Of a DNA stretch of 64,000 bases, positions 1 to 64,000 are shown piece after piece. Numbering within the stretch: the stretch's first letter is position 1; each line of letters starts with the position of its first letter. A model generated the notes under the pieces. That model did not search any database and was not told where the DNA came from. It was given only the letters and a program-made list of their open reading frames with translations. This DNA is from Felis catus (lineage: Eukaryota), in assembly GCF_018350175.1 (NCBI RefSeq), contig NC_058382.1:50160001-50224000 (forward strand). Reading direction: 5' to 3'. Both the position numbers and the translations under genes were made by a program.

Positions 1-1093
1 CAATTAAATGAGTTCTTTTGCTCCTTACTTTCTGGATAATGGGGCTTATAAATTCTTCATAAAGCACTTTGGATTCTGGAGCTAAAGCTCTAAAGAAGTC
101 TAATGACTAAATAAAATTTAAATGCCATTAGTACTTCACATAATTATCACAAAGTGCCAGAGGGATATTTGGAAAATAAATAAATGGAGTCGGCTCTTTT
201 GTTCTCTTTAAGATTTCTACTGAGATGTTAACAGACAGAAAAACATTAAAAATACTTTATGAAATTTATTTTTGCTTTAATTTTTTAAAATCCCACATTG
301 TTTAGCTCAGGAGGCTGTGACTATAAGCAAGTTTCAGAGTAGTTTATTAGCTTTTAGAATAAGAGTTAGCTTTGTGAATTACCTAATTACACTCAACCTT
401 GGTGCTGTTGATATTTTGCATAATCACTGTAGAACAATGCATGTGTGGCATGTGTGCACTATAGTTTAATTTGGCAGAGTCATTCTTTCTCAATGTCTGG
501 GGAATTTATGGACCATTGTAAAAATAATTGGTATGGAAACTCAAAGTGCTTTTTATCTTAAATAACAATATTTCACTTATACAACATATACAGACAAGGG
601 TCTGGAAAGAGTATAGGCCACTAGTGGTAAAAAAATAAAATGATTATATATCATAAATTCTGTTATCATCAGTGAAAGAGAAGATTGAATGAAATGCTTA
701 CATTTGTTTGAAAGAAGCAGGAATTTGATTCATGTGAAACAAGGGCTATATTTTATTTACTATTTAATTTGTGCAGGAAACTACACATTTTACATATATT
801 ACCTGATTTAAACTCTCAATGCCCTTGTGAGGAGGTGCTCAGTGGAAAATACAGTATATTTTCAACAGCAAATTCTTACTGACCACTTACTCTGTTTCAG
901 TTGTTATGCAGGACACTGGGAATTCACCAGTGGTTAAGACATGCCTTGTTATGTTTTCTGAACTCTCCCAAAAGGTGAGGATCATCCATATATAAATGAA
1001 AAAAAAGTTTGTGATAAGTAGGGAGGATAAGAAGAAACAAAGAAGTATGAGTATTGATTTCTAAGCATAATTCATTTGTGGGTAGGCATTCTT

Positions 1094-1310
1094 TTTTTTT
1101 TTAATTTTTTTTTAGTGTTTATTTATTTTTGAGACAGAGACAGAGCATGAATGGGGGAGGGGCAGAGAGAGGGAGACACAGAATCTGAAACAGGCTCCAG
1201 GCTCTGAGCTGTCAGCACAGAGCCTGACCCGGGGCTCGAACTCGCGGACCGCGAGATCATGACCTGAGCCAAAGTCGGCCGCTTAACCGACTGAGCCATC
1301 CAGGTGCCCC
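1094..1310 (-). mobile_element. Can-SINE (SINEC_Fc-type)
   Basis: Poly-T tail, (GA)n stretch, tRNA-derived head ending caggtgcccc; TSD ggtaggcattctt at 1081-1093 and 1314-1326. Confidence 0.95.
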
Positions 1311-2030
1311 AAAGGTAGGCATTCTTAAAATAGTCACTGTATCACTTTGGCATTGGAAGATTCCCCAAGTTTTAGATTGTAGGACAGGGATGACTCAGAC
1401 CTCATTTACTCTCAGATTCAGTGACTGTTTTCTCTGCACATCTGGGCCAGGCCAGGCATTGTGGTACAGTATGTGGAGTACACAGCCATGCCCAAGTAGA
1501 GGGATCTGAAAGATGATGGCCTGGATGCACTTACTGTCCTCCTTTTCCAGTCAGGATCTACACAGTAAAACAGACCCTGGAGGTTGTGTTTCTGGAGGTG
1601 ATATTTCCCGAGATGTCTCTGAAAGAGGGCAGGTTCAGGGGACTTAATTATCTGGAATGATGGCCCAAGCCTCTCCTCAGCCAGCAGTTGGGGGCAGACC
1701 TCATAAAAGAGCTGTTCACTTCTTCTAGCCTGTGGTCCTTAGATGGGCTTTCTTGTTGTTTAAATCTGCACAGAGCTGGAGAGCAACTGGCCTGAGGGGC
1801 TGAATTAAATCTTCCCTTGTCTGGAAGCCATCTGTGTCCTAACAGCTTCAGGTAGTTTTTCTGTCTGTCATCCCCACAGGGCAGCAGCTTGATGCTCTGA
1901 CTCTGGCAGGGACTGTTTAGTTGTTCACTGCCCACTGGTTGGCCAGTGGCTTAGAGACCCTTGCAGCCTAGGTAGAGAGTGTAGGAATTACAACCATGGC
2001 CATTCAGGAGTCACTGTCATTCTTGAAAGA

Positions 2031-2194
2031 CAGTGGATCTCAGTCCTTGGATCACACTAGAACTTCTAAAAGTACCTGTGCCTGCATCCTGTGCAGAGCA
2101 TGAAATCAGATAGTTGGGGCTGTGGCCCATGTATCAGTATATCTTACAATTTTCTCATGGTTTCTAAATGTATGGCCAAAGTTGCAAATGACTA
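2031..2194. mobile_element. MER5A1-like hAT-Charlie relic
   Basis: Starts cagtggatctca, contains aaatcagat...ggggctgtggccc...atcagtat, ends ggccaaagttgcaaatgacta; resembles the MER5A1 consensus as recalled. Confidence 0.6.
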
Positions 2195-2671
2195 ATTTAA
2201 TATGACTGAGGATGAACACATGTAGTTAAAAGAGGTGATTAATTTTGAGGGAAAACCAGTGGCTAAATAGCATGGAACAATGGCACAGAAAAAAAAAATC
2301 AAACTTTCGAGTAGATGAAATGGGGCAACAAAAACAGAACTACTTTCTGAACTTGGATTTCACAGTTCAGTAAGAGAATTCAACCAGTTACCGGCCCAGT
2401 TACTGTCTCAGAAAACCAAATGGCATAAGTAACTTACAAGATAGACAAATGAAAAGACATGAAAAGCAGAAGTGAAAGATAGTTGACTGATGACTAAGTG
2501 GGAAAAAGAATAAATGGAGGATAGATAATAATGAAAGAAATAATAGAACCTTTTCATGGGTAAAGAATGACTTAAAGGCTCAGTGGCTTCCAAATAGCAT
2601 TGAAATTAAGGCCCAAATATCAGGGAGCAAATTAACAACATGTAATTGATTATTTAGTTGAAGGTCAGAAC

Positions 2672-2705
2672 ATATATATATATAGGCCTATATATATATA
2701 AAGGC

Positions 2706-2782
<77 letters not shown>
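2672..2782. repeat. Compound (TA)n/(TG)n microsatellite
   Basis: Direct reading. Confidence 0.97.
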
Positions 2783-2784
<2 letters not shown>

Positions 2785-4547
2785 CCAAGGGATCATTCTT
2801 CTCTTAGAAAAAAAATTTTTTTTGAGAATATAAGATGGAATTGGTATGCCACCCATCTATCCTATGTAAGAACTTTTGCAACTATAATACAAAAGGGTTG
2901 AAGCCTCTAAAAGGGTGAGGATAATATAACAGGAATATATGATAAGGGTGGTTGGCCTAGTGAAGACAGACTTGGTGTGAAAGCATTCCAATAATTTGAT
3001 TTGGGCCAGGGAAATACAATGGGTAAGTAAACTATCTTGGTTGGTAGCAAGACTACTTAATTTAGGGTCATCAGTAGAGAAATGTAGGTTTCATTATAAC
3101 TCTTAGGAATGGATATATAAACAGTTACGATATCAAAGTGTGGTTATATTTCCAAAGGAATATGCCATCCAGGCATATGGGTGGTGGGTGTGAGGAATAA
3201 TATGAAAAAAAAATGAACTTCCAAGAAAGAGTAAAAATGAGAACAAACACAACCGTGATAAATAGATCAAATGAAATTGAAGTATAAGAATAAAACCACC
3301 TTATAAATTACCACATTACATAAAAAACAGAATTTCCATTACACAAGTCTGAGACTCTCATAGGTGGTTAAAATGCAAAGTGCACAAAAAGAGAATAGCT
3401 CTTGGTGACAACTAAGATAGTATTACTTACATGTGCCAAACCTAGGACAAACCTGTAAGAAATAAGAATGACTTGAACCAAGTAAAGTTATAGTAGTGGG
3501 TTTTTATATAACTTGTTACAAAAATGTTAGTGATAAATTCGATAAGAAAGCCAGACTACTGTGCATTTTACTTATGTAATTAAAAGCTCAAAGCAATATG
3601 TACTAAAGAAATATTTTAGGTCATGTGCGAAGAGCAAGTATTACTTTTTGGTTCACAGGCATGTACAATTATCAACAAATGAATAAGACCATAACATATT
3701 AAAAATTTAGAGATTTTGCAAGTCACGTTTCTTATTATGGCCAGTAAAAGTAGAAACCAACCATACAATTATTACAAAGTCTTGTAATTTAAAAAAACAA
3801 ACCCTCAATTAAAAAAATACCACAAGATAGATAAACAAAACATGAGTAGATCAGCTTACATTATGGCTTATATGACATAGTCCTTGCTTTATTTGGAGAA
3901 AATAATAATTATTATTATTAAATGAAAGCCTCATAATAAATATAAACTATTGAATTTGAGAAACTAGGAAAAGCATAACAATATAAGGAATGAAGCTAGC
4001 AATAATTAGTGATGTAAAAGATAAAGAAATAGAAAAGTATATTATAAAAAAATTAAATATACCCCAAAATATGGGCCTTTAGAAAAAGCAAGTGGAAAAT
4101 AAGAAAAGATAAATACATGTAATAATTTAAAAAGGACAGTTGACAATACCGTAGACACTGAAAAAATAATTTATAGAGTATTACTTGTATTTTTTCTGAG
4201 GATCATACTCTTGATAACTAGTTTCTTGCTTGTTTTAATATTCTGGGCATATTTGTTTTAGCACTTGACTTTCTTGTTTTGCACACTGTTGATACTTCAT
4301 TTAGGTTTGACAACTTTCTTCATAGTGGTATGCTACTCACAGTATGTTACACCACTTTGATCTTTTGATCTAGTACTGATTTTTAGCTATAGAATAGGGT
4401 TGTTTATCATGAACTAGAATCAATTCGAGGTTGATATTTCAAGGAGGAATTTACCCTTACTTTCAACTTACTTGTTTGTTTTCCTGAGCCAAGAGACTTT
4501 CTGTGACTTCTTTTACACCAGGTAGGCACAAGAAGGGTGCTCTCGGG

Positions 4548-4688
4548 TAGAGAGAGAGAGAATCACAAGCAGGCTCCACACTGCCAGTGCAGAGTCTGAT
4601 GTGGGCTTTGAACCCACAAACTGTGAGATCATGACCTGAGCCAAAACCAAGATTGGACACTTGACCATCTGAGCCACCTCAGTGCCCC
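4548..4688 (-). mobile_element. Older Can-SINE, tail missing
   Basis: gagagaatcacaagcaggctcc...gagatcatgacctgagcc...tgagccacctcagtgcccc. Confidence 0.9.
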
Positions 4689-7394
4689 AATATGCTGTCT
4701 TGTTTTGAAAATGTATAATATTATTGTAGTTATTAAAAATCCAGATGAACTAAATTTGGAAAAGAAAAGGGCACTCTGTTCTTTAATGACAACTTTATTC
4801 CCCAAACTCAGCATTGTGGGGTGGTTCAATATCAAGTTTTTAGATGATTGCCATCATTGAACTCCTTGCATTGAGCTGGTTGAAATGTGTTTTTCTTTTT
4901 TTTATAATAGGAATAAATGTCATTATGCTATTGTATTATCCACGAAAATGCATTAAAGGATCTTCAATTTAGTTATTGAAACTTTAACAACAACTGCATA
5001 TAAATATACTCCCTCTTCAGTATAAAAATCAGTGTTTCAACATTGAGGCTCTTGGGAAGTGATGGGAAATGGTGGTGGTAACTCCTGGTAGGGCATGACT
5101 TTAACATAGAAGGTCTCTAGAGTCAGAGACTTTGAATTAAACTGAGTGAAACAACTACTGATAAAAATGCCCAATATTAGGTATTTTCATTTAAAAATGG
5201 CCATTTTGGTATATAGGAAATTTCCCCCCATTTTTTCTCTAGATTTTCCACTTACTACAACTATCTAGGCCTCCAACACTGGAACAAGACCCTTTGGTTT
5301 AAATAGGTACAAATGTCCTTTATTTGCTTGTCCACATACAGCTTTATATGCACTCCCAAAGCAAGCTTTAATAGATGCTTTGGCTTGTTGATGAACAAGA
5401 AAATGTCTGGTGGATTTTAATTCACTGTTTCTGCTATTCAAGGTAGAACCCAAATTTTCTTTAAAACAGAGAAATAAGGTCATGGATTTTAATACTACTT
5501 GTACTGTGCAAGACATATGTCCACTGGATCTTACGTTGTGTTTTTTATTTTTCTATTCCTCCAAAGAATGACATTAAAACAGCTAAGGTAAAATGAGTAA
5601 GTGATAGGGTGTATGATTTTAGTTTATATGCTGTTGTAGTATTCTAAGTTAAATTATGTTTGAATTTTGTATTACAGTCTGTACGTTTATTCTTACATGT
5701 GTACAGAGAGACAAGATATTTTTTTCTATTGAAATCCTTGAATTTGTAACTTAAACCTTGAATTATGGCAGATAAAATGATCTGAATTGCTATAATGCAC
5801 TTATCACAAAGTTCCATTTCTCTATGTAGTAGGATCAAGAGGATGCAAAATGATATTTATTATTTACGAGATGATGTATCAAGCAAGAAAAACATATAAA
5901 CCAACACATATATTTTCAGGTGTTTAAATGAAAAATAAATACTGAGATGAAATGTTTGATGGTCCAAGAAGCAATTTATAATGAGTATATGATAATATCA
6001 CAGATTCGACTCCTACTTTACATCACCAAAGTCCGCATAGCTTGATCTTAAATTCTGTGGAAAGGTTTGTAACTCTTTAAGCGGTCCTTGTCTCATCTTG
6101 ATCCTTCCCTAGGAAAGGGAATTAAGTTGTTCAATATCTTTATAAAATTGTCATACATTTCTGTATTTTTCTTTCAAAGCAATAGCAGTGATAGTTTATA
6201 GCATGCTTTCATGTACACATAATCCTGAGGATTATTGTTCTGATTTAATGACTTGATAAGAACATACATCTATCCAGTAACAGAGCTGGAAACTTTGAGG
6301 AACTGCTTTGGGATTTAGGATGCAAACATGTATCATTTCATATTTTCATGAGTAAAATAGATAAGCTGTCACAAGAGTGCTATGTGCACATGAGAATGTT
6401 ATTTCTATCAGGCCCCTGTAGCTTCACTTCCTTTCATACCTGGCTCCAACATGTTCTTCAGTTCAACTGCAGTTCTTAGAAATATTGTTCACTTTTTTGA
6501 TCTTACTGTCCTTTTACCATGTTTGCCTGGCAAAATCCCAGCGATGCTTCAGTCTGATTGTCCTTCTTACTTAAACCTACAACTAAGGTTGCCCAATGCT
6601 GCTAGTCAGATATTAATATCTATCATTTAATAATCTCTATCCTTTGCAAGGGTGAAGATTTGTATCACGGATATATCACGGATGACCTTTCTTTCTTCCC
6701 TGACTGTAATATCCCCTCATAACTTCTTGTTTTTCAACATTTGATATCAGCATGACAGGAACATAGGAATATATCTTATTTTAAACTTATGACACATCTT
6801 TAATCTAAAGTGGAGGTAATAATTTGAAAAGTACATGCTTTCAAAAAGTGCAAGATAGAAATAAAAATACTATGTAAAGTTTCTATCACCAACTAAATTG
6901 ACAAATGAAATAGTTCCACAGACTATGGCCCTGAACATTATTGCCTAGGGAAATATTCTAAAGTGCCAGATGTTTCATTACTTGGGTATATTTTTATAAA
7001 ATGGAAATTCATTGATTGCCTTCAGATGGAAATTAGAAAATCAAGTATTTAAAATCATCTCATCAATTTATTTTACCTGATGTTTTTAAGCATAGATATG
7101 TGTGTGTGTATACCCCCCCACAGTCATCTATTTAAATGTAAATACATATGTATATATGTATGGTTTTGCTAAACTCATGTAATAAATTTTACTATTATTG
7201 TAATATTTTTATAAACATGTTTTGAATTTTTTTGGAAATACCTGCCATAAATGTACATGTTGAATGTTGTACAGGTAGTGTGTTTATAGAAAATGAGATT
7301 ATTAATCTGCATTTCTTTTAAAAATAGTGTAAATGTGTTTATCACAACTGTGAGGTATCAAAGGTCAGGTGACTAAAACTCTTGTGTAGATTCA

Positions 7395-8160
7395 CAGCAT
7401 CACTGGTAATTACCTTTACCATTGCTCTTTATTTTTTCATACGGATTTGAGTTACTGTCTACTGTCCTTGGATTTCAGTTGGAAGAACTCCTTTAGTATT
7501 TCTTTAAAAAAATTTTTTTTAATGTTTATTTATTTTTGAAGGAGAGACAGAGCGTGAGCAGGGGAGGGGCAGAGAGAGAGGGAGACATAGAATCCAAATC
7601 AGGCTCCAGGGTCTGAGCTGTCAGCACAGAGCCTGATGCAGGGCTTGAACCCACGTACCGTCAGATCATGGCCTGAGCTGAAGTCGGATGCTCAACTGAC
7701 TGAGCCACTCAGGCGCCCCATCCTTTGGTATTTCTTACGGGACAGATCTGTTAGCAGTGAACTCTTTCGGTTTTGTTTATCAGGGAATACGTTTTATTTT
7801 ATAACACTGTCTAAGCTTTGCCGCTTGTTGGTGCATAGCCTCCAGGTTAATTAGAAGTGAGTACATAGGATAGTCTCAGGTCTTTTCTGAGCATGTGCAC
7901 AGTCCGAAACGTGCACATAGCTCTATGTATGTGCCTTTTAGATTGCTAGGAATATGTTATAGTTTTTCAACCCCTTCTGTGGACGTCTAATTCCTCACTT
8001 TTCCTTTTAAACTTAATGATTAGCCTATTGTTTGTTTGAACTGTTACCCACTACCTCAGGCGTGTATGTTGTTACACAATTGCCTCTAATTGTTCTTGAC
8101 AAATCTTTCCACTCCCAATACTTGATTTTAAAAAGTTTATTTGTACTGAGTGAATTTTGA
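7395..8160 (-). mobile_element. Ancient L1M fragment (ORF1/5' region); probably continues at about 10693-11090
   Basis: Antisense L1M-like motifs such as gaactcctttagtatttct...ctgttagcagtgaactctttcggttttgtttatcagggaat; downstream part gttctgaaatgttgattctgacc. Confidence 0.5.
7505..7719 (-). mobile_element. Can-SINE
   Basis: Full SINE structure; TSD tccttt(a/g)gtatttctt at 7489-7504 and 7721-7736. Confidence 0.95.
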
Positions 8161-8492
8161 GTCCGTGCTTATAGACTGAATGTCTGTGTCCTCCACCTCC
8201 CTCAAATTCGTATGTTGTAACCTAATCTCCAATGTGATGGTATTTGGAGATGGGGTCTTTGGGAGATGATAAGGACACGAGGGAGGATCCCTCATGAGTA
8301 GGATTAGTGACCTTATAAAAGAGACTCCAGAGAGCTCCCTCACTCCTTCTGCTGTGTAGAAGACTGCCATCTGTTAACCAGGAGGAGGGCTCTCAGCAGA
8401 CACTGAATCTACTGGTGCCTTGCTTTTGGACTTCCTATCCTCTAGAACTCTTTGAAATAAATGTTGGTTGTTTAAGCCACCCAGTCTATGGC

Positions 8493-10654
8493 TTTTCTTT
8501 TCTTTTTTTTTTTTTTTGAGAGGTTAGGGGAGGGGTGGAGGGAGAAGGAGAAAGAGAATCTTCTTTTTTTTTTTTAATATATGACACTTATTGTCAAATT
8601 GGTTTCCATACAACACCCAGTGCTCATCCCAAAAGATGCTCTCTTCAATACCCATCACCCACCCTCCCCTCCCTCCCACCCCCCATCAGCCCTCAGTTTG
8701 TTCTCAGTTTTTAAGAGTCTCTTATGCTTTGGCTCTCTCCCACTCTAACCTCTCTCTTTTTTTTTTTCCCTTTCCCTCCCCCATGGGTTCCTGTTAAGTT
8801 TCTCAGGATCCACATAAGAGTGAAAACATATGGTATCTGTCTTTCTCTGTATGGCTTATTTCACTTAGCATCACACTCCAGTTCCATCTACGTTGCTACA
8901 AATGGCCATATTTCATTCTTTTTCATTGCCACGTAGTACTCCATTGTGTATATAAACCACAATTTCTTTATCCATTCATCAGTTGATGGACATTTAGGCT
9001 CTTTCCATAATTTGGCTATTGTTGAGAGTGCTGCTATAAACATTGGGGTCCAAGTGCCCCTATGCATCAGTACTCCTGTATCCCTTGGGTAAATTCTTAG
9101 CAGTGCTACTGCTGGGTCATAGGGTAGGTCTATTTTTAATTTTTTGAGGAACCTCCACACTGTTTTCCAGAGTGGCTGCACCAGTTTGCATTCCCACCAA
9201 CAGTGCAAGAGGGTTCCCGTTTCTCCACATCCTCTCCAGCATCTATAGTCTCCTGATTTGTTCATTTTGGCCACTCTGACTGGCGTGAGGTGATATCTCA
9301 GTGTGGTTTTGGTTTGTATTTTTCCTGATAAAGAGCAATGTTGAGCATCTTTTCATGTGCCTGTTGGCCATCTGGATGTCTTCTTTAGAGAAATGTCTAT
9401 TCATGTTTTCTGCCCATTTCTTCACTGGATTATTTGTTTTTCGGGTGTGGAGTTTGGTGAGCTCTTTATAGATTTTGGATACTAGCCCTTTGTCTGATAT
9501 GTCATTTGCAAATATCTTTTCCCATTCCGTGGGTTGCCTTTTAGTTTTGTTGATTGTTTCCTTTGCAGTGCAGAAGCTTTTTATCTTCATGAGGTCCCAA
9601 TAGTTCATTTTTTGCTTTTAATTCCCTTGCCTTTGGGGATGTGTCAAGTAAGAAATTCTACAGCTGAGGTCAGAGAGGTGTTTTCTTGCTTTCTCCTCTA
9701 GGGTTTTGATGGTTTCCTGTCTCACATTCAGGTCCTTTATCCATTTTGAGTTTATTTTTGTGAATGGTGTGAGAAAGTGGTCTAGTTTCATCCTTCTGCA
9801 TGTTGCTGTCCAGTTATGCCAACACCATTTGTTAAAGAGACTGTCTTTTTTTCCATTGGATATACTTTCCTGCTTTGTCAAAGATTGGTTGGCCATACTT
9901 TTGTGGGTCTAGTTTTGGGGTTTCTATTCTATTCCATTGGTCTATGTGTCTTTTTGTGTCAATACCATGCTGTCTTGATGATTACAGGTTTGTAGTAGAG
10001 GCTAAATTCTGGGATTGTGATGCCGCCTCCTTTGGTCTTCTTCAAAATTACTTTGGCTATTCGGGGCCTTTTGTGGTTCCATATGAATTTTAGGATTGCT
10101 TGTTCTAGCTTCGAGAAGAATGCTGGTGCAATTTTGATTGGGACTGCATTGAATGTGTAGGTAGCTTTGGGTAGTACTGACATTTTGACAATATTTATTC
10201 TTCGAACCCGTGAGCATGGAATGTTTTTCCATTTCTTTATATCTTCAATTTCCTTCATAAGCTTTCTATAGTTTTCAGCATACAGATCTTTTACATCTTT
10301 GATAGATTTATTCCTAGGTATTTTATGCTTCTTGGTGCAATTGTCAATGGGATCAATTTCTTTATTTGTCTTTCTGTTGCTTCATTATTAGTGTGTAAGA
10401 ATGCAACTGATTTCTGTACATTGATTTTGTATCCTGCGACTTTGCTGAATTCACGTATCAGTTCTAGCAGACTTTTGGTGGAGTCTGTCGGATTTTCCAT
10501 GTGTAATATCATGTCATCTGCAAAAAGGAGAGAGAGAATCTTGAGCAGGTTCCACTCCCAACTTCAAGTCCAGGGCTCAATCTCAGGACTGTGAGATGAT
10601 GACCTGAGCTGAAGTCGAGTCGGATGCTTAATAGACTGAGCTCCCAGGCACCCC
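8493..10654 (-). mobile_element. Can-SINE split by an L1 (pieces 8493-8562 and 10525-10654)
   Basis: Poly-T and GA-rich part on the left; head ...gagatgatgacctgagctgaagtc...ctcccaggcacccc on the right. Confidence 0.85.
8563..10524 (-). mobile_element. 5'-truncated felid L1 (L1_Fc-type): ORF2 C-terminus plus 3'UTR
   Basis: ORF2 peptides ([41 protein letters not shown]), felid 3'UTR, poly-T; TSD aaggag(a)(a/g)agagaatctt at 8545-8562 and 10525-10542. Confidence 0.97.
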
Positions 10655-11093
10655 AGTGTCATTTTTGTTATAGCAGCTGAATGGACTAAGTTAAAAGAAA
10701 GACTAGCTTTGCAAGTGGAATCTTCCAGGGAACTACTAAACTGGTTAAATAATGAAAATTCTCTTGAATGGGGCTTTAAAAGAGCTCTAATCCTGTTTTT
10801 CTTCCTTCATTGCTGCCAAACTGTTGATTTTCATGTGATTGCGAATCTGTTGTTTTCAAGGCTATCACCGAACTGGCATGGGGTGAATGGGAATAGAGCA
10901 AGTTAAAAAAAATGCCATGAAACTGTTCTTTCTGAGATTTAGCAATTATTCTTGAATTAAACACTCTCCAGGTTGCTGCAAATCATAAAGTCAGTTCAAG
11001 TTCTGAAATGTTGATTCTGACCATTACATACACACACACAATCTTTCCTCATGTCTTTTATGGAAGGTTTCGATGGTTTTTACTTAGTCATTT

Positions 11094-11112
11094 AAAAAAA
11101 ATTTAATGTTTA

Positions 11113-11164
<52 letters not shown>

Positions 11165-11327
11165 AGAATGATTGGGGGAGGGGCAGAGAGAGAGAGAGAA
11201 TCCAAAACAGGCTCCAGGCTCTGAGCTGTCAGCACAAAGCCCAGTGTGGGGCTCGAACACGCAAACCATGAGATCATTTCCTGAGCCAAAGTCAGATGCT
11301 CAACTGACTGAGCCACCTAGGTGCCCC
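11094..11327 (-). mobile_element. Can-SINE with long (GA)n
   Basis: SINE structure; TSD tttactt(a/t)gtcattt at 11079-11093 and 11328-11342. Confidence 0.95.
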
Positions 11328-11404
11328 TTTACTTTGTCATTTTTATTAATATCACCTATTCATTACCTATTTGATTATTTTGACCAATAACAATATCAAA
11401 ACTG

Positions 11405-12818
11405 TGGCATAAAAACATACTCAGACCAGTGGAGCAGAATAGAGAACCCAGAAATGGACCCACAAACGTATGGCCAACTCATCTTTGACAAAGCAGGAAA
11501 GAATATCCAAAGGAAAAAAGACAGTCTCTTCAGCAAACGGTGTTGGGGAAAATTTCACAGTGACATGCAGAAAAAGGAACCTGGACCACTTTCTTACGCC
11601 ATACACAAAATAAAATGGGTGAAAGACCTCAGTGTAAGACAGGAAGCCATCAAAATCCTCGAGGAGAAAGCAAGCAAAACCCTCTTTGACCTTGGCCGCA
11701 GCAACTTCTTACTCAACACGTCTCTGGAGACAAGGGAAACAAAAGCAAAAATGAACTACTGGGACCCCATCAAAATAAAAAGCTTCTGCACAGCAAAGGA
11801 AACAATCAGCAAAACTAAAAGGCAACCGATGGGATGGGAGAAGATATTTGCAAATGCCATATCAGATAAAGGGTTAGTATCCAAAATCTATAAAGAACTT
11901 CTCAATCTCAACACCCAAAAAAACAAATAATCCAGTGAAGAAATGGGCAAAAGACACGAATAGACACTTATCCAAAGAAGACATCCAGATGGCCAACCGA
12001 CACATGAGAAGATGCTCAGCATCACTCATCATCAGGGAAATACAAATCAAAACCACAATGACATACCCCCTCCCACCTGTCAGAATGGCTTACATTAGCA
12101 ACTCAGGCAACAACAGACGTTGGCGAGGATGCGGACAAAGAGGATCTCTTTTGCATTGCTGGTGCAAATGCAAGCTGGTGCGGCCACTCTGGAAAACGCT
12201 ATGGAGGTTCCTCAAAAAATTAAAAATAGAACTACCCTACGACCCAGCAATTGCACTACCAGGCATTTATCCGAGGGATACAGGTGTGCTGTTTCGAAGG
12301 GACACATGCACCCCCATGTTTATAGCAGCATTATCAACAACAGCCAAAGTATGGAAAGAGCCCAAATGTCCATCGATGTATGAACGAATAAAGAAGATGT
12401 GGTATATATATATATATACAATGGAGTATTACTCGGCAATCAAAAAAGAATGAAATCTTGCCATTTGCAACAACGTGAATGGAACTGGAAGGTATTATGC
12501 TAAGTGAACTTAGTCAGATAAAGACAAATATCATATGACTTCACTCATATGCGGACTTTAAGAGACAAAACAGATGAACATAAGGGAAGGGAAACAAAAT
12601 AATTTAAAAACAGAGACGGGGCAAAACAGAAGAGACATATAAATATGGAGAACAAACTGAGGGTTGCTGGAGGGGTTGTGGGAGGGGTGTGGGCTAAATG
12701 GGTCAGGGGCACTAAGGAATCTACTCCTGATATCATTGTTGCACTCTATGCTAACTAATTTGGATGTAAATTTTTAAAAATAAAAAATAAAACAAGTTAA
12801 CAAAAAAATGAAAAGGAA
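11405..12818 (+). mobile_element. 5'-truncated L1 (copy A): ORF2 C-terminus, 3'UTR, A-rich tail
   Basis: ORFs 11454-11930 and 11935-12453 are L1 ORF2 (MDPQTYGQLIFDKAG..., [11 protein letters not shown]...). Confidence 0.97.
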
Positions 12819-13072
12819 AAGAAATGAGTCCTTTCAACACTAAAGCCAGTGATACAATGATTCTCCTTTCTCCTTTCCACTAGGAATCTTGAGGTCTCCC
12901 TACTTTGCTTCTTGTTTTCTTAATGATTCATCAAATTCTATTTCCTTAGTTTATCCACTCTTCTGTCTGTCCTCCTGTCATTTATATGACAGCTCTCTAC
13001 TCTCAGCCTTCTCTTATTCTCTTCCTTGTTCTCAATTCACCTATCCTGTATCTGCCTTTTCTTCTTTAAATT

Positions 13073-13282
13073 TCTTTTTTAACATTTATTTATTTTTGAG
13101 ACAGAGAGAGACAGAGCATGAACGGGGAGGGTCAGAGAGAGAGGGAGACACAGAATCTGAAACAGGCTCCAGGCTCTGAGCAGTCAGCACAGGGCCCGAT
13201 GCGGGGCTCGAACTCACATACCGCGAGATCGTGACCTGAGCCGAAGTCGGACGCTTAACCGACTGAGCCACCCAGGCGCCCC
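13073..13282 (-). mobile_element. Young Can-SINE
   Basis: CpGs retained; perfect 20-bp TSD tgccttttcttctttaaatt at 13053-13072 and 13284-13303. Confidence 0.97.
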
Positions 13283-14289
13283 GTGCCTTTTCTTCTTTAA
13301 ATTGGTTAAGCCAAGCCATAAAGTCCCAGACTCTGCCATCCATCTCCTGTTTGCTAGGATGCATGGACTCATTCACGCTATCACATACAAGTCACACCTA
13401 CCCTTCCTGTCCACCTCAAATTCACATGCTTAAGTTCAAGAATAGTGCATTCATGAAATAGAGTGCCTTCCATTTCATTATCATTCCCCAAACATCAACT
13501 CCCCCAAATCGACATAACATTACACACTTTTCCAAGGACAAAATTTGTAAGTATCTGTGAGTTTTTTTAACTCAGTTTAGCAGAGTATGCTCAATATGTC
13601 CTGTGAGGTATGGCATGTAAATGACAACATAACAACAGTTGTTACTGATTAGTATATCCTTTGTATTGATGATAGCTGCTTTGGACTGAATCCCTGTTAC
13701 ATGACACACACAGATTTATGCTGAAGCTAATACTCAGAGTAATCCTGGGAGGCCTTTGGTATCACTACAGATTAGGAAACACAGAGTAGGGCAAGCAAAC
13801 CATCTGCAGACCTGGGATTCCCACTCAGGGATGCCTGATGTTGCCATCAATGCCTTATTTACTAGGGCACCTACTATTAACACCATTTTAAAAAGTCAAT
13901 AGATTAGCCACACTTGATTTTAACCTGGTGGTTGTTGTTTTTATTAATTTGTTTGTTGATTGTTTTTAATACCAACAGCCACCATTAATACAGTATAAAG
14001 CTATCATGGACAAGTATTCAGTACAGAAGTTGTGGGGACTATGCATGTACTAAGGAATAAAAGATGGGCACAATTCCATTTACTCACCTGTAAGTAGTAC
14101 AGTTTTAATATTGTTTCCCCCCCCCCCATAAAAAAGCTTAAAATTTAATTAGGGAAACAAGACATAAACACATAAAATCAAAGCCATTTACAAAAGTAGA
14201 ATATAAGGCTTAGATTGCGGCAGCATTAATTACTCCGTACGCCCAGTGCCCGCTCTGCAGAATGTGAAAAGCTACCTGTGTTCCCTCTT

Positions 14290-14581
14290 TAAAACATTTG
14301 CTGAAGTCTAATATACGTACAGAAAAGGGCACATACTGCTCCAAGAATTTTCATAAACTGAACATACCCAGAAAATGAATACCCAGGTCAAAGAAAAGAA
14401 CATTACCAACATTCTGCAAGCTCCTCCTTTTGTTCCTTTTCAGTCATTTGTCTCCTTGGAGTGTAACCTTTATCCTGACACATAGCACCATAGATTGGTT
14501 CACCTGTTTTTATACTTTATATAAATGGAATCATGAAGTATGTATTCTGTTGTGTCTGGATTCTTTTGCTCAACATTATGT
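14290..14581 (-). mobile_element. Ancient L1ME/L1MC 3'-end fragment
   Basis: ...tttatataaatggaatcatgaagtatgtattctgttgtgtctggattcttttgctcaacattatg is typical antisense old-L1 3' end. Confidence 0.75.
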
Positions 14582-17477
14582 TCTTTTTTTTATTTTATTT
14601 TTTTAATTTAATTAAATTTTTTTTAATTAGCATATAGTGCAACAACGATTTCAGGAGTAGATTCCTTAATGCCCCTTACCCATTTAGCCCACACCCCTCC
14701 CACAACCCCTCCAGCAACCCTCTGTTTGTACTCCATATTTAAGAGTCTCTTTGTGCTTTGTCCCCCTCCCTGTTTTTATATTATTTTTGCTTCCCTTCCC
14801 TTGTGTTCGTCTGTTCTGTGTCTTCAAGTCCTCATGAGTGAAGTCATATGATATTTGTCTTTCTCTAACTCATTTCACTTAGCGTAATACCCTCTAGTTC
14901 CATCCACGTTGTTGTTGCAAATGGCAAGATTTCATTCTTTTTTGATTGCCGAGTAATACTCCATTGTGTATATATACCACATCTTCTTTATTCGTTCATA
15001 CATCGATGGACATTTGGGCTCTTTCCATTCTTTGGCTGTTGTTGATAATGCTGCTATAAACATGGGGGTGCATGTGTCCCTTCGAAACAGGACACCTGTA
15101 TCCCTCGGATAAATGCCTGGTAGTGCAATTGCTGGGTCGTAGGGTAGTTCTATTTTTAATTTTTTGAGGAACCTCCATAGCGTTTTCCAGAGTGGCCGCA
15201 CCAGCTTGCATTTGCACCAGCAATGCAAAAGAGATCCTCTTTGTCCGCATCCTCGCCAACGTCTGTTGTTGCCTGAGTTGCTAATGTAAGCCATTCTGAC
15301 AGGTGGGAGGGGGTATGTCATTGTGGTTTTGATTTGTATTTCCCTGATGATGAGTGATGCTGAGCATCTTCTCATGTGTCGGTTGGCCATCTGGATGTCT
15401 TCTTTGGATAAGTGTCTATTCGTGTCTTTTGCCCATTTCTTCACTGGATTATTTGTTTTTTTGGGTGTTGAGATTGAGAAGTTCTTTATAGATTTTGGAT
15501 ACTAACCCTTTATCTGATATGGCATTTGCAAATATCTTCTCCCATCCCATCGGTTGCCTTTTAGTTTTGCTGATTGTTTCCTTTGCTGTGCAGAAGCTTT
15601 TTATTTTGATGGGGTCCCAGTAGTTCATTTTTGCTTTTGTTTCCCTTGTCTCCAGAGACGTGTTGAGTAAGAAGTTGCTGCGGCCAAGGTCAAAGAGGGT
15701 TTTGCTTGCTTTCTCCTCGAGGATTTTGATGGCTTCCTGTCTTACACTGAGGTCTTTCACCCATTTTATTTTGTGTATGGCGTAAGAAAGTGGTCCAGGT
15801 TCCTTTTTCTGCATGTCACTGTGAAATTTTCCCCAACACCGTTTGCTGAAGAGACTGTCTTTTTTCCTTTGGATATTTCCTGCTTTGTCAAAGATGAGTT
15901 GGCCATACGTTTGTGGGTCCATTTCTGGGTTCTCTATTCTGTTCCATTGATCTGAGTGTTCTTGTGCCAGTACCATACTGTCATGATGATTACAGCTTTG
16001 TAGTGTAGCTTGAAGTCTGGGATTGTGATGCCTCCTGCTTTGGTTTTCTTTTTTAAGATTGCTTTGGGTATTTGGGGTCTTTCCTGGTTCCATACAAATT
16101 TTAGGATTATTTGTTCCAGCTCTGTGAAGAATGCTGGTGTTATTTTGATAGGGATTGCATTGAATATGTAGATTGCTTTGGGTAGTATCGACATTTTCAC
16201 AATATTTGTTCTTCCTATCCAGGAGCATGGAATCTTTTTCCATTTTTTTTGTGTCTTCTTAAATTTCTTTCATAAACTTTCTATAGTTTTCAGTGCATAG
16301 GTTTTTCACCTCTTTGGTTACTTATTCCTAGGTATTTTATGGTTTTTGGTGCAACTGTAAATGGGACCGATTCCTTGATTTCTCTTTTCTGTTGCTTCAT
16401 TGTTGGTGTATAGGAATGCAACTGATTTCTGTGTGTTGATTTTATATCCTGCAACTTTGCTGAATTCATGAATCAATTGCAGCAGTTTTTTGGTGGAATC
16501 ATTTTTCCATATAGAGTATCATGTCATCTGGGAAGAGTGAAAGTTTGACCTCCTCCTGGCCAATTTGGATGCCTTTTATTTCTTTGCGTTGTCTGATTGC
16601 AGAGGCTAAGACTTCCAATACTGTGTTGAATAGGAGTGGCCAGAGTGGATATCCTTGTCTTGTTCCTGACCTTAGGGGGAAAGCTGTCAGTTTTTCCCCA
16701 TTGAGGATGATATTAGTGTATTAGTGTTGGGTCTTTGGTATATGGCTTTTTTGATCTGGAGATATGATCCTTCTACCCCTACTTTCTTGAGGGTTTTTAT
16801 CAAGAAAGCATGCTGTATTTTGTCAAATGCTTTCTCTGCATCTATTGAGGGGATCATATGGTTCTTGTCCTTTCTTTTATTGATGTGATGAATCATGTTA
16901 ATTGTTTTCCGGATATTGAACCAGCCCTGAATCTCAGGTATAAATCCCACTTGGTCATGGTGAATTTTTTTTAATGTATTGTTGGATCCAGTTGGCTAAT
17001 ATCTTGTTGAGGATTTTTGTGTCCATGTTCATCAGGGAAATTGGTATAGTTCTCCTTTTTAGTGGGGCCTCTGTCTGGTTTTGGAATCAAGGTAATGCTG
17101 GCTTCATAGAAAGAGTTTGGAAGTTTTCATTGCATTTCTATTTTTTGGAATAGCTTCAAGAGAATAGGTGTTAACTCTTCCTTAAATGTTTGGTAGAATT
17201 CCCCTGGAAAACCATCTGGCCCTGGACTCTTGTTTTTTTGGGAGATGTTTGATTACTAATTCGATTTCCTTACTGGTTATGGGTCTGTTCAAATTTTCTT
17301 TTTCTTCCTGTTTTGGTTTGGTAGTGTATATGTTTCTAGGAATTTGTCTATTCCAGATTGCCCATTTTATTAGCATATAATTGCTCATAATATTCTCTTA
17401 TTATTGTTTTTATTCCTGCTGTGTTGGTTGTGATCTCTCTTTCATTCTTGATTTTATTTTTTTGGGTCCTTTCCTTT

Positions 17478-17479
<2 letters not shown>

Positions 17480-17510
<31 letters not shown>

Positions 17511-17764
17511 TTTTATTTTTTATTTTTATTTTTATTTTTTTTTTTTAATTTTTTTTTTCAACGTTTTTTACTTATTTTTGGGACAGAGAGAGACAGAGCA
17601 TGAATGGGGGAGGGGCAGAGAGAGAGGGAGACACAGAATTGGAAACAGGCTCCAGGCTCCGAGCCATCAGCCCAGAGCCCGATGCGGGGCTCGAACTCAC
17701 GGACTGCGAGATCGTGACCTGGCTGAAGTCGGACGCTTAACCGACTGCGCCACCCAGGCGCCCC
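17480..17764 (-). mobile_element. Young Can-SINE with very long T-rich tail, inside L1 B
   Basis: Near-consensus SINE; tccttttc/tcctttttc repeated on both flanks. Confidence 0.96.
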
Positions 17765-17930
17765 TCCTTTTTCTTTTTGATCACACTGGCTAGTGGTTTA
17801 TCAATTTTGTTAATTCTTTCAAAGAACCAGCTTCTGGTTTCATTGATCTGTTCTGTTTTTTTTTGGTTTCAATAGCATTAATTTCTGCTCTAATCTTTAT
17901 TATTTCCTGTCTTCTCCTGGTTTTGGGTTT

Positions 17931-18158
17931 TTTTAAAAAAAAATTTTTTTTCAACGTTTATTTATTTTTTTTGGGGACAGAGAGAGACAGAGCATGAACG
18001 GGGGAGGGGCAGAGAGAGAGGGAGACACAGAATCGGAAACAGGCTCCAGGTTCTGAGCCATCAGCCCAGAGCCTGACGCGGGGCTCGAACTCACGGACTG
18101 CGAGATCGTGACCTGGCTGAAGTCGGACGCTTAACCGACTGTGCCACCCAGGCGCCCC
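17931..18158 (-). mobile_element. Young Can-SINE inside L1 B
   Basis: TSD ctggttttgggtttt on both sides. Confidence 0.96.
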
Positions 18159-19845
18159 CTGGTTTTGGGTTTTATTTGCTGTTCTTTTTCCAGCTCTTTA
18201 AGGTGTAAAGTTAGGTTGTGTGTCTGAGATCTTTCTTCCTTTTTTAGGAAGGCCTGGATTGCTATATACTTTCCTCTTAAGACCACCTTTGCTGCATCCC
18301 AGAGGTTTTGGGTTGTGGTGTTATCATTTTCATTGACTTCCATATACTTTTTAATTTCCTCTTTCAATGCTTGGTTAGCCCATTCATTCTTTAGTACGAT
18401 GATCTTCAGTCTTCCAAGGATTTGTTACCTTTCCAAATATTTCTTTATGGTTGATTTCGAGTTTCATAGCGTTGTGTTCTGAAAATGTGCATGGTATGAT
18501 CTGGATCTTTTTGTACTTACTTAGGGCTGATTTGTGTCCCAGTATGTGATCTATTCTGGAGAACTTTCCATGTGCACTGGAGAAGAATGTATATTCTGCT
18601 TTAGGATGAAATATTCTGAATATATCTGTTAAGTCCATCTGGTCCAGTGTGTCATGTAAAGCCATTGTTTCCTTGTTGATTTTTTGATTAGATGATCTGT
18701 CCTTTGCTGTGTGTAGGGCGTTGAAGTCTCCTACTATTATGGTATTACTATCGATGATTTAGTTTATGTGTGTGATTAATTAATTTATATATTTGGTCCT
18801 CCCACATTTGGCGCATAAATGTTTACAGTTGTTAGGTCTTCTTGGTCTATAGACCCCTTGATTATGATACAATGCCCTTCTGCATCTCTTGATACAGTCT
18901 TTATTTTAAAGTCTAGATTGTCTGATGTAAGTATGGCTACTCCAGCTTTCTTTTGTTGACCATTAGCATGATAGATGGTTCTCCATCCCCTTATTTTCAA
19001 TCTGAACGTGTCTTTAGGTCTCAGGTGGGTCTCTTGTAAACAGCGTATAGATGGATCTTGTTTTCTGATCCATTCTGTTACCCTGTGTTGTTTGGAACAT
19101 TGAGTCCATTGACATTTAGAGTGAGTACTGAAAGATATGAATTTATTGCCATTATGTTGCTTGTAGAGTTGGAGTTTCTAGTGGTGTTTTCTGGTCCTTT
19201 CTAATCTTTGTTGCTTTTGGTATTTATTTATTTATTTACATATTTTATACACACACACACAAACACACACACATACATATATACATTTCATCTTTTCTCC
19301 TCTATGAGAGTCCCCCTTAAAATTTCTTGCAGGGCTGTTTTAGTGGTCACAAACTCCTTTAATTTTTGTCTGTCTGGGAAACTTTTTATCTCTCTTTCTA
19401 TTTTGAATGACAGCCTTGCTGGATAAAGAATTCTTGGCTGCATATTTTTCTGATTCAGCACACTGAATATATCCTGCCACTCCTTTCTGGCCTGCCAGGT
19501 TTCTGTGGCTAGGTCTGCTACAAACCTGATCTGTCTTCCCTTGTAGGTTAGGGATTTTTTTTTTCCCTTGCTGCTTTCATGATTGTCTCCTTGCCTGAGT
19601 ATTTTGTGAATTTGACTATGATACGCCTTGTTTAGGATCAGTTTTTGTTGAATCTAATGGGGGTCCTCTGTGCTTCCTGGATTTTGATGTCTGTGTCTTT
19701 CTCCAGGTTAAGAAAGTTTTCCGCTATGATTTGCTCACATAACCAACCCTTCTACCCCTATATCTCTCTCTTCCTCTTCTGGCACCCCTATGATTCTGAT
19801 GGTGTTCATTTTTAATGAAGGACTCTTATTTCTTGGCCCAATTTA

Positions 19846-20651
19846 TTTATTTTTATTTTTATTTTTTTTTAGAATTTTACATTTATTTGCTTTATTTTTA
19901 TTGTAGGATATTTATTTTTATTTATTTATTTAATTTTTATTTAATTTAATTTAATTTTTTCAATATATGAAATTTATTGTCAAATTGGTTTCCATACAAC
20001 ACCCAGTGCTCATCCCAAAAGGTGCCCTCCTCAATACCCATCACCCACCCTCCCCTCCCTCCCACCCCCCATCAACCCTCAGTTCTCAGTTTTTAAGTCT
20101 CTTATGCTTTGGCTCTCTCCCACTCTAACCTCCTTTTTTTTTTTTTTTCCTTCCCCTCCCCCATGGGTTTCTGTTAAGTTTCTCAGGATCCACGTAAGAG
20201 TGAAAACATATGGTATCTGTCTTTCTCTGTATGGCTTATTTCACTTAGCATCACATTCTCCAGTTCCGTCCATGTTGCTACAAAGGGCCATATTTCATTC
20301 TTTCTCATTGCCACGTAGTACTCCATTGTGTATATAAACCACAATTTCTTTATCCATTCATCAGTTGATGGACATTTAGGCTCTTTCCATAATTTGGCTA
20401 TTGTTGAGAGTGCTGCTATAAACATTGGGGTCCAAGTACCCCTATGCATCAGTACTCCTGTATCCCTTGGGTAAATTCCTAGCAATGCTACTGCTGGGTC
20501 ATAGGGTAGGTCTATTTTTAATTTTGTGAGGAACCTCCACACTGTTTTCCAGAGTGGCTGCACCAATTTGCATTCCCACCAACAGTGCAAGAGGGTTCCC
20601 ATTTCTCCACATCCTCTCCAGCATCTATAGTCTCCTGATTTGTTCATTTTG
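19846..20651 (-). mobile_element. 5'-truncated L1_Fc-type 3' end
   Basis: ORF2 end (...SEISHTEKDRYHMFSLL), 3'UTR, long AT-rich tail; TSD tcttggccca(a/c)ttta at 19831-19845 and 20652-20666. Confidence 0.96.
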
Positions 20652-22374
20652 TCTTGGCCCACTTTAAATTGAACTTTTTCTTTCCCTTTAGAGATAGTAG
20701 AGTAACCATAACAAAATGATTGTAAACATATGGTGTGTGTTAATGTGATCATTTGCTTCCTCATTATGGATTTAGTATGACCATTAACATCTAACTGCCT
20801 AATTTCCCAATAACCATTGAAAAATTAGAGCTGCATCATTGCCACCTATTATTCACCATAATAATTTCATTTCTGAAGGCATTTAATCTTTGTAAAATTA
20901 TGCACATCATTTGCCTTTTGTATTATTTTGACTTTTGGCCTATATTGACATGATTTACTTGTGTTTTATGTACCTGTATAAAATAAAAATTACACACTTA
21001 ACAGTCTTTTATAAAAAAGTAAATTATAGTTATATTTACTAATTTTTAGTTTTTTTTCTGTTATGTGATCAATGTTTATTTGCTCTTGGTATATCTATGT
21101 CCATATCAAAGCTTTAAAAAATACCTATATGTCTATGGTAAAATACTCATATCTTTCCATGCTTGGTTTAAATTTCTTCCATATATCTCCAAGAACAAAT
21201 GGTTCCTTTGTGCATTGTTATAATTCATTACTCAATGGGAGAAGATTCCTATGAAGGTGAAGACTTGGGTGCTTCTGGTTATAGAAGGAAATGTGATCTT
21301 TGGTGATTTTCACATTAGTGTACAAATGTTCACACTTGGATGCTTACATACAAGATCATCTATTGGTTCTCTCTGTCTCTCTCTCTGTCTCTCTCACACA
21401 CACACACACTCGTAGTCCATAAACTCACCCACACCCATGCTCAAATGCACACAGTCACATATGGTATTCACATGCTCTCGTATGCATATGTAGATATAGA
21501 TAGTTATTTAAAATGCGTTGTGAAAATTTTCTGTTTTATTTGGAACATGGAGAACTCTCATTTTTACAGTGTATTATTTTCACTAATATTAAGAGGTAAC
21601 CCTCTGAGATTTAGCTGCCTTTCATCTTGGATGTGAATAAACAGAACGATTTATGCATTTAATTTTGAAATATACTAAATGCTTCTATTAGATACCAACC
21701 CTTAATTTTTCCCTTTAGGTGTTTGATTAGTCTTAAAAGAATTTGGGACAAAAATGAATATATAAAGTTAATATTTTAATCTTTCTCTTAAAGACTTAGT
21801 CATTTACAAATTTCCAAAAGAGTTAATAGTCATCAATTAAATATATCTCCCATTAGGATTATAGCTAAATGCACAGTGATTCTACCTGATGCCTTTGTTG
21901 TTGCTGATTCTTCTTGTGTGGTAGGTTTTTATGTCATCAACTTTCACCCCACATTCTATCTAAACAAGTATATTGCATGTTCCAATCACATCCAGCCCAG
22001 GTCAACTGACCACAGCTGTGCAGGTTATCAATTAGACACCTGTATGTGGTGGCCATACCTGTGTGACCTTGTATAATCCCTTCATCTTCATTTCCAGTAG
22101 ACCAGGCCACAAATGTGTAGAAATAATATCCACTCTACCTTGGTTTCTTTGTTAAGAAGGAAGGGTCTGAGTAGGGCTAGCAAACCACAATGAGTAGTGC
22201 TGCGATGTTTTACCATGTTTTGCATCCAGGCAGCTGAAACTTGGGCCGAAGGAAAGAAACATAAAACATGTTTTCTTCATGAAAACAACCTATTCTGCAA
22301 ATCTGCATTTGGGTATTTTGGAACTTGAACTTTAAGTAACCCTAAATCAAATTTGTCAGTCTGCCTTTCCCTGA

Positions 22375-22511
22375 ATATCCTTTTACAGATGAGAATATCG
22401 AAGTCCCCAGAAGGAAGACAACTTGCCTAAGATCACAAAAATAGTTTATGTCCAGGCCAAGACCATAATAAAAAATCTTCTAGATCCTAGTCCACAGTGT
22501 CTTCCTTCACT
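22375..22511. mobile_element. MIR relic
   Basis: ttttacagatgagaatatcgaag...acttgcctaagatcaca core. Confidence 0.65.
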
Positions 22512-22733
22512 CCTTAAGGATTCGTCATCACCCGTTACCTGGGTGATTTCTTGCTATTGCTTCTCTTTCACCAAGTGGTGACTGCCTAAATAGGGTGAAT
22601 TCTAGCATGCACGTTCTATAGAACCTGTAATTTCCATTCCTCCAAACTCTGGGTCCATGTTTATTAGCTTGTGTCTGACTGTGAGTTTTCAATACCCAGG
22701 TCAGAAGGAATATGTATCAGATTTCTATTTTTA

Positions 22734-23100
22734 CTATTATTATTTAAAGATTTTATTTTTATTTTTATTTTTTTTATTAAAAAATTTTTTTTTTCAACGT
22801 TTATTTATTTTTGGGACAGAGAGAGACAGAGCATGAACGGGGGAGGGGCAGAGAGAGAGGGAGACACAGAATCGGAAACAGGCTCCAGGCTCTGAGCCAT
22901 CAGCCCAGAGCCTGACGCGGGGCTCGAACTCACGGACCGCGAGATCGTGACCTGGCTGAAGTCAGATGCTTAACCGACTGCGCCATCCAGGCACCCCAAA
23001 AGATTTTATTTTTAAATAATCAAACCCACTGTAGGGCTCAAACTCAAAACTCTGAGATCAAGAGTCCTATGCTCTGCTGACTGAGGCAGCCAGGTGCCCC
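22734..23100 (-). mobile_element. Older short Can-SINE with a young SINE (22762-22997) nested in its tail
   Basis: Outer TSD cagatttctattttta at 22718-22733 and 23101-23116; inner TSD aaagattttattttta at 22746-22761 and 22999-23014. Confidence 0.93.
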
Positions 23101-26100
23101 CAGATTTCTATTTTTAATTACTGATGATTCAAATAGCGTTTGAAATTCTGTCCAGAAGCTCTTCAGTTGCCCTAGTTTAAATTGTGAAAAGTAAACATCA
23201 TGGAAAGGACTCTTCCAGTTTCAAAGTATGCAAATGCTAATATTGACCCCAAATACATGTGAGCTAAGAACCTGGTTCACATTGTATATTTAACTCCCTG
23301 CAGACTTTTTAGAAGGGATTGTATGTTCAATGATTTTTATAATTGGCATGAACTTGATAAGTAGCTGTATTGGGTTATGCTGGTTAGAGACTTTAGGCAA
23401 AAGGGTTATTTGAGCAGATGATAACATCCACAGTAAGGATGTTGTCAACCTTGTTAACTGACTGGAATTCATCCTATTTAGTGGTAGAGCAATGAAGTAG
23501 CCTTGATTTGATCTGTTGTTATGCTTGCAGATTCGTTGCTTACAGGTACAGATGATGTTTGGTGATTTGGAAGGTTTTTATGAAGATTTGTATAATGTGA
23601 AGTTGACAATTAATACTCATTATTCAGAGTAGGACTTCTGGCTTTTAATTGTACAGGTAACTGTTTTTATACCTGTTTTATTTTTCCTTCTATTTTTGCC
23701 AGGTACATTGTAGGATGTGGGAGGGAGGTAGAAAAATTCCCGAGTTCAAACACAATTTCTAGGGAGTTGCTTCCTTTCCTGTGAATTTACTGTTAATCCT
23801 TAGCCATAATCTCTTCAATTGAATACCCAACACCATTCTCCTAGCTGAAAAATGCCAAATACCATTTCAAAGTGATTAAAAACCTGGTGATAAAAAATTT
23901 TCCAATAATGCTTTCACTTTATGACTATTTCCTTGGATGATTTCCTAAAGATGAAGAAGCAATAATAATGTGTGGACATTTAATATTAAGTATTTAGAGA
24001 CTTTAATAATTTGAGATTAATATTTATAAAACTTTTATGGGTAACAGTAACATTTAATGAAACTATCTCATTACATTAGTATTATTAGATTGACTGATAT
24101 AATTGTAAGATATAAATTATGCATTTTTCTCATTGATCCTTGACAAGTTTTTATATGGAAACATGACTGATGGGATGGATATTTGTAGGCTTTGGAATTG
24201 TTCCAATATGAGATTTAATAGAGGTTTTGGGACTTGTTAGCAGTGAGAGCTTCAGAAAGTTAATTGTACTCTGAAGCTCTTCCTTACTTAGTAAACGACC
24301 ATGGTAATTTCTGACTTGCCTGATATTTTAAGGTATTAATAATACATGGTATAAGTGCCTAGCATAATGGTTTGAGTGTAGTGATAATAGTGAAAAATAA
24401 TAGTAACAATAAGGTAATCACTATAAGAAACAGGCTACATACAATAAGAAGCAGCTAATGTTGACCTTTAAGAAATTATTCTATTTCCAAAATCTCCAAG
24501 TATTTTTATTTACCATCTCTCAGTAAAAACCAAGGTGTTTAAATAAGAGTTGCTTTATATTCTGGGAATTAAGATGAGACAAGAGATGAAATTGAATTCA
24601 AACAAAAGGCCTAATGAGTGTTTCTTGAAACCTTTGTAAAAATTGCACAGTTAATAAGGTGGCTTAATTTCATTGCTGGAGGCGCCGATGCATATTTCAT
24701 TCATTTTAAGTGTTTCCTTTTTCAGAGCCAGAATGAAAATATAATAATTGCGTAGTCCATGATTAGCCAGCTGCTTAGCAATTCTTTGTCCTGTTGAGTA
24801 TTTTCTGCTGGATCTTTGTGCTAGCAACGGATAGCAAGTAGACAGTGTTAGTTGAGCACAGACAATATATTTTTGTTTTGACATAATTGCTGCCTCTTTA
24901 ATGGAATATTAGGGCTATTGGCAGTGTTTGACTACCTGTGTGTTTACAAAAACTGAAGATGACAAAAAGTCATATCCACAATACAGAGTTACCCTTTTCA
25001 TGAAGATGCAGCCGATTTCACCAAATTGAATTTGTAACTCTCTCTCTCTCTCTCTCTCTCATGCTTTAAACCTGAAGCCTTTGTTTAGGGAGGATCAATG
25101 GACGCTTATCAGAAATCTCTGCCTCTGTGCCAAGTTCTTTACCCACACAGCGAGTGCCTGTAAATAGAGCGTCAGTCACAGGGCCTCACATCCACCTTCT
25201 CCTGCCCCACCGTCAAAAGAGCAACAGCAACTATCAGGGAGAGGAATATTCTACAAAGAGATTGGGACTGTATTTAACAATGTAGCCCAGGACTGACAGT
25301 CATCACAGCCAGTGAAGAGCATCCTAGGCACCTGGGAGCACGATCATTCTTTCTCAGGAGTGTCGGGCTGGAAAATTGCCCTGGACATCATGCTTGTCCC
25401 TGAGAGAAGGCAAACTTTTAAACTAGGTGACTGGGGAAGAAGGATTGTTTTAGTTTGGTTCCCTACTTTTTCATTGTTGACAGACTAGTCTTTCATGATT
25501 GAGAGATGAGCTAAATTACTCCATGATACTGCTGCCTCAGCATCCATTTTGTGTGGCTATGTGACTTGCAGGGGCCTTGAGCTGACTAGTCCCTCCCCCA
25601 GCATGTGCCCTAGATAACAGCCTGCAGCGTCACAAATAAATTGAAATTCCTAATATGACTCCCCCCAGTGCCCTCTTCCACCTCCCAGGGCCCCCGATGA
25701 AGCTTACCAAAACCCTGCTCTTTTTGGCTAGAATTGACCAGGCTGGCCTAAGCCCGGGAACCCCAGAACACTCCGCTTACGGAGTCATGACAGCTTTTCC
25801 TCAACATTGATTTAATCATCATTTCTTCTGTTGAGTGTCAAGTGAATTTTTGACTTGTGTTTTGGCATCATGCTATGTGAAGAATATGTATATGTAACCC
25901 TAGAATCCTGTCTAGTGAGCTGAGATATTCACAACATTGGGGACACACTAAAGAAACAGCAGATTTTGTGGCTGGGGTCACACTCATATTGTGGCATATG
26001 CTCATTTAAAGCAGTGAAGACTGGATTGTCAACACTTGCTCCTTGTTCTCTTCTTCTCTCTAAACAGCTCACTTGAATCTGCATAAGCCAAACGTGACAA

Positions 26101-26463
26101 ATGACAACATCCCAGTGTTCTTTTGTACAGCTCAAGCCTTATTCTAAACATTTCCCATGGCTGTTTGTGGCATTTCGAGCCAACAGTGATAATAATGACC
26201 ACCATTTATTGAGTATTGACTAAGTATGTGAGGTATAATGCTAAGTGTCTTACATTGTAGTTTCTTTGGGTCTACACTACAACTTTATGAGTTCTGCACT
26301 CTTAGTCCCATGTCCTGTATATATGTACGTGTGTGTGTGTGTGTAAAGAATATTTTAATCAAAACAAAACACTAAGCAAGCAACATTACCTGCCTACTTT
26401 TACTCCTGTGTGCATACATGTATGTTGTATGTCTTACGTGCCAACTGGCTTACAGACAATAGC

Positions 26464-26686
26464 TTTTTTTTTTTTTTAACGTTTTTTTAATTTATTTTTG
26501 AGACAGAGAGAGACAGAGCATGAATGGGGGAGGGACAGAGAGAGAGGGAGACACAGAATTGGAAGCAGGCTCCAGGCTCTGAGCCATCAGCCCAGAGCCC
26601 GACGCGGGGCTCGAACTCACCGACTGCGAGATCATGACCTGAGCTGAAGTCGGACGCTTAACCGACTGAGCCACCCAGGCGCCCCC
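26464..26686 (-). mobile_element. Young Can-SINE
   Basis: SINE structure; atagcttttt repeated on both flanks. Confidence 0.96.
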
Positions 26687-26980
26687 AGCCTATAGCTTTT
26701 TAAAGAGATGAAAGTTTACAAGGTAATAAAAATGTTTTATTATATTAAAAATGGTTTATATTGTGTTTGCATTGAAATGGTTGAAGATTAGAGAGTTAAC
26801 ACAATTGCTAAGTCATTTAGCTGGTTCAACTAAGTATTCTTTGTTTCCAACTTGTTTCTATCATCTATTTTCTAGTTTTTTAGCTTCCTCAGGAGCTGGA
26901 ACTTTGGTAATATTGCAAACCACAGGTATTGTAATACTGTGTGCTTTGTTCATGTAGCTGCTAGAATTCTGAGCTGTATT

Positions 26981-27525
26981 GTATTGTACTGTACTTTTTA
27001 AATATTTATTTATTTAGAGAGAGCACGTGTGTGAGCTGGGGAGTAGGAGAGAGAGGATCCCAAGCAGACTCCATGCTGTCACCACAGAGCCTGATGCGAG
27101 CTGGAATTTATGAACTGTGAGATGATGACCTGAGCTGAAATTAAGAGTCAGATGCTTAATTGGTTGAGCCACCCAGGCACTTCTCTGTGCTGTATGTTGT
27201 TATGTTATGTTACGTTATTTTTAATTTACATCTGAGTTAGTTAGCATATAGTGCTATAATGATTTCAGGAGTAGATTCCAGTGATTTATCCCCTATGTAT
27301 AACACCTGGTGCTCATCCTAACAGGTGTCTTCCTTAATGCCCCTTACCCATTTAGCCCATCCCCCCACCCGTAACCCCTCCAGCAACCATCTGTTTGTTC
27401 ACTGCATTTAAGAGTCTCTTATGGTTTGTCCCCTCCCTGTTTTTATATTATTTTTACTTCTCTTCACTCATGTTCATCTGTTTTGTATCTTTTTTTTTAA
27501 ATTTTTTTAATGTTTATTTATTTTT

Positions 27526-27583
<58 letters not shown>

Positions 27584-28527
27584 ATGAGTGGGGGAGGGGC
27601 AGAGAGAGAGGGAGACACAGAATGCCAAGCCGGCTCCAGGCTCCGAGCTGTCGGCACAGAGCCCGACAGGGGTCGAACTCACACACTGTGAGATCATGAC
27701 CTGAGCTGAAGTAGGAAGCTCAACCGGCTGAGCCACCCAGGCGCCCCTGTTTTGTATCTTAAATTCCACATGAGTGAGGTCATCAGATATTTGTCTTTCT
27801 CTGACTTACTTCACTTAGCATAATACCCTCTAGTTCCATCCACGTTTTTGCAAATGGGAAGATTTCATTCTTTTTGATCGCTGAGTAATACTCTGTTGTT
27901 TATATGTTATATACACCACATCTTCTTTATCCCTTCATCCATCAATGGACACGGGCTCTTTCCATAGTTTGGCTATTGTCGATAGTGCTGCTTTAAACAT
28001 TGGAGTGCATGTGTCCCTTTGAAACAGCTCACCTGTATACCTTGGATAAATACCTTGTAGTGCAATCGCTGGGTCATGGGGTAGTTCTCGTTTTAACTTT
28101 TTACACTTGATCTTAGCCAAAAGGCCGAGAAGCGGTATCTGTTTTTAACTTTTTGAGGAACCTCCATACTGTTTTCCAGAGTGGCTGCACCAGTTTGCAT
28201 TCCCACCAGCAGTGCAAAAGAGATCCTCTTTCTCTGCATCCTCGCCAACATCTGTTGTTGCCTGAGTTGTTAACGTTAGCCATTCTGACAGGTGTGAGGT
28301 GGTATCTCATTGTGGTTTTGATTTGTATTTCCATGATGATGAGTGATACTGAGTATTTTTTCATGTGACTGTTAGCCATCTGCATGTCTTTTTTGGAAAA
28401 GTGTCTATTCATGTCTTTGTCCCATTTCCTCACTGGATTATTTGCTTTTTTGGGGTTGAATTTGATAAGTTCTGTATAGATTTTGGATGCTAACCCTTTA
28501 TCTGATGTGTCATTTGCAAATATCTTC
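26981..28527 (-). mobile_element. 5'-truncated L1 containing two SINEs (26995-27181, 27492-27747) and a U2 retrocopy
   Basis: ORF2 C-terminal peptides (28113-28433), 3'UTR; TSD tctgagct(g/c)tatt at 26968-26980 and 28528-28540; inner SINE TSD ctgttttgtatctt. Confidence 0.93.
28102..28136 (-). pseudogene. RNU2 pseudogene: U2 snRNA 5' fragment (about nt 1-35) retrocopy
   Basis: Reverse complement reads accgcttctcggccttttggctaagatcaagtgta, one mismatch from the U2 5' end ATCGCTTCTCGGCCTTTTGGCTAAGATCAAGTGTA; flanked by duplicated L1 target sequence. Confidence 0.93.
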
Positions 28528-28540
28528 TCTGAGCTCTATT

Positions 28541-28758
28541 TTAAATTTTTTTTTTCAACGTTTATTTATTTTTGGGACAGAGAGAGACAGAGCATGAACG
28601 GGCGAGGGGCAGAGAGAGAGGGAGACACAGAATCGGAAACAGGCTCCAGACTCTGAGCCATCAGCCCAGAGCCCGACGCGGGGCTCGAACTCCCGGACCG
28701 CGAGATCGTGACCTGGCTGAAGTCGGACGCTTAACCGACTGCGCCACCCAGGCGCCCC
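28541..28758 (-). mobile_element. Young Can-SINE
   Basis: Near-consensus, CpG-rich SINE. Confidence 0.96.
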
Positions 28759-28911
28759 AATAGTATGTTAAATATCACGAGAATGTGCCAGGAAGACATT
28801 AATGTAATAGTATCACAATCAGCTTTGTAGGTACGGGATGTGTATTATAGCAGACTTCATGAAAGCTAGCAATAGGATATAGGAAATGGATATTGACTCT
28901 AGATTCAAAGG

Positions 28912-29030
28912 TACATATACATATATACACATATACATATGCATTATATGTACACAAACACACATATATACGCATATCCGTGTGTGTACATATGTATGTA
29001 TACATGCAAAAACATGTATATTATATATAT
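28912..29030. repeat. Degenerate (TA/CA)n low-complexity tract
   Basis: Direct reading. Confidence 0.85.
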
Positions 29031-29302
29031 TTTTGAGCCTGAGTATACATAGACATTTTTAGAACAATATGATCTTATAATAATAGTAAACAGTTGCTCA
29101 AAAGACTGTATTATTTGTATAATAAAGGGACAGACAACCTCTTGAAGAAAGTGAGTCTCAACCAGAGTTAGAACATCCTGATTTTGAAGGACAGTGTTAG
29201 TATCAAATATTGAAGCTTCTCACCATCTTTTCAGTTATGCACTGTTACCAGTCACTTTTCTGGGAATAGTGATTAAATGTAGTTTATTTTTCTCTGTAGC
29301 AT

Positions 29303-29336
<34 letters not shown>

Positions 29337-30891
29337 CCTTTTATTTTAATTAAGAACACAAATACGCAAAGAAAAAGTGAATAATAATAATTCCTGGGCA
29401 GTTTCTGAAGTTTAACTCCTTGCCATGCTGCTGCTCATTATGAGCACTGATTCTTTATGTCAGGCAGTGATGGAAAGCTGACACTCTGTATTAGCAGACA
29501 CTTAACGCTTTCTCCCACATCTTTCTGTGATTCTACAGCTTTGATTAGATCTTTTCCCTCAGTGGCATGTGGTTTGCCCTCTGAACCTAGCATCTGCTCT
29601 GCAAAAGAAATAATGTTCTTTTTCTCTGGACAGAAGTTCAGCTTTCAAGGAACTCGTAGGAGAGGTAAAAAAAAAAAATGCAAAAATATTTGTAATGGTA
29701 AGTTAAATGTAATAAGTGCAACAATACACAGGAAGCCCAGAGAAGAAATCTTCTTGGGGTGTTTGTGATTAATCTTAAAGATTGGGTAAGATTGCAGCCA
29801 AAGAGATGCACAGTGGATATGTGAGGATTGGGGGAACACTACCTGGTGGAGACAAATGCCTGATGATTGTGGAGTGTCCAATTTGAATAACGTCAGGGGA
29901 ATGTGAAGAGTAGTTATGGGAGAATAGACCAAAAAATTAAGGCAGATCCACATTGTTTTCCTGGAGCTAGTCGTTCTCAAGTGAGGTTCCTCAAAAGAAG
30001 CCTTACGTAAAATAAATTGAACAATTATTTTCTCAACTCTCTCAAAGTTGCTACATAGCTATCAGTGATCTATATGCATAGGAGAGAAGTTACTTCATTA
30101 CATATAATGGGTGTCTGGGGGTTTTGGGTTTAATTCTCAACTGAGAAAGGCTGGCCTAGATTCTGGATAGCGAGGAGATGTGTGAGTTGAATGGTGACAT
30201 CATATGGCTGTGTTTTGGGAAAATTTAACTGATAGTAGAATTCAGGACAATTTGAAGAATGCAGAACTAAAGATTATTGGAACTTTTGTAACATGACAAA
30301 TTATGAGGAAAATGAAAATGGTAATCAAAGGAAGGTGATGGGCCAAAAGTAGACTTGCGTTACTACCTCCTGGGAAGTTAGAAATTGAGTAAATAAACAC
30401 AAATCCATGTAAATTCTTAAAAGAGATAAATGCTATGAAGGGAAGTTTCTCTGTACATGTACCTGTGACATAAAGGTTTATATATTTGGAGGAGCGGATA
30501 GCAGTATGATAGAATGAGGCTTCTTTGCATATGGTGAGTTTAGAATTTGTTTTATCATTAGTGAGATACTAGTGGATATTTTAAATCAAAAGTAAAATTA
30601 TGATAGAAATCCCTATCTCCTCTTTTTGATCATAGGATCCTTATTTTAGTGATGGTAAGGTTACATGAGATTGACTATAATTATAACCTTGCGACCAATG
30701 ATCATTAAAAGCCACTGCTTTCTTCTTTGATTCTAAAGCTTACTAAAGAATACTTTTGCGAGAATTGTGATGATTCTTGCATAAGGTTATAAACACAAAC
30801 AGGATTTTCCCTCCTTGTAGGTTGTACCTGCCTAATTGATGGATTTTATCTACTCTGTCCACATTCTATTATTACTGAAAAATGGTCTGTG

Positions 30892-31028
30892 TGTACAACC
30901 AACAAGGCATTTACTGATACTCTCCAAGTTCAGCAGTTGACAGAGGAGCTGTCATCTTTGTTAAGGGGCCCAACCTGACCCAAATTCAGGTCTGACTATA
31001 AATCCTGGTTTCTTTACTATTCTACACT
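30892..31028. repeat. 137-bp direct repeat, copy 1 (MIR-like)
   Basis: Manual alignment to 32617-32753 gives 10 mismatches and no gaps. Confidence 0.92.
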
Positions 31029-32616
31029 GCCTGAGTGAATTTTCCTGAGTTGAGAGAGAAACAAAACTGCTGGAACTCAAATTAAATACAAATAAATGAA
31101 TTGAAGCTAAATTGAAGAAACATAACTTTTAAAATTGTAAATGATTATAAATCTGTTATTGAAGATACTGTCAGGAGTGTTACTTGTTCTCTCATACCTT
31201 CGGATCCTATGTGAACATTTCCAGTAAAATTTAGTACCAATATAAAAGTCTCATTAAGGAGTTTTTGGTTTTTCAGTTTTAAAACGGAGACTTTCACTCT
31301 GACTTCAAAGAAGTTAAGGAACAATTTTGATGGTAAAGCATAATTAGTACACTTCATTGAATTTGAGGTCCCAATTTTCTTCTAGTTTATCGATTATACC
31401 GTATCCATATCCCATTCAGTTTGTTACTTCACATAGAGAATTTCTAAGTTGAAAGGTCATTATGCTTAAACAGATTGCCCATTTCTTAGTATCTAGTTAG
31501 TCAAGTCTCATAGGATATTCCATTCTGACACTGTGAGTTAAGCAAAGATGATGGCTTAACCAAGCTATCTTGTCTTTACCAAGAGGACATAGCATGAACT
31601 AGCTGTATGGTAATGAAACTCGTTATGAAGAACAATGAGCATTCCAATCTCATTGTTGGTGTTTATATTTTTATTAGAACAAAAGTGTCTTCTGGGAAGA
31701 ATCAACACAGCAGACTTGGGAGGTTTTGAAAATGTGAAAGACAGGCTGAAAAAATGTGTAGGTAAATCTATATCTTGAGATGGGAAATAAACCATAACTT
31801 TAGTTTTTATGGTTGTGTTATGAAACGAATGTCCATAAATGTCTAGACTAGCATGGAGGGATTTGGACAAACAAATGGCTGAGCTGCTTTTAGTAAATCC
31901 CGTTGAAAGTGATAAAAGTGCTGAAGAAACTATAAACAAAAATCTATAAGAGATTAAGTTTCAAAAGGGACTGTTGGATTTAATGAGATCTAAACACATG
32001 AAAACTGTGTTATCTGATATGGTAGCTAATAGCCAACCATATTTAATTTTTGTTCAGATTTTCTTTGAGACTACAATCTTGATTTAGAAACACTGTACTA
32101 TACCTATCTTGTACATACACTATACCTTCTTCCTTAGCTGCCTCCCTGTCTAGCCTCTGGCAGAGTGCAAGGCATAGAATCAGAATCTCAGGAACAGAAA
32201 GACACTAAGCATTACATTATCTGGTCCTATACCCTCCGTTAAAGAAAACCCTTGAGTTCTGGAATCACTCATTCCATCCTTAGGCAAATCCAAGTTTTCC
32301 TTTTACTAAGAATCAGATTGGTAGCTGTAAGCAGTATGCCCAATTCTGCCCTCCAGAGTCATCATGAAACATGTTTAATCTTTGTTCTGCCCACCATTTC
32401 TTTAAATATTTAATAAAAATACCATTAAGCCTAAGTAATAGTTTTTACCTATGTGAAGTGGCATCATTAGATATCACCCCATACGTGTACAGTCACTGCC
32501 CTCATAATAGTAACCACCATATGTTGAATCAGCCAACAATCACAAAATCATGGACTAGGGATTTTACTTAGATTTTTTTTCTAATGCATACATGTAACCA
32601 GAAAAGTGAATGCATA

Positions 32617-32753
32617 TGTACAATGAACAAGGCATTTACTGTTATTCTCCAAGTTCAGCAGTTGACAGAGGAGCTGTCATCTTAGTTAAGGGGCCCAACC
32701 TGACCCCAAATGAGGTCTGACCATAAATCCTGGGTTCTTTACTATTCTACACT
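32617..32753. repeat. 137-bp direct repeat, copy 2
   Basis: See copy 1. Confidence 0.92.
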
Positions 32754-32916
32754 CCCTTATATAAATTGCAAGCACATGCCTTATTATCAACTATATCATT
32801 CTGGGTAAATTGGACTATTTAAACTCGGTGTTTGTCCTTTTAAAACACTTATCTTTGGCTTATGGTAATGACCAATCTGATCCTCTCTTGGATAGTGTAA
32901 TTTTGGGGAAACTTTA

Positions 32917-33118
32917 CAAAAATTTTTTCTTAATATTTATTTTTGAGACAGTGTGAGTGGGGGTGGGGCAGAGAGAGAGGTAGACACTGAACCTGAAGCA
33001 GGCTCCAGGCTCTGAGCTGTCAGCACAGAGTCCGACACGGGGCTCAAACCCACAGACTGTGAGATCATGACCTGAGCCAAAGTTGGACGCTTAACCGACT
33101 GAGCCACCCAGGCACCCC
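32917..33118 (-). mobile_element. Can-SINE
   Basis: TSD ttggggaaact. Confidence 0.95.
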
Positions 33119-33271
33119 TTGGGGAAACTGTTTTAAATCAAGATCAGGAGGTTGCTTGCTAGAAGAGACAGGTTCCTGTAAGCTTGATCTAGCATGGGAC
33201 AGAGTGGGAAGTTGCCATATCAGCACTCAAGAAAGGATGCACCAAAGCATATTCATACTTCCCAAATCTTT

Positions 33272-33497
33272 TTTTTTTTTTTAATTTTTTTTTTCAACGT
33301 CTATTTATTTTTGGGACAGAGAGAGACAGAGCATGAACAGGCGAGGGGCAGAGAGAGAGGGAGACACAGAAACGGAAACAGGCTCCAGGCTCTGAGCCAT
33401 CAGCCCAGAGCCCGACGCGGGGCTGGAACTCACGGACCGCGAGATCGTGACCTGGCTGAAGTCGGACGCTTAACCGACTGCGCCACCCAGGCGCCCC
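33272..33497 (-). mobile_element. Young Can-SINE
   Basis: Perfect TSD tcatacttcccaaatcttt at 33253-33271 and 33498-33516. Confidence 0.97.
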
Positions 33498-33715
33498 TCA
33501 TACTTCCCAAATCTTTAGTTCAGTTGGACTCAACTGAAGTCATTTAATTATAAAGATTCTTAGGACTATATATTTTTGTGATTCAAGAAGTATAATGAGC
33601 TAATGATACAGATTGAGGACGTAATTTATATATATGCATGATATATAAAATATGTGTGATACATATGCCATATCAGGTCCATTTAGGTTTATATATAGTA
33701 TGTGTATATGTATAT

Positions 33716-33905
33716 ATTTAAGCGCTTATTTATTTTGAGAGAGAGAGAATGCTTGCGTGAGAGTGGGGGAGGGGCAGAGAGAGGGGGAGAGAGAAACCCA
33801 AGCAGACTCTGTGCTGTCAACACAGAACCCCAGGCGGGGCTTGATCCCATGACCTGAGTTGAAATCAAGAGTCAGATGTCTAACCAACTCAGCTACCCAG
33901 GGACT
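33716..33905 (-). mobile_element. Older Can-SINE
   Basis: Diverged SINE body with an internal deletion. Confidence 0.88.
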
Positions 33906-33949
33906 ACTATATATTTTTTACCATAAAGAAAAAAAGTCAAATTTATAGT

Positions 33950-34660
33950 TATAAATACCAAAATATAGAACTGTTTAGAGAAAAAAATAGAAATGTTTAA
34001 AAATAAATTTAATATCACCTTTTTAGTATCCCCTTGCCCCTCAGCCTTTTAATAATTTGGGGAATATGCATCCAAACCTTTCTCTGTGTTCATACATATT
34101 TCCTTTTTCTTTCATTCTTTTATTTTTCAACAAAAGAAGTTTAAAGTCTGAAATTCCTAGAATTGACTTTCAAAGCATATGACAACTTGTTCAAATAGTA
34201 AGTGCTTTTCAACTTGATAGAAATTGCTTGATGGTTTTGCAAAAATTTTTGCAGTACATACTTTGAAAATCCTGGTGTATGTGCCCTTTCTCCTCAAATT
34301 CTCCTCATCACAGGATACCGTAAAGTTTTTAAACTTTGGCTAATATGATGAGTGAAAAAAATATATCTCATTCATGAAGCATAATTTAGATGTTTAGTGA
34401 TACTGAAAATCTTTTTGTTTAGTGACCATTTCTATGTTCTTTGTGGCTTGCCTGCTTATATCCTTTGCTAGATTTTCTTTTTTCAAAATTTTACTTATTA
34501 ATTAAAAGAACTTTGTATATATTAAAAATATTATCTTTTTGTTGGTCATTTCATTCTAAATGCTTTTCCCAGTTTATTGATTACCTTTGGCTTCCATTTG
34601 TGGAGGTTTTGGCAAATGATTATTTTGTGTCATAAAATAGGGTCACTTAAGAAAATCCTC
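33950..34660 (-). mobile_element. Ancient L1ME-like fragment
   Basis: aactttggctaatatgatgagtgaaaaaaatatatctcatt...ttgcctgcttatatcctttgctagattttc. Confidence 0.6.
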
Positions 34661-34668
34661 TCAGTATG

Positions 34669-35170
34669 TGTGATGGTTAATTTTATGTGTCAATTTGGAC
34701 TAAAGGACGTCCAGACAGCTGGTACAACATTATTTCCGGGCGTGTCTGTGAGGGTGTCTCCAGAAGACATAAGCATTTGAATTGGTAGGTACTGTAAAGA
34801 AGGTTACCGTCACTAATGCTGGTGGCCATCATCATCCAGTTTGTTGAGGGCCTGAAGAGAAGCAGAGGCAGGGTAGGGGAAGGGCACCTTCTTTCTGTAC
34901 TTGAACTGAAACATCTGTCTTCTCCTGCCCTTGGACTCTCTTGGGTATTCAGACTCAGACCAGGACTTAAACCATGAGCCCCCTGATTCTCAGGCCTTGA
35001 GACTCAGTCTGAATTACACCACTGACTTTCCTGTTCTCCAGCTTGCAGATGGCAGATTTGGGACTTCTTGGCCTCTGTAGCTGCCTGAACAGATTCCTGT
35101 AATAAATCTCTCTCCCTATATCACTATATGTCCTACTGGTTCTCTTTTTCTGGAGAACCCTAATAAAACA
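34669..35170 (+). mobile_element. MLT2B-like ERV-L solo LTR
   Basis: TG...CA ends: tgtgatggttaattttatgtgtcaa ... aataaatctc ... tctggagaaccctaataaaaca. Confidence 0.9.
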
Positions 35171-37656
35171 TATTATAAAATTTTTCTCCAGAACAGTTCT
35201 CATAAATTTTTTTATTGTGAAATTTATTTTTATATTTTGGGTAAGATCATGGTTAACTTTTCTTTAACATCATTAGTAAAAAATGTTGGCTTTACATGAT
35301 AAATTGAAATTCTTTCCATGTGTTCCTATGACTGGGAAAGAAGTGATAAGATATTTAAAATTAGGTGTAATCAGCTACAAAACAGTCTGGAGTGAGGTCA
35401 TCTTAAAGGTAGATGTGATTATGTGTCTGTTGAGAGTATGTATCTCTTGGATCAAATTTTATAGTTTTCAAGATTTCAATTGGTGTCTCACAGTTGCTCT
35501 TATATCTTAAATTCATTCTGATATTTTATGTTTTTCATGAACCTAACTTTATATATCTTTAATTTCTCTCTTTTAAAGTCACATAACACAAGATTATCTA
35601 TGCATTCCTAAACCCAGTCATGGTTGTATATCCTTTTAACGGTGTACCTTGACATGTCACATTCTCTTCTGTGGCAAATGAGCAGGGGATGGAAGGCATG
35701 GCAGTTCTCTTGTGGCTCAGAGTAAATGAAGTTTTAGACTCTAACCCTTCTGTTATGGTTTGGGAAGGATCTCACTCTGCTTTCTTTTTCTAAGGGGCTG
35801 GCTGCCATGTCCCAGATGCAAGCCCTGGCCCTAACTGCTATTTCCACCAGAGCTCACTAAGGTTTACACAAGTGAGTAGCCGTTCTAAGGACCACAGGAA
35901 GTAAATGGACCTATGTTGCTTATCATCCAGAGATCCTAGAGCTTCAGCCACTTGAGACCACTCATGAGCAGCTCCCAAAGATTGAGGAGAGACAAACCTT
36001 GTCTTTCACTTCAGATCCATTGGAGAAGGAAGCTATGCCTTGATTTCCTTTCCTGGAAATCCCAGCTGAACTTGTGTCCTTAGACCCTCGTAGTCTACCA
36101 GGAGCATGCTTGCCTGGGTTTATCACCTTCTCTAGAGAAAGGATATTGGCAATGAAAGTAATGATATGTGACCAGTATGCGATTATCCCAGAATTTCACA
36201 GAAATGACTTCAGTGTTTAGACATATCTTTGTAAGAGAAAGAAATCTTTTGTAGTGGTCTTTTTTTCCCCCTTATTTTTCTACCTTTAACATACTTTGGA
36301 ATTAAAGGCAACCAGATTTTAAGTGTTTGCCTCTTACAAGTGTGATATAATAAGAATTGAAAAAAAGCAGATGTTCTTCAAGGAATTTTTTAGAATTTTA
36401 TGGCTGACCCACTTGAATTTCAATTTCTTAATAAGCTTAATCATATTTTGCTCTCCTGCTACATGTCTAATCATAATCATATGAGTATTTTTCTGTTCTT
36501 CTACATGCAGATTGCCCCATACATAACATCTCTCCATCTAAGGCTCCACATGTGTTCTATCACCCTCTTGGAGAAATGCTTCTCAACTGTTCCTAAGTAT
36601 TGCTGGTATGGTCTCGGCTGTCATTTCCTCAGCACCATCTGTAGACTGATATTTTGTGGGAATTTGTATGGATTCCAAGTAAGAATTCAGCTCAACAGGC
36701 CAGCATATTTAGTTTTTAAGAGAAAAGAAAGTAATCGATCAATTCCTATTCTGGTCCACTCTCTCCCCCCTCTCCCACCTCTCCCCATTCTACCCTCACA
36801 TGAAGATATTTTTACAGCTTTGAAGTGGAACCAGATTTGCAGGCTGCACAATTAAATTTCAGTCAAAAATTCCACTTACCAGAATGCTCACAATACTAAT
36901 AGTGTTGTTAGAAATAAGACACTTGATTAAAAGGCGGCACACTTGTCTATATCTTTAATGTGCATTCCTAATGAGTCCTAGCAGGAGGCTGATTCACATG
37001 AAAATGCACAATTAGCTCATCCAAGTTTAATATACCATTATCTGCACCCAAGCCCTCTCTTCATTACCATTTGAATGCACTGTTTTCTTTGGAGTTTTGT
37101 GCAGGAAACAAATCCCTGTATATGGCACACAGCTCTAGACTCTGATTTGTCTGCATTTGCCCTTTAGACAAAAGGCCAAAACGACGTGCTCTGTGGTGCA
37201 TTAATTTTCAGTCTCTGGCTATTTTTGAAATTGTAATGCAGCACATTTCCTTTTCCAAGGGACTTGAGTCAGTAGACAATGTAGAGGTGGATATAGTCAA
37301 GGGATTTGTTTGTTATTCTGAGTAGTGGCACGCCATCTTTCCCACATGGACTTCAGATAAAAGGGGTTGTTTTAAAGAGCTGTTGAAACCCACTGAAATA
37401 AAATACTATTTGAAATCTGATTTCACTATATTGAGTCTACGTTACTATCTGGACTTTGAAGTCTGAGACAACCAGGTGCCTGAAATAGCTGAGAAAACAC
37501 AGGTTTTATTTAATTCCTATCAAAATTATCATTTGGCATTTCATTACTTTCAGTGTTTCTGGCATATCACACTCCCACAGTTCTACAAGCTTCCTGGTGT
37601 TCAGAATTCTATTTAATCGGGAACAAATAAAATCAATAATATTAAAAGTAGTCTGA

Positions 37657-37841
37657 GGGGCGCTTAGGTGACTCAGTCAGTTAAGCGTCCAACTCTTGAT
37701 TAGGGTTCAGGTCACGATCTCATGGTTGTAGGATCGAGTCCTGTGTGGGGCTCCGTGCCAGGTTTGGAACCTGCTTAAGATTCTCTCTCTCTGCCCCTCC
37801 CTCCCCTGTGCATGTATGCCCTCTCTCTCAAGAAAAAAAAA
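37657..37841 (+). mobile_element. Older Can-SINE
   Basis: ggggcgcttaggtgactcagtc head, CT-rich part, A tail. Confidence 0.92.
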
Positions 37842-38489
37842 TAGTACTGTGAACATTTTTAATAATTGCTTCCTTCTTTATTCTTCATTTTCACGGATAG
37901 TGTAAATTTAGCCTTTCAAAGAGAAATAATGGTAAAAAGAAAAAATGTGTTTTTTTATGATATAACTGATAGTTTCTACTGTTGAATAATGAATCACATA
38001 GGACATTTTTCTAAGGCTGAAGTCAGTAAAGAAAAATACAATTGATTATTATTTTGCAGATTTACACAGTAAAAAAGGGCATGTGGCATACTTGAGGTAC
38101 ACAGGCAATACTATTATTTGCTCCTAAGGTAATGTTAAGAATAAATGACTAAGGTTAAGGAAAGCCAGGCTCATTGGAGGGCGCATGGCATATTGGAAAG
38201 TAGATGATGTTAGAGATCATTTGAACCTATAGGGTTTGTTTACAGGCTCTACAGCTTACTACTTTTGTTAGTCAAGATTGTTTCTTAATTTCTGAGTCTC
38301 AGAATTCTTCTTTCTTACATCTGTAAAAAATGGCATAATTTTGTGCACCACTGTTGGGAGGATTAGAGATAAAGTTACATATAACCTAGTAATAAATACA
38401 TAAAGTTTATAGTATATGAGACCAGTAAAAAATGAACTGTATATACTAGCATATTGTATATGCTGTATATACTAGTATATTGTATATAC

Positions 38490-39410
38490 TAGCAGTGAGT
38501 GTTTTGAACTGGAAATTAAGAAAAATTCCCATTGCAACAGCATTAAAAAGTATTAATACTCAGGAATAAATTTTGAAAATGAAGTATAAGAGGGGCACCT
38601 GGGTGACTCAGTGGGTTGAGCCTCCCACTTCAGCTCAGGTCATGATCTCACGGTTCATGAGTTCAAGCCCCTCATCCGGCTCTGTGCAGACAGCTCAGAG
38701 CCTGGAGCATGCTTCAGATTCTATGTCTCCCTCCCTCTCTGCTCCTCTCTCACTCGTGCTCTCTCTCTCGCTCTCTCAAAAATAAATGAACATTAAAAAA
38801 AATAAAAAAAAAATAAAAATGAAGTATAAGACTTGGACACTAAAAAGTACAAAATGTGGGTGAAAGGAATTAAAGAAGACCTAAATAAATGGAAATATAT
38901 TCCATATTTATGGCTCAGAGATTTAGAGTTGACTTACTTATTTTGAACGACAGTAGGGGAGGGGCAGAGAGAGAGGGAGAGAAGCATTCCAAGCAGGCTC
39001 TGTGTTGGATTTCCTGAACCGAACTATGAGATCATGACCTGAGCCAAAATCAAGAATCAGACGCTTAACCAACTGAGCCACCTAGGCACCCTGGCTCAGA
39101 GATTTAATATTGTTAAATGATAATACTATCTAAATTGATCAGCAGATTCAACACAATGTCTATCAGAGTTCTTGCTGTGTTTTTTTTGCAGAAACTGACA
39201 AGCAGATTCTATAATTCATAAGGAGATTCAGGAGACCCTGATAGCCTAAACAATCTTAAAAAAGAAAAAGTTAGAGGACTTAGACTTCCTGATTTCAAAA
39301 TTTACAACAAAGCTATGATAATTGACATTGTGGTACTGGTATAAAGGTGGATACTTGGAACAGTGGAACAGAATCAGGAAAGAAGTAAGATATCTATACA
39401 TCTGTACATC
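38490..39410 (+). mobile_element. Old L1M ORF2 fragment containing SINEs at 38592-38815 (+) and 38930-39091 (-)
   Basis: gaattaaagaagacctaaataaatgg..., gacttcctgatttcaaaatttacaacaaagcta; SINE TSDs aaaatgaagtataaga and tggctcagagattta. Confidence 0.85.
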
Positions 39411-39474
39411 TAGTGGAGTACAAACAGTTGCCATGGCTGAGCACTTAAAAGATGCAAGTAGTAAAAAAGCATCC

Positions 39475-40942
39475 TGAGGGAGCATGGAAGAGTGAGGACC
39501 CTAAGCTCACCTTGTCCTATGGACACTAGTAGATAACTCTCATATCAGTGTGAATAACCCAGAAAATGATTCAAAGACTGGCAGAACAAACTCCACAACT
39601 AAAGGTAGAAAAGAGGCCACATTGAAAAGGGTAGGGAGGGCAGAGACCCAGTGGGGACCTAAACAGACCCTTGGGCACAGAGAAGAGGGAGAAACAGGCT
39701 ATCACACTGGGGAGCCTAACCTTTGGCTTTGAAAGCAAGAGGGGATGAATTTTGTCAGTTCTTTCAATGAGTGGGACTTAAAGCCTGGAATTTTCCCCGT
39801 TTTTAATTTCAGAGAGAGAGCGTGTGTGTGTATTTGAACATTGCCATAACAACATCTTTCTAGATGTCTCCTGGGGCAAGGGAATCCAAAGTAAAATATT
39901 GGGACTACATCAAAATAAAAAGTTTATGCACAGCAAAGGAAAACCAACAAAACTAAAAGACAGCCTATGGAATGGGAGAAGATATTTGCAAATGACCTAT
40001 CCAATAAAGGGTAGGTATCCAAAATATATAAAGAACTTGTACAATTCAACACCCCCCAAAACAAATAATCCAATTAACAAATCCAATTAACAAAAGACAT
40101 GAACAGGCATTTCTCCAGTGAAGACATCCAGATGGTCAATAGACACATGAAAAGATATTTATCATCACTTACCTTCAGGGAAATGGAAATCAAAACCACA
40201 GTGAGATAACAGCTCACAGCTATCAGAATGGCAATATCTGACAGGGTGTTGGTAAGGATGTGGAGAAAAAAGGAACTCTCTTGCCCTGCTGGTGGGAACA
40301 CAGACTGGTGCAGCCACTGTGGAAGACTGGATGGATGTTCCTCAAAAAGTTAAAAGTAGAACTACTCTACAATCCAGTAATTGCATTACTGGATATTTAC
40401 CCTCAGAATACAAAAATACAAATTTAGACGGTCACATGCCACCCCTGTGTTTATAGTAGCATTATTTACAATTTATGAAGCAGCACAAGTGTCCATCAAT
40501 AGATGAATGGATAAAGAAGATACGGTATATATACACAATGGAATATTACTCAGTCATAAAAAGAATGAAATCTTGCCATTTGCAACAACATGGTTGGATC
40601 TGAAGAGTATAATGCTAAGCAAAATAAGCAAGTTAGGGAAAGACAAATACCATATGGTTTCATTCATGTGTGGAATTTAAAAATCAAAACAAATGAGCAA
40701 AGAAATAAAATAAAAAGCAAACCAAAAAATACATTCTTAACCGTAGAGAACAGACGGTTGCCAGAGGTCAAGTGAGTGGGGGGGGGGGGGGCGGTGAGTG
40801 ACACAGGTGGAGGAGATTAAGTGTACACTTACCTTGATGAGTACTGAATAATATATGAACTGTTGAATCACTATATTGTACACCTGAAACTAATATGACA
40901 CTGTATGGTAACTACATTGGAATTAACACAAAAAATAAATAA
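39475..40942 (+). mobile_element. Carnivore L1: 5'UTR joined to ORF2 3' end and 3'UTR (large internal deletion)
   Basis: 5'UTR-like gaggaccctaagctcaccttgtcc...agactggcagaacaaactccac to about 39795, then ORF2 end from about 39833. Confidence 0.8.
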
Positions 40943-41181
40943 GGGGCATCTGGTGGCTCAGTCAGTTAAGCGTCCAATTCTTGACTCAGGTCATGATCTC
41001 ACGGTTCATGAGATCGAGCGTCCCAGGTCAGGCTCTGCACTGACAGAGCATCGCCTGCTTGAGATTGTCTCTCTCCCTCTCTGTCCCTCGCCTGCTCATG
41101 CACGTATTCTGTCTCTGTCTCTCTCTCAAAATAAATAAACATTAAAAAAACAAAAGTAAATTTAAAAAAGGCAAAAAAAAA
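40943..41181 (+). mobile_element. Can-SINE in the L1 tail
   Basis: ggggcatctggtggctcagtc head, A-rich tail. Confidence 0.92.
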
Positions 41182-41513
41182 GATAGAAATGAATGTCTTG
41201 CAGTGCTTCAATTGACTACATGAGGTTCTCCGTGAAGAAGGTTTATTGTGCCCTTCTGCTCTTTGGTCTCTCAGAAGAACAGTATCTGATCGTCTTGCCA
41301 GATGGGAGAGCTGATTTCCAAGATTAAGGTATTAGAGCTCTAGCTGAGAGTTATTCTACAGATGAATCCAAGAATGCTGAAGATCCTGTGGATATGACTG
41401 TGGATATTGATACAGCCAGTTAATTCCTCATCATTTCTGATGACCTGAGAAACATCCAATGTGGGAATATCAGCCAGAAGCTGTGAGTGTGTGCTTAGAG
41501 ATTCAGCTACTGA

Positions 41514-41609
<96 letters not shown>

Positions 41610-42316
41610 TGAGAATCTGTTAACCAACAATGTGAGATCCAACTATCTTCAGAGCTTGAGTTCTGGACCTTAAATTTTAGACAAGAAAGCTACTTGTCTG
41701 CCAGCACTAAGCTTTAGAATGCCCTCTGGGTAAATGCCCAGTTACACTGAGTGGGCATTTTCCTTGATAAAGGTTTTGGACTATTTCCTTTGGTGACATT
41801 GGTGAGGGAACCCATTATCTTTACAGTAACTAAAATTTCAGTTTGAGTTACTGTGCCCATTCTTTTATTTTTTGGGTCCAAGTAATGGTGATCAAAGCTC
41901 CCTGAGTGTCTTGTGAGGAACATTCTACATCATAATCAGACATAGACTAATAAACCCAAATAACAAAGCAGTTTTATGACAAATGTTTTTGTGCTCATAG
42001 CTATGATCTTTTTCATTTAGTACACATGTTAGACAAACTGAAACACTATGAATCAACACAAATGAGGTTAATTGGAACATAAATTGTATTTTAAGTTTTA
42101 AGAGTCATGGTCAAACAGTTAACAATAGCATTGGTGATATAAATAACACACCGAATGCCAGAATAAGTGGACTAAAGCTTACATAGAACATCTAAACAAA
42201 AATTATAAAACATTCATGGGAGTAATTATAGAGGGCTGAAACAAATGGTGGGATATACCATGGCAAGGGATTGGAAGATTTAATACTGTAAAGTGGTATT
42301 AAAAAATATAGGTTTA

Positions 42317-42534
42317 GATCCTGAGAAACTTAACAGAAGACCATGGGGGATGGGAAGGGAAAAAAAAGAGGTTAGAGAGGGAGGGAGCCAAAACATAAGA
42401 GATTCTTAAAAACTGAGAACAAACTGTGGGTTGATGGGGGGTGGGAGCGAGGGGAGGGTGGGTGATGGGTGAGCACTGGGTGTTGTATGGAAACCAATTT
42501 GACAATAAATTTCATATTAAAAAATATTCAAAAC
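42317..42534 (+). mobile_element. Short L1_Fc-type 3'UTR insertion inside an old L1M (about 42170-43000)
   Basis: gatcctgagaaacttaacagaagaccatgg...ggaaaccaatttgacaataaa; TSD atata(g)(g/a)ttta. Confidence 0.9.
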
Positions 42535-45500
42535 AAAAAATATATAGATTTAATCAACTGCCTTCAAAATTATTGATAGAATTTGACATGATGATTTTAA
42601 AATATAGCTAAAATTGAAAAGGACCATGAATAGGCAAAAGAGTCTTGAAGAACAAAGTTGGAAGAATTATTCTATCAAATACAATAGTCATGATAAAGCT
42701 ACCTAAATGATACAGTGTGGTATTGGTGCTACTATAGACAATTAGATCATCAAGATAAAATAGAATAAAAAAATGAACCTATACTTGTATGGGCTATATA
42801 TTTATATAAGTGTATATAGATAAACTGCAAAGTTTACTCTTTGCAGTGACAAAGCAAAGTCTTTTCAAAAGATGATGGTGGGTCAGTTGGATGTCCAGAT
42901 GGATAAAAAAGATTCTTGTGTCACATGATGATCCAAAATCAATTTCAGATGGCTCATGGATCTTAAAATGAAAACAAGAGTGGCTCTAGAATAGATTACA
43001 TGATGATATCTTTTTGAATTATAGTTACATGGAATAAGATGCATATGTCTCATAAATAATACACCGTATAAGTTTACCTTATTATTACCTTGTTATTAGT
43101 TTGCCTTCTTGTCATTCCTCTTGGCATGTGGCTTAGAAAGTCTTTGTTCCAAATGCTATGAGCATTTCCTGCCCAGAAGGCACTATCCTTTGGCCCCATT
43201 TTTACGTCATGTAATTTTACATCATCCTATATTTTGCTTGGGAAATGTATTCACTCACTGCTGACTTGAAGAGCATCATTTCCATACTTTTCATTTTATT
43301 ATGCAAATAATTCAAGAAGCAACATTAAAATACATTTGTAGGGGAGGTATTAGTACTTTTGAAGCAAATATTTATATTTTATAAGCTAGTACTTGAGAAT
43401 TTTTTCTTAGCTGCTCCATTCTACGATAAAAGATGAGATGGCTCAAGATCCAGGAAACAATTGCTTTCAAAATTATAGTTTGTGATGGTTTTATGGAGTA
43501 TAATTATCTTCAAACTCAGTAAGTTGTATATATTAAATGTGTACAGCTTTTTCTATGTCAGTTATACCTTAATAAAGTAGTTTAAAAATTGTGTTTCATG
43601 GAATGAGGATAAAGATTTCTTATGCTCATCGGATCATATATGGTGACTGAGCCAGGATAATTGGCCGAAGGGATAGCTTATAAGCAGGTCTTGGGAGGGA
43701 ATATGTTTGTCACCTAGAAAAGCCACATGATATTAGTTAGATATCCTTGTTAGGCTTTCCTTAGTACTGATATGACCCACTAGTAAACTCTTCAATTTTG
43801 AGTTTACAAAATAGTAAACTCTCTATTTTGAGAGGAGTTTTCTCCTGTGGAAGTATCTCTGTATTGATGGAAAAAAGGTCCTGACCTGTGCTTGAGGGTA
43901 GCTTGTTCCAAAGAGGGACATTATAGCATCTTTTCAATAAGCTTTGAACAAAACTTACATAGTTTGAAAAATAAGTGTGAAAGGAGTATTCTTTACTCCA
44001 GAAAAGAAAACTATTTTTGTTTATTAGTAAAGTAACCAGTAGCTTAAGAGATGTTGCCTTTGTGCTCTAAAGAATATTGTTTTTTAGTGGATACGAGGCT
44101 AAAAAGGATACACAAAATATGTTCTCACCTTGCTGTATCTGTCATCAATGCATAAGGCAGATTATACCTTCGTTCAAGATCTTATAACATGTCATAAAAC
44201 TACATAGAATTTTACAATAGTAAAATCCAAAACTTTTATTCAGTTGAAGGTATTACCAATCAGAAAGGTCTAAGAGTCTGCCTGTCATATATTCACATAG
44301 CAGATGGTCACTGAATACATTTTGAATGAAAGGATGTTAAATCTCTTCCCTAAGGGAAAGTTCTAGTTAGTATATGAACCAGAAGTAGATGTCAAATCTA
44401 GTGTTCTGTTACATAATACTGTTATGTATAAAGCTGTTTGACTAAGGTAAAAGGACAAAGAAACCTATTTTCTCAATATATTTTCAGGGACACTTGTTCT
44501 TTGATGAAGTTGTTTTAAAGATGTCATTGGATCCTTAGTGTTTTTCTGACATACTTTATAGGTCAGATCAAAGATTACACTCTGGTTATAGGGGTCTAAC
44601 AGCAAACATAATCGCCATATATAGCACTAGGTTAGAAGTCAGTTTTGACTTTGGGCTAGATCCAGTTAGGAGATTTCTCAGTACTTTTTCCTAAAACTAG
44701 AAATGAGACAGATCAGTAGGTGGGCAGACTGGCTGATAATGAATACAAGGCTGTGTTTCCTGCTCTGAAAATAAGGAAGACACTGGGAAACTGTGCATGT
44801 GCTTGCTTGTTACCCAGGGCAGGGACTCCATTACATATGCCAAGAGACCTTTCCCAAGTTAGAAGAGACATGAGTTGTATCCAGAAAAGTCTGTGACAAC
44901 CACCAACAAGCCCACGTTTCAGTCAGTCTTTCTATTCATCTGTGTTTTAATTTGGGGGGCATTATATTGTACAATGTAATTCAACCAAATTAGATGCAGT
45001 GGTAAATACAATTACTCTTGATATTTCTATTACTATACTTACTACGTGCAAATCTACGAAAAGATTATTCTGCCTCGGTCAATCTTGCTTAAAGGGTAAA
45101 TAGGTGTTGTGTATCAAAGACCACAACAATCATCAGCAACTATATAAAGCTGCACTTTATCCAAAATACCCTTTTCTTTCCTAAAATATGCTTTGGTGGT
45201 GGAATATAGTGAATAGAGCTGATTATTCTATAGGAAGCACATAAAAGAATAGAGAGTTAATGGGACAAGGAAGGCAGACACATGTTATTGGGAAATTGAA
45301 TAATAAAAATAGACATTTGGATAATTGCAACAGATGGGCTTGACACAAAACAGAACAGTGCCAATGCAGAGACTGCTGCATTTTCACAAACAGTACACAG
45401 AACTGTATTTATTTATCCAAAATATTCCATTTATATGTATACAGACACAAGTGTACCAAAGTTCATTTTTTTCAATACTAAAGATAGCCTAATTTGTATG

Positions 45501-46059
45501 TGTGTTTGAAAATAAACCATTATAAAAATAGAATTATATGTATACGTATCAAGTTACTCCTACAAAAGAGTTGATTATAGAACATTGTATCCTTTCAAAA
45601 GGTCTTATATATGTGTATATATATATTTTATTTGTACATATTTGTTCTTAACAACTTTAATGAAAAATTGACTTCTGTGTCTGAGGTGCCCCTGGGCTCT
45701 GAAGAACCAGTCAGTGGATTTAGTTTTATCATTGCAAAGCCTGCTGGTCTTTGGCCCAGTCTTTATGTTTATATCTTCCTGGCCATGTTCCTGGCTTTGA
45801 CTGGGGCCTTGTGTTGATGACCTTTAGTTTTTATTTACTCCCTCCTAACTCCTTGCCTGGCTCTGAGTCAATCTGTGCCTCATCTTTGTTGCAAAGTAAC
45901 TTGTGAATCTGTACCATTCTGGAGTTCTGATTCTTTGGAGGATCCCTAGGAATTGTCAGTTTGGCAAAGAAGAAATGAGAAAGTTTTTGGTAACACTTCT
46001 TGCTTGTTAGGCTGCATTTAGCAGTATGGAGGTTTACTGGTGAGCCTAACAAGAGTCGT

Positions 46060-47800
46060 GTCTGTCAAGAAGTGGTGATGCAGGCTTGACTGGGCTGGGT
46101 TGGAGGTTAGGAATTGGGTAACTTGTTAGGATAACTCCATTGAGGCTTCTTGCTGTAAAGGAAACACAGAAATGAAGCATAAGCTATGTGTGTGTGTGGG
46201 GATATCTCTCTCTATAATTTTATATTTTATTAAAAATTTTTAATGTTTATTTAATTTTGAGAAAGAGCACAAGTGGAGGAGGGGCAGAGAGAGAGGGAGA
46301 AACAGAATCAGAAGCAGACTCCAGGCTCTGAGCCATCAGCACAGAGCCTGATGTGGGGCTTAAAGCCTTGAACTGTGAGATCATGACCTGATCTGAAGTT
46401 GAACGCTTAACCAACTGAGCCACCCAGGCACCCCTTTTATATTGTTATTTTAATTGAATTCGTTTTAGATAATAGAAACTTAAGTGAGCTTGTTGGCTGA
46501 AGTAAGCCACTTTAAAGAGAAGGGGATAACCACATGAATGGAGGGATTGGAGGTTGCATTTGAGGTATTAAGCAGAGGAAAGTATTAAGTATTCCTTGGG
46601 GATATGAGGCACTTACTGCCTTGTGATTGGAAGGAAGAAGGAAAAGGATTCACTGATAGATGAGTATGTAGATTTGTAGTGGAAAACTGAGTGGATTCAT
46701 GTATGCTTACTTTTGTTATCTCATTGAAATATGAAGCAAGAAAAATCAGTTGTGAGGAGATAAGTGAAACGGTTTTAACAGAGAAGAGACTGTATGAAAT
46801 CTTTCTCTAAGGAGTGGGAAAGTAAGCTTACTAGAAAATGGCAGGATTAGTGAGTAGTACTAAGTAAGTGCCACTTTGAGACTCACAGTCATGACTATAA
46901 AGGGGACACATGAGCTGGGTTGTTGGTTAAGGGGCTGTGTAGGTTGACATTCCACAAATGAGCTGTGGTTTTTCCCAGGAGAGTGAAAGAGAGCATGAAT
47001 AGCACAAAGTCAGAAGCATTTTAAAAGAGTGATTTTAATGATGCACCAAGAAAAGAGGCTGGTCAAGGAGCAGGGTCACTCAAGGTGGGACTTACTCAAG
47101 CGGGGTCACTCAGCGGGGATTACCATGGGGTCACTGGATTGGAGGTATCACGTGGTTGTGGAATGTGCCAGTAATGGGGGCATACTTGAGCAGGTGAACC
47201 GTTATGATCAGAAAGTGGATGATTAAAATTCAGTTTTAGGAAGTGGTGTAATGCCTGGTAGGGACAAGATGCAGGGAAGTCGGATGGGAGGTAGAGGTTC
47301 GAGGAGGATATCAGAGAACTAAAAGTGTAAGATGTTAGCCCATCGGTGTGGACATTATCAACATTGAGAGTACTGGCCGGAAGGTGGGAGGATGAGGAAG
47401 ACCCTGAGTCAGGATTTAATTAGTGAAGGGTTTAATTCATGAAGAATGTTTAGGAGATTAGCAGGGAGGTGCAATGAAAGAGAGGGTGGTGGGAATAGAG
47501 AGGCTGCTGTGGCCACAAAGTTGAGTTCTGGGGATCAGAGGAAAGGGGAGGAGGGACTGGAAAAAGGCTGGGAAGCCAGTTATGCAGTGTGTGAGACAGA
47601 AAAACAGTTTCTGGAAGAGAAGGTTGCAGAGGAGTCCCAGCAAGGAGCTGGGTTTCTGTAAGAGGAAAACACATAAAGAAAATGTTCTACAAATATCTCA
47701 GGTTGTGAAGAAAGACGACTGATCACACAGAGAAAGGTGGAGAGCAGTGCTTGAGTAGAAAGTTTGGAAGGAAAAGATCACTTAAGAATTAGGTTAGGGA
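46060..47800 (-). mobile_element. L2 relic (purine-rich antisense) containing a Can-SINE at 46230-46434 (-)
   Basis: ggataactccattgaggcttcttgctgtaaaggaaacacagaaatgaagc resembles antisense L2; the SINE is clear. Confidence 0.55.
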
Positions 47801-48243
47801 GAGGACAATGTACCTTGCCCCTTTAATAAGGTGTGTGGTTAGCAAAGGATTGTGCTATTTCTAAGCTGGAGTCTGGCTGCTTTATAGAAAGTTTTGGGTG
47901 ATAAATGTGTATTGCTAAAATATCTGCTAGAAAACAAACATCCTCACACTCTTCGGAAAATGAACTCAGAACAATTGCCATCGCACACTGGGACAACTGG
48001 CATCCATTAAGGGATTCTGAATACTCATCATACAAGACCATCCTCTACCTTGACCATTACCTCAATTTCCTAACTGGAAATGGATTCAATCCTGAAATAC
48101 TTGTCCTCATCTATGGGGCAGATAATATCACAAGAATTTCATTGAGCCACTTGTAACATACACTTGAGAAAATAACAGGAAGGGCAGAGTGACTAAAGAT
48201 GGTTTAGATCACTATGCTTACCATAAAAAATGCATTATTTTCT

Positions 48244-48441
48244 TTTTTTTAAAAGATGTTTATTTTTGAGAGAGAGAGAGTGCAAGCATGGGAGGGGCAG
48301 AGAGAGAAGGGGTCAGAGAATCTGAAGCAGGCTCTGTGCTGACAGCAGAGAGCCCGATGGAGGGCTCAAACCCATGAGCTGTGAGATCATGACCTGGGCT
48401 GAAGTTGGACGCTTAACCCACTGAGCCACCCAGGTACCCCC
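48244..48441 (-). mobile_element. Can-SINE (tandem pair, left)
   Basis: Flanked by aaaatgcattattttct. Confidence 0.95.
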
Positions 48442-48458
48442 AAAATGCATTATTTTCT

Positions 48459-48686
48459 TTTCTTTTTAAAAAATAATTTTTTAAAAAATCTTTATTTATT
48501 TTTGAGAGAGAGACAGAGTGTGAGCAGGGGAGGAGCAGAGAGAGAGGGAGACACAGAATCTGGAGCAGGCTCCAGGCTCCAAGCTGTCAGCACAGAGCCC
48601 GACATGGGGCTTGAACTCACAAACCGTGCGATCATGACCTCAGCCGAAGTCAGACGCTCGACCGACTGAGCCACCCAGGCGCCCCC
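48459..48686 (-). mobile_element. Can-SINE (tandem pair, right)
   Basis: Flanked by aaaatgca(t/a)tattttct. Confidence 0.95.
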
Positions 48687-49909
48687 AAAATGCAATATTT
48701 TCTAATGGTTAGATCAACATTAATGTTCGAATCAACACTTTGTAATTACATATTTTTTTGGTGAAGCAAATAAATAGAATTAAAAAAATGAACAAAGTCG
48801 AGACTTAGTTTTGATATTTTAAAATTAAACACAGATTTTTTCAGCAGTTTTTGGGTCAATAGCTATAGTTACATATCATTCTGTATCCTGTTTTGTGCTA
48901 TGTATTTGATCAGTGAGATGGTGATAGTAAGTTAAAGCTAAAATTGTATTTATTATGATATAATTTTCACACTTCTTTCTAAAGTAATCTAGGGGAGGAA
49001 ATTAGTACTGATACTATGTCAAGCAAGGAAAGTGATCAGATTTGTATGTGAAGTGGGGAGAAGTATTTGAAGGAGATGATACCTTTATATTACTTGAAAC
49101 TTATTTACTCCATTAGAAAAGGTCACTTTTCCCAGTAGATTTAAGGAAGAAAGATCACATTTGCTTAGAAGCAATGGACAGGCGTTTTGTAAAGCTGCAA
49201 AAGACCCTGAATCTGTTTTCATTATTCTATTATGGTGGGGACTCAGAGTTAATGCTACTGCAAATGTGGGGAGAAAGAGAGGTTTATTGTTGCCTAAAGC
49301 TTTGGAAATAAATTTAGAGCGGTCTCCAAGGAAGACCCTTCCATGAATGGCCTGCTCTCTTTTGTACTTGTCTGTTGCTATTTCGAGATGCTATTTTGTT
49401 ATTGCTAAGAGCTAGTCCAAATCTGATCAACAGAGGTTTCTCAAGAGAATGTGGGCGTGCTTTTTATCTTTGGAACTATTCAGTTATCTTTAACTTTAAA
49501 CTGTCTCTGAATAGTTTGATTTGATGCTTTAACAGAAAGTAATCCTCAAAACTCTTAATAGAGTGAAAATCTGATAACAGAAAAAAAGGAAAGATAATGA
49601 AAAATTGCTCTTAATTTTCTCATTTTTTAGAGTACAAAATAATAGATTTTACTTACAAAATTATCTTTATGTGGAATACATCTAGGAATGTGTACATAAA
49701 CCAAAAGACTTAAAAAGCCCCAATAACAGTACAAGCAATAGCGTGATTTTATATGCTTAAATGTGATTCTGTGGCTTATGAACTTTTTAAAGCATTTTTC
49801 TTTGTGTTTATTCTTGCCATATCAATTATGCACACTGAACCTCAGATGTATGTCTGATAAGTAGTAGGGATATTAATTTATGAATTACTATAATGAAGCT
49901 AATGTTTTT

Positions 49910-50344
49910 CCTTTTTTTAATGAAGTGTAGTTAACACACAATGTTACCTTAGTTTTAGGCATACAAGATAGCGATTTGACAACGCTGTGCGTGGTGCTGT
50001 GTGACCACAAGTGTAGCTACCATTTGTCACTGTACAACCCTGTTATAATACCATTGACTGTGTGCCCTGTGCTGTACCTTTCATCCCCTTGACTCATCCA
50101 TTCCATAACCAGAAGTATGTACCTCCTCCCCTCCACTCACTTTGCCAATCCCCCACTTCCCTCCCCTATGGCAGCCATCAATTTGTTCTCTGTTTTTAGG
50201 GGTTTCTGGTTTTTTTTGTTCATTTGTTTTGTTTTTTAGATGCCACATATGATTGAAATCAAGTGATATTTTTCCTTCTGTGAGTCTGGTCCATCCATGT
50301 TGTTGCAAATGTCAAGATCTCATTCTTTTTATGGCTAATATTCC

Positions 50345-50387
<43 letters not shown>

Positions 50388-51298
50388 ATACTACATATTT
50401 TTATTTATTTATTTATTTTTATTTAAAAAAAATTTTTTTTTTAACGTTTATTTATTTTTGAGGCAGAGAGAGACAGAGCATGAATGGGGGAGGGTCAGAG
50501 AGAGAGAGGGAGACACAGAATCTGAAACAGGCTCCAGGCTCTGAGCTGTCAGCACAGAGCCCGATGCGGGGCTCGAACTCACAGACCGCGAGATCATGAC
50601 CTGAGCCGAAGTCGGCCGCTTAACCGACTGGGCCACCCAGGCGCCCCTACATATTTTTAAAAAATATTTATTTTTGAGAGAGAGGTAGGGAAGAGGAAGG
50701 GAGGGAAGGGGAGGGTCAGAGAGAGAGAGGGAGACCAAGGACCCAAAGCAGGCTCCACACTGTCAGTAGAGAGCCCAGTGCAGGGCTCAAACTCATGATC
50801 TGTAAGATCATGACCTGAGCTGAAGTCAGGTGTTTAACTGACTGAACCACACAGGTGCCCCTTACACTACATCTTCTTTAAAAAAATTTTTTTTAAATAT
50901 ATGAAATTTATTGTCAAATTGGTTTCCATACAACACCCAGTGCTCATCCCAACAGGTGCCCTCCTCAATACCCATCACCCACCCTCCCCTGCCTCCCACC
51001 CCCCATCAGCCCTCAGTTTGTTCTCAGTAAAAAAAAAACTTTTTCAATGTTTACTTATGTTTGAAAGAGAGGAAGAGAAAGAGTACAAGTTGGGGAGGGG
51101 TACAGAGAGAGGGAGACACAGAATCTGAAACAGGCTCCAGGCTCTGAGCTGTCAGCACAGTCTGACACAGTGCTTGACCCCACGAACTGTGAGATCATGA
51201 CCTGAGCTGAAGTCAGATGCTTAACTAACTGAGCCACCCAGGTGCCCCTATACTATACCTTCTTTAACCATTCATCTATCTATGGACACTTAGGTTGA
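49910..51298 (-). mobile_element. Older L1 3' end containing (TG)n, three SINEs (50403-50647, 50660-50861, 51029-51248) and an L1_Fc tail fragment (50887-51028)
   Basis: Antisense L1 3'UTR (gtgtagttaacacacaatgttacc..., catccatgttgttgcaaatg) resuming ttctttaaccattcatctatc at about 51260. Confidence 0.88.
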
Positions 51299-51371
51299 TG
51301 AAGCTGATGTTTTTTTTTTACAGTAACAGAATTTTCATGTCATATAAAACGACATTCCTTTTTGTTGTCAT

Positions 51372-51579
51372 TTAAAAAAATTTTTTTTAATGTTTATTTC
51401 TGAGACAGAGAGCATGAGCAGGAGAGGGGCATAGAGAGAGGGAGACACAGAATCCGAAGCAGGCTCCAGGCTCTGAGCTGTCAGCACAGAGCCTGATGCG
51501 GGGCTTGAACTCACAGACCATGAGATCATGACCTGAGCCAAAGTCAGTCACTCAACGGACTGAGTCACCCAGGCGCCCC
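51372..51579 (-). mobile_element. Can-SINE
   Basis: SINE structure. Confidence 0.95.
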
Positions 51580-52357
51580 ATAAAATAATTGATTATTCAG
51601 GTAAGGGTTGGTGGTGTTGGACATGGAGAAGTCAGCAGTTTAAAAGAGAAGAATCCTCCCCATCCCCACAATGCTAAGGTTTGCCAAACTTCTCTCTGGG
51701 AGGTTGACCAGTCTTTAAAGAAGGAAACCACCTTATTCATTGTTTTTCCAGTGCTTTGGAGCTCTAGTAGATATGTGGCTTTGCATAGTCACTCTGGTGA
51801 GCTGAGGGCAGAGAAATGACTAGATTTTCCTTATAATTTATCAACTTCAACAGCACTTAAAAATTTGTTTACAACTTGGATCAGGTGTTAAAGAAATTTC
51901 ACACCGAAAAATAGTTTGAAGATTGTTCACTTAATACAAAACATTCAATTTATATACCGTGGAACTGGGACATGTGGAGGTTTTATGTCTAACTGTCTGT
52001 AGCTCCCCAGTTACAAGCCAGTTTGTGGCAGAATCATGAACAGCTCTTTATTTGTGTGCATCTTCCACATTCACCTCCTTTTCTTTTCCTTATCCCTATT
52101 TCTTTCTTCCCTTCCACCTGCCCTCCTTTCTTGCCTCCCTCACTTCCCTGACTTCATTTGCCAAGTACTGGATTCTATTTGAGATGCACATTGCTTGTCA
52201 TAAAGGGCACAGAGTTCTAGTTTAAAAACACAATAAACAAATCACAAAACAGCTTGGCGAATGCTACAACAAAAATATGAATGAGATAAACATGCAGTTG
52301 ACTGGGTTACTGTAAGACAAGCAGTCGCCTTTCCTGAGTCATGGAACAGTAGTTAAA

Positions 52358-52563
52358 TATTTATTTATTTTTGTTTCTTTTATATTTGAGAGAGAAAGAG
52401 AGAGAGAGAGCACATGATCAGGGGAGGTGCAGAGAAAGAGGGAGACAGAAGATCTGAAGCGTGCTGACAGCAGCGAGCCCATGCTGGGGCTTGTACTCAC
52501 CAACTGTGAGATCATGACCTGAGCTAAAGTCAGAGACTGAGTGACTGGGGCACCCAGGTGCCC
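52358..52563 (-). mobile_element. Older Can-SINE
   Basis: SINE structure; imperfect TSD tggaacagtagttaaa / tggtacagcatttaaa. Confidence 0.9.
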
Positions 52564-52744
52564 TGTGGTACAGCATTTAAACTCTGTGATGAGATTTACT
52601 TTCAAGTCTTCTCTCAGCCAGTGATTAGCTGTGTGACCTTTGATGACTTCCTTAATGTGGATTGCTTTATAGTTCTTACGGAAGGGAGAAGGAATCAGAC
52701 CAGCATTACTCCTTCTTCCTACTTACAAATCCATGGGAATGTCT

Positions 52745-53528
52745 GTCTACATAAAGGAAAAAACCATTTTCCTATACTCCTAACACTCGGATACCACATG
52801 TGGGTTTTCCCCCGAAACCAATTTTTAAACTCTGTGGACACCAATTGGTTGTGTTGCAATTCAGTTAGGAAGCTAACAAGATAGAATTAGTACAGAGTTA
52901 AGGGCTCAGTCCCACAATATTGCTGTGATGTCAGATGCCAGTCACAAGTTTTAGGTTGTTGCCTGTACTTCTGACCAACCAGTTACAAATTAGGAGTTCC
53001 TGTAACCCCCTCCTCAGGTACCAAAATTTGCTTATAATGGCTCCCAGAACTCAAGGAAACACTTAGGCCTGCTGTTTTATTATAAAGGATTTAAAAAAAG
53101 ATACAGATGAAAAGCAAGATAAAGCGGTACATAGGGCAAGGTCTGGAAGGGTCCCAAGTACAGTGGCTTCTGTCTCCTTGGTATTGGGATGTGTCCCCAT
53201 CCTCGCATGTGGATGTATTCACAAACTCAGAAGTTCTCTGAACCTCCTACTTGAGGAACTTTTATGGAGGCTTCATCACATCGTCATGATTGACTATTAA
53301 CTTAACCTCTAGTTCTTCTTTCCTCCTTGGAGAATAGGGGAGGGCGCTGAAAGTTCCAAGCCTGTAATCATGCTTGGTCTTTTTGGTGACCACTCACCAT
53401 CCAGGAGCCCAACAAGAATTGTCTCATTTGAATTAAATATATTCCTATTACCCAGAAATTCCAAGGGATTTAGGAACTCTGTGTCTGGAACCAGAGAGAG
53501 ACCAAATATATATTTCTTCTTATGTCAC
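52745..53528 (-). mobile_element. MER21(C)-like LTR
   Basis: ttaagggctcagtcccacaa, ttttatggaggcttcatcac, gaaattccaagggatttagga, ending accaaatatatatttcttcttatgtcaca. Confidence 0.85.
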
Positions 53529-54800
53529 AGTCCATACCCTGGTCTCAGGCCATGGACCCCTTAGAGCAAAGTCATTGTATTTTTCAGATCATTTACATTT
53601 GATATAGTATTTATAGAATAGATATAGCAATAGCACCAACACAAATATGCCTAACATTTGGAGAAGGCAGTGTGAGATAGAGATGGGTTTAAAGAAACAA
53701 CTAATTTGTCTCAAAAAGGTATTACATATATTTTCATATTCTTGTACATCTGATAATTCCCCCCTCCCCCCTTGATCTACTGCTCTTTGTACATCAAGAT
53801 AAACTTATGTAGAACTGTTTAGCACAGAAACAAGCTGATGGTTAGCTAGATTCAGTTCTTCTTTAGGCCAGTTATTTTCTAAGGATATTACATCCTGAGG
53901 AGGTGTTAGCTTATTCTCCCAGTGCACTGGATCATCAACATGAGTGTTATCATAAGACTTAATTTACATGAGGTAATTGAATCCTATCAAATCTAGTATT
54001 ATACCATATCACAGTGTGATCATGGCACCATTCAGTTTCATTACAGAAAAAATCAGTAAGAATTGCTGAGGTATTTGCTTTGCCTACCCAACAAAAATCT
54101 ACCTTTGCTCATAAACAAGATCTTATTGAGGACAGGCATCATTTCACTTGGCTCTCACTCACTTGTGTATGGGTTCTAAGTTAATTAGAGACCAAGCCAG
54201 TTACCCTGCCTCACCTCACAGGCTTATATGAAGACTGATTTCCTGTGTGTGTTGCTACATAGCAGGATCCAATCCGCTTCTATGGGGGAGGACATGAGCA
54301 GTACTTTGATTAGTTTCTATCCCTACTAACTGTATTAGAAGACATGTTTTATTTTAATGTATTCTTTGTACAAGAGTAATCATAGTACATTGATGTAAAT
54401 TACAAGTGCCACCACAGAACTTCCATACATTTGGAGGGTCATAAGATTCCCATAGGTGTGCCTCTACAGCCTCAGCAGCTAGGATTGAGGACCATTGCTT
54501 AATGGCCACTTCAGACTCCATTTGTATTAAAATAGTCAAGGGACCCTGTTGGGTCAGGGTACAGGTCTTTACCCAATGCTGGATTCTAGCATTATCCAGA
54601 ATTATTGAGTTATAGCACCCATTTTAATATCTCTTAAACCTCTATCTCTCTACAGCTATTGCCATTTCTGTTTCTCCTCACAGCAGTATTCCTAAAAATA
54701 TTGCTTAAACTATATAATTAAAGAACTTCATTTCCTCATCTCACATTTTTTAACTCTTAGTGTACAAGGAAAGATAGTCATTATTTATCATTAGGGTTTA
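53529..54800 (-). mobile_element. Probable degenerate ERV internal sequence next to the MER21-like LTR
   Basis: On the - strand the LTR is preceded by gaccagggtatggac|TGT, resembling a polypurine-tract/3'LTR junction; extent uncertain. Confidence 0.45.
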
Positions 54801-54832
54801 ATGGACTATCATCTATTTAAAACGTTATTAGT

Positions 54833-55057
54833 GGGGCGCCTGAGTGGCTTGGTTGGTTAAGTGTCCGATTTCTGCTCAGGTCATGATCTCACGGTTTGTG
54901 AGTTTGAGCCCTGCGTTGGGCTCTGGGCTGACAGCTCAGAGCCTGGAGCCTATTTCAGATTCTGTGTCTCCCTGTGTCTGCCCCTCTGATGCTTGCACTC
55001 TGTCTCTTGCATTGTCTCAAAAATAAATAAATGTTACAAAAATTAAAAAATAAAATA
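54833..55057 (+). mobile_element. Can-SINE
   Basis: ggggcgcctgagtggct head, A-rich tail. Confidence 0.94.
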
Positions 55058-56099
55058 TTATTTCTACAAATAATTTAAAGACAATACAGGGAGAGAGAAT
55101 TACTGTTAAAAATTATAATAAACATTAAACATAGCAAATCTCTGTGTATAAAATAATTTTTGCTACATTCATCTCATTAAAGATAAAGGAATATTGCCAC
55201 ATACTGTTTGTTTTTTTTTTTTAGCAAAAAGAGATGGTCCAGGTTTTTGTCACAAAAAAAATTGTATGATAATGTCCTTCCTATTAAATGATTAAATAGA
55301 TGACAATGCTATATTTCCTTTTTTGTCCTTAGAAGTATATTGTTCAAACATTGATTCTTAAGTTTGAGAAAATTCATCTATAGATGTCATCATCTGAAGG
55401 TTCATAGTCTGATATTTCACTTATATAATCAATTTTATTACCAGTAGATTTCAGAGTAAGCCTGTCTCTTTGTATTCATCTCATTTTTCTAGTGATTGTG
55501 AAATGTCTTGTGTATTTGCTTTGCCATATGGGCAGGAAAAAAATCTGAATTCTCAACTGTGTTCAATGAAAAGTAAAAATAGGCTATAGAGATAGTTTTT
55601 CCTGTCTTTTAAAAATCCTTTGCAAAAGATGATGTAATACTTTGGGTTAACAATTAGAAAATTGAAGAATTATGACTTATTTCACTCTTGGAATATCCTT
55701 TTAGGTTAGTTTAATATTTTTCCATTTTTATATTTTAGTCTCTTTTTTAGCTTACATGGGAATTACTGATGAATAGTGATAAAATGAATTTTAGGATTAT
55801 GAAATAGCAAAATGTTTCAAGATAGAGGAAACATAAGATCACTAAATTCCTGCCTTATCATATACCTTAGATTTATAAGAGTTCAATAGATTCATATGGT
55901 ACTTCAGATAGAATGGGTGTTAGTCTGTTTAAAATAATAAACTTTTATTTTTTGAAATTCTCTAAGACTAGCATAATGAAATATTAATGCTCACCAACAG
56001 AACTCTTCAAAGAAGAAACTCAAAAAGTGAAAATTGGATACAATGGACTCTAATTATATATTGATAAGCCTATTCTTATCAAGCTCTCTACTCCTCACA

Positions 56100-57445
56100 G
56101 ATACAAGGAAATAATCTTTTCCAAGTCATTAGTAACTTGAATCTTGACCAAATGTATAGTCCATTTTGCATTCCCATTGTAATGTAGTTGTTCAGGTTTC
56201 TACATTGCTGACTTCATCTTCCCTCTTGAAATGCTATTCTGAATGATTTTTGTAACATCACTCTCACCTGCTATTCCTTTTTAATCTCTTATTCTTACTC
56301 ATCCCATCTGAACAGTGTGGAGAATCTGCAGTCTCTGTCCTTAGTGTTTCTCTCCATCTATTCTCTTTTAGCAGGTGATCTCATCTAATCCCATCTGTGG
56401 GTTAGATACACCATATTTCATCCACAATACAGTAAAAGGATCATTCACCACAATTCGGGCACTTATTCTGGGAATGCAAGGATAGTTTAATGTCTGCAAA
56501 TCACTGTGATATATATCACATCAACAAAATGAAAGATAAAAACCATATTATCTCAGTAGATGAAAAAAAAGCATTTGGCAAAACTCAACATCCATTCATG
56601 AGAAAAACTCTCAGAGTGCGTTTAGAGGGAACATACCTTAATGTAATAAAGGCTGTATCTGACAAACCCACAGCCAACATCATAGCAGTGAATAGTTGAA
56701 AGCTTTCCCTCTAACACTGGGAACAAGACAAGATGTCTCCTCTTGCCACTTTTATTCATGGTATGGGAGATCCTAGCCACGGTAATCGTATGAGAAAAAG
56801 AAAGAAAAGGTGTAGAGACTCCATATTTCATATGGCTCACACTAAACTATTACATAACCCTCCTCCAAACTGACAATCTCCGTTGTCATGTCTTCCCTTT
56901 CTCAGCAAATAGCAGTGGCATTTACATGTTGCTTGCTACAGACACTTATGAATGATCCTTGATTATTCAATAGTAACCTTAGACATCTCAGTATTCAAAA
57001 CATATTTAAGATAGGGTAACCTTTTACCATCTTCTGTATAATAATGCTAGTCTAAGCAATAATTGTTAGTCACCTGAACCACTGTACCCATCTTCTAAAT
57101 GCTCTCCAATCTTGCTGTCCTGCAACTTAGTTTCTAATTAGCAGCCAGAGACAGTTTTTTTTTTTTTGTCTTGTTTTGTTTTTAAGTAGGTGTCATGCCC
57201 ACTGTGAGGCTTGAACTCTCATGAACTCTCATGAGATTGAGCCAGCCAGGAGCGCCCAGAGAGAGTTTTACAAAGACATTGTTACATTACATTACTCTCC
57301 TTCTTAAAACAGTTGAAGGGTTTCCCATTGCAGCCAGAATAAAATCAAACTTTATATGATCTAGCTCCTACCTGCACCTCTTCTCTTCACTCTTCCCATT
57401 GTTGTATTCTCCAGGCACACTGACCTTCTCTCTGTTTCTCAAACA
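56100..57445 (+). mobile_element. L2 relic interrupted by an L1 fragment and a short SINE (57155-57257, -)
   Basis: Pyrimidine-rich L2-like motifs (ccctcttgaaatgct..., gtgatctcatctaatccc, tttcccattgcagccagaataaaatcaaac). Confidence 0.65.
56422..56812 (+). mobile_element. Isolated internal L1 ORF2 (RT domain) fragment with TSD
   Basis: [28 protein letters not shown]...[11 protein letters not shown] at 56403-56421 and 56813-56831. Confidence 0.88.
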
Positions 57446-58937
57446 CTTTGGAGAAAATTTTAATTGTCTTTCTTCCTAATACATTAAAGGAAGAATACCA
57501 CAAGAAGCCATCTCTATTTGGACCCTCCCATTTTACCAGAATAGTGAAAGTTCTGTATTATAGGACTATAGTCAAAGCATCCTCACATCTGATGAATCTA
57601 TTGCATTATTCCTCCTTCTTGGAGAGAAAAAGGAATTTGTGAGTGGTGTGGCCAGTTTTGGATTATGTGCTAATTATCTGTGTTATAAATTAAAACATAT
57701 ATCATGGTACATATAGAGTCAGAACTCAGTAGAAGGCACATATCATTCATTGTTGGTTATGAGAACCAGGGGCCTACTTGTGCAAGAAGTCTTACCAGTA
57801 GGGAAAAATAAAACTTGTATCTACCTCAGTGTTTAGAAAAATTGTTTTTTTACTGTGACATATAGTAAGACATGTATTTTACCTTATAGCCCATTCATTC
57901 ATTAGTCTGTAACTTTTCATGTCAAGTACTAAAGTGTTAAATCTGGAACATGAAGGCTAAGACCAATAATAATAACATAATAATAATAGCTAGTATTAAT
58001 TGAGTGCTTTTTATCCCCAACATCTAGTGTGGAATTATCTCTAGTGAGGTTGAGTTACTATTGAACTGTGGAATATAACTTTTGTGGGATTAGCTCTACT
58101 CACATACTGGATTGTCTTGCATTTACTAATTTTTCTATAAATGATGCTTGAAGTAGTCTAGTGGGGAAAAGCTGAAATACTGACTGAAATAGTTTAACAG
58201 TGAAGCTTATTCTAGATGAAATAAGGAACCAATTTTAATGACTCCTTTGTGGCCAGTGTAACTTTTCTATCTCATACAGGGTTTGGAGATATTTTATTAT
58301 TATTTTTTTTGTCTTTATTATGGTCTAAGAGAATGGACTAGTTTTCAATAATTGCTGTATCTCTTCTTCATATTTAAATGTTTTTTCTCCTTTCTCTTAT
58401 GGTCACAGTGTTTCCCGTAAAGCTTGTCTTTTGAGAGCACAGAATGAAAGCAGCCTTATGGAGGGAGTTAGTTTTATTTTCTGGCAGTCTAGAGTGAAAG
58501 TTCCTTGTAGAATAGTGTTCCTGTGTTCAAAGTGGCTTCAGTAAGGTCCCTGAAAGTAGAGGATGAGCTTCCAGGGCTGAGGTCCACCTTAACCAGGACT
58601 CCCAGGTGGAGGGATGCCATTTTACATGAATGATGATAAAGAAAAAGGTTTTCAATGAGGAAAGCCTAGAGGAAGCCAGGTGGAGCTGAGGAAACCGAGC
58701 TCACATGGAGAAAAAGGAGACAGGAAGCTTGTGGATGCTTGGCCAAGATGGGAATTTGGAGAAGTAAGTAGAGAGTTTTTGAGTTATTTTCAGTGAAGAT
58801 TGTTGTTCATCTCCCTGTCAAGATACGTAACAATTTTCACATTGCTCTGTGGTGTTTTTATGTGAGTTTGTTCTTTCAGGGAAGCTGTAAGAGGAAGAGG
58901 ACATAGCCAACACCTGGTGTCCAGAGCAGTCCTAGGA

Positions 58938-59108
58938 CAGTTGATCCTTCAACAAGGCGGTTTGAACTGTGTGGTCTACCTAACTGCAGATTTTTTTGAT
59001 TAATATAGTCCAGTACTATAAATGTATTTTCTCTCCCTTATGATTTTCTTAATAACATTTTTTCCTCTAGCTTACCTTACTGTAAGAATATGGTAAAATG
59101 TATATTAA
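58938..59108 (+). mobile_element. Tigger2a/MER28-like DNA transposon fragment
   Basis: cagttgatccttcaacaaggcggtttgaactg...aaatgtattttctctcccttatgattttcttaataacattttttcctctagcttac. Confidence 0.8.
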
Positions 59109-59639
59109 ATACTTTGGAGATATTAATAAAGGTCTATTTCCTTCCCACTGGTCCATCATTCCAGAGATACCTACTGGGCTCTGTGAGGAAGAATTTGTTA
59201 ACTCTCCAAAAATGTCCTTTCAGACTCTCAGGGCTCAAATGTAGTGTAAAATAGTATTTTTCCTTCTGCTCCTACTTACTGACTTGAAAGGGCCAACTGG
59301 TGCCATAATATGTATTTGTTGCTTGTGTATACGACCATGCCTCTGTTTTCTAGTAGAATTTGACCTTTTTCTCTGGGTGTCTACACTGGCCCCCTGTTTA
59401 TTATCTATTTCTTTAGAAGCTGATCTCATCCTCTGTTCCATTCCTTACGCACAGAGCTTGATAAAGGAATGAAAGTATAGCCGAAGGCAATCTAATCACA
59501 ATGAATCTTACTTTTTAAAAACTATTTTTATTTGTAGTTTTTTTTTTTTTTACCGTAACAGGCAATGTTGCAATAAGCACAGTTACACATTTATTTTAGA
59601 TACAAGTGTTATTACAGTAGGACAGAGTCCCAAAGTAGT

Positions 59640-62600
59640 CACATCTTCTTTATCCATTCATCTATCCAGTCGATAGACATTTGGGCTCTTGCCATAATTT
59701 AGCTATTGCTGATAATGCTGCTATAAGTGCATGTGCCCCTTCAAATCAGCATTTTTGTGTTCTTTGGATAAATACCTAGTAGTGCAATTGCTGGGTCATA
59801 GGGTAGTTCTATTTTTATTTTTTTGAGGAACCTCCATAGTGTTCTCCAGAATGGCTGTACCAGTTTGCATTCCCACCAGCAGTGCAAAAGTGTTCCCCTT
59901 TCTTCACATCCTTGCCAACATCTGTTGTTTCCTGAGTTGTTAATTTTAGCCATTCTGACAGGTGTGAGATGGTATCTCATTGTAGTTTTGGTACGTATTT
60001 CCCTGATGCTGAGTGATATTGAGCATCTTTTCATGTGTCTCTTAGCTATCTGGATGTCTTCTTTGGAAAAGTGTCATGTCTTTTGCCTATTTCTTCACTG
60101 GATCACTTGTTTTTGGTGTTGAATTTGATAACTTATTTATAGATTTTGGATACTAATCCTTTATCTGATATGTCATTTGCAAATATCTTCTCCCATTCCG
60201 TTAGTTGCCTTTTGGTTTTAGTGATTGTTTCCTTTGCTGTGTAGAAGCTTTTTATATTGGTGAGGTCCCAGTAGCTCATTTTTGCTTTTGTTTGCCATGC
60301 TTCCTGAGATATGTCTAGTAAGAAGTTGCTGCAAATGAGGTCAAAGATGTTGTTGCCTGTTTTCTCCTCTAGGATTTTGATGGTTTCATGTCTTACATTT
60401 AGGTCTTTTATCCATTTTGAACTTACTTTTGTATATGGTATAAGAGGGTAGTCCAGGTTCATTCTTCTGCATGTTGCTGTCCAGTTTTCCCAGCACCATT
60501 TACTGAAGAGACTGTCTTTTTTCCATTGGATATTCTTTCCTGCTTTGTCAAAGATTAGTTGGCCATACATTTGTGGGTCCATTTCTGGGTTCTCTGTTCT
60601 GTTCCATTGATCTCTGTGTCTGTTTTTGTGCCAGTACCATCTGTCTTGATTATAGCTTCGTAATATAGCTTGATGTTTGGAATTGTGATGCCTCCAACAC
60701 TGGTTTTCCTTTTCAACAGTACTTTGGTATTTGGGGTCTTTTCTGGTACCATACAGATTTTAGCATTGTTTGTTCTAGCTCTGTGAAGAATGCTGGTATT
60801 ATTTTTATAAGGATTGCTTTGGGTGGTATAAATATTTTAACAATATTTGTTCTTCTGATCCATTAGCGTGGAATCTTATTCCATTTCTTCATGTTCTTCA
60901 ATTTCTTTCATAAGCTTTCTATAGGTTCCAGTGTACAGATCTTTTACCTCTTTGGTTAGGTTTATTCATAGGTACTTTACAGTTTTTGGTGCAATTGGAA
61001 ATGAGATCAATTCCTTGATTTCTCTTTCTGCTGATTCATTATTGGTATATAGAAATGCAACCAATTTCCGGGGTGTCTGGGTGCCTCAGTTGGTTAAATG
61101 TCTGACTTCAGCTCAGGTCATGATCTCATGGTTCATGGGTTCGAGCCCCATGTCGGACTCTGTGCAGACAGCTCAGAGCCTGGAGCCTACTTCAGATTCT
61201 GTGTCTCCCTCTCTCTGCCCCTTCTCCAGCTCATACTCTGTCTCTGTCACTCTCAAAAATAAATAAACATTAAAAAAAAAAAAAGAAATGCAACCAAGTT
61301 CTGTACATTGATTTTATATCCTGTGACTTTGCTGAATTCATGGATCAACTCTAGCAGTTTTTGGTGCAGTCTTTTGGGTTTTCCATGTAGAGTATCATGT
61401 CATCTGTGAAGAGTGAAAGTTTGACTTCTTCCTTGCTGATTTGGATGCTTTTTATTTCTTGTTGTCATCTGATTGCTGAGGCTAGGACTTCCATCACTAT
61501 GTTCAAGAAGAGCAGTGAGAGTGGACAGCACTGTTGTGTTCCTGACCTTAGGGGGAAAGCTCACTGTTTCTCTCCATTGAGGATGATCTTAGCAGTGAGT
61601 CTTTTGTATATGGCCTTTATGATGTTGAGATATTTTCCATCTATCCCTATTTTCTTGAGGGTTTTTTTTTTTTATCAAGAAAAGATGCTGTATTCTTTCA
61701 AATGCTTTTTCTGCATCTGTTGAAAGGATTGTGTGGCTCTTGTCCTTTCTTTTATTAATCTGATGTATCACATTGATTTGTGAATATTGAGCCACGCCTG
61801 TAGCCTAGGAATAAATCCCACTTGATCATGGTGAATAATTCTCTTAATGTACTGCTGGATTTAGTTAGCTAGTATCTTGCTGAGAATTTTTGCAACCATG
61901 TTCATCAGAGAAATTGGTCTGTAATTCTCCTTCTTAGTGGTCTTTGGGTTTGGAATCAAGGTAATGTTGAGTTCATAGAATGAGTTCAGAAGTTTTCTGT
62001 TCATTTCTATTTTTTGTAACAGCTTTAAAAGAATAGGTATTAACTCTTCTTTAAATGTTTGGTAGAATGCCTCTGGAAAGCCATCTGACCCTGGACTCCT
62101 GTTGTTTTTTTGTTTTGTTTTCGGGGAGAGGGGGGTGGCGAGATGTTTGATTACTGAATGAATTTCTTTGCTGGTTGTGGGTCTGTTCAAATATTCCGTT
62201 TCTTCCTGTTTCAGTTTTGGTAGTTTTTATGTTTCTAGGAATTTGTCCATTTCTTCTAGATTGTCCAATTTGTTGGCATATAAATTGCTGGTAATATTCT
62301 CTTATTGTTTGTATTTCTGCAGTGTTGGTTGTGATCTCTCACCTTTCATTTGTGATTTTATTTATTTGGCTTTCTCCTTTTGATCAGTAGGGCTAGGGGG
62401 TTATCAATTTTGTTAATTCTTTCAAAGAACCAGCTCCTGGTTTTGTTGATCCATTTCATTTTTTTTTAATTTTATTATTGATTTCTGCTCTAATCTTTGA
62501 GAATTTTTTAAAAATTTATTTATTTTTGAGAGAGAGTGAGAGTGTGAGTGAGCAGGGGAGTGGCAGAGAGGAGGGCAAGAGAATCCCAGTAGGGTCCACA

Positions 62601-63132
62601 CCATCAGTGCAGAGTCTGAGGCAGGGCTCAAGGTCACAAACTGTGAGGTCATGGCCTGAGCCAAAATCAAGAGTCAGACACTTAACTGACTGAGCCACCC
62701 AGGCACCCTGATTACTGCTCTAATCTTTATTCTTTCTTTTCTTTTGCTGTCTTGTGATTTATTTACTGTTCTTTTTACAGCTCCTTTAGATGTAACATTA
62801 GGTTGTGTATTTGAGACATTTCTTCCTTCTTTAGGAGAGTTTGTATTGCTTTATATTTCCCTCTTATGACCACTTGTGCTGCGTCCCTGAGGTTTTGTAC
62901 TGTCAGGTTTTTATTTTCATTGGCTTCCACGTACTTTTTAATTTCCTCTTTAATTTTTTGTTTAACCCATTCATTCTTTAGTAGGATGCTCTTTATCTCC
63001 AAGTATTTGTGTCTTTCCAATTTTTTTTTCTTGTGGTTAGATCAAGTTTCATAGTGTTGTGCTCTGAAAGTATGCATGATATGATCTCATTCCTTTTGTA
63101 CTTGTTGAGGGCTTATTTGTAACCCAGTATGT
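59640..63132 (-). mobile_element. L1 ORF2 (non-inverted part, 3' end lost), with SINEs at 61070-61283 (+) and 62500-62708 (-)
   Basis: ORF2 peptides ([46 protein letters not shown]); SINE TSDs agaaatgcaaccaa(t/g)ttc and tgatt(t/a)ctgctctaatcttt. Confidence 0.96.
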
Positions 63133-63985
63133 AGTAGCAGGATATATTCAATGTGATGAATCAGAAAAATATGCTGTGAATAATTCTCTATCCAGCAAGG
63201 TTTTAATTCAAAATAGAAGGAAAGATAAAGAGTTTCCAGAAAAACAAAAACTAAAGGAGTTTGTGACCACTAAACCAGCCCTATGAGAAATTTTAAGGGG
63301 CATTCTTTGAGTGGAGAAAAAAATAAAACAAGACCAAAAGCCCACAAAGACTAGAAAGGACCAGAGAACATCACCAGAAACACCAACTGTACAAACTATA
63401 CAATGGCACTAAATTCATATCTTTCAATTCTAAATGTAATTAGACTAAATGCTCCAGTCACAACACACTGGGTATCAGAATGGATAAAAGATCAAGACCT
63501 ATCTATATGCTGCCTGCAAGAGACTCATTTTAGTCCTAAAGACACCTGCAGATTGAAAGTTAGGGACTGGAGAACTGTCTATCATGCTAATGGACATCAT
63601 ACTTATATCAGACAAACTAGATATTAAAACAAGACTGTAAGAAGAGATGAAGAAGGACATTATATCATAATTAAAGGATCTTTCCTCCCAGAACATCTAA
63701 CAATTATAAACATTGATGCCCCCAACTTGAAAGCACCAAAATATATACATCAATTAATAACAAATAAAAAGAAACTCATTGATAATAATACCATAATAGT
63801 AGAGGACTTTAACTCCCCAGTTACAGCAATGGACAAATCATCTAAGCAGGAAATCAATAAGGAAACAATAGCTTTGAATGGCACATGGACCAGATGGAAT
63901 TAACACATATATTTAGAACATTTTATCCTAAAGCATATACATTCTTCTCAAGTGTACATGGAAAATTTTCTGGAGTAGATAACAT
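63133..63985 (+). mobile_element. Inverted 5' part of the same L1 (ORF1 end plus ORF2 endonuclease)
   Basis: ORF 63403-63627 MALNSYLSILNVIRLNAP...ICCLQETHF is the L1 EN N-terminus; ends exactly where the - segment begins in L1 coordinates. Confidence 0.93.
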
Positions 63986-64000
63986 TTTAAATTTTAATAC

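Follow-up and report, generated by a model that had tools for sequence, protein, structure and literature searches.

Two dead LINE-1 (L1) copies, A and B, lie in opposite orientation within the window (the whole 64,000-nucleotide stretch of Felis catus DNA analyzed here) and are nearly identical over a tract of about 1 kb. Ectopic gene conversion, its presumed cause, is the best reading of this tract. We hypothesize that a crossover between the copies also flipped the spacer that separates them, and we give conversion plus crossover a probability of about 0.55 as the explanation of the locus. The initial annotation had proposed intrachromosomal gene conversion between two old insertions, and an identity step and private lesions support this. 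It did not contain a crossed target-site duplication, which suggests that A and B are both chimeras produced by recombination, with an inverted spacer between them. The locus has the following layout.

11392 to 11434, plus strand: outer stub of copy A, its 5'-truncated start inside ORF2, not homogenized; the 5' junction lies somewhere within about 11392 to 11404
11435 to 12467, plus strand: homogenized tract, arm A; last third of ORF2, broken by shared frameshifts
11502 to 12287, plus strand: perfect core of the tract, 786 nt, paired with 15092 to 15877 of copy B
12468 to 12818, plus strand: inner 3' end of copy A (ORF2 end, 3' UTR, degenerate A-rich tail), 89% identical to the 3' end of B
12819 to 12833, plus strand: candidate target-site duplication, 15 nt, directly after the A tail
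12834 to 14584: spacer, about 1.75 kb, without L1 homology to the arms
about 13064 to 13285: SINE in the spacer, with its own 20-nt duplication
14585 to 14917, minus strand: inner 3' end of copy B (tail, 3' UTR, ORF2 end), not homogenized
14918 to 15941, minus strand: homogenized tract, arm B, as bounded by global alignment
15942 to 19818, minus strand: outer part of copy B (ORF2 endonuclease and middle, inter-ORF region, 3' half of ORF1), broken
about 17475 to 17765 and about 17928 to 18158: two younger SINEs within outer B
19818 to 19834, minus strand: candidate target-site duplication, 17 nt, at the B 5' junction
19842 to 20651, minus strand: younger L1 copy E, inserted at the B 5' junction with its own duplication

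Judged by their sequence, A and B are dead, 5'-truncated LINE-1 copies, with B truncated inside ORF1. Homology to ORF1, the endonuclease and the ORF2 C terminus occurs in L1 order, relatives were found for both ORFs, and both copies carry A-rich tails. Outer B matches Pfam PF03372 and PF17490, and ORF1 relatives align to it; the two frames of the tract gave no Pfam match. The distance between the arms is 2.45 kb, close to the spacer of about 2.4 kb first described; the two diverged L1 3' ends take up about 0.7 kb of it, and unrelated sequence the other 1.75 kb. The arms are inverted, but the term palindrome, used at first, is loose, as there is no sign of the long-term maintenance seen in sex-chromosome palindromes. 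The spacer yielded no identified gene, and its left half, a stretch that includes a SINE, folds with a z score of −2.3 (20 shuffles), a value that is uninformative. Rfam gave no match in the locus at gathering level and one weak tRNA match elsewhere, at 7630 to 7714. The sequence of the locus has no evident function.

The evidence for conversion begins with a step in identity, from 99.7% to 89%, within continuous homology. Global alignment of A 11435 to 12467 (plus) with B 14918 to 15941 (minus) yields 1,021 identical columns out of 1,024, including the 786-nt perfect core. The near-identity that had been seen by eye over about 1 kb is thus real, and the whole A/B overlap, far from uniform, averages 94.9%. 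The strong difference described outside the tract holds on the inner (3') side, where 248 of 279 columns agree. The outer edge is weakly tested, because the L1 homology of A stops about 30 to 45 nt further out, and 23 of the 28 columns of the stub agree with B. Excess identity is therefore bounded sharply at the inner edge and weakly at the outer one, inside a longer and older homology. A perfect run of 786 nt has a probability per start position of 6e−41 at the inner rate and of 7e−11 at the mean rate of the overlap. Copy B is colinear with L1 copy C in a single alignment through both tract edges, and with copy D through the outer edge, as would be expected of a homology-directed patch.

The few differences between the arms are those read by eye, with one addition. 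The two substitutions (A 12288 and 12350), a 3-nt gap (A 11499 to 11501) and the (TA)n change (A 12403 to 12417; a 6-nt gap and one T/C column) all appear in the global alignment, while a second 3-nt indel, at 12467, had been missed and forms the inner edge of the tract. Polarized by other copies, the four differences inside the tract resolve into three changes specific to B and a microsatellite change specific to A, and they cluster at the tract ends.

Both arms carry the same lesions. The frameshifted stretch and the deletion noticed initially correspond to a +1 G and a 7-nt deletion that bound a shifted peptide. The stop after TQKNK is likewise present in both arms, although its origin is a +1 shift within a run of As rather than a point change, and a further +1 A is shared near 12445. 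Are these lesions common in the subfamily? In the sample at hand they are not: the shared frameshifts are absent from the other L1 copies of the window that cover those sites (79 to 89% identical to the tract), and the frameshift-junction peptides occur in none of the 232 ORF2 relatives checked. Copy G has the same A-run length as the tract at the TQKNK-stop site. Among these window copies and protein relatives the tract lesions are private to A and B. Among the best 120 of 6,497 proteins, the closest ORF2 relative covers 95% of the query at 74% identity. DNA copies of the subfamily were sought without any match in viral contigs or in genome contigs, and a single match in a metagenome contig was dismissed as due to chance, since the similarity was limited to 22 nt. 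At conserved codons the tract has 14 changes in 110 and the rest of B has 39 in 351; the tract is as decayed as its surroundings and is therefore not a young insertion.

The case for a crossover comes from the target-site duplications. The spacer is flanked by inverted L1s, and the published test for retrotransposon-mediated inversions is a duplication that does not match its own element (PMC2603318). The candidate at the B 5' junction (19818 to 19834) matches the one after the A tail (12819 to 12833) at all 15 aligned columns once a 2-nt gap is allowed. Among 20,000 random segments, 19 reach its score of 23, as do 19 of 4,938 that are A-rich; because four pairings were tried, the A-rich chance rate is nearer 1.5%. 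Six of eight control insertions, set by hand, score 21 to 40. Because the candidate duplication at the B 5' end matches the flank of the A tail and not B's own, both copies are probably chimeras, and the spacer probably now lies opposite to its ancestral orientation. The cut site that this candidate implies differs from the canonical TTTT/AA, and six flank stretches held no usable old repeat spanning either junction that could fix the orientation.

We hypothesize the following course of events. Two L1s of one old subfamily, probably felid, would have inserted separately, 1.75 kb apart and in opposite orientation, and would then have diverged by about 11% through decay. Long afterwards, one copy may have suffered a break that was repaired on the inverted neighbor, on the same chromatid or its sister, and the repair would have overwritten about 1 kb, donor frameshifts included. 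By this account the tract would be about 40 times younger than the insertions. At some point a crossover between A and B would have flipped the spacer, so that the 5' part of the long element (outer B) and its 3' end now lie on opposite arms; the inner end of A is probably that original 3' end.

The tract may also have formed by conversion without a crossover, with the spacer in its ancestral orientation and the crossed duplication due to chance. We consider this a possible but clearly less probable account. All evidence from the tract applies to it equally. Moreover, just one of the two crossed pairs was found (the other, between the A 5' flank and the B tail flank, scores 15 at best), and on the B side it overlies codons that align to ORF1 R-E-I-S-D, with two of five residues alike, and therefore may be partly L1 derived. 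However, this account requires both own-element duplications to have been lost, since neither was found and their pairings score only 6 to 13, and it requires a chance match at exactly the two junctions, at the rate seen among the A-rich segments.

It is rather unlikely that the tract is an artefact of assembly or polishing, in which the sequence of one arm was written over the other. An excess of CpG in the tract had been read as real long-term conversion, and we dropped it as proof against an artefact after a panel of 69 copies of the same subfamily had shown that subfamily CpG content largely explains it. Against an artefact, mis-polishing over 1 kb is presumably improbable at 11% divergence with both loci present, and the arms retain four differences that polarize sensibly. 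A fold-back read is ruled out by the lack of self-complementarity in the spacer and by the differing inner ends. Of the 24 sequencing runs listed, 20 hold 98 to 99% of 130 sampled words covering 1.26 kb of spacer; these runs come from 7 studies, 2 of them not flagged as a possible source, and bear on the spacer and not on the arms. If such tracts were artefacts, they would point to a systematic fault in this assembly.

The same CpG excess raised the prospect of a long-lived mini-palindrome under repeated GC-biased conversion, like those of primate sex chromosomes, which we now regard as improbable. The tract has 19.4 CpG per kb, the highest of 10 L1 slices, and 20 CpG in 1,024 nt compared with 15 in the 3,326 nt of outer B (P = 2e−5; P = 0.015 in a same-column control). 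Four of its CpGs replace conserved W, C or Q codons, and the clustering of A/B differences at the tract ends would also fit. However, in the 5' half of the tract the ratio of W>S to S>W changes is 10:6, versus 250:205 in the 69-copy panel (P = 0.62), by which 5 of the 9 hypermutable CpG columns survive in this half and another 2 are ambiguous. Other comparisons gave 9:4 versus 46:47 (P = 0.24; non-CpG, 5:4 versus 43:42) and 7:1 versus 21:8 in outer B (P = 0.65) or 40:44 in other copies (P = 0.059). At conserved codons, new CpGs number 4 in 926 versus 3 in 2,198 (P = 0.21; P = 0.09 versus copy F). Over five tests, with small counts, no significant non-CpG GC bias was found; the derived changes shared by the arms are not significantly biased to G/C, and the 69-copy panel does not support GC-biased conversion.

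A reading without any exchange, in which the arms are young copies of a single source element or arose by one insertion or a template-switch duplication, has nothing beyond high identity in its favor and is already contradicted by the frameshifts and the 13% load of changes at conserved codons, by 3' ends 11% apart with different tails and flanks, and by the lack of a near-identical tract relative among the best 120 of 6,497 proteins. Elsewhere in the window, copies C and E (95% over 703 nt, direct) were considered as a second converted pair and rejected; membership of both in a younger subfamily, with different flanks, is the better reading.

Several published systems come close to the proposed conversion with a flipped spacer. 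In L1 recombination-mediated inversion (L1-RMI), oppositely oriented L1s are reported to become chimeras whose target-site duplications mismatch their own element (PMC2603318), and the cat locus likewise has an inverted L1 pair and, as a candidate, such a mismatch. Those cases involve mostly young L1PA copies, with the ancestral state fixed by an orthologue and PCR, whereas our copies are about 89% alike and one crossed duplication is the sole evidence. A survey of human haplotypes reports 22 balanced inversions, of median 5.6 kb, flanked by inverted, often truncated L1 pairs (bioRxiv 10.1101/2021.12.20.472354). The cat pair is similarly inverted and truncated, and its overlap averages 94.9% where 21 of the 22 human pairs exceed 90%, but it is known from a single sequence and its high identity is confined to a patch within 89% homology. 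The inverted repeats of HsInv0209 have a mean identity of 94% and contain a 782-bp patch at 99.9%, the likely breakpoint (PMC3961182), which resembles the patch described here; those repeats are 7-kb segmental duplications and ours are separately inserted L1s. HsInv0341 is a validated inversion between flanking L1PA3 copies, and both are genotyped human polymorphisms, whereas we have one assembled sequence (PMC3961182). Non-allelic gene conversion is described as homogenizing dispersed transposon copies patchwise, with Alu conversion rates raised within 10 kb according to a review (PMC6598467, PMC8230782); these data concern Alu and LTR elements, and our case is a 1-kb tract in dead L1s. The palindromes of primate X chromosomes also have inverted arms more than 99% identical, but with a median arm of 37 kb, cross-species conservation and clear GC bias (PMC8981503), whereas our tract has 1 kb and GC bias is not supported. 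By title, no felid case of this kind was found in the literature searched, outside which most subscription papers lie.

In summary, both inversion between oppositely oriented L1s and patches of near-identity within inverted repeats have already been published for humans, and the locus is most likely an example of this known process, real but ordinary in kind; new here is the crossed duplication between the B 5' end and the A tail. A single locus of dead L1 sequence matters little, yet as a worked case it is clean: a single sequence suffices to read both conversion and a probable inversion. The spacer is also a candidate for a small polymorphic inversion, one that short reads would fail to reveal, and near-identical neighbors of this sort mislead the dating of L1s. 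Copies A and B, about 89% alike, also lie below the 90% identity exceeded by 21 of the 22 human L1 pairs that flank inversions (bioRxiv 10.1101/2021.12.20.472354). We speculate, tentatively, that dead L1 neighbors about 11% diverged are often converted in this lineage, that each kilobase-scale tract makes a near-perfect inverted repeat out of a pair that was a poor substrate for recombination, and that the spacer then flips repeatedly and is polymorphic today. If such conversion is frequent, recombination would have helped to produce the high identity seen in L1 pairs that flank inversions, and this identity would not be its precondition alone.

Apart from copies A and B, the window has no long inverted pair above 85% identity, and the A/B match is the top one when the window is compared with itself (11405-12795 against 15969-14585, 94.9% over 1,398 columns). 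Judged from their sequence, both arms are dead L1 elements.

Copy A, + strand, with the tract at 11435-12467: L1 3' fragment, 1.4 kb
Spacer, 12834-14584: about 1.75 kb without L1 homology to the arms
Copy B, - strand, with the tract at 14918-15941 and outer B at 15942-19818: ORF1 interior (PF17490), endonuclease (PF03372) and tail, with two younger SINEs within

The near-identical tract, which runs from 11435 to 12467 in A when A is aligned with B, contains the differences listed by the initial annotation: a 3-nt gap (11499-11501), substitutions at 12288 and 12350, and a (TA)n length change (12403-12417). The strong divergence it described directly outside the tract is also present, with 1021/1024 identical aligned columns in the tract against 248/279 on the inner side, toward the spacer, and 23/28 on the outer side. 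A perfect run of 786 nt lies inside the tract. Were the overlap diverging at its mean rate throughout, such a run would have a chance of 7e-11 per start position, which rules out uniform divergence. The outer edge is weakly tested, because A stops 30-45 nt past it.

Lesions shared by the two arms had been called private. This holds for the 7-nt deletion and the +1 G, which are absent from copies C and D, two other L1 copies in the window, and without match in 232 ORF2 relatives; it is less secure for the +1 A ahead of the TQKNK stop, which sits in a slippery run that has equal length in copy G. A +1 A near 12445 is absent from copies C, E, F, and G. The 6-residue entry peptide and the 7-residue exit peptide of the shifted frame are found in none of the 232; 4 relatives have a 4-residue piece of the exit, and 19 have 5-mers from within the shifted stretch, as expected if those copies are read in the shifted frame. 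Privacy refers here to sampled relatives, not to a genome-wide count. The first tract frame has 6,497 relatives; among the best 120, the top one matches 95% of the query at 74% identity, and the highest identity is 81%, over 70% of the query. Lion, dog, and lynx are named near the top of the ORF1 list, and lion and lynx are among the closest matches to the junction motif, which points to a felid source. The tract is not young, because changes at conserved codons are found at 14/110 positions, against 39/351 in outer B.

Five further L1 copies in the window are 79 to 89% identical to the tract. Copy C (8520-10545) is apparently inserted into SINE-like sequence, with an 18-nt duplication (17/18 alike), and is 95% identical to copy E over 703 nt in direct orientation. 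Copy D (59640-64000), which extends past the window end, switches strand near 63124-63132; past the switch, the end of ORF1 and endonuclease sequence read on the + strand, a layout like that of a 5' inversion by twin priming. Copy F carries an insert at 28076-28136 (-), about 35 nt from the 5' end of U2 snRNA with a 12- to 13-nt duplication on either side; it looks like a truncated U2 retrocopy (Rfam RF00004, E 8.2e-07, 40.6 bits, under the gathering score of 46). A weak Rfam tRNA match (33 bits) within a SINE-like repeat at 7630-7714 (-) is probably the head of a tRNA-derived SINE.

Did the exchange also turn the spacer around? B's ORF1 homology begins at about 19818, and the 17 nt directly outside it match the 15 nt adjoining A's tail, with a 2-nt gap. 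This crossed candidate duplication, one of four end pairings tried, scores 23. Among 20,000 random 51-nt segments 19 reach this value, and so do 19 of 4,938 A-rich segments. By the same scoring, own-element pairings reach only 6-13; 6 of 8 hand-set control insertions score 21-40, and two with poorly placed junctions score 10 and 14. Nonmatching target-site duplications are the published sign of inversion between retrotransposons (PMC2603318). Provided that the tract is real, we consider a flipped spacer a good bet, and the present orientation is probably inverted relative to the ancestral one. Against this stand several points: the second of the two crossed duplications was not recovered (its pairing scores 10-15), the candidate overlies ORF1-like codons (2/5 residues alike), the implied cut site is noncanonical, and no old repeat was found across a junction. 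An assembly orientation error at the near-identical arms could also produce the apparent flip. The younger L1 copy E (19831-20662) adjoins B's 5' junction, and its own duplication shares a few bases with the long element's candidate duplication.

It is improbable that the near-identity of the arms is itself an assembly artefact. Overwriting of one arm during polishing is possible, but unlikely at 11% divergence. Of 130 words sampled from 1.26 kb of spacer, 98-99% are present in 20 of 24 listed runs; the spacer-bearing runs span 7 studies, 2 of which contribute 6 rows that carry no flag as a possible source. These runs show that the spacer exists and say nothing of the arms. Since the inner ends have diverged and the spacer is unrelated sequence, the pair does not come from a fold-back read.

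The tract contains 19.4 CpG per kb, the most of 10 L1 slices and an excess over outer B (15 in 3,326 nt; p=2e-5); in a same-column control the excess holds against copies C and D (p=0.015) and is lost against the closest copy, F (p=0.09). GC-biased conversion, first suggested by this excess, is unsupported by a subfamily panel (119 new proteins, 69 past the same-subfamily filter): changes from A/T to G/C (W>S) and the reverse (S>W) stand at 10:6 in the 5' half of the tract against 250:205 in the 69 copies (p=0.62). In the same half, 5/9 hypermutable CpG columns are kept and 2 more are ambiguous; the single column with a direct retention reading is kept in about 28/67 panel copies. Given the panel result and this retention, the region was CpG rich in the subfamily, and the tract has decayed about normally. 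A DNA test (9:4 against 46:47) and a broad-panel test (7:1 against 21:8 in outer B and 40:44 in other copies) agree with the subfamily panel. The sole nominal signal is a rarity of S>W changes in the tract (1/110 against 44/762 codons in other copies, p=0.03), which is absent against outer B (p=0.69). A weak GC bias of the tract is compatible with the panel counts, which are small, cover the 5' half only, and come from copies ranked by likeness to the query. Outer B (15942-19300, -) also leans W>S at conserved ORF2 codons (21:8 against 40:44 in the other copies), which may reflect only subfamily differences from the panel.

Drawing on established recombination biology, we propose that a break in one L1 copy would have been repaired with the inverted neighbor as template. 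About 1 kb would have been copied with its lesions, reaching nearly to the limit of common sequence on the outer side, and crossover resolution, at once or later, would have traded 3' ends between the copies and inverted the spacer. Because divergence is 3/1,024 in the tract and 31/279 at the inner ends, the insertions are about 40 times as old as the last homogenization if rates were equal. Of the four residual tract differences, B carries the derived state at three and A at one, which leaves either copy as donor. These differences sit near the tract ends, and may, on a weak post hoc reading, reflect more than one conversion round.

Every element of the locus is covered by known systems: 22 L1-flanked inversions in human haplotypes, 21 with >90% identity (bioRxiv 10.1101/2021.12.20.472354); HsInv0209, with a 782-bp patch at 99.9% inside 94% inverted repeats (PMC3961182); and gene conversion between transposon copies that lie close together (PMC6598467, PMC8230782). 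Primate X palindromes differ in their GC bias (PMC8981503), a feature unsupported for the A/B tract. The search listings of the literature searched yielded no felid report of such a case; the locus tables of PMC2603318 and bioRxiv 10.1101/2021.12.20.472354 may hold L1 pairs with similarly patchy identity. The gene conversion proposed by the initial annotation is backed by the contrast in identity between tract and flanks and by lesions private among sampled relatives. We regard the pattern as real and consider ectopic gene conversion between the two dead inverted L1s its best explanation, with the spacer probably inverted.
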